A stretch of DNA of 64,000 nt from Sphagnum compactum (Eukaryota). Under the pieces are notes generated by a model. It searched no databases, was not told where the DNA came from, and worked only from the letters and a program-made list of their open reading frames with translations. Within the stretch, counting starts at the first letter, position 1, and every line of letters starts with the position of its first letter. Location of the stretch: the NCBI GenBank assembly GCA_965153455.1, contig OZ234493.1:20326213-20390212 (forward strand). Reading direction: 5' to 3'. A program made the position numbers and the translations under genes. Positions 1-64,000 of the stretch are shown here, in pieces.

Positions 1-1347
1 AAAATGTTCATGTAATGTGACACATAGAAGCTTTCATGTTGAATTAGGTCCCTAAACAATTGTAAATAGAGGTAGTTCCCCTCATTAACTTTAGTTTGTT
101 CCATACCAATATAAAGTACAACCTTATGTTTTAGCCTTGTTAATTTTTTCATTTCATGTTTATAATCATTCCATGTTTTGAATAAAGTTCCATTTATGTA
201 CTTTTCTTACATACTTTTTAACCTTGTTTTGATTTATTGTGTTGTATGATCTTGACTTAAATTTAGGCATGTTTTTGTTATAGTTTGTCATAGTTATTGT
301 GCATTGTGAGGAATTTTAGGAAGTGAGAATTTTCATGCCCATGACAAGGTAGTTGCAAACTACAATGTCCATAAAATCTTGTAACATTACAATTGTTTTG
401 CAAGCCCTCAAGATGAAAGGCTCATGTAATAAAGTTGAGTATGCATTTATTAAAAAGGAGTTGTACTTGGTGATTATGAACATATATTATTATTAGGAAA
501 CTTATTTTTGTCAAAATTATTTAAAATGTTATATGGAGAACTTTTGTTATTTTACCTTCGTAGCTTTGTAACAATACACAAAGATTACACAAATGGACTT
601 ACTAAATGAAAAGTCCTCAATAAACAACCCAAAATTCAAAAACATGGTGGTGAATCATAATACACATCTCCATGCCATTTCAAACACAAATTGGATTATA
701 ATTGTCTTTTGAAAGCCCAAAATGAGCCAATTTTCTAAAGTTATTTTCAACATGAAAATGATACATTCTTAAAATTTAAATTCATGGACATTGAATATAA
801 AAATAACTTGGAAAGTTGGCTCCTTCTCAATTTTGGAAAATTTTGATTTTTTGGTCAAAGATGGAGATCACAAATGACAATGTCACTTGCCACATATTTT
901 GACAAGAGGGAATCATTATATATTGTGTTTGTGATGTGAAGTGATTAGGGTGTAGTTTAAAACAATTGAACAATTGGCACTTTCTCATTCACCTCCTATT
1001 CAAATGTTTTGTCTCATCACATGTAGTTTGTTACAAGTGATTAATTTGAATTTCCCATTCACTTTCATTCAAGTACAAACAAAAAATGTCATGACATGAT
1101 TTTGCACATCATTAATTGTAACATATTATTTTATGGGTATTGAAAACTTCAAGAGTTTATAATTTGTCAAGTAATTATATTACCCAAATGCATATAGATG
1201 GAAAAATAAGTAAGCAAGACAAGGGAGAGGAAACTTATAAGAAGTTGAAATGCAATTTGGTATGTAATGACTAGTAAATTGACATAAGGTAAGTCAACAT
1301 GTAGAGAGATAACATACCAATATGCAATAAATTGACATGTAGTAAAA

Positions 1348-1968
1348 TTGGGTGTATGTACTTTAAGGTGGCTCATTTTAAAAAAAAACAAAAGTCCACA
1401 AAAGTCCATTCTACAATGTAAAATTCTGAATTTTTCTAGTATCATGGGTTCAATGGTAATAGAGTCATATTAATAGAAGCCCACTTATATATTTTATATA
1501 TACACCTTTTTAAAAAATTGAAATTTGAGAAAAAAAAACTATGTTAGGGACTTATGAAAATATGGCTCAATTTTGACTATTCAAAAGTCCCAAATTCGAT
1601 TGTGACTATGATTTTTGAAGGAGGACTTTCATATAGAATTTTATTGTTTGATGTTATATCATATATCAATTGAGTCATTATACATAATTTGGAATGGAAT
1701 TCAATATGAACATTTCTATTTTCTACCAATCTAGTTGTCGACCAGTCCATGTTTTTGCATTTCAAAAATTCATTGTGAAAAGTGGGTGCACTTTCATTGA
1801 AAAATAATTACATAAATAATTTGATAATCAAGTTGTTAATGTATAATCAATTTCAAATTCTTAATTTGATAAGTTTTATTATTTGTTAAAGGTGTCCAAA
1901 GAAAGGGCATTTTACAAAATTGGCATCAGGATTCAAAAGATGAGCCACCTTAGTGTGCATTCACCCAA
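1348..1968. mobile_element. Non-coding element bounded by ~30-bp imperfect terminal inverted repeats (MITE-like)
   Basis: TTGGGTGTATGTACTTTAAGGTGGCTCATTTT at 1348 pairs with AAGATGAGCCACCTTAGTGTGCATTCACCCAA ending at 1968. The interior is AT-rich and no clear TSD was found. Confidence 0.45.
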
Positions 1969-2729
1969 CCTACTAATAAATTACAAGTTGGTTTATAATA
2001 TGTTGGCATACATAGATATCCAATCCCTTGGCAAAATGAGGATTAGCCAAATCAATAATGATAGTTGGCTATAAAAAGGTTATAATTTCTTTGAGTCAAC
2101 ATAACTATTGCATCACAAGTTTAAAAAGGGAAAAGACATATTCATTAGCAATCAGCATTAGGGAGATGGATGTCCAATGGTCTAGTTTTGTAATGTTCCA
2201 TTTAATACAACAATGATTTTGTCATAAAACGAGTTTACATGGTGTGTGTGTGTGTGCTTATGAAAAAGATCTTCATAAAAAGATGAGTAGTTGTAATATA
2301 TAACTAATAAAATTTTAGTTTGGACAATGACCTTATAAATACCCACCTCATAATTTATAAATTAATAAATTGAAAATAATTATCTATATTAATGGAAATC
2401 CATATGATTTTATAGAAAATTTATATGATCATGGAATTTTCGTTTGATGTTTTTGGATTCCAAGAACGAATGAAAATATGTATTAGTATTTTAACCTTAT
2501 GTTAATTTGATTGTCACTGGTAATGTGGAGTAACACAAAGCCCAACTTTTTTTTTTGGTAAGAAATGTAATGTTTTTTTCATTATCTTATTCATTTGACA
2601 TGATTAGCTTATTCCACATATATATATAGGAAAATTATAAATTCACACCTTTTTGGTTAAATTCACACCCTTCGCGCGTCCGATTTTATGCAGATTAAAC
2701 TTTAAGAGTATGTTCCTTTATCAGTTCAA

Positions 2730-3125
2730 TTATTTCTGCGGGCAAGTTCTCGAGTTGTGCCCTGATTGACCACAGACCCCACATTTGCGTCCTTCCACAT
2801 ATTCAAAGTGAGACTTGTCTCTGGTCGTGCTTGTCGCAGGTCTATCGCGTTTCTTGACCACGACCAAGGGCTCTTGAACTTGAACATCAGGCGTATCCCA
2901 GACCTGATTGAGGCGGGCAATCAAACTGCATGCTCAAGGATTCCCATTATCGAGTACTTGTTGTAGGGTAGCCATCATCGTCTGCATGAATAAACTTCAT
3001 GGTGACGCCAGTTCGTGTGGCGGCGCAACTACATTGACACTTGGAAGGATCAGGGGGTTATTGTCCAACAGCCACTGCTCATGAATGTCCTGCAGGAGAA
3101 TCGGAGTCTCGGTAAAATTGGGCAT
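2730..3125 (-). mobile_element. Degenerate C-terminal fragment of a MULE/Mutator-like transposase with a zinc knuckle
   Basis: One frame with two internal stops reads ...LLQDIHEQWLL...KKRDRPATSTTRDKSHFEYVEGRKCGVCGQSGHNSRTCPQK. The DIHxxW, RP..ST.RD.S.FE and CxxCxxxGHNxRTC motifs are typical of MULE C-termini. It is a GC-rich island in AT-rich DNA. Confidence 0.55.
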
Positions 3126-6100
3126 CACTTAATGTATAATATTATTGGGTTGAAACCATTGGTGTAATGTTTAGTAACCACCTTGCAGTTGATACCAAGG
3201 TCCAAAATTGATTACTTCCAAGAAGATTATAAAGCTTCTCTTGTGTTTAGTTGGCAAACTACATATCCCACGTTCTTGGGTTGTTGCTTGTTACTTGCCC
3301 AATTTTGAAAACTCATAACAAATATTTGCATAAATGTGTGACTTATGTAGTTTTAATATTTTTTTAACTTTTTAATTTTCATTTCATTTTTTTTGTAAAT
3401 AATAATGACCAAAAAAAACTTAGATTTGACCCAAACGTTTTTGTGTGTGCAAAATTTTGCATTATTGTGAAAATTTTGAAACTTTTGTAGCAAATTCAAA
3501 AACGTCTGGAAGGGCTGAGTCAAGGTATTCCAACAATCGTACCTTTTCTTTCTTCTTTCTCTTTAGGTCTTTTTTCCGCTTCTTCGCCTTCCCCAATACA
3601 AACCGTGGAAGCTACTTCTTGTGGTCTGGAAGCTACTCTTATGCTCTTCCTGTGGTCTGCACAAAAATGGCGAGCTGTACCGTGATGCTTTGAATTTGAT
3701 GCTTTCCATAAATGTTGTGACCTCTGCATGCCCTTCGCTTCCTACTTTCTGCTATGGTGTTAAGAGTTTTTTGTTTGCCTCCACAGGATTACATTTTGAG
3801 ACCTTCATTGCTGGAAATGCATGCAGCTGATTTCATGAATAGTATCAAGGTGAATAATCTCTCGCAATCTCTATCAAACTCTCCTGCATGTTCCTTCTTG
3901 CACATGGATTCTTCTTCACAGATTTGCCTTTCCTGATGGTGCAGCTGCAGATGACATTCTTTTGCAACATTCTTCAGCACTATTAGTTTTGTTTGTCGAT
4001 TTTACTTGGATGGTGAGTGCATTGCTCTGTCATGAATATATTCATTCAGATAGTGTCATTTGTTTGCCATCTTTTGTCTGATGATCATCTCTTGTCTGTG
4101 TTGAAATCGGGGTTGCAGAGCAAGGTTCAAGTGATACAGTTATGCTTGCAAGAAAACCATCACCTGCTGCATCTCAATACTTCAGAACTTGGTCACCAAA
4201 ATTTTCAACGCAGATTTTTGGGGATTGCACACCTGCACTTGGGTACTGTTTTTGGTCACTTATTTCCTGAGATTGACACAATTATTTGCTTGGAACTAGC
4301 AGGTTTGTGCATGGCTTGCTAAATGTTTCCAAGGGAATCAAGCGAAGGGAGCTTTGGGATTGATCAGGTAGTGTTGTTGAAAAAACGTATGCCCTCTCTG
4401 AGTTGCATGGCATGTCTTACATATGATGAGAGTCGCACCAGAGAGATCTGCAGACCATGGTCTTGTTTTTGGGAGTTGCTTAGTTGCATCTGCAACCTTT
4501 TGCTTGAACTTAGAATCCAAATGTTTATTGGTCAAGGGCAATTTTGTGCTCTGCTCATTGTTGTTGTTGTTGAGCAATGCTGCTGCTGAATGCTTGTTGA
4601 TTTGACTATGCAGGTTATCAAGCAGTACTAGTGGTGTGTATGGGAGCAAATGCTGTTATGCTGCCTGTTAGATTTATCAAGCAAGCTTCCACTAGATCAA
4701 TATGTGTTGTGTAATTTAGGACTTCAAGTTTCCCCATCTTTTCAGTCCTTATGTTCATTCCCTGCTCCCTCTCGCGGATTGATTATGCAATCCAACTTTT
4801 CATAGAATAGCAGCAACTGGAACCAAACAGAGCATCCACACCCTGTGTTCCACTATCTTTGTTGTACACAACTTGGCAATGTACAAGGGTTTTGGAGCTC
4901 GACCTATTTTTGGTTGGCACAACTCTACTTAGGAATGTACTTAGCAAGCAAGTTTTTTGGAGCTTACTTCTGTTCTTCCAATTTCATTTTGGTTTAAGAA
5001 GAAATAGCCTCTTATCAAGCATCTCATTAGATTAGGTCTCTCTCATCAACAACAGGAATTTGAGTTGTATCATGTGGATATTACCATTCCACTTCCTCCC
5101 CATATTTCTAAGTAATCCATGGATAGCTTGTCAATTATTCAATGTCAAACACTGCACTTGGATCTGGCGGACAGTCAATTATGACTCACTATGTAAAACA
5201 CCTCAATGGTATCCATATTTTCTTTTGCAGTTATCCAAGTATCTTATACCTTTGCAACTGTGTGACCTGTGAATGTCAGAGGAGAAAGGGAAGAGGTGTG
5301 GGCAATCTTCAGTTAGCAATATGGGGGTAATTTAAAGAATGGTGCTGTGGGTTGTAAGCAATGGGGTAATGACATACCTTTGCATGGGTTTTAGCGCACC
5401 AGGAAGTGTAGGTTGTTCAGGAACAATCTACACTCCACATTGTTCACAACCAGGCAGCATACAATCAAGCAGAGCAATCTACTGCACTGTTGTAGTAGCA
5501 CATCTCAAGAATTAAGTTCAGTAGGCAGCAGATCAACTTCCATTTCTGATTTCTCATGCACAGCTTCCTAAGTCATAACAATACAATATTATTGCATGAT
5601 TCACTATACAGAACTTCCACCTGAAGGCAACTTAGAAAAGCAAGACCAATGACTTGTCAATCCCAACATGAAGAATTCATATGTTAGTCTGCAAACATCA
5701 GAAACGTAATGTTAACACACTGTAGCAAAAAAGAGTCTCTATTCAGGGTGCAGAGGTTGTGGTGTGGGGTTAACACAGACTTTGGAGTGCATATCAGATG
5801 ACATCAGGAGTCCTCGGTAGTATCATCCAGTTGTTTGCCACTCACAACGCCCTGTTTGCTCAAACCGCAAGCTGATTTCTTAGAGCCTCCTTTTGAGCCT
5901 CCTTTTGAGCTTACACATTTGCAAACCCTAAGTTCAGTTTACAAGCATACCCCAAGCATGTTAGTTCTTACTGCATACACATACAAAGCAGCTTGATAGA
6001 CTATAGCTCTCACAGCTGACAATGTTGTGACCAGGATTCACAAACGTGGCTGCTCCATATGCATTGAATTTGCAAGCTTCATTCCCAAAAGACTTAAATA

Positions 6101-6412
6101 GGAACCTCAGGACTTATATGACTTTCTACCTCCACATGATGGAAATGAGTTCATTGTAGACTAAGATCAGACACCAGGGACCAGAAGGTGAAAAGTTGGT
6201 GTTCAAGCTTTGTTGAAACTGTTCTTGCAGCTTACAACATTCAAAGATCCAACTTAGTCTTTAGAGTATTTTCCAACTTCGTGGTGGGTACACCAAATTC
6301 ATGTACCCACCCTGGAATTTGTTGAAACTTGATCCTTTGAAGTGAGGAGGTGTGGCTTGCAAGTAATTATCCAAGATTATCGATTTTATCACCAGTTTCA
6401 AGGAGAAGGAAC

Positions 6413-7556
6413 TCACTCTTTCGCGAAAACTTCGTTCAATGCGGAGCTCGTTGTCAGGGAGGCTCTCAAAAGCTGCAAAGCCTGCGATACCCAAGACAAT
6501 TCCATTTCATGAACCGCCATAAGGTTCTTACTTGTAAACGGCTTGTTCACAAATGGGTTCCGGAACTTTGGAGATGCAACGATATGCGTAGTTATCAGAC
6601 CTAGCTCTCATTCATCGTCACAAGAACGGTAGAGCCTCACCTTCGCAGTTCATCAAGAGTCAGTATCCGCAAGTGCAGAGGAAGATCTAAGCTGGCATGC
6701 TCTGTAGACAGAGACGCGTGAGACTCTACCTGGGTGACGCCTACTGCGATTTCCAGGCTGTCGAGGTCGCTCATGTTCTCAACTTTGAGCTTATTGAGAA
6801 GCACAATGCTCTTAATGGTGGAGGTTGGGTATATTTCCATATCGTCAGTAATCATATAAGTCGTGTTTTCCTTCACGTAACCAGCTCCTGCAGGTTTAGA
6901 CTCAAGTTCCGTAGACAACGATTCTTGGGATGCAGTAAGTGCGCTAGTCATCGGATATTTGCATCTTGGACAAAGATCACCGAGGTTCCTTGTCATGATA
7001 ATTCGATTGCCAGGACTCGTACAAGAACGAAAGTTGCTGCATATGTAATATGTCGTTGGGTCCGACTCGGCACCCTGAATCCGCAGAAGTGAGCTTGCAC
7101 GATAGCCCCATGCAGGTTGCGGGCTCAGTAGAATGTCCTTGCAGCCAATATTCATGAAACTAGCGTTGAGATTGTCGACGCTTTTGAAAATGTGAGATAG
7201 CTCCCACAGGCCATTCGTCCAAACCTGAACTAAGGTTGCAGCATTAGCACCGGAACGAGTACAAGAGCAAGCCGTCAAGCGGTTGCTGAACGAATCCGGA
7301 CCATAGCATGCTATGTAGGTTGCAACAAATTACTTTGCAGCTTCGTACCTTGAGAGATAAGTTTTATAACTGCTCCAGTAGGCAGCATGAGAAAGCTAAA
7401 AAGCATGTCGACAAAATCCTTGCCAGCCTCCATGTACAGCACCCGCTTGGTGGATTTCTGCACCAGCAGTTGCACTCGAACCAAATCCGCATGGTGTTGC
7501 GCTGATTCACATGACTTTGGTACCACAACTGGTGGTGCTCCTGGTTTTGTACCCAT
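6413..7556 (-). CDS. DUF674-family protein, 3 exons (7556-7349, ~7224/7229-6730, 6481-6413), possible frameshift near 7190
   Basis: Family motifs: LLVQKSTKRVLYMEAGKDFVDMLFSFLMLPTGAVIKL, FKSVDNL, GYVKENTTYMITDDMEIYPTSTIKSIVLLNKL and terminal ALQLLRASLTTSSALNEVF. Introns are GT-AG. Confidence 0.85.
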
Positions 7557-8815
7557 ACTTTATTCAAGCTCAACCGATCACATTTGCCAACCCTGCTCAT
7601 CAGTAATCACATGAATCAATAGTAGTACAAAACATAAGCAATTTCCAAGGAAACAGATCACCCAGGAACTCCAAGTTCTACTAGCTAACTCGCCTAGGAT
7701 ATTGCTTCTGCAGACGACAAAAGACAGAAGTCCATGCTCACAGGTTCACGGTTTATACGAGAGAGGCAAGGGAAAGCGCACTGACGTGTTGAATGGAACT
7801 TGCAGCTCGAAACTAAGAGCACTACAAATCTAAATCTGTAACTTAACCTTGCGAAATTCACAAATTTGAGCTTGAGAATTCCACCGACTTCAAAACTTGG
7901 CAGATCCTGTGACAGCCTGAGGTGTGATCACACTAATTGAGATGCAAGAAAAGGTACAACCTTCGCTAATTCGAGTTGTCGCCAGCACGCCGCACAGTAG
8001 TTCGATAGCAGCACAATTTAAGGACTTAGTTTCAATTAGGCTCATGTAAAATAGATTTCAGAGAGTGTACTCGCAGCGGCTGGATACAGACAAATTTATG
8101 TTTAGGATGGGAAGCTGCCTCTTGAAAATCTTCTAGCCAGCTGGAGCACGTCTGAGTGCAGGAATAAATGCGTCTTCTGGGATTAGGACATTGGATGATC
8201 TCGAATCCGAAAATCTGCAACTGCATAAAAATGGCCTACCCTAGCCGAGCTAGGGGTCTGTAGCTGTAACCGCATTTTGGCGAGGAATTAGTTGTTGGCA
8301 GCGATCTGTGACTTGTATGCTAGATCTTTATGAATGCTGCATGGGTTCCAGCATTGTTTGCCACGATCCGGTGTGAGAAACAAGGCTGCATGCATGAAGG
8401 ATCGCCGCCAAGAACCATGCCCATGCAAGTGGCAGATCGGTGATAACAGATCAGCAGCTCTAGTGTAGGCGTGTAGCCCATTTTGATGCAGTTGCATGAG
8501 CCCATTTCGGATTCTAGATCATCCGATTCCGAGAGCAGGCAGCTTCCCATTTTCATCAAAAATATATACCGTAACTGTGATGCTCTCAAATTCCTGTGCG
8601 ACGTGCAAGCGACTACTAAACTACCAAGGTTGTAAGTACGTCCTGCAGTTTTAGTGTTACCGCACCTCAGACTGTCAGAGGATCTGACAGGTTTTGACGT
8701 CCGTGGAATGTTCAAGCTTGAATTTGTGAAATGTCGCGCGGCTAAGTTACAGATTTTGATTTGTAGTGCTCTTCGGCCCACTTTACACAAGAAGTCAAGG
8801 AGAAGGTTCAACTCA

Positions 8816-9152
8816 AATTAAGCATTTCTATTGGTGCAAAAGTTGAAATCAACCCCCAAGGGCCTTACACTATGAGTCAAGGCTGAAATAGAAAAAACAA
8901 ATTCAATCTGCTCCCACGTTACTAATAAATGCCGAACTTTATGGCCTTGTATTGGCCCCAGGGCTAAAAAAAGATACCAACTGAGTTTGAGAAGCCAATT
9001 TGCAACCCTTGAGGCCAATGTTTCTGCATTTATTAATATTATGATGTCAATGTTCTAGCAACTATTAATAATTTTGGGCTTTGAACAAGCCAAAAATGCT
9101 TAAAGTTAGCCCCAAGTTTTTTCAGCCTTGACTCATACTCTAAAGTGGGTCC
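8816..9152. mobile_element. Non-autonomous Harbinger/Tourist-like element fragment, related to 36617-36848
   Basis: CTATTGGTGCAAAAGTTGAAATCAACCCCCAAG and neighbouring sequence match the reverse complement of ~36620-36800. Both end in CTAAAGTGGG(T/C)C, resembling the Harbinger TIR. Confidence 0.45.
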
Positions 9153-9303
9153 TTGTTTTCAGTTGCAAGTTCCCATCCACCCATTGGAGTGTTTTCTCTT
9201 GCCCTTACATGATGAATGGTGTGAAGAAAGTAGAAAAATTCATGTGATTAACAGTAAAGATGATGTATAGAGATGAATCAAAACAGAGTAAAGATACAAC
9301 TTA

Positions 9304-9636
9304 GGCCCCCTTTATAGGAGGGTCTAGGGTCCAATTTCCTAGGAACCAATTTGGACTGATTTGAAGCAAATTGAATCCTTAAGTTGGACTGTACCTTTGT
9401 CCCTAGCCTGATTCTTGGTTCTCCAAAGCAGGAGCTCTCTTTTTAGCACTGTTTCTTGGTCCCAACCAATTGATTTTCCCTCCAAAACAGGTGCCATATG
9501 GGTCTAGCCTCAATTTGCCACTTTTTGGTCTTGGACCCTCATTTGAAGACCTTGGGACCAATTTAGAAACTTTTAACCAATAAGATTGCTTGAATTCATT
9601 GGTCCCTGGACCTTGGACCCTCGTCTAAAATCGCCT
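9304..9636. mobile_element. Harbinger-derived MITE (Tourist-like) with TTA target-site duplication
   Basis: Ends GGCCCCCTTTATAGGAGGGTC and GACCCTCGTCTAAAATCGCCT resemble the TIRs of 23537-27539, with TTA on both sides. The interior matches 62697-63303 in reverse orientation. Confidence 0.7.
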
Positions 9637-9924
9637 TTAAATACAAATCAATAAGCCCAGGGCAGTGCCCACCAGCATTGGAGATCAAAGATGGTGGTCG
9701 ATGAACACAGCAGTGTTACTGTAGTGGTAATTAAAGGTGTCATTGACCGTGATAGTTTTAACAAAATAGAGGTAAATTAGGAGATGTTTAGCAGCAATGG
9801 TCCTAATAGATTAAAAATTGGGAGTAATTTCTAGCATTCTCTTGTTCTTGACTTCATGATTTATACTAACTAATCTAAACAAATTGAAATTGAGCAATCC
9901 AGTTGAATGTATAGGTAGTGATTT

Positions 9925-10150
9925 TAGCTTGTAATGCTGGTCTTTAGTGTTTGGAATTTAGTGGTCCCTAGTGGCTTTGTGAAAACATCAGCTTGTTGTT
10001 ATAGTCTGCTGGGATTGTACATAATTTCAATCACATTGCTGCAAACCTTTTCTTAAATATAGTAATGTTGGATTTCTATGTGCTTTGTTTGCGCATGGAA
10101 AACTGGGTTATTCATTAGGTTGTTGTTATTTTGATTGTCACAATGCAATT
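9925..10150 (-). mobile_element. Ty1/Copia RNase H C-terminal remnant
   Basis: Minus strand reads HCDNQ...NPVFHAQTKHIEIQHYYI*EKV...IEIMY...QQADVFTKPL, the Copia RNase H signature, with a stop and an indel. Confidence 0.8.
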
Positions 10151-10821
10151 GTGTCTGCAATGCAATTGTGTCAGATAGTCTCTCAAAAGTTGGAGCTCTT
10201 CTGAAACAAAATAAACCTTGATGTGAGGACAGAGAGGTGTCAAATTTTCCTTGTCCTTGTCCTTATTAACTTCTGTACGGTGCCCTCCAGATATACAAGG
10301 AATTTCTCATAGTGCTTCTGTGTGCTTCTTTGTGTTGAGAAAGTTCGCTCCAAGTTTCAAACTGTGTTAGGTGTACACACTGCAAACGTACATTATATAC
10401 ACCCGTGGTTCTTGCCCGTGCCATTACCTAGTGTACGCCAACAACGGCAAAGAACGCCGGTTGGCAAAAATAGTTCTTGGAGCCAATGATGTGAGGCATC
10501 ATTCACCCGGTGGGCCCGTGCTTTTCTTTCCCTTTGAGGGAGGATCGGGGTGTTGGATTTTTGCTGTTCCCAATATGTTCCCATGAAATTTTCACTCTGT
10601 TTTCATGAAATTTGCAAGTTTTCAATATGTTCCTCAAGTTTCCAATGTGTTCCCCAACTTGTTCCCAATAGCTCTCACTTTATGCCATATCCTGTGCCCT
10701 CAGTTTTACTCTTGTACCCTATATAAAGGAGCCCAAAGGATGAGATTACAACAGATCTGTTTCAGGAATGTTCAAATCTTGATTTAAAAACTTTTGTGCT
10801 GAGCTAAACAAAGATGTTGAT

Positions 10822-11109
10822 CGGTGGTTTTTTTTTTGGGGCGAAATATTGCCAAATTTCGACCTGAAAAATATGGTTTCAACCTGTAGAAAGGATTTTC
10901 CATGAAAAAAATGGCCAAATTCGCCAGATTTCCAATAAAGAGGTTCCAGATCATCAGATTTTTATGATAAGTTCCACTAGGTAGCTAAGAATAGAGAAGG
11001 ATCCTTTTTTTTTCTACTTTCATATTTAGTCTGTAACCAAATCTGGCTATATCATCTTAGGGTTGATGGCCACTTCAGCTACATCGCAAAATTGGAAAAA
11101 AAAACCTTG
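10822..11109. mobile_element. Small hAT-like MITE
   Basis: Ends CGGTGG(T)n and (A)nCCTTG are flanked by a near-perfect 8-bp direct repeat, ATGTTGAT (10814-10821) and ATGCTGAT (11110-11117). Confidence 0.5.
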
Positions 11110-11595
11110 ATGCTGATCACAAAAGAAAAAGAATTAAACTTTGGGGGCCCAACAACTGATTAGTACGAGCACAATATACTACCATTAGTATATTATGTAA
11201 ACTGGGGGTACGTATTACTGCATTGAGAATTCATCTGGAAAAATAATATTGTGCATGGCTTGTCCTTCGTTGGAAGTGTCCTGCGTTGCTACCGTTACAT
11301 GTGATGCGAAAGTTCAACTGAAGTTTCAACCTAACATGCATTTGTGCCGTGCCGTGCGGTGCACTCCAGAGCACTGTAATTTGGAAAAGAATGTGCCTGT
11401 CTCCTCCTGATTCGACGCCTGAACATGCGTTAATGCATTGTCCGGGGCCAACATTTCTCTATAAAGTTTGGGGAGGAACTCGTTTTATTCGCAAAAGGAG
11501 GTTGGTGAAGCTCTGGAGTAGTGGTCCTTCCTGGAAGACATTTTATAGTCGTCCGGTTTGAACAGGCAAACGTGAAAAAATTTCAGCTACACAAA

Positions 11596-13861
11596 ATGGG
11601 TAAAGAAGCTGAGAGGTACGTGGGTGTTGTGTCCTTATCTCTTCCTTTCTATAGCAACCTAGCAACCAGATGCTTGGGTTATATCTTGGGGATACCACAC
11701 ATTCCAGTTGTGCAATTTGATCACAAAGCTGTTGGGGGAAATCTGCCGTAACCTTTTGCATTCTAAGCTTTGGAATACCCAAATTTTTTCACATCTCTTC
11801 ATTATTGTAGGCCTGTCGCTCCACTTTCAATACTCAGGACATATTGTGAAAGTTGTTTCGTATCAGTATAGGTCTCCTTCCATCTCTTGTGCTCGGCTCA
11901 AGCGTTTTTGGTCACGACGACAGTTTAGACAAGGTTTTCCTTGTTTGCCATGAATGCAAACTACATTTGCGTTGGATGCGTAGTATTCATAAGCCTCCTT
12001 CAGGATCTTTTCGCTTGGCCTTATTGTTCTTCCAGATCAATTGAAATTATTCAGTTCCTGAATTTCTATAAAATAGTACAACCTAAGCTATGACGTGATA
12101 ATTGGTAACAAACATGAAATTAGCCTCTCCTAAGGAGTCACTCTTTCTCTCAACGTTAATCGGAAGATCTGCTGGCTGATTTGCAAATATTTTTGTTGTT
12201 TCTCCATGTTATTGTTTTCAAGGGGATTCCTTTTTCCGCTGACTGGTTCTTGCTACATTTTTGTCAGATCTGAAATGTTCATAAGTACTGAGTACTGAGG
12301 GTGTGATGTGACAGTCTCAATTTTTTCTTGGATATGTTCTCTTAGTTGTATGCTCTCTCGGAAGCAGTTTTGAAAGTGAGATGGTTTCAGGTGGTGGTCC
12401 AAAGACACAGTGGCAGTGGTGACAGGAGCAAATAAAGGGATAGGCTTGGAGATTGTCCGCCAATTGGCGAAGGAGGGTATTACTGTTGTGCTTACAGCTC
12501 GCGATGAAACCCGTGGTAAAGAGGCCCTTGAATCTTTGAAAAGTCAAGAGCTTCACAATGTGAATTTTCATCCTCTTGATGTTGCTAGCCAAGAATCCAT
12601 ACTCGCACTTGCAGACTGGCTGCGCAAGACTTATGGAGGCATTGACATTCTTGTAAGCACATTTGAAGCATACACACTCAAACATTTTGCTTTTGTCCTG
12701 TGCTAAGTGAAACATTTTTAAGTTTCAACAAAATAAATCAGACAAAGTTGTTTGTGAAAGCTGAAGCATTTGTTAGTGACCACAAACTTTAAAAAATTCA
12801 ATTGGAAAACTGGAAATTATTGAGTTATTAATGTTGTATTGCAACTCCAGATCAATAATGCAGGCATTGCAAGTGTTGACAAGGATGTAACCTTTGAGAC
12901 TGTGAAACTTGTATTGGATACAAATTATTTTGGTGTCAAAAATGTCACAAAAGCTTTACTTCCTCTTCTACATGATGATACACCTGGTGGTGCTCGAGTC
13001 ATTGTTGTGGCATCTAGGTTGGGCCAACTCAAGGTAATGTCATTGGGCATCCCTGCTCCACAGCAACAAATAAATGGCCATTTTTTTTGCACTTAAGTGA
13101 AATCTTTTAGCTCTATTCCAAATGGATAGGTTTGCAGGGAGAATTAGGTTTTCTAAATTTGGGATGCCATGTCTAGCTGGTAGAATTTAAAAACCATTGC
13201 GAATGGTAATGGATTACTAGACTCTGAAAAATTATTACTAATTGAATCAAATAGCCATGCCATTCTGTGCAAACCAATAACCAAGAGAAGTCATATTGAT
13301 CAAAGTCATGGAGTGACAAGCTGAGTGTTTGTTTCACAGTGTCTAAAACATAGGTTGACTCCCACATCTAGTAAGATGCATTTTCTGATTATGTTATATG
13401 TATGTTCTTGTGTGTTGGTGAAACTTCAGAACCTCGAAAGCAAGGATTATGTCAAAACTCTCTCTGACAGGGAGCACCTTACTGAAGACTTTGTCGACAG
13501 TTTTGTAAATCACTACTCGAAGGACGTTGTAGATGGGTCTAAAAAAGAAGGGGGTTGGCCCAATTGGATTGATTGGCTCAATTCACCATTTGGAAGGCCA
13601 GTGGAGGCCTATTCAGTCTCCAAAGTTGCAGTCATTGCTTATGTCAGTGCCCTACATAACACTCTTGTTGCCCAACCTGGAAGTGGAAAAAAGACCAATG
13701 TCTTTAGCTGCTGCCCTGGTTATGTTGCCACAGACCTCAATAACAACAGGGGAACAAAAACAGTTGAAGAAGGTGCCGATACCCCAGTATGGTTAGCACT
13801 CCATTCTCCAGAAGAAGGTATTGGGAAATTCTGGGCTGAGAGAAAAGTAGTTGACTTCTAA
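11596..13861 (+). CDS. Short-chain dehydrogenase/reductase, carbonyl reductase/neomenthol dehydrogenase-like, ~298 aa; exons 11596-11615, 12391-12652, 12851-13033, 13430-13861
   Basis: The spliced frame is continuous (897 nt). Motifs: RWWSKDTVAVVTGANKGIG (TGxxxGxG), INNAG, VASRLG, YSVSK (YxxxK), CCPGYVATDL and EEGADTPVWLA. All introns are GT-AG. Confidence 0.92.
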
Positions 13862-15204
13862 TGTTAATGTTGTTTTGTAGTCCCATTTCTTCTAAACCCC
13901 AAATCCCAATCCCCTATAATTTCCCAACTCTATTTAGGAGTTGTGAATGTATTGGAGACTGATACAAAATTTGGTACACGAAGGAATCTAAAGGGATGAT
14001 GTTCCCACATATTTCATATATCTTTTTGTTCCATGAACTCTAACATAATGTTTCCACATAATAGAACAATTTCTTATCCCTATGACCTTCCCATGTGTGT
14101 TGTGGCTAAATCAAGGTGGATATGCAATGTGACTGTAGATTTTGAACTTTGCACTTTTAGTTGAAAAAAAATGCATTAGGATTGGGAGACCAACCAGGAA
14201 ACCTCACGTTGCAACTTGGAATGAGCATGCCACTCAATTGAGATACAATATTGATGAGAGGTTGCAGAACTATCCCACTACTCAAATAAGGTACAATGTT
14301 GATGGTCTCTAATAAACATGAAAAGGTATTTCTATTACTCACACCATCTTTGGGTAAGTTCTTATTTTGGGGTTTGAATGCACGCTTCAAAGTACATATT
14401 TTATTTGTCTATTGGAAAGAAAATTGTAAAAGAGTGCTTGATTGAAAAGGTGCGACCATTTGTACCGAAAGCATAAATCATGTGACTAGAATTGAAGAAA
14501 CTATGTCATTATATTGATCCTTGGAGGTGAATAGCTTCACACTAGAAGGTTTCAATTACATACAAGAAAGTTGTGCAACTTCTTGGTGCAAAGTTGTGCA
14601 TGGGTAACAAATTTAGGTCCAATTATGACTAAAACACATAGGCACAATAGAACTAGTTTCTATATATGAGAAGCTGAATGGGGTGCATTTCTGGATGTTC
14701 ATTAAAAGAAATTCAAGCTTTCTAAAATCTAAGCAGATCCGGAATTTTTCAAATATCATTCGAAATTTAATAGTGACACATAATTTCATCATCTCTCCTG
14801 ATTCTATTTTGACCTTTTATGAAGGGTGGAATCATTATGCAATGAACCTGTGGATTGTTTCAAATATTCAGTTAAAATATAGTTATATCAATCAGAATAG
14901 ATTAGCTTCTATTTATGTTGTGAAGGTCATCCACTACTAAGATGTGGACACGAAGCTGCTGTAGCTAGTCCTCATGGAAATGATCCATGGCCAGGTGCTC
15001 CTTAAGGATATAATCATGTGTAGGCAATCCTCAAGGATATAATAAATGTGCAGGTGGTCCTTGAAGATATATGATGAATTTACAACCAATCTCCATGGAT
15101 ATGATTCATATTTAGGACTGCGAAAATCATCATATTCAGCATACTGATCTTAAGGGCCATGTTGCATACCTTAAAAATGCATGAAGTTGGGCCTAACTGG
15201 TATC

Positions 15205-15299
15205 ATAGCCCTTCTCTAAAAACTTCTCTCAAGTAAATATCGTTTGGTTGTTGAAAAATTACTACTCATAGTCGAAGGAACTGATCATAATAGTCCTCC
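15205..15299 (-). mobile_element. Older Gypsy-type gag remnant, downstream part, split by the LTR element
   Basis: Reads EDYYDQFLRL*VVIFQQPNDIYLREVFREGL and directly continues ...QKKYESM from 21678-21960 once the LTR element and one TSD copy are removed. Confidence 0.75.
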
Positions 15300-15566
15300 T
15301 GTTATGGACCGACTACAAACAAGTGGAGAATTACAAGACAAGACAAGCTTTATTGATCCATCAACTGGTGTTGATCTGCTAAAGGGTTGTTCCCCAGACT
15401 ATCTCCTTTTATAACCCTGAGCCATACTAGTCCCAAAATATCCTAGGCCATGATATTGCCAAAAGTATCCCAAAATATCCTAGGCCATGATATTGCCAAA
15501 AGTATCCCAAAATATCCTAGGACATGACATTGCCAAAAGTATCCCAAAATATCCTAGGCCATGACA
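15300..15566 (-). repeat. 3' LTR (267 bp), containing ~3.7 copies of a 37-bp unit at 15431-15566
   Basis: Direct repeat of 21411-21677. Unit TCCCAAAATATCCTAGGCCATGATATTGCCAAAAGTA. Confidence 0.95.
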
Positions 15567-15580
15567 TTATCCTCTCCTCA
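15567..15580 (-). other. Polypurine tract
   Basis: GAGGAGAGGATAA on the minus strand immediately precedes the 3' LTR. Confidence 0.85.
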
Positions 15581-18500
15581 AGCGACATCTTCTAGATGGA
15601 GCCGGTTTGTTAGGATATCGTTGGTGAAACCGATTAATTAAGTCTTGGGCATGAACTAGGTTTCCAGCAAGCTCCCAAGTAGCTTCAGAAGGAGGATAAC
15701 CTCGCCAAAAGACAAGGTACAGGAGTTTCCACGAATCTTCTTGGAGTCCAAGACCTCCTGAACTTCAAACTCTTCTTGGCCTTCAATTTCGACTGGAGCT
15801 GGGGGTTCTTGATGACGTTCTGGGATCGGGTTTTCATGATAGGGCTCAAGCAGGGAGACATGGAAAACATTGTGGATTTTGAACTGGGGTGGAAGCTCCA
15901 ACTGGCAAGCCACTAGACCAACCAATTTGGCGATTTTGAAAGGTCCGAGGCGCTTGTAATCCAACTTGGCACATGGGCGGGTGGTAGTACTGTTCTTTCT
16001 GAGAAGCCAGACCTTGTCTCCAACCTTGAAGTTTGGATGGTCCTTGCGTCAGCGGTCTGCTTGCTTCTTTTGCCACTCCTGTGTTAGCTTGAGTTCTGCC
16101 ATAAGGTTCTGTTGAACCTGTCCAAGCCTCGTGGCCCTTTCTTCAGCCGAGGGGTTTACGGAGTCTCCAGGAATTTCAAGGCTGAACCTGGGATGAAAAC
16201 CGTAATTGGCAAAGAATGGACTGATCCCAGTCGATGCATGTGTTGTGTTATTGTAAGCAAACTCTACTTGAGATAGTAGGTCCAGCCAGTCGTCCTGTTG
16301 GTAGTTCACAGTGCAGCGAAGGTATTGCTCGAGTGTCTGGTTTGTCCGTTCGGTTTGTCCATCTGTCTCAGGGTGGAAAGCTGAAGATAGCCGAATGTCA
16401 ACTCCAAGAAGCTCGAATAGACGATGCCAGAACTTGGATGCAAACTGAGGACCTCTGTCGGACACAATTTCCTCGGGGAGTCCATGCAGTCGGACGATCC
16501 CGTCCAGAATTAACTGAGCTGTCTCTTCTGCCGTGATTGACTTGGAACAAGGGGTGAAATGGGCCATTTTGGTGAGTCGATCGACCACAACCAGTATTGA
16601 ATTCTTGGTTCTGACAGTAGGGAGGTCCGTGATGAAGTCCATTGCAATAGATCCCCAAGGTCGGCTAGGAATCGACAGAGGCTGTAGGAGTCCAAACGGG
16701 CGATGCCTGGGAGCCTTGGATCGAGCACATGTATCACAAGACTTGACATACTCCCGTAGCATCTTGTTCATTTTGGGCCACCAGTAAGTCCTTGACACTA
16801 GTTCGTGAGTCCGTGCCATTCCAAAGTGACCTGCCAGGGTGTTGTCGTGGCATTCCCTCAGGATTTTTAGGCGTATAGGTCCTTCGGGTACATAAATCAG
16901 GTTATTTCGAAGGAGAAGTCCGTCTTGCTGCTCAAATTGATCCAAGTCATCACGATTTGGGTTCCTTGGTCGTTCCTGGAGTTCCTTCTTGATGTTGGTA
17001 GCCCAGGTGTCTTCCTCAGTTGCTATCTTGATGTCCCTGACAAGGTATGAGTCTGGGAGGGTGCTGATTGTTGCTGCAACTCGAAATTGCTTGGGGTTGA
17101 GTAAAGTCTGGTTCTGCTGGCCGTAGGCCTCATCCCCCGCTCGAAGTTCATATTCTGAACGATGAGATAGCGCGTCAGCTTTCCCTTGCTGGGTGCCAGG
17201 TTGATACTGAATCTCAAAGTCGAAATCAGCTAGGAAGATAGACCAGCGTGCCTGGCGACGATTTAAGGTCCGAGTAGTTGTGAAATAAAGGAGATTCTTG
17301 TGATCTGTCAGAACTTGGACTCGATGTTGAGCTCCTGCAAGATACGGTCTCCACTGCTCGAATGCCGTGATGATTGCCAGGAGTTCCTTATCGTAGACCT
17401 GGTAGTTGATTTCGGCACTGGTTAACTTCCGTGAATAGAAAGCAACTGGATGCAGCAACCCATCTATTCCAAATTGAGATAGAATAGCTCCCAAGGCAAA
17501 ATCTGAAGCGTCCGTTTCCACAATGAATGGCTTGGTAGGATCGGGATGTATCAGGATGGGTGCAGAGGTGAATGCCATCTTGAGAGTATCAAAAGCAACC
17601 TGGGCCGTTGGATTCCACGAGAAGGGCTTGTCTTTGCAAGTCAGGGGTATTAACGGTGTTGTGATCTTGGAATAGCCTTTGATAAACCGACGATAGAAGT
17701 TGGCAAACCCTAGGAAGCGTTGAACGTCCTTGACCGAGGATGGAATAGCCCAACACTGGATGGTCTCGACCTTTGACTTGTCCATGAAAATGCCATCTGG
17801 AGAGATCACGTAGCCGAGGAACGCCACTGAAGATTTGTCGAATTCACATTTTTCCAACTTGGCGTATAAGCCATGCTCCCGCAGCGTCGCAAGCACCAAT
17901 CGTACATGTTTGTCGTGGGTTTCCTGGTCCTTGGAAAAGATTAAAATGTCATCCAAATAGACCACGACAAATTCGTCCATGTAATCCCGGAAAATATCAT
18001 TCATCAGATGCTGAAAGACTGCGAGTGCATTGGTGAGGCCGAAGGGCATGACCGTGTATTCGAAGTGGCCATAGCGTGTGCGGAAAGCTGTCTTCCATTC
18101 ATCACCAGGGCGAATCCTGAGTAAGTTGTAGGCTCCACGGAGGTCAAGCTTGGTGAAGATCTTCCCGGTACGTAGTCGATCTAGGAGACCTGAAATCAAG
18201 GGCAAAGGATATCGATTCTTTTTTGTTATCTTGTTGAGTCCACGATAATCCACACAAAGTCCAAGGGAGCCATCCTTCTTCTTGACAAACAAAATTGGGG
18301 CGCCGGCTGGAGACTTGGAATGCTGAATGAACCCCTTGGCAAGATTTTCAATAAGGTAATCACGCAGGGCTTGGAGTTCCGGTTCCGATAGGCCATAGAT
18401 AGGACCAAAGGGTGGTGAGTGTCCTCCTAGATCAATCGGGCAGTCATATGGACTATGGGCGGGGAGCTGATCAGCATTAATCTTTTCAAAAATATCAACA

Positions 18501-19321
18501 AAGTCCTTGTACTTCTTGGGAAGTTTGACAGGTGTTGGTTCCGATTGGGGGTTTGTGGTGTTGGCTGGGTTGACATGGATGGCGAAGACTTGAAGATTCT
18601 TAGCAGCCCGATAGAAAGGGACAGCTCTATCAACGAAGATCTGGACAGGGTTGGTTTTTTGGGCAGAATTCTTGACAAGATTCTTGACAGGACAAGGTTT
18701 CGTTCTGACCAATCGGGGGTTCTTGACTGCAAGATTTGACATAACAGACTTGATAAAACTGGAATTGGTTCCGACCCTCTTTGGGTTCTCGACCACAGGG
18801 TTCTTGGCAGGACTGGACAAAGTGTTTTTCTGAGCGTGAGGTTCTTGAGAGGTGCATCGTTGTGCGCTGAAGGTGAGGGTTCTAGATCGCCAATCAATGA
18901 TAGGGTTGTGTGCTTCTAGCCAAGGCAGACCAAGGATGATGGGATGGTGAGGGGTGGAAATGATGTTGAGAACAATCTTCTCCATGTGCTTGCCGATACA
19001 GAGTTCTAGAGGGGTTGTCTCGTGTGTGATTGCACCAGAAGCAATGGTTCTCCCATCAATAACCTCTACCGGAACAGGGGTTGACTTCTTGACCACAGGG
19101 ATGTTGTGTTGGACGACAAATGTTTGGTCGATGAAAGAAGAGGTGGCGCCGGAGTCCACCAAAGCTGACACTTATGGTATGTCTTCTGGAATACGAATGA
19201 TGTCCACATACTGAGTGAAACTGGGACTGGGACCAACAGCGGAACAGGAGCCTTTGCAAAGGTGGTGTTGGGTGAGATCCAGTCGCACGGCTCCTACTGT
19301 GACTGGATGTTCTTGTTTTCC
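15567..19321 (-). pseudogene. pol: pol polyprotein (protease, RT, RNase H, integrase, chromodomain) with two in-frame stops and one frameshift
   Basis: Motifs: ALVDSGA (PR), YLDD (RT), ETDASDF and TDHKNL (RH), H..GH..CDTC zinc finger, MDF, SDRG and GQTER (IN), GPF, and chromodomain FEVQEVLDS...LYLVFWRGY...ATWE. Lesions: TAA at 19172-19174, TGA at 16049-16051 and a 1-nt deletion near 15727. Confidence 0.93.
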
Positions 19322-20268
19322 AACTCCTGGGGAGTTTCCACAGCTTGTACCTGAAGTTTGACAAGCTTTTGAGGGCATTGACGAGCTATATGCCCTGAGT
19401 TGCCACAGTAAAGACATAGATTGTTTGTCCTTCGGCGAAGTTTCTCGACTTCTGTCAAAGATTTAAACTTAGCTGTGTCGATCTGCATCGGAGCAGGTCC
19501 AAAAGAGGCAGGTCGGGCAACTGGTGTTGTTTGGGGAACTAAGGGGAGCGTAATAGGCCGACTGTTCCAAAGCTGGGCGTTGGAGGTGACTTTCTTTTCC
19601 TGGCGATGTTCGAACAGACGATTATCGCACCGAATTGCCTGGGTGATGGCTTCACTGAAGGAAGAAGAGTCTGCGAGTGTCAACAAAAGATCTTGAACAT
19701 CATCACGAAGCCCACAGCGAAACTGATCAATCAAGGCAGCTTCTCCCCAATTGACGTCACAGGCAAGCTGCCTGAATTCTGAAGTGTAGACGATGGCCGA
19801 ACGTGTCCCTTGCTGGAGGCGACGCAGCTTGTTGGCTAAAGTCCTGGCCTTATCACTGTCCCCAAATACTGCTTCAAATTCCGCCATAAAGGCGTTGAAA
19901 TCTTGTAGAAGAGGGGATGATGTTTCCAGGATGGGAGCAAACCATGCTGCAGCTGTCCCAGTGAGTAGGGTTCCAACGAATCCTACACGAGTGGTGTCAT
20001 CAAAATAACGACGGGGGTGTAGTTGCATGATCAGGCGTACCTGGCTGACAAAGCCTCGAAATTTGAGGCGCGTTCCATCAAACTTTTCTGGCAGACTGAT
20101 CTTGAGTTCTTGGGCGGCCATTGCAAGAACAGGAAGTACTGGGGCAGGAGGTGGTGGCTGATTCTGTAGGCGGGTCACCGAGTCTCTAAGCACGGCATTT
20201 TCTTGTTGAAGGTGTTGAAGGGCGGCGAGGATTTGAGTGAGATCGATGTTGGATTCTGAGTTGTCCAT
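19294..20268 (-). CDS. gag: Retrotransposon Gag (PEG10/sushi-like) with a CCHC zinc knuckle
   Basis: Open frame with the ATG in ACCACCATGG context. Motifs PEKFDG, LRRLQQG, FRCGL, PMQID and CLYCGNSGHIARQC. Confidence 0.92.
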   Translation of the reverse strand: MDNSESNIDLTQILAALQHLQQENAVLRDSVTRLQNQPPPPAPVLPVLAMAAQELKISLPEKFDGTRLKFRGFVSQVRLIMQLHPRRYFDDTTRVGFVGTLLTGTAAAWFAPILETSSPLLQDFNAFMAEFEAVFGDSDKARTLANKLRRLQQGTRSAIVYTSEFRQLACDVNWGEAALIDQFRCGLRDDVQDLLLTLADSSSFSEAITQAIRCDNRLFEHRQEKKVTSNAQLWNSRPITLPLVPQTTPVARPASFGPAPMQIDTAKFKSLTEVEKLRRRTNNLCLYCGNSGHIARQCPQKLVKLQVQAVETPQELENKNIQSQ

Positions 20269-20306
20269 GGTGGTAGTTCTCACACTTTTGCGCTTTCAAT
20301 CTTCAA

Positions 20307-21268
20307 ACTTGAAACTTCAGATGCTTGGATCTCTCTCAATACAAGTCCAAATGACATGAAATTTCTCTCACACATATATTCCTATATGATCTATAAGATC
20401 ACAAAGTTACAGACCGAAAGAAACTTAAACAAAGGAGATATGACCAAAAAACCAGATCTGCACTTGAAACTTCAGATGCTTGGATCTCTCTCAATACAAG
20501 TCCAAATGACATGAAATTTCTCTCACACACATATTCCTATATGATCTATAAGATCACAAAGTTACAGACCGAAAGAAACTTAAACAAAGGAGATATGACC
20601 AAAAAACCAGATCTGCACTTGAAACTTCAGATGCTTGGATCTCTCTCAATACAAGTCCAAATGACATGAAATTTTTCTCACACATATATTCCTATATGAT
20701 CTATAAGATCACAAAGTTACAGACCCAAAAAAGCTTACACAAAGGAGATATGACCAAAAAACCAGATCTGCACTTGAAACTTCAGATGCTTGGATCTCTC
20801 TCAATACAAGTCCAAATGACATGAAATTTCTCTCACACATATATTCCTATATGATCTATAAGATCACAAAGTTACAGACCCAAAAAAGCTTACACAAAGG
20901 AGATATGACCAAAAAACCAGATCTGCACTTGAAACTTCAGATGCTTGAATCTCTCTCAATACAAGTCCAAATGACATGAAATTTCTCTCACACATATATT
21001 CCTATATGATCTATAAGATCACAAAGTTACAGACCCAAAAAAGCTTACACAAAGGAGATATGACCAAAAAACCAGATCTGCACTTGAAACTTCAGATGCT
21101 TGAATCTCTCTCAATAGAAGTCCAAATGACATGAAATTTTTCTCACACATATATTCCTATATGATCTATAAGATCACAAAGTTACAGTCCCAGAAAAGCT
21201 TACACAAAGGAGATATGACCAAAAAACCAGATCTGCACTTGAAACTTCAGATGCTTGGATCTCTCTCA
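20307..21268. repeat. Tandem array of a 155-bp unit (6 full copies plus a partial) in the retrotransposon 5' leader
   Basis: ACTTGAAACTTCAGATGCTT recurs at 20307, 20462, 20617, 20772, 20927, 21082 and 21237. Confidence 0.97.
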
Positions 21269-21410
21269 AAACATATCCTTTTCTTTTGAAACTTTGAGAG
21301 TAGAAGCGTCCTATAGTCTTCTATAACCTTTCCAAGTTTCACTCCAATATACCTCTAGCTACGTACTGAAACAACAAAACAAACAAACAAGAAGAAGGAG
21401 CAGATCAAAC

Positions 21411-21677
21411 TGTTATGGACCGACTACAAACAAGTGGAGAATTACAAGACAAGACAAGCTTTATTGATCCATCAACTGGTGTTGATCTGCTAAAGGGTTG
21501 TTCCCCAGACTATCTCCTTTTATAACCCTGAGCCATACTAGTCCCAAAATATCCTAGGCCATGATATTGCCAAAAGTATCCCAAAATATCCTAGGCCATG
21601 ATATTGCCAAAAGTATCCCGAAATATCCTAGGACATGACATTGCCAAAAGTATCCCAAAATATCCTAGGCCATGACA
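21411..21677 (-). repeat. 5' LTR (267 bp) with a TATAAAA box on the minus strand
   Basis: Identical to 15300-15566 except one A/G difference at 21620. Confidence 0.95.
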
Positions 21678-21960
21678 CCTCCATCGACTCATACTTCTTT
21701 TGTTTTGCATATTGTGAAACAATAGTTGTTTGCCCTTCACTTTTTATTTCATTAAATCGAGTTATAAAAGCACGTTGAACCTCTGCCCATGTCATTGTTG
21801 GATGAGCAATCTCATATCTTCTGAACCAGTTAACAACTTTTCCCCTCAGGGAATTTGGAAAATATTGTAATTTGTGACAATTTGTATTTTCTCCATTAGT
21901 TACACATACCTCCGTCAATTGTCGAATGTGTAAAGTTGGATCTCCGTTATCATGATATTT
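21678..21960 (-). mobile_element. Older Gypsy-type gag remnant, upstream part
   Basis: DPTLHIRQL...KLQYFPNSLRGKVVNWF...TWAEVQRAFITRF...AKQKKYESM, a retrotransposon gag domain pattern. Confidence 0.75.
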
Positions 21961-23999
21961 AAGTAACTATATTGGTAACTCATTTACGAAGAGTACTGCC
22001 ATGATGGGTGGAACATTCATTATCAATGCAACAATAGTCAATGGTAACTTCAAAGAAATATTAGTCTTGATGCGTTCAGGGCTCTAGAAAAATAATTTGA
22101 ATAATTTTCTTCTAGAAACTTCGTTAGTAGTGTTGCTACTATTTGCTTCTTCTATTGCATCCTCTTTTGACCATTTTCTTGGTATACGTGGCCATCCCTC
22201 TTCCATGACCCAATTGAACATTTCGAAAACATTAAATGTTTCATCCCAATTATGACATGTCATCCCCAATTTGAACATATTTGCTAAATGTGCCAAAATG
22301 GAGATCAAATTATAATTGGCCCGCCCCATTCATTCTCATATCAAGTATGATGGCCAAGGGTCTCTTCCTTTCAACTTGCTTTTTGTTTTCATGCCATGGA
22401 CTCTTCCTCCAACTCCTCTTATAGTTTGAATGTATCTTCAAGTAATGATGATGAGATGTTTGATAACATGGAGAAAGTTGTTATGATATGTTTCTAGTGT
22501 TCAATTGTTGGTGCCAACAATGTTGACATGTTCAATGTGAATGGTTCAACAAAACATTAAAAAATTACTTATGTTATGAAATAAATAAATATAATCAATC
22601 TATCAATTGATTGGAATGTTATGAATGGGAAGAGGGTAGAAGTCAATATATCAATCCAAATGAAGTGTTTATGGTCTGTTGGTTGTAATAGAGAATATTA
22701 TAAGATTATTCAAGACATTTGATGAATTTCACCTTAGACAAAATTGACAAGGTGGATTCATTAGTGGCAACCATGATTAGGGCTCGTACTAAATTAAAAG
22801 GTGAGCATCCCATTTTTTTTTTGGTAGACCATACAAGTTGACCTCTAAATATAAGCACTTGTGAATTTGATTATGTACATGAAGCATGACAATGTGACTG
22901 TGTGTAACATTTTCATGTGAGATTGGTCAAACTTAATTAACAATTTGTGATGCGGAATTTCCCACCTTTTTTATGTTTAAATATGTTGAAAAAAAAATTT
23001 AGTGCATCAAAAGATGCTTAATGTATCAACAAATTTGTCATGCATTAAAAACATGTTGCAAATAACAATAATTATAGTTGAAAAATGACAAGAAATGTAT
23101 ATTAAATATTCATTTATCATATGTAGCCTTTTTTTTTTTCAAATGTTAAATACTAATAATACACTTAATGTATTGCTCACACCATGTGTTAGTAACATGT
23201 TGTTGCTTTTGAATTTAACAACTAACAATTATTTTACCTTATTCATAAACTTGGTAATGTTGTCATCACAAACTTTCTAGGTCATAGTTTGGTAATAATA
23301 ATCATGCCAAATCTATTTTCTCATAGGTTTCTATTGTTTAAACACAAATGTTATGCACACAAGATCTATGTTGAGATAATATGAATAGACATACAACATC
23401 CATGTTTAGATAACATGCACGACATCCATATTTAACCAATTTGAACTTATGAAAAATAGATTTTACTGTACTATTATTGCCAAATCGTAGCCCAAAAATC
23501 TATGATATAATCTTTCATCTATGTTTGATACATTTAGGGCCACTTTAGACAAGGGTCTAGGGACCAAATTTGAAGTAAATTGAACCTTGAATTGGATCCT
23601 TTTTCACATTAAAAAAAACATTTTTCCTTAAGGTACAACAAGTGTATCTAAAGGTGTGGGGTCAAATTCGAAGGTCAAATATCAAAAATATGTGATTGAC
23701 ATGTGAGAAGATTAGGTTAACCTTTGAGGTTTTTTATCTCTTTTTCCTTTCTTTCATGGTTTTTTTTCTAATTTTTGTTTTTCTTTTCTTTTTAACTCTT
23801 ATTACACATAATGGATGAGCGTAGCACAAGATATTAAGGGCTCTTATTTTTACTATGGCCATGGATTGAGTGATTGCACGAGTGGTTGCATTGTCATGAG
23901 TAGCTATTGGACATCATTGGAATATGATGAATGCAATGTTACTTTTCATGGAGTTTGTTGTCATGACATCAAAAGTTCATAACATGTGGAGGTATGAAA

Positions 24000-24952
24000 G
24001 GGTGGTGGGATGCATGAAAAATTAACTTTCAGGGAGCTTTTTTAAAATGATGTTTTAGCAATGAACAAATTAAGCTGTGACACATTTCGTTCATTGATTA
24101 GGGTTGTGGGTCCAAATCTTGAACAAAAAAATACACACATGAGAGAAAACATCCATTTTGAAACTAGAGTAACATGGCTTTTGCACAACTGGGTAGTGGA
24201 AATTCTTTACAAATGTGTGGAAAGGTCTATGGCATTGCAGAAAATACAACATCAATTATAATAAGAGAATTTTGTTCAACAATTAGAAAGCACTTGAAAC
24301 CATTGGTGATTGCTAAATTGACTAGAGACAAGATCAAAGAAATCATTGTTGGTTTCGAAAACTTACATGGAATTCCATACATTCTAGGTGCCATAGATGG
24401 TAATCACATTCGATAATTGTTACACCTAAGGTAAACCCAAAATCATATTGTTGAAATGTGTTTTACTCCACATTGATTTAAGGAATTATAGATGCAAAGT
24501 ATAATTTTTGGGATTATGATTATGGGTGGGCAAGAAGTATCCATGATTAAGCTACTTTCCAAGTAAAAAGCCATGTGATGAAGGACAAATTCTTACCTTA
24601 TAAGTTGATAGGAGATGTTACTTATCCAATACGGTTATGGTTTTATTATCCTTTCAAAGGTGAGAAAGATGGATTGTCAATATACAAATCACATTGGAAT
24701 TTTATGCAATCTAATACAAGGATGTCAATGAAAAGCACTTTTGGAATGTTGAAAGGTAGATTAAAAATTATATTAAAAAGAATAGACATTCCATTATGCC
24801 ACATGCCAGACTTGGTCATGGTTTGCATATGTTTACACAACATGTGCATTATTAATTCATATGGCTTTGACATGGATTGGGCTTTGGAGGTTCAAAGATA
24901 TGCACAAATTGAAATAAATACAACATTTGGGAATTTGAAAGGAGTTGGATGA
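24000..24952 (+). pseudogene. PIF/Harbinger DDE transposase remnant
   Basis: GIPYILGAIDGNHI, GWARSIHD, LIGDVTYP, FGMLKGR and CICLHNMC motifs, broken by stops and frameshifts. Confidence 0.88.
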
Positions 24953-26143
24953 AAGCACATTAAGGTGTAACACTTTTAAGCACATGTGGAATTAACAGTG
25001 CAAAGGTAATGTGAAGGCAGGATAGTTTGAATCACATAAGTCATTTTACAATTTATCATTAAAAATATATTATAAAAAAAATTTCAACCCTAATTTACCT
25101 TATGGGAAAACTTAAATTTGAAAGATGAGCTTCTAAACTATTACTTTCATTAAATAAAGGACTTAGTAAAAAAATCCATAATTCAAAGTACATAGAAAAT
25201 TTTGATCATCAAAATCCTTCCAAAAAAACCTCCTTAGTATCAATGTTATCACATCATATTACCATTGAATCTTTTATTCATTAAAAGAAAATATATGAAG
25301 GTGCATGGAGTCCATACTCATTGATTATGGACTATCACAAGTTTTTAAGTATTCTTTTGAAAGTCCATTATGTGATGGTTATTCCAAAACTATCTATGAA
25401 ATTCATATAATGTGATTATACTACATATAACATTATAATGTTAAATCATTTTTCATTTTAATTGATTGTATTTACTCACATGGCCAATTACAAATTCCAA
25501 AATCTTGTAAGAATTGCCTTGTGACAACATTTTATGAATAGTGTAATGTGCTTTCACCCAACTAATATGTTTAAGGTGGCTGAAAAATAATCAAACAAAT
25601 GAAAAGGTTACAAAATCCAAGGATGGTGGATGGAGATGATAGAAATGACATGGAGGACATGGAAGACATGGAACATTAAGGTGAAGATGAAAATCATGTG
25701 TGACAAACATGGAAAAAAATCCTAGCAAAAAAACAAGAGAAGAAAAATTCAAGAAGTCATTGATAAAAGCTATGGCAATTCATGAGGCTTTAGCAAAAGA
25801 CTTCTTTGAATCCAATTTGAAAAAAAAAACAACATTGCCTTCTTAAATACATATGATTTTGGGTAGAATGTGATGAATGTTTCATAGGTTCACATCTTAT
25901 GTAACTTAAAATTTATCTATGAGACGTTCAATTTGGGCATCCATGTTTATGAATAAAACATTGGTTGCAACAAATTATTATAGCACATGGTTGTATTATT
26001 TTTAGCCATGGTTGAAAAATGTTCATACATATTAAGTTTTTGTTTTTTGTTATTTTTTAGACCTCATCCAAGGTGAAAGGTTTCTCCATTGCTTCCTTAC
26101 TACTTTCATCTTTTGAAGCACTATCAAAATCTACTTGGAATTC

Positions 26144-26422
26144 TCAACTCCTTAGAATTTTTTTAGTTTTAGTTGTAGAAGCATTCACATGTTTCATCAC
26201 ATTTTCATTTCGATGCCACCAATTATCCAATGCATCATAGAAGGGACATTCATGACAATCATTATCTGAAATTTCATTTACAATCTTGTCATCCTTGTAT
26301 TGTTTGTAAATTGCATTAAACTTCCGCTTATAAGCAATTGGAGTCTTTGAAAATCCAGGGATGGGAGCCAACATTTGGGTGTGGAGTTTCAACCATGTAT
26401 CCACCCTTAAAAAACAAACCAA
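26144..26422 (-). pseudogene. Harbinger Myb/SANT (trihelix-like) DNA-binding protein remnant
   Basis: W..L.......GFSKT...KRKFNAIYKQYKDDK...CPFYDALDNWW lies inside the TIRs, opposite the transposase. Confidence 0.65.
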
Positions 26423-28348
26423 TTGAGGTGAGAAGCCATGAAATACAAGCTGAAAACAATATTTGAAATTAAAAAATCAGATATGTAATACATGGATAAA
26501 GTAAATGGAAAGCATTTCAAAGTATTTGAAATAAAGATGGCTTGATGGTTAGCTCCTCTCCCTTCCCCCAAGGAGATGAAAGTTTAATCCCCGTAGTGGT
26601 TAAACTGAACAAGTGCAAATGAGGGGAAAGGGGGGCAAGGGCAAAAAGCAAAGGCCTTTAAAAGGCCTGATTTGAATATTATCTTTTGCAAAAATGTTTT
26701 TTTTACTTGCTACAAATTTTAGACCTCAAATCAAATTATGTTGACATGCACAACTAGGGTTTCAAAGTTGAAATTTTTTTTCAAGGACAAAGACAAAATT
26801 TACATTTTTTCTTACATTTTTGGCAAATTCAAGTTCCATTCTCCTTTTTAGAGCAATAAGGTGTAGTACTTCACCATCCACCCGATTTGTTTTTAGCTTT
26901 GTCACCTTTTTCATTTTCATCTTTCACCATAATTACTTTCATCCTTGGTGCTTTTTTTTTGGGAATGGAAACCGGTTTGAGGATCTCTTGCAAATCCAAA
27001 TCCCCTTCCACTTGTGAAAATTGGTGCTTCAACCTTCCATTTTCTACCACACCTTCCGATTCACCTCCATTTCATGCACTTGGAAAGGCGAAAAATGCAC
27101 TCCTTTTACAATCACCTTGTGAAAGTCCACAAAACCAGCCATGTCAACTTTAGAATTGGTTAAAAATGGGAAAGCTTGTGTGCTCTCAACAATGTCTTCA
27201 GTCCATAGCATTTTTTCCATTCTCACAAAATTTAAGCAACAAGGATAAAAGAAAATAATGAAAAAGAACAAAAAATGAAAAACGAGCAACCTTGGACCTT
27301 AGCTTACACTTTGGTTCTCCAAACCATGAGCTTTCCTTTACCCTTTTTTTTTTTTTTTTTTTGGTTTGGACCACTTGGTTTTCTATCCAAAATGATGCCA
27401 TGTAAGCTAAATCACAATTTGATTTGTCTTGGTCCGGGATCCTTGTCTAAAGGCCTTGGGACCAATTTAAAGCTCTTGACCAATAGGAATGTTCGATTTC
27501 ATTGAAGCCCACTCTTTGGACCCTTGTCTAAAGTGGCCTTTAGCCGCTATGGTACTATAACCATGGAATTGAAAACAACTAGAATTGGGTAGCCTCTTGT
27601 CCATACAAATTTGAAAATTTTCTCACCCTTGCCTACACAATACATATGTATCATACAATTTGTGATGATAACATAACATGATGCATGATGGCATAATGCA
27701 TCATGGATGATGTATTGACACAATGTACTTTGATACACAACAAAATAAAACAAAAATTATCACTACTACTACTATTCTCACTCATGTGCACATATTTTCG
27801 CACTGGGCAAGAAGACCTTTGACATAAAATAGGTACAAATATAAGCACTCGGTCAGCACCTGCCATCAAAACCTAAACAATCATTTTATGCTATACATGC
27901 CTCCAAATGCATTAAAATTTTATTTGCAATTGCTTTAGGATTCACATCACATCAGAGACTGTGAAGCGTTGGTTATGGAGAATGAAAGTCATCCGATGGA
28001 TGAAAGGCGTTCTCCTTCCCTGTTAGGTGCCAACTACTAAGCAAGACGCCTATGACCACTTACTCTGAAGTACGTTGGACGATGGATGAAGTGTGTTCTT
28101 CTTGTCAGGTAGGTAGGAACCAAAGAACCCTATCACCACTTTACCCTATCCACTTACTCTCTTTTGTTGCTACTTAAATGGAAGTAAAGTATGAACTTAA
28201 GGCTGGAATTCCTTCCCTGGAATGCGAAGAATTCTTCCACGGAAGAAGAGGAATAAGGGCTGCCACGATCAAGCAATCTCACGCTGTCTTGCTCCATTAG
28301 CTAAGCCGCCACAGGTAGCTAGCTGCACAGGGAGTGGGTATAGGCATT

Positions 28349-31300
28349 ATGGATTCATTGCTGTGGGTCTGTCCACAGGAGTGTGTTGCTGGTAACATTA
28401 GCAACAAGGGTGAGAGGGTTTTGAGAAATGGCGATCATGCGGCCGCTAGGTTTAGGTTGGGGAGTCAGTTTCTGGTCGGGGGAAGAGTCGGGAGTCGGAG
28501 TTTGTTTTCTCGACACTGTGGTTGTTGGGGATCATCATCATCATCATCATCACCTGGAATTCAGATTTGGCGAACGCAGAATGGTTCACGGCAAGCGGTT
28601 TCCATACGCGCAGGTGAGTTCTTGTCTTTTTTCTTCTGGCAACTTTATGCAAATGAGACTTGAAAGCCTCTCGTTTTCGAACTTGGTGTTTGTTCCCGGT
28701 ACCGCTATGACTGTTCATTTAGCTAGAATACGGTAATCAAGCTGTGGAAAACCCTAGTCTAGGGTTTTTGCTGCCCAGGTCACACAAAAGCTAGGAGGTT
28801 TTTGCTGGGAATAATTCCTGCTGCAGCTGGGTGAGGGGACACACGATCTCCTTCTTCTTATTGCTTCTGAACACCAGGCTGGGAAGATTTGAGGTATCAC
28901 ACCTCGTCAATTTGATTGTGTATGCAAACCTAAGCTCACGAGATTTGGGGCACCAGAAACCCTAAACCCTAATCTCTGTTGCTCTATTAGAGGCCTGTTT
29001 AGCTTTGTGATGTAAGTCGATTCGTCAGAGACCATGAGTGTTAGTATAGTTCCTTCACACTCCCATGATGTAGTCATGGTTGGCACATTTTTTTTGTGCG
29101 TTGCAATCTTTCAAGCTTCTAGGTTATTCTGTGTCGATGCAGTTCCAGGTCTTATATTCCTTAAGCACATGCAAAGTGAACTTGAAGATACACAATTTTT
29201 TCTTTGACAGTAATGTGACCATAGGTTAGCAGCAGTTTGGAGTTTCTGCAGCAACTTTGTGCTTCATCCTCTCCATGTTTTGACCCCAGGTCCTCAAATG
29301 GCACACCGGTCAAAGCGGCATACACACCGCCATGAGGGTCCAGGACACAGCAAGGATGATGCAGTGCAACGGAAGATGAAGGTATTCCATGAAGGACGTG
29401 ATGGTCCTCCTTTGCGAATCCTCCCCATTGGAGGCCTAGGAGAAATAGGCATGAATTGCATGCTTGTTGGTAACTATGACCGCTATATTATGATCGATGC
29501 AGGTCTCATGTTCCCTGAGTAAGTCTTACAGTCTTAGCTCTCATGGCTCTCATGGTTTTTTCTTGCCTTTAGGACTGACTGCTTGTAAATACTGCACTTC
29601 TATTGACTATATGTCCCTATGGCATTCTTACAGTTTGGTTGTGCTTTACAGCTATGATGATCTTGGAATTCAGAAAGTTTTGCCAGATACTGGGTTTATT
29701 CGCCGATGGAGAGATAAGATTGAGGCTGTTATTATCACTCATGGCCATGAAGATCACATCGGTGCACTGCCTTGGGTAGTGCATTTCACTTTACTATGCA
29801 CTCACTGTTCTAGGGAAACCTATAGGTTTGTGGGTGCTTCCTTCCACTAAATAACCTTGAGTATTGTTTTTTTCAGCAGCTGTACGCGTGGATGTGGTTG
29901 AGTTTCTTTGACCTAACTTCTGCTTCATATAGGTCGTTCCAGCGCTTGACCCAAAGACTCCAATTTATGCCACAGGTTTCACCATGCAGGTATGGGGAAA
30001 CTAAGGTGTTTTGGTGTCTTTCTTGGTGATAGAGGATTGATCTTATTGTCAGCCTGCTTCTTTGTGGTAAATCAGCTACTATGGATTAATTTCTTGACCA
30101 TAAACCTCAGAGCTCAAATTCCTTGCTGTCAAATTTCTTGGGTATTGATGTACCTGGAGATTCTGATCTTCAACTTTCCAAAGGTGGTGGTTTCTGCCTT
30201 TTGTCAGGTTTGCTCATATGACTATTGCTGGATTGGCTTTGCAGCTTATAAAGAAACGACTGAAGGAGTTCAACATACCATCAGAGGGACGACTGCGTAC
30301 CTTCAGTATGCGTTCACGTTTTAATGCAGGCCCATTTGAGTTGGAGCCTATTCGGGTCACGCATTCCATACCTGACTGTTGTGGCCTTGTAATGAGATGT
30401 GCTGATGGGATCATCTTCCACACTGGTGACTGGAAGGTAGTGTCAGGGCAGCACCTTTATGTGTACTTTTTCTAATGTATCTTCCTTGGCAGGAATGCCT
30501 GGCTGTTGAATTTATAAAGTTCTAATGATGACTTAATATGTTTGCAAATAGCCCAAGTTGTTGATTGACAGACATAGATTCCTGCCACAAAGAAATTTGA
30601 GGATGTCAAACTTGAACACTCTGGAGCAGAGAGGGAAGTGTCTTATGCCTGCTTGAGCAGAGATATAATTATTCATGGTCTTCTTCACATGCCTTTGTGC
30701 AGATTGATGAGTCGCCTGTTGATGGAAATGTTTTTGACCGGATAGCACTGGAGCAGCTGCAAAAGGAGGGTGTCACACTGGTATTGCTTCCTCAATGATC
30801 CTGTGGTTCTTTAAGTTGTGGTCCCAAAAGGTGTACTTTGTGATTGATGTTCACACTTGCATGTAGTCCAGTGAACCTTGCTGACGGACTTAGGAAGCTG
30901 TGCTGTCATGAATTACTGACAGATTATTTGCTGTGCACATCTAAATGCTGCTTAACTCTCAACCCTTGAAGGTGTATGGCTATCTTGTGTCTGGCAGTGT
31001 CTCATGAGAGAATGCTGTTCACAGGCCAGAGATGGCAGCATTGAAGGGTTGAGATGTGTTCATGGATTTGGGAGGTTGGGTTGAACAGATGATGAGTGAT
31101 TCCACCAATGTATTATCACCAGGCAGGACAAAAAGTGAAGCTGATGTTGCAGAGGCTATGATGCGCAAAATCATGGCAGCAAAAGGTCGCCGTGTCATTA
31201 CAACCCAATTTGCATCTAATGTGCATCGCCTGGGATGCTTGAATGCAGCGGCTGAAGTTTCTGGCCGGAAATTGGTAACCTCCCCACAAGGATTTGTTCA

Positions 31301-34300
31301 GGTTGTCTGGTCTGTTCCTCGGATAGAAATCTCTGTGGAGCATTTACTGAACTGGTCATCTTTATTTGTTCTTGAAACAGGTTTTCATTGGATTATCATT
31401 GAGAACATACTTGGAGGCTGCTTGGAGAGATGGACAGGCGCCTTTTGATCCATCCATTCTGGTATGTAGTGCTCTCCTGATTCCAAGGATGACAGACATT
31501 AAGCATATGAAAATGTCATGCAGCCAGTACATGAGTTTTTGCAGTGTTGAAATTTGATGTCCAACTTCTGAGAAGTATAACTGTCTATTTTGAGAGGCAG
31601 GTAAAAGCAGAGGACATGGATGCTTATGCACCAAAAGACCTCTTGGTAGTGACCACTGGATCACAGGTATGCTATTGTGCAGTGGCAGATACATCTGCTG
31701 ATGGCAACGATACAATTCATTGAATCTCTTTGTGACATGTGCACACTGGCAGGACTCATGATAAACATAAATGTTGAACTTACTTTACCTGCATATATGG
31801 ATGCCACTTAGGTCTTTCTGTAATTTGTGAGTGCAAATAGCAACTAGCTAGCTCTTGATGTGCTTTGGCATGGCTTAGTTTAAGTAAAAGCCTGTAATAA
31901 AATAGATTTGGACAGGCAGAGCCACGGGCTGCACTTAATTTGGCATCATTGGGCACCAGTCGCTTGCTCAAGCTCCAGAAGGAGGATGTTGTTCTCTACT
32001 CTGCCAAGGTACAGCCATATTTCTCTCTGGTGTCTCTGGTCTCTTGTAATATCACTCTGGATGCCTTGGCACTGTGATTCTTTGCACTGTGATTTTGATT
32101 GATGAATGGCGGTCCAAGGTTTCTTTATGCTAGCATTATTATGGTCAGTTTGCTTTGGTCTCTGAGTCTTGAGGTATTTGCACAGATGATTCCTGGGAAT
32201 GAGACCCGGGTGGTGAAGATGATGAATCGCATAGCTGAGCTTGGGCCAACCATTACCATGGGCCGAGGGGACAACTTGCACACTTCTGGGCATGCATATC
32301 GGGGTGAGCTGGTAAGTTTAGCTATTCAAAGCATTTTGGGTCCCTCTGTCTCTGTGTGAAAGTGGCCTCTGGATCTTCCAAAAAAATTGCCCTTAGAACA
32401 AACAATGTTTTCACCACTTGGCTTGCATTGCTTTGTCTGCTCCAACATGCTACAAGTTAAACCAACCACTTGCAACACATTTCTTCTGTCAGAGAAGTGC
32501 ATACTGAGTCTGTTTGTCTGTGGTTCATCTGAAGGAGGAGGTTTTGAGACTGGTAAAACCACAGCATTTTCTTCCAGTGCACGGGGAGTTTGCTTTTCTC
32601 AAAGAACATGAGCTTCTTGGCAAAGCAAGTGGCATAAGACACACTGCAGTATGTTCTGGCATCTGTCAACCAATATTGTATATTTGTTGATAGCTTTTAG
32701 TGTCTATTGTAAGTAGCTTGAATGATTTTGCCCCTAGTTTTTTCCAATTTTAGAACTAGCAGATACATAACAGAGCTACTTGAAGCAGGTGATAAAAAAT
32801 GGGGAAATGTTGGGAGTGGCACCTTTGAGAAATGGACGGGTGCTTTCAAGTGGCTTCTCTCTCCTTGGACGCGAGAAAATGAAGGTTGTTATTGTTGACT
32901 CTCTGCAAGTTAAAACCAGGCACTTGGGTTTACAAGTTTGGTGTGAGAAAGAGGATGTAGCTTGCAGTAACCTACTGGGGAGAAACCTAAGCAAAATAAG
33001 ACATGTTATTTGGTTGCAACAGTATAATGCGTAACAACAGTCTTTTGGTCCACAGAATCTGAATTTGATGCAGGTACTGTTTAGTAGAAGCTGACAGCAT
33101 GTTTTGATAAGAAGGGACATGAGCTGTGTTAGGACTGTAGGAGAGAGGTGTAAACAGCTGGATGGCCATAAATCTTCACTAACCCAAAGTGTTGGGGATG
33201 GCACAGCTGATGTACAATGATGGGGACAGGGCATTTGGAACAGCAACAGACCTGTGCTTGCAAGAGCGTATGAAAATTGCTTTGGAAGGAATTGTTATTG
33301 CCAGGTATAGCTGACTAAAATTGATTGCATCATTTGGATACTGGAGTGTTGGGTACATCTGTCTTACTGTGAGAGTTGTCTGATCTTGTTGTCATCATAA
33401 TGCCCTTGTTCTACATAAAGAAAATGTGATATCTTTCCTTGTCCAGTGTGGAGGTAATGAGAGGTGATGAGTCACCTATGAGCAAAGATGAAGATGAGGA
33501 GGAGCTTCAGGAAGAACAAGATGAAGCTGATGAGTATGGCCTACAGGCACGGGTCCGAATCACAACCCGTTGTCTCTGGACAGATAATGGCAAACTTTTG
33601 GAAGCTTTACAGAAGGCAGCAGACTTGGCACTTGTGAGTTGCCCGAAAGGGGCCCGCCTTTCAACGGTGGAGCGTCATCTTGGTGCTGTCCTCCGCAAGG
33701 TGGTTCAAAAGTACAGTAACCGTCGGCCTGAAGTGATTGTGATTGCAACAGATTCTTCAGAGGCAGTTGGAGTCAACAAGCGCACTCCACAACGCCATCA
33801 AACTCCTCGTGATATATGGTCAGGGTTTTCAAATGACTCCAAAGTTGGTAGCATTGAAGGCCCTGCTCCTCGGGTTGAGGTAAGGCCTGCAGTGGAGACC
33901 ATTCCTTCAAGTGTAGAGTCTGCCTCACCTTCAGTTGTCAGGGAAATCCCTGCAGTGGATCCAATTGAGGATGGAGTACAGTTTGTCACAGCTCCAGCTG
34001 TTGAGGCGATATCTGCAGTGAAGAATGTGGCTGTCAAGGCAATATCTGCAGTGGAGAGTGTAGTCTCAAATGATGATGGTGTTGATGCAGCCTCACTTCA
34101 CCCTTCTCCCAAGTCTGTAGGTATACTTTCTTGCATATGGAGCTTCATGCCAAGTTGCAGAGCTGCTTGTTTTGCATTTTGGAACTGTGTGACTTTCCAC
34201 ACAAAGTTGAAAGATGTCTGTTCTGCTAACCAACTGTGACTGTGTGTGTCACCTTGCTACAAACTATTTTTTTAGTAGAACCCTTTCCAATACATCTGCC

Positions 34301-35648
34301 AGTTCTTATCTTTGGACCCAGAAGCTGAGAAGCTGCAGGCTCCCAGAACTTTGGATGACAGTTTATCTTGTGGCCCCCATTATAGCTTGGGTTGGCTAAT
34401 GCAGGTAGTGTCTAGCATAGCCTAGTGGTCAATTCAACCCATAACCACCCACAAGAGGATGGTGAATCCTACCCAGTAGGTTATTGGCTTGATGCTTTCA
34501 GAAAAACAAGATTCCTTAGCCAGAGCAAAGCTTTCTCAGAACCTTTGCATTTACCTTGTTTTGCATTTGGATGTTTTTGGGCAGAGGAGACGTTGTTTTG
34601 GACAAGTTTCAGCTGGTTCTAAAAGGAATGGCTTTCAGTGCTCCTGATGCTATAATGATGTTTTGAGGTTCGAAGGTGTTTAAACTGTGTGGGTTTGCTT
34701 GTGTTCACAGTAGTGAAGAATATTAAGGAGACAATGTTGGAATCCGATGACTTGGCCACTGGGGGAGCTCCACCAACTCCAACAACCAGGGAGGAAGCAG
34801 AGGAAGCTTCAATGACTGGAAAGAATCAAGAGGAGGCTCCATCTTCTCCAAAGAGACGGCAGAAGTGGAGGTATGACTGTTCACTCAATTGGCACCTAAT
34901 CTTCTCTGTATTGTAGCATAATCCGTTGACAATTGAAGACAATGCCAAGAAGCCTGATCAGGTTGATTTCTCCCACCACGAAGTCTTGTGAAGATGTTCA
35001 TTTACTGATATCTAAATCAGTGCATTCCCACTCTCACAAAATCTCAAGTCTGATCTTTGCAGATGTGTTCTAATATGCTCAATCTACTTTCTAATGTGTA
35101 GGTTGGATGAGACACACAAGCTCATAGAAGTAAGGAGTGTGATGGCCACCCAGTTGCGAAAGGATGGGTCCAAAAAGAAGCCTACCTGGAAAGATGTGGC
35201 AGTAACATTGGCAGGGCTTGGGTTTAACCGCTCACCTGAGCAATGCAGCTCAATGTGGTCGTCTCTTGTCAAAAAATATGAGGTACACCTTGACTCAGTC
35301 CCTTGGATGATAATTGTTGATGATTTTGATAGCCTGGGAAAACAGAGACTGAAAGCCATGAATTGTGAACCCCAACTCATACACCAGTCTTTCAGGCACA
35401 ACTTGTGCATGCCTTGAAATTGGTCATTATATAAAAAAAATTCATCTGAAGTCCTTAACACTGTGATTGTAGACCATGAGTTTTCTCACACTTGCTTGTA
35501 TGAACCTTTGATTTCCCAGGCTGTTGTAGAGGAGAGGAAGGCAGGAGCTCTGAAGGAATGGACTTATTTTGAAGCAATGAAAGCGGCCCTTTCAAAACAG
35601 GGTAAGAGCAAGAGCTCAAAATCACCAGTTGCTGCTTCTACTAGATAG
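28349..35648 (+). CDS. RNJ: Plastid ribonuclease J (metallo-beta-lactamase/beta-CASP) with a C-terminal GT-1 trihelix domain. 18 exons: 28349-28613, 29290-29518, 29652-29775, 29933-29989, 30245-30436, 30703-30780, 31089-31274, 31381-31461, 31601-31666, 31916-32008, 32186-32311, 32535-32648, 32789-32884, 33207-33304, 33447-34120, 34711-34870, 35102-35282, 35520-35648
   Basis: Motifs [64 protein letters not shown] and HTSGH. Trihelix KW..DET..LI...W..VA..L...[17 protein letters not shown]...WTYFEAM. The first exon resembles a transit peptide. GT-AG junctions keep the frame. Confidence 0.95.
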
Positions 35649-36851
35649 CATTCAAAAGCTTTTGCAAGCTAGCTGATTGTTGGGAATGACATAGTCTTTT
35701 GTCACATTCAGTTCCATTGTGTATGATTCTCAGGACCAGAAGCCCTTTCTTTGGCTTGCGAAGAATTTGTGTTCATGAAGTAAACCCACTTCATGGGCAG
35801 TTGAGAGTGTAACATTCTTTCTAACTCAAAAAACTCACAAAGCCTTCCAAAATGTTTGTGTTTGGATTCTTAAAGTAAAATACAAAAGTAGTTGGAACAT
35901 TATCTTCCAGTTGCCAAAAGATGCAAGGAACATGTTTCAAGGTCTGGTGAATTGTCATGATATAAACATGATAATAGCCATCTGGATTACATCTTCCTTC
36001 ATATTATGTGCTTCCTGTTCTTACTAAAAAAGAAATGATGAAACCTTGTCAGTCATAAATAAACCAAAGCACCCCAAAAAGGGGGAATACAAGGAACAAA
36101 ATGGAAGGATCCATGTTCAAGAAGATGAAAGAACCACCTAAGAGGGTGAACCACAAATGGAACATCGAGTTCCTGAACCCGCTCCTCTCGCAAGAAGCAT
36201 ATCAAATAAGGAGAGGGGAGGACCTCCTGAAAGGAGGCCTAGCTTAGAACCCTCACTTATTGCAGCAGCACGACTCAAAATAGAGACCACCTGTGCACAC
36301 TGTAACACCACTGAAACCCTCTGTCTAACAAAAATGCACAAAACTGACAGAGGAGGGACTTCAGATGTGACCCCTAATGAAAAAATGGAAACCATAATTT
36401 TCAAAATGTGGAATCAAAAAGATGTTAGGGTAGATCGACAGGCGACCAAACACTTAAGTGCTCGAGGCAGACCGGATCCAAGGGGAGGGCTCCGTTGTTT
36501 CTGGTGTCCAAACAAAACTTGAACCCCTTCTCTTGACCATCTTACTCATTAACAATTGTTGAAATTGAATTAGAAAAGAGAAAGTTATGGCCCCTGAAAG
36601 GAAAGGGGGTCAAAAAGTTTTGTCTACAAGGGTTGCAAATTGTCTTCCCAAATTTGATGGTATCCTTTTCTTCAGCCTTGGGGCCAACGCAAGTTCATAG
36701 TAACTTGGGGCAGATGGAAACGATTTTTTCTTTTTTGGCCTTGACTACTAGTGTAATTTAGCACTTGGGGCTGATTTCAACTTTTGCACCAATAGGAATG
36801 CGTGATCTGAGTTGAACATCGCCCTCGACTCCTATTCTAAAGTGGGCCTAA

Positions 36852-37168
36852 GAGCAGGTCCACAGGTGCTGGGTATATGGCCCTAGACAGTAAATTTTGA
36901 CTCAGCACAGTGGCTTTGGCCTGGACATTTTCCCTGGGAATACCAAGGCAGGCAAAAGGCTCAGCAAAGGACAATACGTGGTATTGATTGTTCAATAGAC
37001 TGTTAGACAGGTGGTTGGTCGAAGTAGGTTGCTAATAGCTATTATTGGTTACCGATCATTTGCATTCTCAGTTTGAGTGCGGGGTTGGGCGGAAAAAAAA
37101 ATAAAAAACACTAATCCTGGTTTTGGGAAATATTGTGTTCCATACTCAAAGCAACTGTGGAGCTGCTC
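36852..37168. mobile_element. Tourist-like MITE
   Basis: TIRs GAGCAGGTCCACAG and CTGTGGAGCTGCTC (1 mismatch) are flanked by TAA and TAG. The left TAA abuts the end of another Harbinger-type element (…AAAGTGGGCC). Confidence 0.55.
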
Positions 37169-38269
37169 TAGAGGATGATTTTGGTTACAACAAAAGATGT
37201 TTTGTCAAGTGATTTCACTAAATTTTGAATGAATTCACTAGTTTAAATAATTAGTTTAAAAATATCGAATTCACTGGTCTAATAAATGGGGAGTAAAGAA
37301 TTGCACCCGCATTTTCTAATGATTAGAAGCAAACCCAATGCCTTTGTAACTTGGTACCAATATAGATGCTGGTTTGGTCAAGGCTAATATTTATACCTGG
37401 TAAACCAGATACAAATATTATCAGTGTTTTTTCTTTTCTCTTTTTTTTTTCAATTTTGTGGTTTGTAAACTTTGTCAAAATTTTCCATTTATTGAGCATT
37501 TTTTTCTCAAACTCACACTATTACAACGAATTTTCCCAATTTCTTCAAATTTTCTTTGTAGTCACGGTGCGAAAATTCACCAAGAAAAATCACTCCTCTG
37601 TACAGAATTTCTTTTGTTTTTTAACTCCAGATTTATTTGTTATGACCGTCCATGTAAACTTTCCTTCTTCCCCCAGGCTGCTCCAATCGTAGCCACTGGC
37701 CAGGGCGAACCAGCACCTACACTGGCACACTCACCGTCTTGAGCAAGGCTTCTTATAGGCTGTGTTTGTCGATTCAGAGACTCTGATTTTGTCTAAGAGC
37801 ATCTCCATCCCAAAACTGTAAACAACTCCTTTATGTTAAAATATATTAGTGTTTAATGATCACTGTCCCCACCCACAAACGTCATAAAATTCCCTTTAAA
37901 CCCTCAAACACCATTTATGTCTGCGCGTATGCGAGTGTCTGAAGAGTCACGGCAAAACCCTTCTAGAAGTTTCTGGGCGAGGAGAAAATGAAGAAGAAGA
38001 AACATCTGCAAGAAAAGTCGAAAAGGAGTGAGAGAAGAGTGTGAGAATTCCAGGGAGATCGTGAAGAGGAAAGGGGTTGATGTTTTTTGGGGAGATCTAG
38101 TGGAAACATCAGCTTAGCTTGCGGGAATCTGTGATGTGTGAGGGACACCCATCATACCCTGTGTATGCTAATGGGATGGCAAAGGATTTGTAGCAGGTTT
38201 TATGGGACCAAAAGGTTAAGAGAAAAATATTTATGAGAGCAGTGAGCAAAAGGAAATTCAGTAGTGGGA

Positions 38270-41200
38270 AATATGGCAAATTCAGATGGCCTCAAGGGAA
38301 AAGGAGTTGATCTTTCACAAGGGCCACCAGAAAGAAAGAGAGATGTTGGGCGGATCCCTGCTGGGATTGAGACACCTTTGGTCCCCGCTGAAAATGCTCC
38401 TTCAAGCTCTGGATGTCACAGCCATGTGGTGCTTCTTCTTGATCTTATCATGAGCTTTCTTTGCACTGTTTTTTCTTGGGCTTTCCCATGTAAAGATGTT
38501 ATGCAGATACCTGCTGCGATTGAGACACCTTTGGTCCCCACTGAAAATGCTCCTTCAAGCTCTGGATGGCACAGCAATGTGGTGCTTCTTCTTGACCTTA
38601 TGATAAGCTTTCTTTGCACAGTTTTTTCTTGGGTTTTCCCAAGTGACATGTTGAAGTTTGATTTTTCTTTGCTTTTTTTATTTTGTTTGGGTGTTGACAA
38701 TTGACCCTTACAACCATGATAACTTATTGTCCTCACAAAGTATCAGGAGAAGGAGGTCTAGTTCAGAGTTGAATTCCCAACCAACAGCTTTGCAACCATA
38801 CCTTTTAGCCACTAGGGTACCCGAACGTCCCCAATCATTTACAAGCTTCCTTGTCATACATTTTTACTTTGGATACTTTCTAGTTTGGTTGTTTACATAA
38901 AAACAATATGAAATGATGTTTAAAACAATACGAAATGGAGTCATCATTATAGCCTCTTACATTAGGCTAGGGACTCATTTGCTATAAGAAGTAGAATTGG
39001 TGAAAGGGAAATTCGTCAAAATTTGGCATTGACTAAGAATATATTGAACTTGTAAGGATTGGAACTTTCATTATAGATTATGAGTTAAGTTCAATGTGTA
39101 GTCTTGATCCAACAACCTAAAACAAATTATTAAAATGCTCTTGGACATTCTTATAAGGTTTGTGTCCCGATTCCTTAGCCATTGGAGGCCTTAGAGGTCC
39201 AAATGTTGGGGAAAATGTCATGAAATGCAAATGAACCAAACTAGATGGCTAAGCAAATCATCGCAAACTTGAAAGAATCCAATTCTTAGCATTAACCTTT
39301 ATTGTTTGGCATACGTTCCACCTACTATCTAACAACATTTACTTATTGAACTATGTTTTGACACTTTGAGGTCTATGACACATGTGAATGATCTTCATTT
39401 GTTAATCATGCAAGATAGATTTGGTATTCTCCAATTCATTTATTATTATGATCGTGTAAATTTAATATTTTCAACTAATTATTACTTTTATCTAACTACT
39501 ATAATTTGTATATTGCATTTTTCTTATTTCATGTATAGTCAAATAATTTCCAAGAGACGTTTGAAGAATTGTGTTGACACTTTTTCATTTTCTTTGCAGA
39601 AATATCCAGTGCATGATTTAAATCCCACTTGCAATTCCAATAATCCAAACTTGACCATCGTTTTTTTTCATGGGATTGTTTTTGGCACAAATGATGAATG
39701 GAAGGAAACATGGACAACACGCCCCACCAACAATAGAAAAGAGTGCATATGTTGGCCAGAAAAGTGGCTACCCGAAGACTTGAACAACAATGTTCGAATT
39801 TTATCATTGTCCTATGATTCTAACATTGTGGCAAGTGTTCACAATGATGTGACTGAAATTGGCAAAAACCTCATTCAAAGTTTGGTTACAAATTCAAGGT
39901 GTGACAATCTCCTCTATTTATGGACACATTAATTACTTCTCCTTGTGTGCAATAAAGATCATTGTTTACATCTTTAGAATTTCTTAAATGTTTTACATGA
40001 GTTAATTGTTCATGTGTGCTAGTATTGTGATACACACCAACAAGTTTCAATTTACTTGAATTGTTAAATTTCATGTAGGAGAACATAAAATGGGTCTTAA
40101 ATGCAAATGTTATTGTTTGAAGATAATAGCAAAGTCTATGTTCATATTATAAGTTCATGGTACAACTAGTTTGGTTTTTATGGCAATTTTTAGTTCGCGT
40201 TTTTTGAAGCTTTATCTTTGGTAATGCAATTGAATTGAATTGAATTGATTAATACATTTGTTGAAACTTTACATCCATTTCATTGCAAAAACCTTATTTT
40301 TTAAAAAAGGTTTTTTTTGTAATTTATATTTTATAAATTTTCAACTATATTTCTAAGGTAACACATAGAAGATGAGTTGTACATTAACACAAGAATGTAA
40401 ACACCTACATACTTGTGCATAATAATTGTTTTATCAAAACATGGTTGTCACATTTTTTAGGTAGATTAATGGAGTCAATAAACGAAATATGACATATGAC
40501 AAGCAAATCAATTATGAACTTATGGCTTAGGTCATGTGTGAATTGAAAAATTGCCCCCAAGTATAATAGGATAAATTTGTACATGCTAATACAATGTTGA
40601 TAATGGAATTTTGGTGCATTGTGGAATATTTTGTAGTTATCAATCCCTTTGGGACGGACCGGTGGCATTAGTTGCTTATAGTTTTGGAGGTCTTGTACTC
40701 AAAAGCTTAGTGGTTGAAGCTCACAAACGTGTATATCAAAGGCCAAAAAATGGTTTGGATGATGAAGTACACAAATGTTGTAAAACATTTTTGAACAATG
40801 TCAAAGGTGTAATATTTTATGGTGTACCACATTTTGGTGGTACCCAATATTTATCAAAATATTTCACTTGGCAATGTCAGCAAATCAACACGTTCAACAA
40901 ATATGCAACCCAACCTAGTTTTTCAAAAAATTTAAAACCTTTCAACCTACAAATGGAGTACCTTTCAAAGGATTTTTAAAATGCCATTCATGCAGACCTC
41001 AACATTTATGCATTTGGTGAAGGATTACCAATTGACAAAAATTCAGTAAGATTTTCATTTCACCACACTAAAAGTTATCCAACTAGGTTCATTAGTTGAA
41101 CATTTTTTGTGTTGTCAAAACTTGTGTGGGATCATGTACTCAATACTTCTGAATATATTAATGTGGTGAATGGGTCATATGTTTTATGAATTTTGTTTCA

Positions 41201-44200
41201 TGAATTACTATTGATGGAAATGAAATTTGATTGATTTCAAACATCAAGAAATAGGTTTAAATTTTCCCTTCATCAAATCAATTCCATATAAATATTTGTA
41301 GGAAAATCATAACATCGTTAAAACATATAAGATTCATGAGATGAAAAACCAATAACTTTGTGATGTATTCATATAAGTTGTTTGCCAAAGGGTTCAAGGA
41401 AATTACTTGTACACAATATTTCATTATTATTCAAACATCAATAGTTATTAAGCTATAGTTTCCACCACCATTTGGCTCATAAGTTAAAACATAAGTGAAC
41501 AAACAAGTCAATGAGTTACATTAATTTAATTTTTTGCACATGCAGGGAATTTTAGTGCCATATGCTTCAGCTATTCAATTGTCAAACAACAACCAATATA
41601 GAATAGAGGATGCTAATCATTTGACAATTTGCAAGCCACCAAACAAGGATCATCCAAGCTATTATTTATTATTACAATGTTTGAAAATATGTATGAAGGT
41701 AAAAACATCAAATTTAAGTCTTTTGATTTCATATGTGTTCATGTAATTTGAAACACATTCAGTCACAGCACATTTGATGTGTTTTGCATATGCAATGTCA
41801 AATATATTGATTATCAAATAAGAAAGATAACATATAAAATGACCTCTATTTTGTGAATTTTAACAGAAAAATATATTGCTTCCACGTTTGCCATGTCATG
41901 AGGTGGCGTTGATTGACAAAGCACGAGACATAAACATCTTGTTACAAAAGCAATCTATTGTTGGTTTGGTTGGAATGGGTGGGATTGGGAAGACCACTTT
42001 GTGTAAAAAATTCTATCATTTGTTCCACAACCAATATGACAAATCTAGTTTTTTGGAGGATGTGAAATCAAAGGACAATATCAATGATGTCATTAAACAA
42101 CTCCTACAGGATTTGTGTGGCAAAAGGTTATGCAAGGATGAAAATGTGAATGAAGACCTTGACAAAATTAGACAATGTATGATATCGAAGAAAGTGTTAG
42201 TGGTGGTGGATGATGTTGGTAAGGCGGAGAACCTTACATCCTTGCAACTTCTTGTTGAAAAGGGTGCCAAGAATGCAACTTCTAAAAGCAGAGTACTTGT
42301 GAATTGTCGAAATTGGCAAATTCTAAAATCTCATGTAAGTGAGGATGGAAAAATGGTCATGAAATCTTTGGAAGAAGAGGAAGCAAGAAAACTTTTTATG
42401 CTCCATGCATTCGGTACTACGAATCATGTTCCAACAAAGGATTTCAAAAATATATGTATGAAGATTATAAAAGCTTGTGGGGGCCTCCCTTTAAGTCTTA
42501 AAGTATTGGGTTCTTTTTTGTGTAATACAAAAGAATTAAAAATGTGGGAAGGTGCATTGAGCAAATTGAAAAGTGGGAAAAGTTTGACAGGGGGCAATGA
42601 TAATGAAGAGCTTTGGAATGTTTTAAAGATTTCTTATGAGGACTTGGATAAAGAAAATCAAAACATGTTTTTGGATATTGCTTGTTTTTTTGGTGGTTTG
42701 AAAATAAGTACAATTTGTCGAGCGTGGAGTGGAGATTATGAACACCCAAAGTTTGAATTACAAAATTTACAACATAGATCTTTAGTTGACTGGGCAGAAA
42801 ATGGAATCTTGTACATACATGAACAATTACGAGACATGGGTCAAAGTATTGCAATGGAACTTCCAATTATGAATCGACTTATATGGAAATCAAATAAGTC
42901 AAATTTATCTTTACGAAAAGATGAAGTTGTCACCATACTATTTCGATCCTATAATTTTATTTTTATTTTTTATGAGTTTTTAAATGTCCAAAACCAAATG
43001 TTTTAATTTTGAATATTAATTTTATAAAAAAAAAATCTAATAAAAATTGGCATTAGGATGATTTTTTAAAAATATTGATAATCCTTTTTGTTTTCATTTC
43101 ATGTGATAGGTGGTGGAAAATTTAGAAGGCATCTCATTGAAAAAATGCGTCAATTTGCCTACATTGTCCCAAATCGGCTCAAAGGGATTTCCCAATCTTA
43201 GGTTGCTTGACCTAACAGAAGCTTCACCAACTATAGTGAAAAATTTCATCCAAGGGCGAAATTTGAATAACGTTAAGTGGTTGTGCCTCAAAAAATGCAT
43301 GATTCAAAAATTACCAAGTAATTTGTTTTATTGTTTACAATTACAAGTACTTGATTTAGCACAATGCCAAAGTTTGGAAGAAATACCTTCATCTATTGGC
43401 GAATTGAATGCACTCCAAGAGCTTGATTTCAATGGATGTTCCGAGTTGAAAGAACTACCTTCATCTATTGGCCAATTGAATGCACTCCAAAACCTTGATT
43501 TGAAATGTTGTTCCGAGTTGAAAGAACTACCTTCATTTATTGGCCAATTGAATGCACTTCAAGAGCTTGATTTGTCAAACTGTTACAACTTGAAAGAACT
43601 ACCTTCATCTATTGGCCAATTGAATGCACTTCAAAAGCTTAATTTATCATGGTGTTCCGAGTTGAAAGAACTACCTTCATCTATTGGCCAATTGAATGCA
43701 CTCCAAAACCTTGATTTGTCAAGGTGTTCCAACTTGAAAGAACTACCTTCATCTATTGGCCAATTGAATGCACTCCAAAACCTTGGTTTGTCACAGTGTT
43801 CCAACTTGAAAGAACTACCTTCATTTATTGGCCAATTGAATGCACTCCAAAACCTTGATTTGTCACGGTGTTCCAACTTGAAAGAACTACCTTCGTCTAT
43901 TGGCCAATTGCATACATTCCAAGAGCTTGATTTGTCAGGGTGTTACAACTTGAAAGAACTACCTTCATCTATTGGCCAATTGAATGCACTCCAAAAGCTT
44001 GATTTGTCAGGGTGTCGCAATTTGAAAGAACTACCTTCATCTATAGGCCAATTGAATAGACTCCAAAACCTTGATTTGTCAACGTGTTACAAGTTGAAAG
44101 AATTACCTTCGTCTATTGGCCAATTGAATGCACTCCAAAACCTTGATTTGAAATGGTGTTCCGAGTTGAAAGAACTACCTTCGTCTATTGGCCAATTGCA

Positions 44201-46674
44201 TACACTCCAAGAGCTTGATTTGTCAGAGTTCTGCAAGTTGAAAGAACTACCTTCATCTATTGGCCAATTGAATGCACTTCAAAAGCTTGATTTGTCAAAG
44301 TGTTGCAACTTGAAAGAACTACTTTCATCTATTGGCCAATTTAATGCACTTCAAAAGCTTAATTTATCATGGTGTTCCATGTTGATAGAACTACCTTCAT
44401 CTATTGGCCAATTGAATGCACTCCAAAACCTTGATTTGTCAGGGTGTTCTAACTTGAAAGAACTACCTTCATCTATTGGCCAATTGAATGCACTCCAAAA
44501 CCTTGATTTGTTAGGGTGTTTCAACTTGAAAGAATTACCTTCATCTATTGGCTAATTGAATGCACTCCAAAACCTTGATTTGTCAGGGTGTTCCAACTTG
44601 AAAGAACTACCTTCATCTATAGGCCAATTGAATGCACTCCAAAACCTTGATTTGAAATGTTGTTCCGAGTTGAAAGAACTACCTTCATCTATTGGCCAAT
44701 TACATACACTCAAAAAGCTTGATTTGTCACGGTGTTGCAACTTGAAAGAACTACTTTCATCTATTGGCCAATTGAATGCACTCCAAAACCTTGATTTGTC
44801 AAGGTGTTCCGAGTTGAAAGAATTACCTTCGTCTATTGGCCAATTGAATGCACTCCAAAAGTTTAACTTGGAAAGGTGTTTTCAGTTGAAAGAACTACCT
44901 TCATCTATTGGCCAATTGAATGCACTTCAAGAGCTTGATTTGTCATGGTGTTACAACTTGAAAGAATTACCTTCATCTATTGGCCAATTGAATGCACTTC
45001 AAAAGCTTAATTTATCATGGTGTTCCGAGTTGAAAGAACTACCTTCATCTATTGGCCAATTGAATGCACTCCAAAACCTTGGTTTGTCAGGGTGTTCCAA
45101 CTTGAAAGAACTACCTTCATCTATTGGCCAATTGAATGCACTCCAAAACCTCGGTTTGTCACGGTGTTCCAACTTGAAAGAACTACCTTCATCTATTGGC
45201 CAATTGAATGCACTCCAAAACCTTGATTTGAAATGGTGTTCCGAGTTGAAAGAACTACCTTCGTCTATTGGCCAATTGCATACATTCCAAGAGCTTGATT
45301 TGTCAGGGTGTTGCAACTTGAAAGAACTACCTTCATCTATTGGCCAATTGAATGCACTCCAAAAGCTTGATTTGTCAGGGTGTTCCAATTTGAAAGAACT
45401 ACCTTCATCTATTGGCCAATTGAATGCACTCCAAAACCTTGATTTGTTAGAGTGTTCCAACTTGAAAGGACTACCTTCATCTATTGGCGAATTGAATGCA
45501 CTCCAAAAGCTTAATTTATCATGGTGTTTCGACTTGAAAGAACTACCTTCATCTATTGACCAATTGAATGCACTCTAAAGCTTAATTTATCATGGTGTTT
45601 CGACTTGAAAGAATTACTTTCATCTATTGGCCAATTGAAGGCACTCCCAATCCTTAATTTGTCAGGGTGTTCTGAGTTGAAAGAACTACCTTCATCTATT
45701 GGCCAATTGAATGCACTCCAAAACCTTGATTTGTTAGGGTGTTGCAAGTTGAAAGAATTACCTTCATCTATTGGCCAATTGGATGCACTCCAAAACCTTG
45801 ATTTATCATTGTGTTCCGAGTTGAAAGAACTACCTTCGTCTATTGGCCAATTGCATACACTCCAAAAGCTTGATTTGTCAGGGTGTTGCACCTTGAAAGA
45901 ACTACCTTCATCTATTGGCCAATTGAATGCACTCCAAAAGCTTGATTTGTCAGGGTGTTCCGAGTTGAAAGAACTACCTTCATCTATTGGCCAATTGAAT
46001 GCACTCCAAAACCTTGATTTGTCAGGGTGTTGCAACTTGAAAGGACTACCTTCATCTATTGACGAATTGAATGCACTCCAAAAGCTTAATTTATCATGGT
46101 GTTTCGACTTGAAAGAACTACCTTCATCTATCGACCAATTGAATGCACTCTAAAGCTTAATTTATCATGGTGTTTCGACTTGAAAGAACTACTTTCATCT
46201 ATTGGCCAATTGAAGGCACTCCCAATCCTTAATTTGTCAGGGTGTTCTGAGTTGAAAGAACTACCTTCATCTATTGGCCAATTGAATGCACTCCAAAACC
46301 TTGATTTGTCAGGGTGTTGCAACTTGAAAGAACTACCTTCATCTATTGGCCAATTGAATGCACTCTAAAACCTTGATTTGAGAGGGTGTTCCGAGTTGAA
46401 AGAATTACCTTCGTCTATTGGCCAATTGAATGTAGTCCAAAAGTTTAATTTGGAAAGGTGTTTCAAGTTGAAAGAACTACCTTCATCTGTTGGCCAATTG
46501 AATGCACTCCAAGACCTTGATTTGAAAGGGTGTTCTGAGTGGAAAGAACTACTTTCATCTATTGGTCAATTGAATGCACTTCAAAAGTTTAATTTGAAAG
46601 GATGGTCGAACTTGAAAGAACTACCTTCATCTATTGACCAATTGAATACACTTCAAAAGTTTGATTTGTATTAG
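38270..46674 (+). pseudogene. Alpha/beta-hydrolase-NB-ARC-LRR immune receptor (HNL), disrupted. Exons: uncertain 5' exon(s) from ~38270, then 39600-39898, 40637-41045, 41546-41698, 41867-42925 and 43110 onward
   Basis: Hydrolase motifs: IVFFHG, WPEKWLPEDL, RILSLSYDS, VAYSFGGLV, FYGVPHFG, DANHLTICK. NB-ARC motifs: GMGGIGKTT, LVVVDDV, CGGLPL, FLDIACF, IHEQLRDMG. 24-aa LRRs follow. Lesions: TAA at 40977, TAA at 44553, frameshifts near 45576 and 46151, TAA at 46366. Confidence 0.92.
38341..38646 (+). repeat. Two tandem copies of a 153-bp (51-codon) unit in the putative first exon of the HNL
   Basis: GATTGAGACACCTTTGGTCCCC recurs 153 bp apart. The unit encodes IPA.IETPLVP.ENAPSSSG.HS.VVLLLDL..SFLCTVFSW.FP. 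Confidence 0.85.
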
Positions 46675-47305
46675 TGTTTCAACTTGAAATAACTAACTTC
46701 ATCTATTGGCGAATCGATGTACTCCAAGAACTTGATTTGTCAAGGTGGGCCAAGTTGAAAGAATTACCTTCATCTATTGGCCAATCAATGTACTCGAAAA
46801 ATTTAATTTGTCAAGGTGTGCCAACTTGAAAGAACTACTTTCATCTATTGGTGAATTGAATGCATTTCAAAAGCTTTATTTATAAAACTTTTCCAACTTG
46901 AAAGCATTGTGAAAAAAGTACATTCATGTATGGGTGAATTGAATGCATTCAAAGTGTTTTATTTGTCAAGGTCTTCCAACTTGAAATAAGTATTTTCATC
47001 TATTGGTCAATTGGGTACATTTCAAAAGTTTCATTTGTCAAAGTATTCTAACTTGAAAAAACCATTTTCATCTATTGGTCATTGAATGCACTTGAAAATT
47101 TTGATTTGTGTGAACGTTTCAACTTGCAAAAATTACTTACATGTACATTGGTCAATTAAATGCAGTCCAAAAGTTTTAGTTGTGTGAGCTTAATTTGTAC
47201 AAGCTTGCAGGAATTACTTACGATTATAGTCTGATTTAATGCATTCAAGGAACTTAATTTGTTAAGGTGTTTCAATTTGAAATAATTACCTTCATCTATT
47301 GCCAA
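43345..47305 (+). repeat. Tandem array of 72-bp LRR-coding units (~47 clear units plus ~8 degenerate 3' units)
   Basis: The near-invariant core TTGAAAGAACTACCTTCATCTATTGGCCAATTGAATGCACTCCAA repeats with a 72-bp period. Confidence 0.97.
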
Positions 47306-48712
47306 GTAAATCACTAATATAAAACCCCTCTTTTTCAACCAACCCACCTTTGACTTGACATTATCTTCGACTATGTTTCAATTGTAAGTTTTTGAATCTT
47401 TAAAAACATTATTCACAATTGCCAAGTAAATTGAGTTGCCTACTCTTTTGGTGGACAAATGAAGGCGAATCCCAACTATTTTGGAGTTCATGGAATATTC
47501 TTAGCACCCCCATGGTCTACAATTAAATTGTAGTTGAATTCTAGTCAAGCATCTCGGGGTGGTGTGTCCTATGTTCAACTATTTTGGTCAATTACAAAAA
47601 ATAGTGATGGATGATAGATCACACATGGATAGATGACATTGAGATTGGGATTAATGTTTTTGTTGCAAGTGCACATCGGGACTATCTTTTGACTATAACC
47701 TACAAGTTGAAAGGCAAAAAATGAATGTTGGGCACTTTTGCATACTATGTCGACACCTCAATTGCAAGTGCTACTTAGTAAGCATGACAACAACCATTGT
47801 GCCATGCTCTATAAACATTGGTATATATGCATGGTTCTAGTTTTAAGAAACAAATATTTATTGAGGTTGTCAAAGCCAACAAACCCATAATGATGAAAAT
47901 ATGTTCCTTCTCTTTGAAAGACCCTAATAATTAGATTTTGAAAACTATCAAGTTAATTGATGATTTGTCGAAAACATTCAAATCCTAAGTTCCATGATAG
48001 ATGGTGGGCAAAAATGATTTAGCTTCCAAAACAACATTATTCACATCAGGATGTGACCTTTCACCCAACTCCTTATTAAAAGAAATTTGGCAGTGAGAAA
48101 AGTTTCAAGGTTTAGGGTCTTAAAACATTTCTACATTTAGATGACAATTATAAATTAGTACAATTTAGATCAAATTGTAAACACCTATGGATTGTGAAAA
48201 GGCCCAACCAAGCTCATTATGTAATGACCCCATTTGTTATATTCAATTCAAAAGAAATTGAAATTAGTAAACATCGTCAACAAGCCCATGAAACAACCAA
48301 ACAATATTGTTGTGATATCAAAAAGGGGAATATGCCAACTTAACAACTTTGGAATGCTTGAGGTTTTATAGAAAGGATTTTGACATATTAAAATAAGAAC
48401 AATGCCTACCAATTTTGTAAGAGCCACCAAAAGTTCGGTGTGTCTATTTTGCATTTGTAGACCATCTGCATTCTTAATGCACAAAAAGATGTGGCTTAGG
48501 GTATGAACTCTTCACTAAACAGCCTAGTTGTTTCTTCTCTGTCAACTTCATTTTTAAAGTCCACAACCTCCTACCAAAGCTTTAAACCCGAGAACAATGC
48601 TTCTTTCCACATAAGGGGCATTAATTTTCAAGTCTTGTGATCAAGTGAAAATCCCATTGAGCATGAGCTTTTGCACATTTGCTTTTTCTCCTTTCGCATG
48701 TGCAGTAATATT

Positions 48713-49395
48713 TGTCACGACCCTAACCTTGGGTTTGTAACCAAGGCAAAGACATGAAAAGGTGCGGGTCGAAAGTGCAACCCAAGAGTCACATTTGCAC
48801 TCCCGGGAGTGTGAGTGAGAATGTGAGGGAATGAACCCACACACTCCCAAGTGGACTCTCACTTTGGGAGTTGGAATCCCTATGGAATCCCGAATTTTCA
48901 AAGAGTGATTTCAAGGGCCAAAATCATTGGATTAAAAATTTCCTTATACCATTGGAAAGTTCTTTAAACTTAAATGTTTAAAATGGGTTCATATGATCCA
49001 TTTGAGTATTTAAAACACAAGTTATGGCCAAAAGAAAGGTCGGGAGTCAAAGTGCCAATTTGACTTCCGACCACTAAAAGTCGGGAATCCCTCTAAAATA
49101 CGTGTGTGCAGGTGGCGTGCCACATATCGTTGGAAAGTTTTTGATGAAAATTATAACTTTTTTTCAGACCTCACATTAATCGAAGGTTTACACAATAAAT
49201 TATCAGCCTCCAAAATGTCGAAGGTCCTAATTTTGAAAATTTCCGGACTTTCAATTCAGGAGCCTAGGAAAAATGACTTTTGAATGCAACCCATGTGGCT
49301 AATCATAGAGAATATTATAATGAGGAAGGTGGTGGCTTTTCGCAAGTTCGGGCCATGGTGAGTCTTGTGAATCCGTGTATGCTCGTGATTCGTAC
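48713..49395. mobile_element. Probable truncated LTR or interspersed repeat fragment
   Basis: Starts abruptly with TGTCACGACCCTAACCTTGGG and is a non-coding block more GC-rich than its flanks. It resembles LTR-derived repeats I recall from moss genomes, but there is no partner copy or TSD in the window. Confidence 0.45.
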
Positions 49396-50944
49396 AAAAA
49401 GGACAGACAATAATAAGTTCACAATTTGTGTAGGAATGCCAACCTTCAAAAGACTTTTAGCAGAATGTAGTATTAAGCCAAAAATTAAACCACAAAAAAT
49501 GAAAACCTTGCACAACTATAAGTTGTCTCATTCATAAGTGCACAAACACCTTAATTTTATTAACTAAAAGATACACAATAAAAGAGCCAAAGATGGGGGC
49601 AAGGTGACCCATTGTTAGGTTGGAGTTGGTAACTAATCTTGCTTACCAAATGAGAGTCTAAACAGGCTATGCAAGATATCACAAATATAAAAGACACAAA
49701 GAAACAAAATAGACACATAGGGAGAGAAAGACCTTGCACCCTATAGAAGGGAAGTACATAACTAGGGGCAGCCCATCACCATGGATTAGAATTGGGGGAA
49801 GACTACAAAATAAAGTATCAGGTCAAACTCAAATGATACGAAGTTGCTAAATTTGGGAAGTAGTTTCTAGACGACTAGTAGGTCATCGAAGCCCCTTGAG
49901 TTAGGTGGAGACATTGGACAACCTTGTTTAGCCGACTGTTTATGTTTCTCCTTTTGCTTCATTCCAAGCTCCTGTTCACGCTCCTCTTTCCACAACCTTT
50001 GATGTTGACTAGAATTCATACTACGGCTTGGTAGCGGTTATTGTGTACCATTAATAAGATTTTTCGATTCATTCAACCTCGTTGACGAAATTTCCAAAAG
50101 AGAGGAACAATTGACACTGGGAGAAGGTGCTTTAGTTCCATTGGGTTTCCCAAAACTCACGCTCATCTCACTCTTTTGGTTGCTAATTCCAATTGACCTT
50201 CCACTGAGATTGCCCAATGATTTGCTGGGGTTGTGCGTTTGTTGTTTCACAATAATAGGGTTCAAAGCTCCAATAAAACTCTCTGCAGGCCTAGTTGATG
50301 CATGAATTTTTGAACTTTTCATTGAGGTTTCATAAAGTTCCTCATGGAGTGGTGTCTGGAGCCTTTTGAACTCCAAAGCCTTTTCATCCAAGAAGGCATG
50401 AATCTTGGATTTTTTCAGTTCATCTTCCTCCTACTGTTGTAGAAACCATCCCCTTTCCCCAAGACTATGTTGACATTATGGGGTCCCAATGTTTGCATAA
50501 TCTCCATTAACAACAAGTCTTCCTATAGAAATCCCTCCATTCGCCATCAGATTAAGCCTCCAGTTGTTGCCATCCACAAATGATGGCTCTATCATCGGGT
50601 TATAGCTTTCATTCCAAGTATCATGTTGGATAGAATCGAACCTTACAAAGTCCATTTTTTGGAAGGAAATATAATTCAACCTTTCGTAGTATGTTGAAAG
50701 TTACATAAGCAAAAAATTGGGCATTAAGATTAGTTTGGACACTTGCCTTCACTAGTATTAGTACTATGTTGTCCTTTGACAACTTGAATTACTTGACATT
50801 GGTACCGAATGTTGCAAAATATCAGAGACTGCATTTTGCCCCAAACTATTACCTGCAACCTCCATCACAAGCAAGTGCATAAGGGAAAAAAGACTAAAGT
50901 AAGGACTATGTCCTTTTTGTCCCAAGTGGTATACTTTAAAAGAT

Positions 50945-51052
50945 TTTCAACTTGAGAAAAATAGTGGATGCTGTTTCTTTTTGTTGATTTTTTTGGGTTC
51001 TTACTAAAATCAACAAAAAGAAACAGCATCCATTATTTTTCTCAAGTTGAAA
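50945..51052. repeat. 47-bp inverted repeat with a 14-nt loop
   Basis: 50945-50991 is the reverse complement of 51006-51052 with one mismatch. Confidence 0.9.
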
Positions 51053-53744
51053 TTTTTTGGGTTCTTACCCAATCATTGATTTTAGTAAGAACCCAAAAAA
51101 AAACATCATTGATTTTGTTTAGTAATAGAATTTTAAACATTAAACTCAAAGTAACATGTAAACTCCTTAAGTTTGTTTTCTTGAAGGTGAGAATGCACAA
51201 ACATTTTACAATTTTCACATATGTGAAGACACATCATTCACTAAAACATTTCTTGAAGCAATAAATATCAATTTGTGCAAATAATTACAATTTTTTTGTG
51301 TGATAAAAGCTTAAATGCCTAATATAAATAAAAATATTCAAATATTGTGGAAGAAAAATAGGAATTATATTTGTGGACTATCTCCTTTCATCTCTATGCA
51401 CTTGCATGTTTTCTTAGACTCAAACTAAAATTGAAAATCAAGAATGACCAATGGAATTTTTTTTCATCTCATTTGCTTACAAATATCCATGACAAGATTT
51501 TCCTAAAATATTAAACATGCTCAATGTTCAAGTGCAGTCACACTAATATGGGTCACAACAAGTGTTTAATTTTTCACATTTAGAAGTGGTAATTTAATTT
51601 GGTGTTGAAAATATAAGATTTTTTAATATTGTAAGGTTCATAATATATCTTTGGAACATGTGAATTAATTTGAAAAATATCCGATGAATAATAAACTCTC
51701 AAAAACAATCATTAAGCACTGTAGCATGTGCTTTTTAGCATTATAAGGGCTTATAAATAGACTTCAAAACTTTTGACAATTACATATATTTTGAAATATT
51801 TTACATAAACCTTGACATAATAATATTTTAAAATTTATAAAAATTCTTGATTTTTTAAAAAGACTTTTAAAAGAATATTCTTTAAAATATTCCACTAAAA
51901 GTAGTTTCAAAAGTAGGCGAATGCAGCTTGTGTTATCACATTTGCACCCGTTGAACATTCCAATAGGTTAGATTTTAGAATTGGTGTGAGTATGGTATAT
52001 AACTTTACACCACTTGTTTAAGTAGTAAGTTGCATTGGTCTCATTGTGAGCATCAACAATGGTATGATTGATTCCACAAAATGAAAATATGATCTTGTGT
52101 GTTAGATAAAATGATAATATTTATATCAAACCCTCAAATATGTTCAAAAATCTCAAAATGATTTTGTGTTTTCAAAAATAATAATAACAAGGACATTGTC
52201 ATTCATAATTGAATGAATTTTTTTGTATATTTTGATTTTGTAATCATAGAAAGATATTATCATTAAAAAAAATCCTGAAAAATTAACAATTGAAACTATG
52301 TATTATTTGGTGTTTTTAAAATTAAGTACAGATACAAGTGTGACATGTGCTAGAAATAAAACCACCTTGCATTTCTTTATATGTAGTTTTCCTATGCAAC
52401 TTAGTTGAAACAAAATTCTACCTTCAAAATTACACAATATATTTTTGAATTGTTGTCATTGTTGACTTGTCAAGCCTTAATATCAACATTGGTATTAAGG
52501 AATTACTAGGCTGATATGACCTAAAACAATATCAATCTGACATGGACTTGAAGCAGTACCAAACTTATATTAATTTTCTACTAGTTTTTGTTTCAAGTAC
52601 ATGTTTCAAGCCGGCCAAAAATCAGTTTTAATACCCAATACCAAGGTTGGGTTGGTATAAAAGATGCATTTTTAATATTGTAAATGATTGATATTACTCT
52701 TTAAATTTCATTTACAAGGATGCATTAAAATTTTAAATTATTGTTGAATTGCCCAAAGCTTTTATATTTGAAATTGTCACAACAATTGCATCAAACTAAA
52801 TGAAGCAATCTAAAACGTTCTTACAATGTGTTCCAAAATTAAACAAACACCTTTTAGGTAGTGGATATTTTATAACATATCTAGATGCTGCCAATGAAAA
52901 GTTTGAAAAGTAAATTCTATTTGCATTTTGATTTAGTCCCAATAATGTCTCAATTTCTTTTTTAAAATCATGTTGGAAGACTTGTATGAACAATTAAATT
53001 CATACATATGATCATTTGCAATATATTTCAATTCTACTATAAGGACAAAGAAAAAATTGTATGCATTTTCCAAGTTGCATTTTTAATATTATAAGTGATT
53101 CGTTTTATTTTTCAAATTTCATATACAATGATGCATCAAATTATTATTAAATTGCTCAAAGCTTTATATTTGTATTACCACAATAATTGCATAAGACTAA
53201 ATAAAACATACTTAAAAACTATTTCATTACTTTACACTAACCGTCTACATGGACATGAAAAGGCACATGTTATTATGCTTTTCATGATTATTAAAAAAAG
53301 GTGTTGAAACAATAATTATTTTGAAAAATATTTTTTTGAGTCACATACATATATGTATATGTGAACCACTTGAAGCCATAGACTTTGGATAAATCCAGAG
53401 AACAAAATTGGTAAAATCAAATGTTTAGAATAGGTTTTTAGTGAAAAATATTATCTACAATAAAATAACAATAAATGTAACCAAAAGTTTTTGGAACAAA
53501 AAATCAACTTAATTAGCATGTGCTTGAAAACTTAATGTGAACTAACCCACCTACATGGATATGAAAAGGCACATAAACATTTGCCTTTTCACACCAATGT
53601 TATCTATATTAAATTAGTTTATTAACCTACCTCTTTCAAGCCTGGAGGATGGAGCTCAATGTAGGCTTTAGAAGAAGCAAATGCATCCAATTGTTTGGCA
53701 TCTTTTGAAGACTGTTGTGGGGAAGTTGAAGTGCAACAACAATT

Positions 53745-55128
53745 ATGTGTTTCTGGAGCTTTAGTAAGGTGCAATTTTTGCAGAGAAAAATTGTTACTTT
53801 GATGGGTGGTTCAACTAGTGCAGCTTCATGCATGGGTGTTGAGTCCAGAGTTGATCATGCTGCAGTGGTATTGAGCAATAGCTACAAGCATTGGGGGAGT
53901 GATCATCGACGTTGTCTCCATGTTCGAGCACCACGATTGTGGGCAACAAAGTGTGTTGTCCAGTTTCATTATTTTAAGATTGATAACCTCATCATCAGAT
54001 TCTTATGAAATGCAAGAATTGAGCAAGGGGTCTGTAGTTTCCTTCAAACAAATTCAATGTTGCTCCCATGCTCATTTTGTAGACTGAATTGTGCAGGGAT
54101 GGTGTTGCTCAAGTTCCTTCAATATTTAGTAGTTCTCAAAAGAGGAATATGAGCATTTGTACAAAGGTGACATCAATTGGGTTGCTAGGAGTGATTGTCT
54201 TTGGGAGCACTTGTCTCTATGATAACTTCCTTATTTTCCAACAATGTAGCAGGTAGCTACAAACATGTACAATTTCTATTGCATTTATTCATACCTTTCT
54301 TCATTGCTTAGCTCCATTTTCTACATCTCACTAACATTCTTCAACATTTTGTCATTGATCCTAATGTGTAGCAATGCATGATCTATTGCCATTTTTCATG
54401 CCTTGATTAATTCTTGTACACATGCAGGAAAGCATTAGAGAAAGCTGCACATGATACTCAGCTGAAGAAGATTCTAGGAGAAAACATTGAAATCGGAGAT
54501 TGGTACGAATCCACCATAGGTGTTGACCATGAAGGGCACTCTGCTTATTGTAACTTCCCTGTCAAGGGTAGCTTAAGCAATGCAAATATCCATCTTCGGG
54601 CTGTCAGGTTTGAAGGTAGATACTTTTCTCTCCTCATATATTGCAATCAGCAGCCAAATCCCCCCCCCAATTGAGAAGAAGGAAACTTTTTGCCAAACGA
54701 TCATGTGAATTGTTACAACATTTCTGCAATTGCAAAAGTTGCAAAAATGTTGAAGTACTAGAATTGAAGCTAATCGATACATATTTCTATGAACATTGTG
54801 ATACCTAGGGCTCTTTTTGGCACAACAATTAGGGTTTCAAGGTTTCACATAAGTGTAAGCAAAGAATTGCACTTCCAAGAGTTTCCATGGTTGAAATCTT
54901 TGCTTATGCCTTGAACTCTAAAGAATCCATAACTACAATTCATTAAGTTTTGAACCCTTTTTCCCCCTTCTTTCAGATAGAAGAGATTCTTATTTTGAAT
55001 GGCCGGGCTCCGGAAGATGGGAGTTGGTGGTGCTGGAGGCTTTAGTACATCCGGGTCCAAGTGAATCAGCTCAATGCCCCAGGCGCATTGATCTACATGC
55101 AACTGAAATCATACATCCAAAGTGGTAG
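53745..55128 (+). CDS. Coa1/TIM21-like mitochondrial cytochrome c oxidase assembly protein. Exons ~53745-53950 (uncertain), 54097-54252, 54428-54615, 54977-55128
   Basis: Spliced product contains a TM segment (VTSIGLLGVIVFGST), then IFQQCSRKALEKA...LGENIEIGDWYESTIGVDHEGHSAYCNFPVKG....IHLRAVR....WELVVLEALVH. This matches plant Coa1-domain proteins as I recall them. Frame is kept across the GT-AG introns. Confidence 0.72.
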
Positions 55129-58100
55129 GTACTTAATTTCAACTGCACCCACTGCCCATTTCCAAAGAAAACTCAATCAATCAACAACCACATGTACAAC
55201 CCCTATCTAAGAAAATGGAATTTCAGTACACCTAGATTGTTGTCATGAAGACTTTGAATTCTAAAATCAATGCAGAATGGAACTCACAACAATGCTCAAG
55301 GTGCAAAGTGGGAGAAGCTATGGAGAAGGCTAGCTTCTGCTTTTCATTCCATGGAGTTGTTGATGCACCATACTCACCAATGTCATTCTTGTGGTCTACT
55401 TACAAGTTTTAATGCAAGCTGCTAGGGTGCAAATTTAAATTGTAGATGGGAAGCTGTGTAAAACTACTTTCATGTTCCATCAAAATCTCCAACCAAAACC
55501 CAATCCAAATTTGTGTAACTTAATCCCAGAATTCTCAAAACCTAGTTCGAATAAGTTATCTTGTGACCCAAAAATTAATACATGAGATCAAGAAATAAAT
55601 GAACAAGAAACAGGCGTGACTGAAAAGGTAATACATGTAACAATCAAATGTAAAGAAAATTTCAAAACCAAAATTTCAAGTGTTACAAAAAATATTCAAT
55701 GCTGAAACAAAATCTGACCAAGGAAAACAAAATAAAATAGATGTCTGATTAAAAAGTTCATATAGTGTTTAAGAAAAGAACTAAAAACAGGATTCAAATA
55801 TGAAATTGCAAACTATTTACAAGCCAAGAAGAAAACCCAAAAGTTATGCTCAAAGTGAGCAAAAAAGGAAAAGAAAAAAAGTACAACATTGCCAGGTTCA
55901 AAATCAGTTGTTGTATGTTTTTCAGGGTCGTAAAGCACTGCCTGGATTTTTCCTTTGTATTTTCAGCTCCCTTACCTGCCTGAAGAAACATGTTTTCAGC
56001 AAGCGGGATCTTCTGCAGTGGAAGGTACCAGCCAGGTTGTACTGGGATCTTCTGACCTGCGCAAGGTACAAGCCAGCCTGTCACTATTTCTAAAAAGTGA
56101 AAAAATCCAAGCTCTGCTGTTTGCAGGAAAAGGACCTGAGTAGAGGCCCTCCTACACATATAGAATGGGCCTTGTGTGGTTTGTGAATTGGATCAACCTG
56201 TGATCCTCTTGTACTGCTTCACCCACAACTGCAAGGGCAACACCTTCTCACCATTTCACTCCAAGCATTTTCAGAGCCTGCAAATAGTCAAGAGTGCCAC
56301 AAACTAGAGACCAGCTAGATTTCTTCACCTCACCGTGAGCCCCATCCTAGTGGCATTTCCTACACCCACTACATAGACCCCAGCTTCCAAGTACGATGAA
56401 CCTCCTTGCTAACAGAGAGCATGCAAACGGAGTCCTGAATCTACGGCCTCGTGTCATTGTGCTTCAAAAAGTGTTGTTCCCACAATTTCTTCAAGAATCA
56501 CTCCTCACAAACTGCTGTGTTCGCCAGTGATGGGCACATCTGAGCCCACTCGGCCCGCCACTGAAACCATGACTAGAAGTACTTTGCACGCTGATTGTAG
56601 TAATAAAACAGGGTCTTGAAGTTGGTTCGCTCTTTGCACAGACTTCAGGGTTTAGGCGTCTTTACCCGTGTTCCTACTGAGACAATACAGTGCTACTCCA
56701 CTGAGGCAGAATGCTATGCCACTCCATGATAGCACGATCGATATCGTGGATCTCTACTTCCTTTTGGACCCTTTTTCCTTTTCTCTGGCCTTCAAGCTTC
56801 AAATCAAAGCCAACCCAATTCTGCTGCAATCCCGACGTGTTCAAATCACATAGAATTCAAAGGTTTTCATCTCTGATTCCAAAACCTCTGCCAGAATCTT
56901 TATTCATCTTCATATGCAACATCAAATTCCTTCAAAGCCTCTGCCAGAATTCTGCTAGAACCTAATTCATCTTCATATTCTGCGACACATTTATTTTTTC
57001 AGGGTGAAGGTCCAGTTGGTTTTTTCTCACTGCAGATGGAATCCCTTCCTCACGAAATAGGTATTCTGCCTTCTCCAAACAGCCAAGCGACGATCCATAT
57101 GAGCAGGTGTGATCTTTAACCCTAACCTTATTTTGGGCAAAAGAAGATGATGGTGATGACGGTGAAGATGAACAAGATGAAGCAACAGAAGGGAAAATAA
57201 GCAAATATGCAAAATGACGAGAAACTGAGATTGTTCACTCTTTGTTCTTCCTCGCAAAAATCAAATCAAAAGCAAAACCAGAGTCAAAAAAAACCCTAAG
57301 CAACCAAACATTGCTATCCAAATCAAACATCAACGCAAACAAACGTTCAAAGGTTTTTTTTTTCAAAACCTAGCGAACCAAGCACTTACTGCCTAGATCA
57401 AAGATCAATGCAAACCTTTTAAAAGAAGCCTTTGATCAGGTTTTAAAAAAAGGAAAACTTAACATTATTCTCGCCATGTTTTGCATGCCCCTCTACAAAT
57501 AAATTGAGATCTTTTCCTCACATCATGGATATTTTGTAAGTAGAGATCTTTTGCATTGCAGACACTACCTTAAAGGTGATGGCTGTGAAATCATTACTTA
57601 AGGCATTTTGCTTCGTTTTCCCTCTTGTGGAGACTCCAATCCATGCTGAGAAGTTCATGACTATTGAGGCAAGTACCAAGCCCAAATATTTTGTTGTGAA
57701 AGATTTTGTTGTTTGTATGCTGCCGTAAAGAAAGATCTCTCTTTTTTGGTTTTGGGATTTCAGAAATATTAGATGGAGCTCAAATGGGTCTTGGGTGTTG
57801 GAGCAGCCTTGGCTGCTGGTTCAGTGGCACAAGAATAACGAAAATTCAAATGAAGAGCCTCCTTGACCAAAAGCTTGACTTGAAGTTTGAATATTGAGTC
57901 CAAGCTCGATGGGAAGTTCAAAAAACTTGACTTAAAATTTGAATATATTAAGTCAAAACTCAAAGATCTCAAATCCAAGCTTGATGAACATGAACAAAAG
58001 TTGTGAGAATGTTGTCTGCAATGGTGGTGAAAGACCACCTGCCCCTCTGCAGGTGTGATTGACATCTTTTTGGAAGCCCAACCCACATTCTTTCTCTGAG

Positions 58101-58855
58101 ACAGAAGAGTTGTTGGATAATAAAAATTGCCATGCAAATCCACAAATGAATGGCATAAGTTTGCCACTTCTTTCTCTTCCTTGCCTAGTAGGGAAGAAAG
58201 TGTCATCAGAGACAGGAGGGGATGATTTGTAAAAAGATTTGTGTTTCTACAACTGTGACAACATGCAGAGCCTCACTTTTGATGCTTTTACGACCAAGTG
58301 TTGAAGACTTTGAGGGTGATGGTAAAATAATAATGTGGCCGTAGGGTAGAATGAAGAAATACACAGATCTCACCTATGTATTTGTCATGGCAATACTTGC
58401 ACATCATTAGACAATCCCATTATGAATGCCAGCCTTCTCAAAAACTCCATGTATGAATGAAGTGAGTTCAAGTTCCAAGAATGCAACAAACAACAGAAAC
58501 TCCCAATTTGAAAATGAACTTGAATATTCATCACATGTCCCTTGAAAGCCTTTTTCCTGACACATGTCAATGGGTACAAATCTTGTATCCAACTTGATTA
58601 CTCAAGCACCCTCAAAGACACTTGCAAATGCAAAGAACTTGATTTCAAGTTTCAAACTGATTACGAAGTGTGGTTGAACCCAAGAAGAGCAAATGGCTGA
58701 AGAGAAATAATGTGGTCATTATAAGTTGCACCCTTGGGAGGTCTTTGGACTCAAGCTTTGAGTCATCTACAAGAGATAATAAGGAGCCTCATCAAAAAAA
58801 AATTACGGGAAATAGACATGCACAAAATTGTAGCAACAGCTACTACAAAATAATA

Positions 58856-59800
58856 TTACATACTGGGTAGGATGCAACCATGATACATCTTGTCCAGTAA
58901 TAGGAATCAGGTCTTTGCAATAAGCCCTTGTTGTTGGCTTGGCCAGTTCCTAAGCATACAGGGCACAGGCACACCAGCTTTCCACACCCTCCATGCTCTC
59001 ACACACTTAATCTGGCACATCAGAAAAAAGAAGAACCAAAAAACAAGGGAATAGCAAGTAGACATTTGACAACATCCACAACATGGTGATGTATGGGTTC
59101 AAGACGCCATGTGAACTTTGGATGCTCAATTCCCCTCTGGCATTGCCAAAGTCATATATTGCCTTTCATATCAATGACTGTTGTGGGAGAATCAGTGGAA
59201 AGCAAAGAGAGTTTACCGTAGCAATTAGGGGATTTTGTGAACTCGTAGATGTCTTTGCATCACTTCCTGTTCAGAGCTTTCGATTTTCCTGTCCCAACAC
59301 ACAGGTCACCCGCACCTGATTTGAAGCCATTCATAACTGGTTGAGAAACTGCTTGGAAAGCTGGTGAAAAAATTCTTAACTGCGACAATGCAGTCCATGT
59401 GAGAGCTTCTTTTTAGCTTCAATGCAAACTCCTGGAATTTGGTGCTGCATTCTGTGAAGATGTTTTACACAGAAGTAGAGCCTTGTCATAACAATGGTGA
59501 GGTTGGAGGGTGGGCATTTGCTCAATACCCACTAGACACAAAAAGAAAGGGGAACTTACAAGTAACAGCACCAGGTCCTGGGCAATTCTTACACATGGCA
59601 CCAGCGCCTTCCACAGCTAGAGCTTCATCCCCTGATGATGCTGCTGCTGATGTAACCACTGCTATACCTACACCAGCACATACTGAGCGTAAAATCTGCC
59701 AGGGTGTCCTTGTACTCATTTCCTGCCAAAATTACCATCAACAGAGAAGAAATCCGATAAACCTGAAAAAAGCTTTCCATGATATTGGCAGCAACAGATA
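58856..59800 (-). pseudogene. PSA2: PSA2/EDA3-like DnaJ-type zinc-finger thylakoid protein pseudogene (3 exons)
   Basis: Reads CKNCPGPGAVT | [31 protein letters not shown] | GKLVCLCPVCLGTGQANNKGLLQRPD..LLDKMYHGCILP. Lesions are an in-frame TGA at 59260-59262, a lost Cys and a frameshift in the last exon. Confidence 0.85.
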
Positions 59801-59817
59801 TAGTCAACAACTTTCCT

Positions 59818-59952
59818 GTGAACATCATCAGCTGCACATGGGAGTTCTGTGAACATAATGAGCTGCTGCTCATGGGTGTTTTTGTGAACATAGTCAGCTG
59901 CTCATGGGAGTTTTGTGAACATAATCAGCTGCTCATGGGAGTTCTGTGAACA
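59818..59952. repeat. ~31-bp minisatellite, ~4 copies
   Basis: GTGAACATAATCAGCTGCTCATGGGAGTT(C/T)T repeated. Confidence 0.85.
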
Positions 59953-60069
59953 AGCAATGGTACCTCACTGAGCACAGGAAAACCCAGTTCCTGCTGAAGT
60001 GCAGCCTTGCATGCACGTTTGGCAGTCGCTAAAGTTTCAAGGGAGTAGTTGCTGTAACCATCACTCTGA

Positions 60070-62110
60070 AGGCAGGGATCAACTTGGGATTCCACTCAAT
60101 GTCATCAATTCCATTCACAACTCCCCTCAGCTTCCAGTTGTGATCCCAAACACACCATCCAATCCCCACCCTCCTTCTGGTGTTTGACACCCTCCTCCAT
60201 ACCCATGGCTAATGGTCACAATCTGATGAGCTGTGATCAAACCTGTCATGAAAACATTCATGTGTTCTCCTCCAATTGGTTCTAATAAATGGAATCTATT
60301 AGTGTAATGGTCTGGTAACCCCAGCTTTGCATAGTCTGACACTGGTCCATGGCCCTGCAAGTGCCACCTAGATCTCAAAATGAGGTTGTGTAACATGTCA
60401 CAACTCATGACCTATCTATGTATCTTGGCAACAGTTTCAGGTCCTAGCACATGTCTCCAACACATTTCAAAATTGACTTCTACACCACATATGTGCTTCC
60501 TGGGAAATACAACTTGCATTTCACTTCCTTAGCAAACTCCAACCTGCTGCTGTTTTAATCCGCTCTGTAAAACTCTCTAACTTGATGTTTTGGAAGCTGC
60601 ATAAACGAATGACACATCAAGTACTCAACAAGGTTTTGACATATGTAACTAGTTAATCCTGATAAGCAGGGGATTCAAGAACAAACCTGATGGCCATATT
60701 ATGGATGACAAGGACAGAACGAGTAAATTCCATCAAGCCATTGTCTCGATTGTATGCCTGCAAATATACTGGCAGCAAGGCTGTGTGCCAATCATAGGCA
60801 ATGAAGACCAAATTGCCATCTCTATGGCAGACACCCCCACGTGGCATATGCCAAGGCACCTGTTGTTACGAGAGCATCAATAACATCCAGGCATTTCATA
60901 GAAGTCAGGCACAAGAGTCGAACCAACCCCCACCCAAGCTATCAAATGCCAGAAAGACTAGTCTCACCTCCACAGCAGCCTTGCGGAGCAATATCATGCA
61001 TCACAACACCTCCTGTGTGCATGTCAACCATGACCTTCCCAGTTGAGAAGAATACATCCCTAATATGAGGTAAGTACAAACATTAACTCTGTGTTCTGTA
61101 GTATTCTGAAGAACTCAAACTGAGTCATATGCAGGACTAATTAACAGTTTCCTATTGAGACCTAGCTGCCTGCATATTAATGCTGTTAAGAGAAGCTGCA
61201 GGCAGCTAGGTTTCAGTTTGAAAGTAAACCACATCCTGCATGGCCATGAGAAGCAGTTAAGGGTGAGAGATTTGATACCTGACCTGAAACACTGTATGCC
61301 CTACGGATGCCAGTTTCCCAAGCATCTAAATAGTTGCTGCATCGAGGAGCCACGACCTGCACCCAGCACAAATCTTGAATACAACCATACCTTGGACACA
61401 AGCTACCCATATGCATGGAAGATTGGTGTGGAGAAGTAGAATTCTTTCATCTTCCTTTTCCATACATTCTGGAGGGTGCAGAAAATCGTTCACACGATCA
61501 CATGAAGCAGCATGAAGTTGCAAGAATTGCCAGGGTTGCAATCAATTGCTTTACAAATGTGAAAGCTCTACCATCACCTCTTGTTAAAAACACAGGATAA
61601 TTTGAGCAATTAGTGTAGGATCCCATGGGCTTTCCAGCTTGACCAACATTTCAACTGGCCCACGTTGTGAATCCAATTTGCCATATTCTTTACAGCCTAA
61701 GGTGTATAACAACACTTTATGTCTTGGGAGTCAACACAAGGTAGCAGTTACCCTGACACAATGACCATGTGCGTGACAATGCTTTAGGTTGAGCTCCCAT
61801 CACATCACCTAGACCGCCTGCAGAATCAAACAATCACAGTTAGTTACCTTTTTCACTCTGACCCATGACACTGTCAAGAATCATCGGTGAGCTTCAGTTG
61901 AAACAATCCAAAGAGTATTCAGCTTCCTCTTTGAATAATGATGAGAAGAATCTAAAGTAGGCGGTATTGGCAAACAACGACAGAGAGCAATACAGGTGAT
62001 CATTGTACTGGTTTTAGATGAGGGTGTACATTCAGCTGCAACGAATGAGCATTGCTTGTGAAGAAGCTCATCATCATGATTTCAGTGGGCCCTGCATCCG
62101 TCAACCATGG
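60070..62110 (-). pseudogene. SS2: Soluble starch synthase II-like pseudogene; intron-containing and lacking the C-terminal half
   Basis: Motifs FVAAECTPSSKT, GGLGDV, VVAPR.SNY, KAAVE, PWH...[54 protein letters not shown] and G.VNGID..EWNP. Multiple frameshifts and substitutions; homology stops near 60070. Confidence 0.88.
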
Positions 62111-62696
62111 GTGCCATAAAAATCCATATCACATCAGGTCAAAAAACGCTGATTACTGACAGTGGTTTCCAGAATAAGAGAAACTCTGTATAGCTTCCGA
62201 AGGATGCAAAGCTCCTGAGGCAAATTGCAATAAAAAAATGGAAAAACAACAGATTGTCTTTTCACTGACCTAATAAATGTGCTCCAAACCAATCTGTGAT
62301 ACATTTTCCCACATTGCAGATTTGTGCCAAAGCATCACAAAACACAGCCAGAAGAGGAATGGACATAAAAGCAATTGAAGAAAGAAATCCAAAATCCTCC
62401 AATTGACATTCATATTGCAAAGAGAGCATGTGTGAATTTTTTACCTGCTGCAGCAATTCCTTTTACTTGTTCAGGAGGAGTCTTTCTACTCTCTTCCACA
62501 ACTGTAGATCTTTCAGAATTTGCTGCCCTTCTCATCTTCTGAGCTCATGCAGATGAAGAAGAAGATGTGCCTCCCTTCCAAATGGCAGAGAACTCATTTC
62601 ATTTCACGCAACAAAAATCTTCCAAATTGTCTTGCCTCTTTAAGGTCCAATGAAATAGAGCAATCCTATTGGCTGAGCGTCATAAATTGGACCCCT

Positions 62697-63303
62697 GGCC
62701 TTTAGACGAGGGTCCAAGACCAAAAAGTGGCAAATTGAGGCTAAACCTACATAGTACCAAGGCACCATTTTGTGTAGGGTAAAGACCTAGGGTGGGGGCA
62801 TTCTCAAAATAAGGGGTCTACGACAAGGCAATAGCTAAGTCTGGCCCCACATTTAGGGAATGTCCCCCACCCATGGGCTAAAATGTCCCCTACCTATCAT
62901 AAAGCATGAGGCAAAATTTATCATGAACCAAACGTATGTAGATGGTAGGGTTCTTATGCCTACTCCTCAATAGAGGGAGCGTTCTTACACCTATAAGTAG
63001 GTATAATTTCCCTCCCACCTTTGAGGAGTAGGCATAATATCCCTCCCAATTTCTAAGAGAGAAATTCATGAATATAAGGTGCCCTCCACATACACTACAA
63101 ATCTTTTTCTCTCAGTGGTTATGGAAGGAAAATCAATTGGTTTGGAGGCAAAAATAAGACCTCAAAGAAGAGCTCATGATTTGGAGAACCAAGATGCAAG
63201 CTAGGGACCTTAAGGTAAGGTCCAACTCAAGGATTCAATTTGCTTCAAAGGAGTCCAAATTGGTTCCTAGGAATTTGGACCTTGGACCCATCTAAAGTGG
63301 GCC
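62697..63303. mobile_element. Harbinger-derived MITE of the same family as 9304-9636, with an internal insertion (~62760-63130)
   Basis: 63130-63303 is the reverse complement of 9304-9480 and ends CTAAAGTGGGCC|TAA. The left part, CAAAAAGTGGCAAATTGAGGCTA, matches ~9505-9530 in reverse. Confidence 0.65.
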
Positions 63304-64000
63304 TAAGTAAAGCCTAAGTAAGCCCTTTCCTTTTGGGATAATGAAGGGTGGAGATGGGTATCAAATTCTTGGTACCACCGGTTACCCTCTGGTTAACCCT
63401 CAATTTCAGTTTTTTTTTTTTTTTTCCTTTCTTTTTAAATTTTATTTCTAACAAATTCCAATTGTGGTTCCACACATAAATGGGACGAAGAACCTAGTTC
63501 CAGTGCTTGGTGGTTTCAATTCTCAAAGGGTGCAATCACAATCAAATGAGCCAATCCTTGTTTCAATAACAAGGATTCAAGGATTACATTTTCTTTTGGT
63601 CATTTATATTTTTCATAGAAAGATTTTTTTGGGTGAAACCTTTTGCAATATGTAACTAAAATTACATATAATTTTCTCAATACATAATTTCTTTGCATTA
63701 AAATTTGATGAATAACTAAGTTTTTTTTTAAGTGTACAAATTCTACCAAATTATATGTTTTGTTTTGAAAATTTATCTTAATTTTAAATTATATGAAAAT
63801 ATGTTAATTAATTTTATGAATTTTTTTTTTAATCATAAAATGCAACTTTACTTTAGATGTCATATACATTACACCCCATTTACATGTGGTAAAAGACTTT
63901 TAAAATTTTAAAATTATGTTCAATAGATTTTTATTTTAATTTTAATTTCAGAAATTTCAAATTTCAAGTGTTTTTTGCATGTGGGTAATCAATTAAAATT

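What the first reader, a model, noticed from the sequence alone, without database searches (positions are those of the whole stretch)
43345..47305. Giant, DNA-homogenised LRR cassette with hypervariable surface codons in a plant NLR: possible recombination-driven receptor diversification
Seen: about 47 clear and ~8 decaying 72-bp units lie in a single exon. The scaffold (LKELPSSIGQLNALQ) is nearly identical even at synonymous sites. Variation is concentrated in the x positions of xLxLxxCxxL, e.g. SG/SR/SW/KC/KW/LG/ER before Cys and SN/SE/YN/CN/FD after it. Variant half-units (HTF/HTL, KLNLSW, NLDLKW, CSEL) recur in different combinations in distant units. Established: typical angiosperm NLR LRRs are fewer and strongly diverged from each other, whereas high internal repeat identity with hypervariable surface sites is the hallmark of fungal NLRs such as Podospora HET-E WD40 repeats, which diversify by repeat shuffling. 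Inference: this HNL family may generate specificities by unequal crossover or gene conversion among a pool of LRR units, a fungal-like mechanism not well characterised in plants.
Basis: partly seen in the sequence, partly recalled or inferred. Interest (0 to 1): 0.8.

Follow-up and report, generated by a model that had tools for sequence, protein, structure and literature searches.

The report
Dead moss NLR, giant LRR array
This is a broken copy of a peat-moss immune-receptor gene whose sensor domain is a run of 52 near-identical 24-residue repeats, and its relatives show that such runs gain and lose repeats quickly while a few surface positions vary.

Summary
The repeat array is real: 52 head-to-tail 72-bp units (43374-47124), each coding one 24-residue LRR. 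Variation is concentrated in six codons at LRR positions 3, 5, 7, 8, 10 and 11. It is not an intact exon. The gene is a Sphagnum alpha/beta-hydrolase-NB-ARC-LRR (Hyd-NLR/HNL). It carries a TAA in the hydrolase exon (40977-79) and a TAA in unit 17. Units 31 and 39 share one 1-bp deletion, copied by an 8-unit duplication, and further stops follow. This copy is therefore most likely a pseudogene that kept expanding after its frame broke.

The pattern belongs to the whole family. It appears in 38 Sphagnum proteins (393 units) and at least 120 metagenome loci, with arrays of 4-71 units. Two S. jensenii records are identical for 1281 residues and then differ by exactly 11 units. Unequal crossing-over between in-register units is well supported. 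Exchange of units between paralogs is not. Positive selection at the surface codons is only suggestive.

Comparably regular arrays occur in some angiosperm TNLs (TAO1-like), so the contrast with angiosperms is overstated. I rate this an extreme, apparently undescribed variant of a known kind. Interest is moderate.

The parts
38273..38428 (+). Exon 1 (N-terminal leader) of the Hyd-NLR gene. Its 3' part and the start of the intron are tandemly duplicated (38341-38491 and 38494-38644).
   Evidence: tblastn of P0002 and P0015; direct repeat of 151 nt at 91%.
39600..39896 (+). Exon 2, first part of the alpha/beta-hydrolase domain.
   Evidence: 98% identical to P0002 residues 53-151.
40635..41042 (+). 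Exon 3, hydrolase part carrying the AYSFGG nucleophile-elbow-like motif. It is interrupted by an in-frame stop.
   Evidence: tblastn. Weak DUF676 match on the paralog P0002: 19.7 bits against a cut-off of 20.3.
40977..40979 (+). Premature TAA where relatives have Lys (KDF*NAIHA against KDFKNAIHA).
   Evidence: In public contigs position 40977 reads A in all depth of three runs and in 412 of 450 depth of a fourth.
41546..41700 (+). Exon 4, the linker between hydrolase and NB-ARC. The 3' boundary is approximate.
   Evidence: tblastn alignment with a gap over the intron.
41870..42931 (+). Exon 5: NB-ARC plus Roq1-like winged helix, in an open frame. The 5' boundary is approximate.
   Evidence: Pfam NB-ARC 2.1e-35 and WHD_ROQ1 4.5e-10. 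Closest solved chain is Roq1 at 2.5e-39.
43110..43373 (+). Start of the last exon: irregular N-terminal LRRs and cap before the array.
   Evidence: 94% identical to P0002 residues 691-800. Part of the AlphaFold2 model.
43374..46683 (+). Units u01-u46 of the 72-bp LRR array. The frame is open only through u16.
44553..44555 (+). First in-array stop (CAA to TAA, unit 17).
45534..45604 (+). Unit 31, 71 bp, carrying a frame-shifting 1-bp deletion.
46109..46179 (+). Unit 39, 71 bp, with the same lesion as unit 31. It was copied by the 8-unit (575-bp) duplication.
45102..46379 (+). Pair of duplicated blocks: 45102-45804 and 45677-46379, lag 575 bp, 96.0% over 703 bp. Units 30-32 and 38-40 differ by 1 nt each.
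43516..45447 (+). Span holding the older duplicated pair: 43516-44079 and 44884-45447, lag 19 units, 96.3% over 564 bp.
46684..47315 (+). Degenerate terminal units (u47-u52 and a remnant). They are homologous to the terminal and post-stop units of paralogous arrays.
47125..48100 (+). About 1 kb of 3' flank that is conserved in the family.
   Evidence: 84-91% identity to at least 12 metagenome loci over 0.7-1.3 kb.

Best explanation
The region is the LRR-coding last exon of a Sphagnum alpha/beta-hydrolase-NB-ARC-LRR immune-receptor gene (Hyd-NLR, also called HNL). It consists of 52 tandem 72-bp units, and each unit codes one 24-residue LRR of the TNL type (LxxLxLxxCxxLxxLPxSIGxLxx).

The array was built, and is still being remodelled, by in-register unequal crossing-over or replication slippage between units. 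These events duplicate or delete blocks of 1 to about 19 units.

This particular copy is a recently inactivated pseudogene. It has a nonsense codon in the hydrolase exon, a nonsense codon in unit 17, and a 1-bp deletion that was later copied together with eight units. At least eight units were therefore added after the reading frame was lost.

The contrast between a conserved scaffold and six variable codons is inherited from functional ancestors and shared by the whole family. The scaffold forms the hydrophobic core and the convex-side helix and is under purifying selection. The six variable codons lie on and just after the beta-strand of the concave face, and they evolve at or above the neutral rate.

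Shown: the anatomy, the breaks, the block duplications, the family-wide pattern, and differences in unit number between near-identical relatives. Inferred: that the breaks are real rather than assembly errors, that the surface variation is adaptive, and that it sets ligand specificity.
For: ARRAY AND VARIABLE CODONS.

GENE IDENTITY.
- Pfam NB-ARC scores 2.1e-35, with WHD_ROQ1 and several LRR families also matched.
- The best 69 of the 120 listed homologues are Sphagnum proteins (one of them an unnamed JGI record). Identity on the NB-ARC exon reaches 95%.
- Exon-by-exon tblastn to P0002 recovers the gene structure.
- PF05057 (DUF676 esterase) is listed for some members.
- The class is described for Sphagnum in passages of PMC11218826.

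BREAKS.
- TAA at 40977-79. Public contigs mostly read A at 40977, which gives Lys. One contig of run X7 (depth 37.6 of 450) appears to keep T.
- Stops and 71-bp units lie within the array.

EXPANSION AFTER INACTIVATION. Units 31 and 39 share the same deletion, and units 30-32 and 38-40 differ by 1 nt each.

FAMILY PATTERN.
- In 38 proteins (393 units) entropy is highest at LRR positions 3, 5, 7 and 8, then 10 and 11.
- Scaffold positions 13 and 17 are uniform within a protein but differ between subfamilies: entropy 0.62 and 0.15 within, against 1.75 and 1.44 overall.

TURNOVER OF UNITS.
- P0227 and P0230 are identical for 1281 residues, then differ by 264 residues, which is 11 units.
- Four of the eight 90%-identity clusters I tabulated as like-for-like differ in unit number, and one more differs in content (a ninth, c2, mixes two gene ids and was set aside).
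- L111 and L041 have 50 and 49 units, 45 of 48 aligned units identical, and 100% identical 600-bp flanks.
- L013 and L050 have 23 and 2 unmatched units respectively.
- Blocks of 6 and 4 units are duplicated inside arrays that are mostly in frame.

SELECTION.
- Scaffold dN/dS is 0.47, the same as the NB-ARC exon (0.093/0.196).
- dN at the x codons is 0.46, about 4 times scaffold dS (bootstrap range 3.1-5.6).

STRUCTURE. The AlphaFold2 model has pLDDT 89.6. A strand falls at unit codons 16-18 and a helix at codons 6-10 in every repeat.
Against: - Every break rests on one assembly. I could not lay reads on the array, and the pieces laid on the unique part were roughly 100-nt contigs from a multi-copy family.
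- The reading that one X7 contig keeps the stop comes from depth arithmetic, not from seeing the letter.
- The NB-ARC exon and the first 16 units are intact, so a shortened product is not excluded.
- Evidence for positive selection is weak outside the window. Median x dS in 70 arrays is 0.54 against x dN 0.46. Among close unit pairs xN/xS is 0.75 over all arrays and 1.22 in mostly in-frame arrays.
- Scaffold dS within arrays (median 0.146) is about the same as between arrays (0.154), and not far below NB-ARC dS between paralogs (0.196). 'Homogenisation' is therefore mild, and the units may simply be young.
- The metagenome arrays come from assemblies of unknown quality. In-register chimeric joins would keep the frame open, so their lengths and open frames are not proof.
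- The 90%-identity clusters may mix orthologues, alleles and close paralogs.
Confidence: 0.75

Rival explanations
1. The gene still works in a shortened form. The array stop at unit 17 sets a 16-LRR receptor, as family proteins commonly end inside the array. The hydrolase-exon TAA would be an assembly error, a rare allele, or bypassed (for example by an NB-ARC-LRR product from a downstream start). The 36 units after the stop would be untranslated sequence that can still recombine with the translated part.
For: - The NB-ARC exon is open and 93-95% identical to annotated proteins.
- 12 of 38 family proteins end in out-of-frame unit text, and the rest end inside a unit. No conserved C-terminal domain is present.
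- Several arrays share a stop made by a frame-shifted terminal unit (...CPNLKNYLHLLTN*).
- Units after the stop show no more scaffold change than units before it: dN/dS 0.47 against 0.46.
Against: - The TAA at 40977-79 lies 65 nt upstream of the exon-3 donor, in a domain that is conserved in all relatives.
- The window holds five further frame-breaking lesions before the family's usual end of the ORF.
- No protein from this locus appears in the protein collection.
- The family's native stop corresponds to about units 49-50 here, not unit 17.
Confidence: 0.12
2. The array, or its length and lesions, is an assembly artefact of a hard-to-assemble tandem repeat.
For: - Tandem repeats of 72 bp are error-prone in assembly.
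- No run in the index held more than 0.46 of the sampled words of the unique gene part, so I could not find the source reads.
Against: - 43 of the 44 clean units are distinct sequences, with about 9 differences per pair, so the array is not a low-information repeat.
- The duplicated blocks are 96% identical, not 100%.
- Independent assemblies hold arrays of the same kind and size: 32 in-frame units in an annotated S. jensenii protein, and 46-71 units in ten metagenome loci.
Confidence: 0.06
3. The array is a neutral, satellite-like expansion with no adaptive meaning. The surface 'hypervariability' would only reflect weaker constraint at six codons, and differences in unit number would be neutral length polymorphism.
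For: - Family-wide, synonymous and nonsynonymous change at the x codons are about equal.
- The array kept growing after inactivation.
- 25 of the 36 complete arrays have under 80% of their units in frame.
Against: - Scaffold codons are under purifying selection in the same units (dN/dS about 0.5).
- The variable codons are exactly the exposed strand and loop positions.
- In arrays that are mostly in frame, xN/scaffold-S is 1.8 and xN/xS is 1.2.
- Arrays up to 66-68 units remain open, with the caveat about assembly quality.
Confidence: 0.2

Closest known systems
Bryophyte hydrolase-type NLRs (HNL of Xue et al. 2012, PMC3352924, search listing only; Hyd-NLR of Chia et al. 2024, PMC11218826, passages read)
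   Same: [quoted passage not shown] Sphagnum Hyd-NLRs are named explicitly in PMC11218826. The window's gene is 77-95% identical to annotated Sphagnum members on the NB-ARC exon.
   Different: This copy is broken. The passages I read in those papers deal with N-terminal domains and NB-ARC phylogeny. They do not describe tandem, near-identical LRR units, array length or unit-number variation. Supplementary files were not seen.
Fungal NLRs with highly internally conserved repeats (HET-E/HET-D/HET-R and the NWD family; PMC4986451 and PMC2873952, passages read)
   Same: - A STAND/NLR protein whose C-terminal sensor is a tandem array of near-identical repeats.
- Variation sits at a few positions on the binding surface.
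- Repeat number changes between close relatives.
- Block duplications point to in-register recombination.
   Different: - The repeats are LRRs, not WD40, ANK or TPR.
- Internal identity is lower: 0.77 at the amino-acid level and 0.87 at the nucleotide level here, against the cut-off of over 85% used for fungi.
- Exchange of repeats between paralogs, shown in Podospora, was not detected.
- Positive selection is not firmly shown.
- No link to allorecognition is known.
Angiosperm and gymnosperm TNLs with long regular LRR arrays, for example proteins named 'TAO1' in Eutrema, Capsella and Raphanus, and relatives in Morus, Camelina, Populus, Eucalyptus and Pinus
   Same: The same 24-residue cassette (LxLxxCxxLxELPSSIGNLxxL), 40-60% identical to the window's array over 384 residues. 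They hold 14-33 such units with mean unit identity 0.65-0.74 and variation at the same positions.
   Different: They carry a TIR domain, not a hydrolase. Only protein sequences were seen, so DNA-level identity and copy-number variation were not tested. TNLs picked by NB-ARC similarity alone score 0.27-0.44, so these are the exception among angiosperm TNLs.
Classical cases of intragenic unequal crossing-over in plant LRR resistance genes (flax L/M, Arabidopsis RPP5, tomato Cf-2/Cf-5). These are recalled, not checked here. The general statement appears in PMC3782705 (passages read).
   Same: Gain and loss of LRR units by unequal exchange, with diversifying selection on exposed xxLxLxx residues.
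   Different: As I recall them, those cases involve a few larger or alternating repeats. Here there are tens of single 72-bp units, across a family of more than 100 loci.
Lamprey variable lymphocyte receptors (mentioned in PMC2873952, passage read; other details recalled)
   Same: Diversity is generated by recombining LRR cassettes.
   Different: VLR assembly is somatic and copies from flanking cassette banks. Nothing here suggests somatic rearrangement.

Membership tests
Plant NLR, hydrolase class (Hyd-NLR / HNL) | Central NB-ARC domain | tested here: met
   PF00931 at 2.1e-35, 122.6 bits against a cut-off of 23.5. Closest solved chain is Roq1 at 2.5e-39.
Plant NLR, hydrolase class (Hyd-NLR / HNL) | C-terminal leucine-rich repeats | tested here: met
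   LRR_14 at 1.3e-71 and LRR_13 (RPS4B-like) at 3.7e-41. The model is a regular solenoid with pLDDT 89.6. Foldseek matches LRR proteins including RPP1.
Plant NLR, hydrolase class (Hyd-NLR / HNL) | N-terminal alpha/beta-hydrolase domain | tested here: inconclusive
   - The window's exon pieces gave no Pfam hit.
- The paralog P0002 scores 19.7 bits on DUF676, just under the 20.3 cut-off.
- PF05057 is precomputed for some members.
- JGI names some fragments 'esterase/lipase (alpha/beta hydrolase family)'.
- An AYSFGG motif is present.
- No fold was predicted for this domain.
Plant NLR, hydrolase class (Hyd-NLR / HNL) | Intact reading frame (a working member) | tested here: not met
   TAA at 40977-79. 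Stops and 1-bp deletions occur from unit 17 onward.
NLRs with highly internally conserved repeats (fungal HET-E/NWD type) | Repeats with very high internal identity (over 85% in PMC4986451) | tested here: inconclusive
   Nucleotide identity is 0.872 and amino-acid identity 0.77 in the window. Family proteins range from 0.67 to 0.88.
NLRs with highly internally conserved repeats (fungal HET-E/NWD type) | Positive selection at a few positions on the binding surface | tested here: inconclusive
   - The positions are the exposed ones.
- Window dN/dS is 2.4, bootstrap range 1.6-5.0.
- Over 70 arrays, x dN is 0.46 against x dS 0.54.
- Among close unit pairs the ratio is 0.75-1.22, and 1.5-1.8 when measured against scaffold dS.
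NLRs with highly internally conserved repeats (fungal HET-E/NWD type) | Repeat-number polymorphism between alleles or close relatives | tested here: met
   Met for the family, not for this locus. P0227 and P0230 differ by 11 units after 1281 identical residues. L111 and L041 have 50 and 49 units with identical flanks. No second copy of the window's own locus was available.
NLRs with highly internally conserved repeats (fungal HET-E/NWD type) | Exchange of repeats between paralogous genes | tested here: not met
   Only 1 of 32 window surface signatures occurs among 393 family units, against 3.2 expected. No fetched array is collinear with the window's. This is weak as a negative, because the sample of paralogs is partial.
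NLRs with highly internally conserved repeats (fungal HET-E/NWD type) | WD40, ANK or TPR repeats | tested here: not met
   The repeats are LRRs. PMC4986451 reports that no LRR was found in fungal NLRs.
TIR-NB-LRR (TNL) | N-terminal TIR domain | tested here: not met
   No TIR hit in the window's exons or in P0002. The NB-ARC, winged helix and LRR are of the TNL type.

The most novel reading that the evidence does not exclude
Sphagnum Hyd-NLRs may be a plant counterpart of the fungal NLRs with highly conserved repeats. On this reading the family has well over 100 loci. Their sensor domains are tandem arrays of 4 to about 70 near-identical 24-residue LRR cassettes. The arrays gain and lose cassettes by in-register recombination on the time-scale of species and even individuals. 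Recognition specificity is written in six surface codons per cassette. Dead arrays, and the out-of-frame tails found at many loci, stay recombination-competent and could serve as a reservoir of cassettes.
Probability: 0.25. Interest if true: 0.75.

Novelty: new variant of a known kind. Interest (0 to 1): 0.5.

Why it matters
How NLR repertoires create new specificities is mostly known from angiosperms. There, LRRs are irregular and change mainly by point mutation and exchange between paralogs. A moss NLR family whose sensor is a long array of interchangeable cassettes would show that the repeat-shuffling route described for fungi is also used with LRRs in land plants.

It would also offer a simple system for study. 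Units are 72 bp, six codons carry the variation, and the plants are haploid. Rates of unit gain and loss could be measured directly, and specificity could be engineered by swapping cassettes.

For annotation, the practical lesson is that many family members end inside the array or are pseudogenes. Protein-based NLR censuses in Sphagnum will therefore misjudge LRR length.

The window's own locus matters mainly as an example. It shows that the expansion mechanism does not need selection.

Tried and rejected
- Whole-genome search of the window's own assembly: no genome is held. Paralogs in the same genome could not be compared.
- Earlier findings of this scan: nothing by place, sequence or words.
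- Reads. No run held more than 0.46 of the sampled words. The four runs laid gave only roughly 100-nt contigs from many paralogs. They cannot show depth, expression or the state of this locus. Spliced RNA contigs (joint 38580>39599 with GT..AG; exon 2/3 junction at 39898 with a paralog's Asn) show only that the family is transcribed. I did not send the array itself, because the tool turns away long repeats.
- PHI-type test for recombination within units: not significant (p = 0.19-0.54).
- Four-gamete incompatibility: 181 of 465 site pairs are incompatible. I rejected this as proof, because so many scaffold sites vary among the 44 units that I judged repeated hits at single sites plausible; this was a rough mental estimate, not a computed figure.
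- Sharing of unit surface signatures with paralogs: none beyond chance.
- Search for an orthologous array among the 120 metagenome loci: none. Aligned units differ by 9-11 nt, like random pairs.
- Third protein search, with a 1730-residue open array from L013: of the 120 proteins listed, no Sphagnum protein covered more than 38% of the query. Open arrays of more than 32 units are therefore attested only in metagenome contigs.
- dN/dS above 1 at the x codons as a family-wide rule: rejected.
- Long antisense ORFs in the array (44999-45574 and 45553-46149, minus strand): by-products of a repeat that happens to lack stops in that frame.
- Literature searches. No listed title or abstract start describes near-identical tandem LRR units in bryophyte NLRs. 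Only listings and the passages named elsewhere in this report were read, and no supplements.
Full report
1. THE OBSERVATION

Tandem Repeats Finder reports one array at 43374-47108 with period 72, 51.8 copies and 84% matches. I anchored on the conserved start of the unit and split the array into 52 units, u01 at 43374 to u52 at 47124. A last remnant lies at 47234-47315. No second copy of the gene or of the array lies in the window.

Of units u01-u46, 44 are exactly 72 bp. Among these, 43 are distinct sequences. Mean pairwise nucleotide identity is 0.872. It is 0.934 in the 18 scaffold codons and 0.687 in six variable codons.

Amino-acid entropy is 1.1-2.5 bits at unit codons 16, 18, 20, 21, 23 and 24, and at most 0.92 bits elsewhere. 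In the usual LRR register (L1xxL4xL6xxC9xxL12) these are positions 3, 5, 7, 8, 10 and 11.

An AlphaFold2 model of the pre-LRR part plus the first 16 units is a regular solenoid with pLDDT 89.6. Its beta-strand falls on unit codons 16-18 and its short helix on codons 6-10 (PSSIG) in every repeat. The variable codons therefore lie on and just after the concave-face strand, and the scaffold forms the core and the convex side.

The array is not one open exon. The frame that enters from 43110 closes at a TAA in unit 17 (44553-55). Units 31 and 39 are 71 bp long. Unit 42 has a TAA, unit 46 a TAG, units 47 and 48 are 71 bp, and unit 49 is 83 bp.

Upstream, an exon-by-exon comparison with the closest annotated proteins recovers five exons. 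These are the leader, two hydrolase exons, a linker and the NB-ARC exon. The comparison shows an in-frame TAA at 40977-79, where relatives have Lys.

In public contigs laid on the unique part of the gene, position 40977 reads A. That holds for all depth of three runs and for 412 of 450 depth in a fourth. By depth arithmetic, the remaining 37.6 matches one contig that would keep T. These contigs are about 100 nt long and come from many paralogs, so this is a hint and nothing more.

The NB-ARC exon is open and 93-95% identical to annotated proteins. The damage is therefore recent.

3. WHAT THE GENE IS

Pfam finds NB-ARC (2.1e-35), a Roq1-like winged helix and TNL-type LRR families. The closest solved NB-ARC is Roq1.

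The best 69 of 120 listed homologues are Sphagnum proteins, from S. compactum, fallax, jensenii, tenellum, balticum and troendelagicum, plus one unnamed JGI record. The window is therefore from a peat moss, not an angiosperm.

The N-terminal domain carries an AYSFGG motif. Its paralog P0002 scores just under the DUF676 esterase cut-off, at 19.7 against 20.3 bits. PF05057 is on record for some members. This matches the hydrolase-type NLR class (HNL, Hyd-NLR). Chia et al. 2024 name that class for Sphagnum (PMC11218826, passages read).

4. HOW THE ARRAY GREW

Unit-to-unit distances dip at lags of 8 and 19 units. Two long off-diagonal matches explain this:
- 45102-45804 against 45677-46379, 703 bp at 96.0%, lag 575 bp.
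- 43516-44079 against 44884-45447, 564 bp at 96.3%.

Units 30-32 and 38-40 differ by one nucleotide each, and units 31 and 39 carry the same 1-bp deletion. The eight-unit duplication therefore happened after the frame was lost. The mechanism that builds the array does not depend on selection.

These block duplications also account for most of the 'variant half-units recurring in distant units'.

A PHI-type test for mosaicism inside units is not significant. The many four-gamete incompatibilities (181 of 465 site pairs) cannot be told apart from repeated mutation at this level of divergence.

5. THE PATTERN BELONGS TO THE FAMILY

In 38 Sphagnum proteins with at least six full units (393 units), entropy is highest at positions 3, 5, 7 and 8, then 10 and 11. 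Positions 12-24 are almost invariant.

Two scaffold positions (13 and 17) differ between subfamilies but are uniform within a protein. Entropy is 0.62 and 0.15 within proteins, against 1.75 and 1.44 overall. This fits arrays that expanded or were homogenised after the subfamilies split.

Twelve of the 38 proteins end in out-of-frame unit text, and the others end inside a unit. There is no conserved C-terminal domain.

In these loci the arrays hold 2 to 71 detected units.

Of 62 arrays whose start is present (61 loci plus the window), 36 also have the 3' flank. Their sizes run from 4 to 71 units, so the window's 52 is large but not the largest. Eleven of the 36 have at least 80% of their units in frame, with up to 66 and 68 in-frame units. 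A few of these loci are the same locus seen twice.

Several arrays share a stop made by a frame-shifted terminal unit (...CPNLKNYLHLLTN*), followed by degenerate units. The window's u47-u52 are the counterpart of those. The 'decaying' end is therefore ancestral.

Caveat: these are metagenome assemblies. A chimeric join in register would keep a frame open, so their lengths and open frames are not proof. In annotated genomes the longest array I saw has 32 in-frame units (P0230). A search with a 1730-residue open array found no longer Sphagnum protein among the 120 listed.

6. TURNOVER OF UNITS BETWEEN CLOSE RELATIVES

Within clusters at 90% identity:
- Two S. jensenii proteins are identical for their first 1281 residues and then differ by 264 residues, exactly 11 units. 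The shorter one ends in the same out-of-frame tail as the longer one. The difference is therefore a deletion or insertion of 11 units, not a simple frameshift.
- I printed nine clusters. One (c2) mixes two annotated gene ids and I set it aside. Of the other eight, four differ in unit number (c1, c3, c8, c10).
- One has the same number but different surface residues, arranged as a two-unit higher-order repeat in each species (c5).
- Three are identical or nearly so (c4, c6, c9).

At the DNA level:
- L111 and L041 have 100% identical 600-bp flanks and 45 of 48 aligned units identical. L111 has two units where L041 has one fused 73-bp unit.
- L013 and L050 keep positional homology near the 3' end but have 23 and 2 unmatched units.
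- Arrays that are mostly in frame contain duplicated blocks of six and four units.

Some clusters may mix alleles, orthologues and close paralogs.

7. HOMOGENISATION AND SELECTION

Scaffold dS is 0.11 between units of the window. The median within 70 arrays is 0.146, and between arrays it is 0.154. NB-ARC dS between the window and 35 loci has a median of 0.196, with dN 0.093.

Units are therefore young, somewhat younger than the gene duplications. They are not strikingly more alike within an array than between arrays. 'DNA-homogenised' is a mild effect.

Scaffold dN/dS is about 0.5, like the NB-ARC.

At the six variable codons the picture depends on the yardstick:
- In the window dN is 0.46 and dS 0.19, a ratio of 2.4 (bootstrap range 1.6-5.0). 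That dN is about 4 times scaffold dS.
- Across 70 arrays, x dS (0.54) is as high as x dN (0.46).
- Among recently diverged unit pairs, xN/xS is 0.75 for all arrays and 1.22 for mostly in-frame arrays. xN/scaffold-S is 1.5 and 1.8 respectively.

The surface codons evolve at or above the neutral rate. Strong positive selection is not shown.

The window's 32 surface signatures are not shared with the 393 family units beyond chance: 1 found against 3.2 expected. No fetched array is collinear with the window's. I see no sign of a shared pool of units.

8. COMPARISON WITH WHAT IS KNOWN

The closest functional analogy is the fungal NLRs with highly conserved WD40, ANK or TPR repeats. For those, repeat-number polymorphism, surface-directed selection and exchange within and between paralogs are documented (PMC4986451 and PMC2873952, passages read). 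The Sphagnum family shares the first feature, possibly the second, and not, so far, the third. Its repeats are LRRs, which those authors did not find in fungal NLRs.

The same cassette, 40-60% identical over 384 residues, occurs in TNLs of many seed plants. Some hold 22-33 units with mean unit identity 0.65-0.74, against 0.27-0.44 for TNLs chosen by NB-ARC similarity alone and 0.57-0.61 for NLRs of the moss Ceratodon.

Unequal exchange and diversifying selection in plant LRRs are textbook matters (PMC3782705, passages read). The specific examples I have in mind are recalled, not checked.

Seven literature searches listed no paper on near-identical tandem LRR units in bryophyte NLRs. I saw only listings and the passages named above, and no supplements.

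9. VERDICT

The array and its variation pattern are real. The locus is most likely a recently dead Hyd-NLR whose array kept growing.

A shared pool of units and adaptive diversification remain unproven.

I rate this an extreme and apparently undescribed variant of a known kind, of moderate interest. The value lies in the family rather than in this locus.

Noticed in passing
window 38341-38644: Tandem duplication of 151 nt (91% identical, spacing 153) covering the 3' end of exon 1 and the start of intron 1. It is in frame. RNA contigs from relatives splice from 38580, the donor of the second copy.
   Followed up: partly
window 16049-20295 (- strand): Ty3/gypsy-type retrotransposon with open gag (333 aa) and pol (1040 aa) frames. 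The pol frame carries protease, RT, RNase H and integrase.
   Followed up: partly
window 6637-7329 (- strand): A 230-aa open frame with a DUF674 match (1.8e-19), probably an exon of an unrelated plant gene.
   Followed up: no
window 47125-48100; loci L037, L034, L092, L106 and others: About 1 kb just downstream of the array is conserved at 84-91% in many paralogous loci. This is as well conserved as the gene itself. It could be the 3' UTR or another conserved element.
   Followed up: partly
L013, L073, L050, L035 (array ends): Several arrays share the same stop, made by a terminal unit read one base out of frame (...CPNLKNYLHLLTN*), followed by degenerate units. The family's normal C-terminus seems to be a fixed frameshift inside a repeat.
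   Followed up: partly
P0135, P0140, P0148, P0142, P0136, P0174 (proteins): Some seed-plant TNLs (Eutrema 'TAO1', Morus, Camelina, Eucalyptus, Populus, Pinus) have 14-33 very regular 24-residue LRR units with mean unit identity 0.65-0.74. They may deserve the same analysis at the DNA level.
   Followed up: partly
P0102 (Ceratodon purpureus, 1649 aa): A moss protein with DUF676, a ZZ domain, NB-ARC and about 30 cassette-type LRR units (mean unit identity 0.60). Long regular arrays in hydrolase-type NLRs are therefore not confined to Sphagnum.
   Followed up: no
L111 and L041: The same pseudogene locus (stop in unit 3) in two metagenome contigs with identical flanks differs by one unit. Two neighbouring units in one contig correspond to a single fused 73-bp unit in the other.
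   Followed up: yes
P0123, P0125, P0132 and other JGI/ENA proteins: Metagenome proteins annotated only as 'LRR protein', 1166-1278 aa, consist almost wholly of the same cassette. P0123, for example, has 23 units at 0.76 identity with a LKELPTSIDKLTA scaffold. They are probably plant host DNA in metagenomes, called as genes without the NB-ARC.
   Followed up: no
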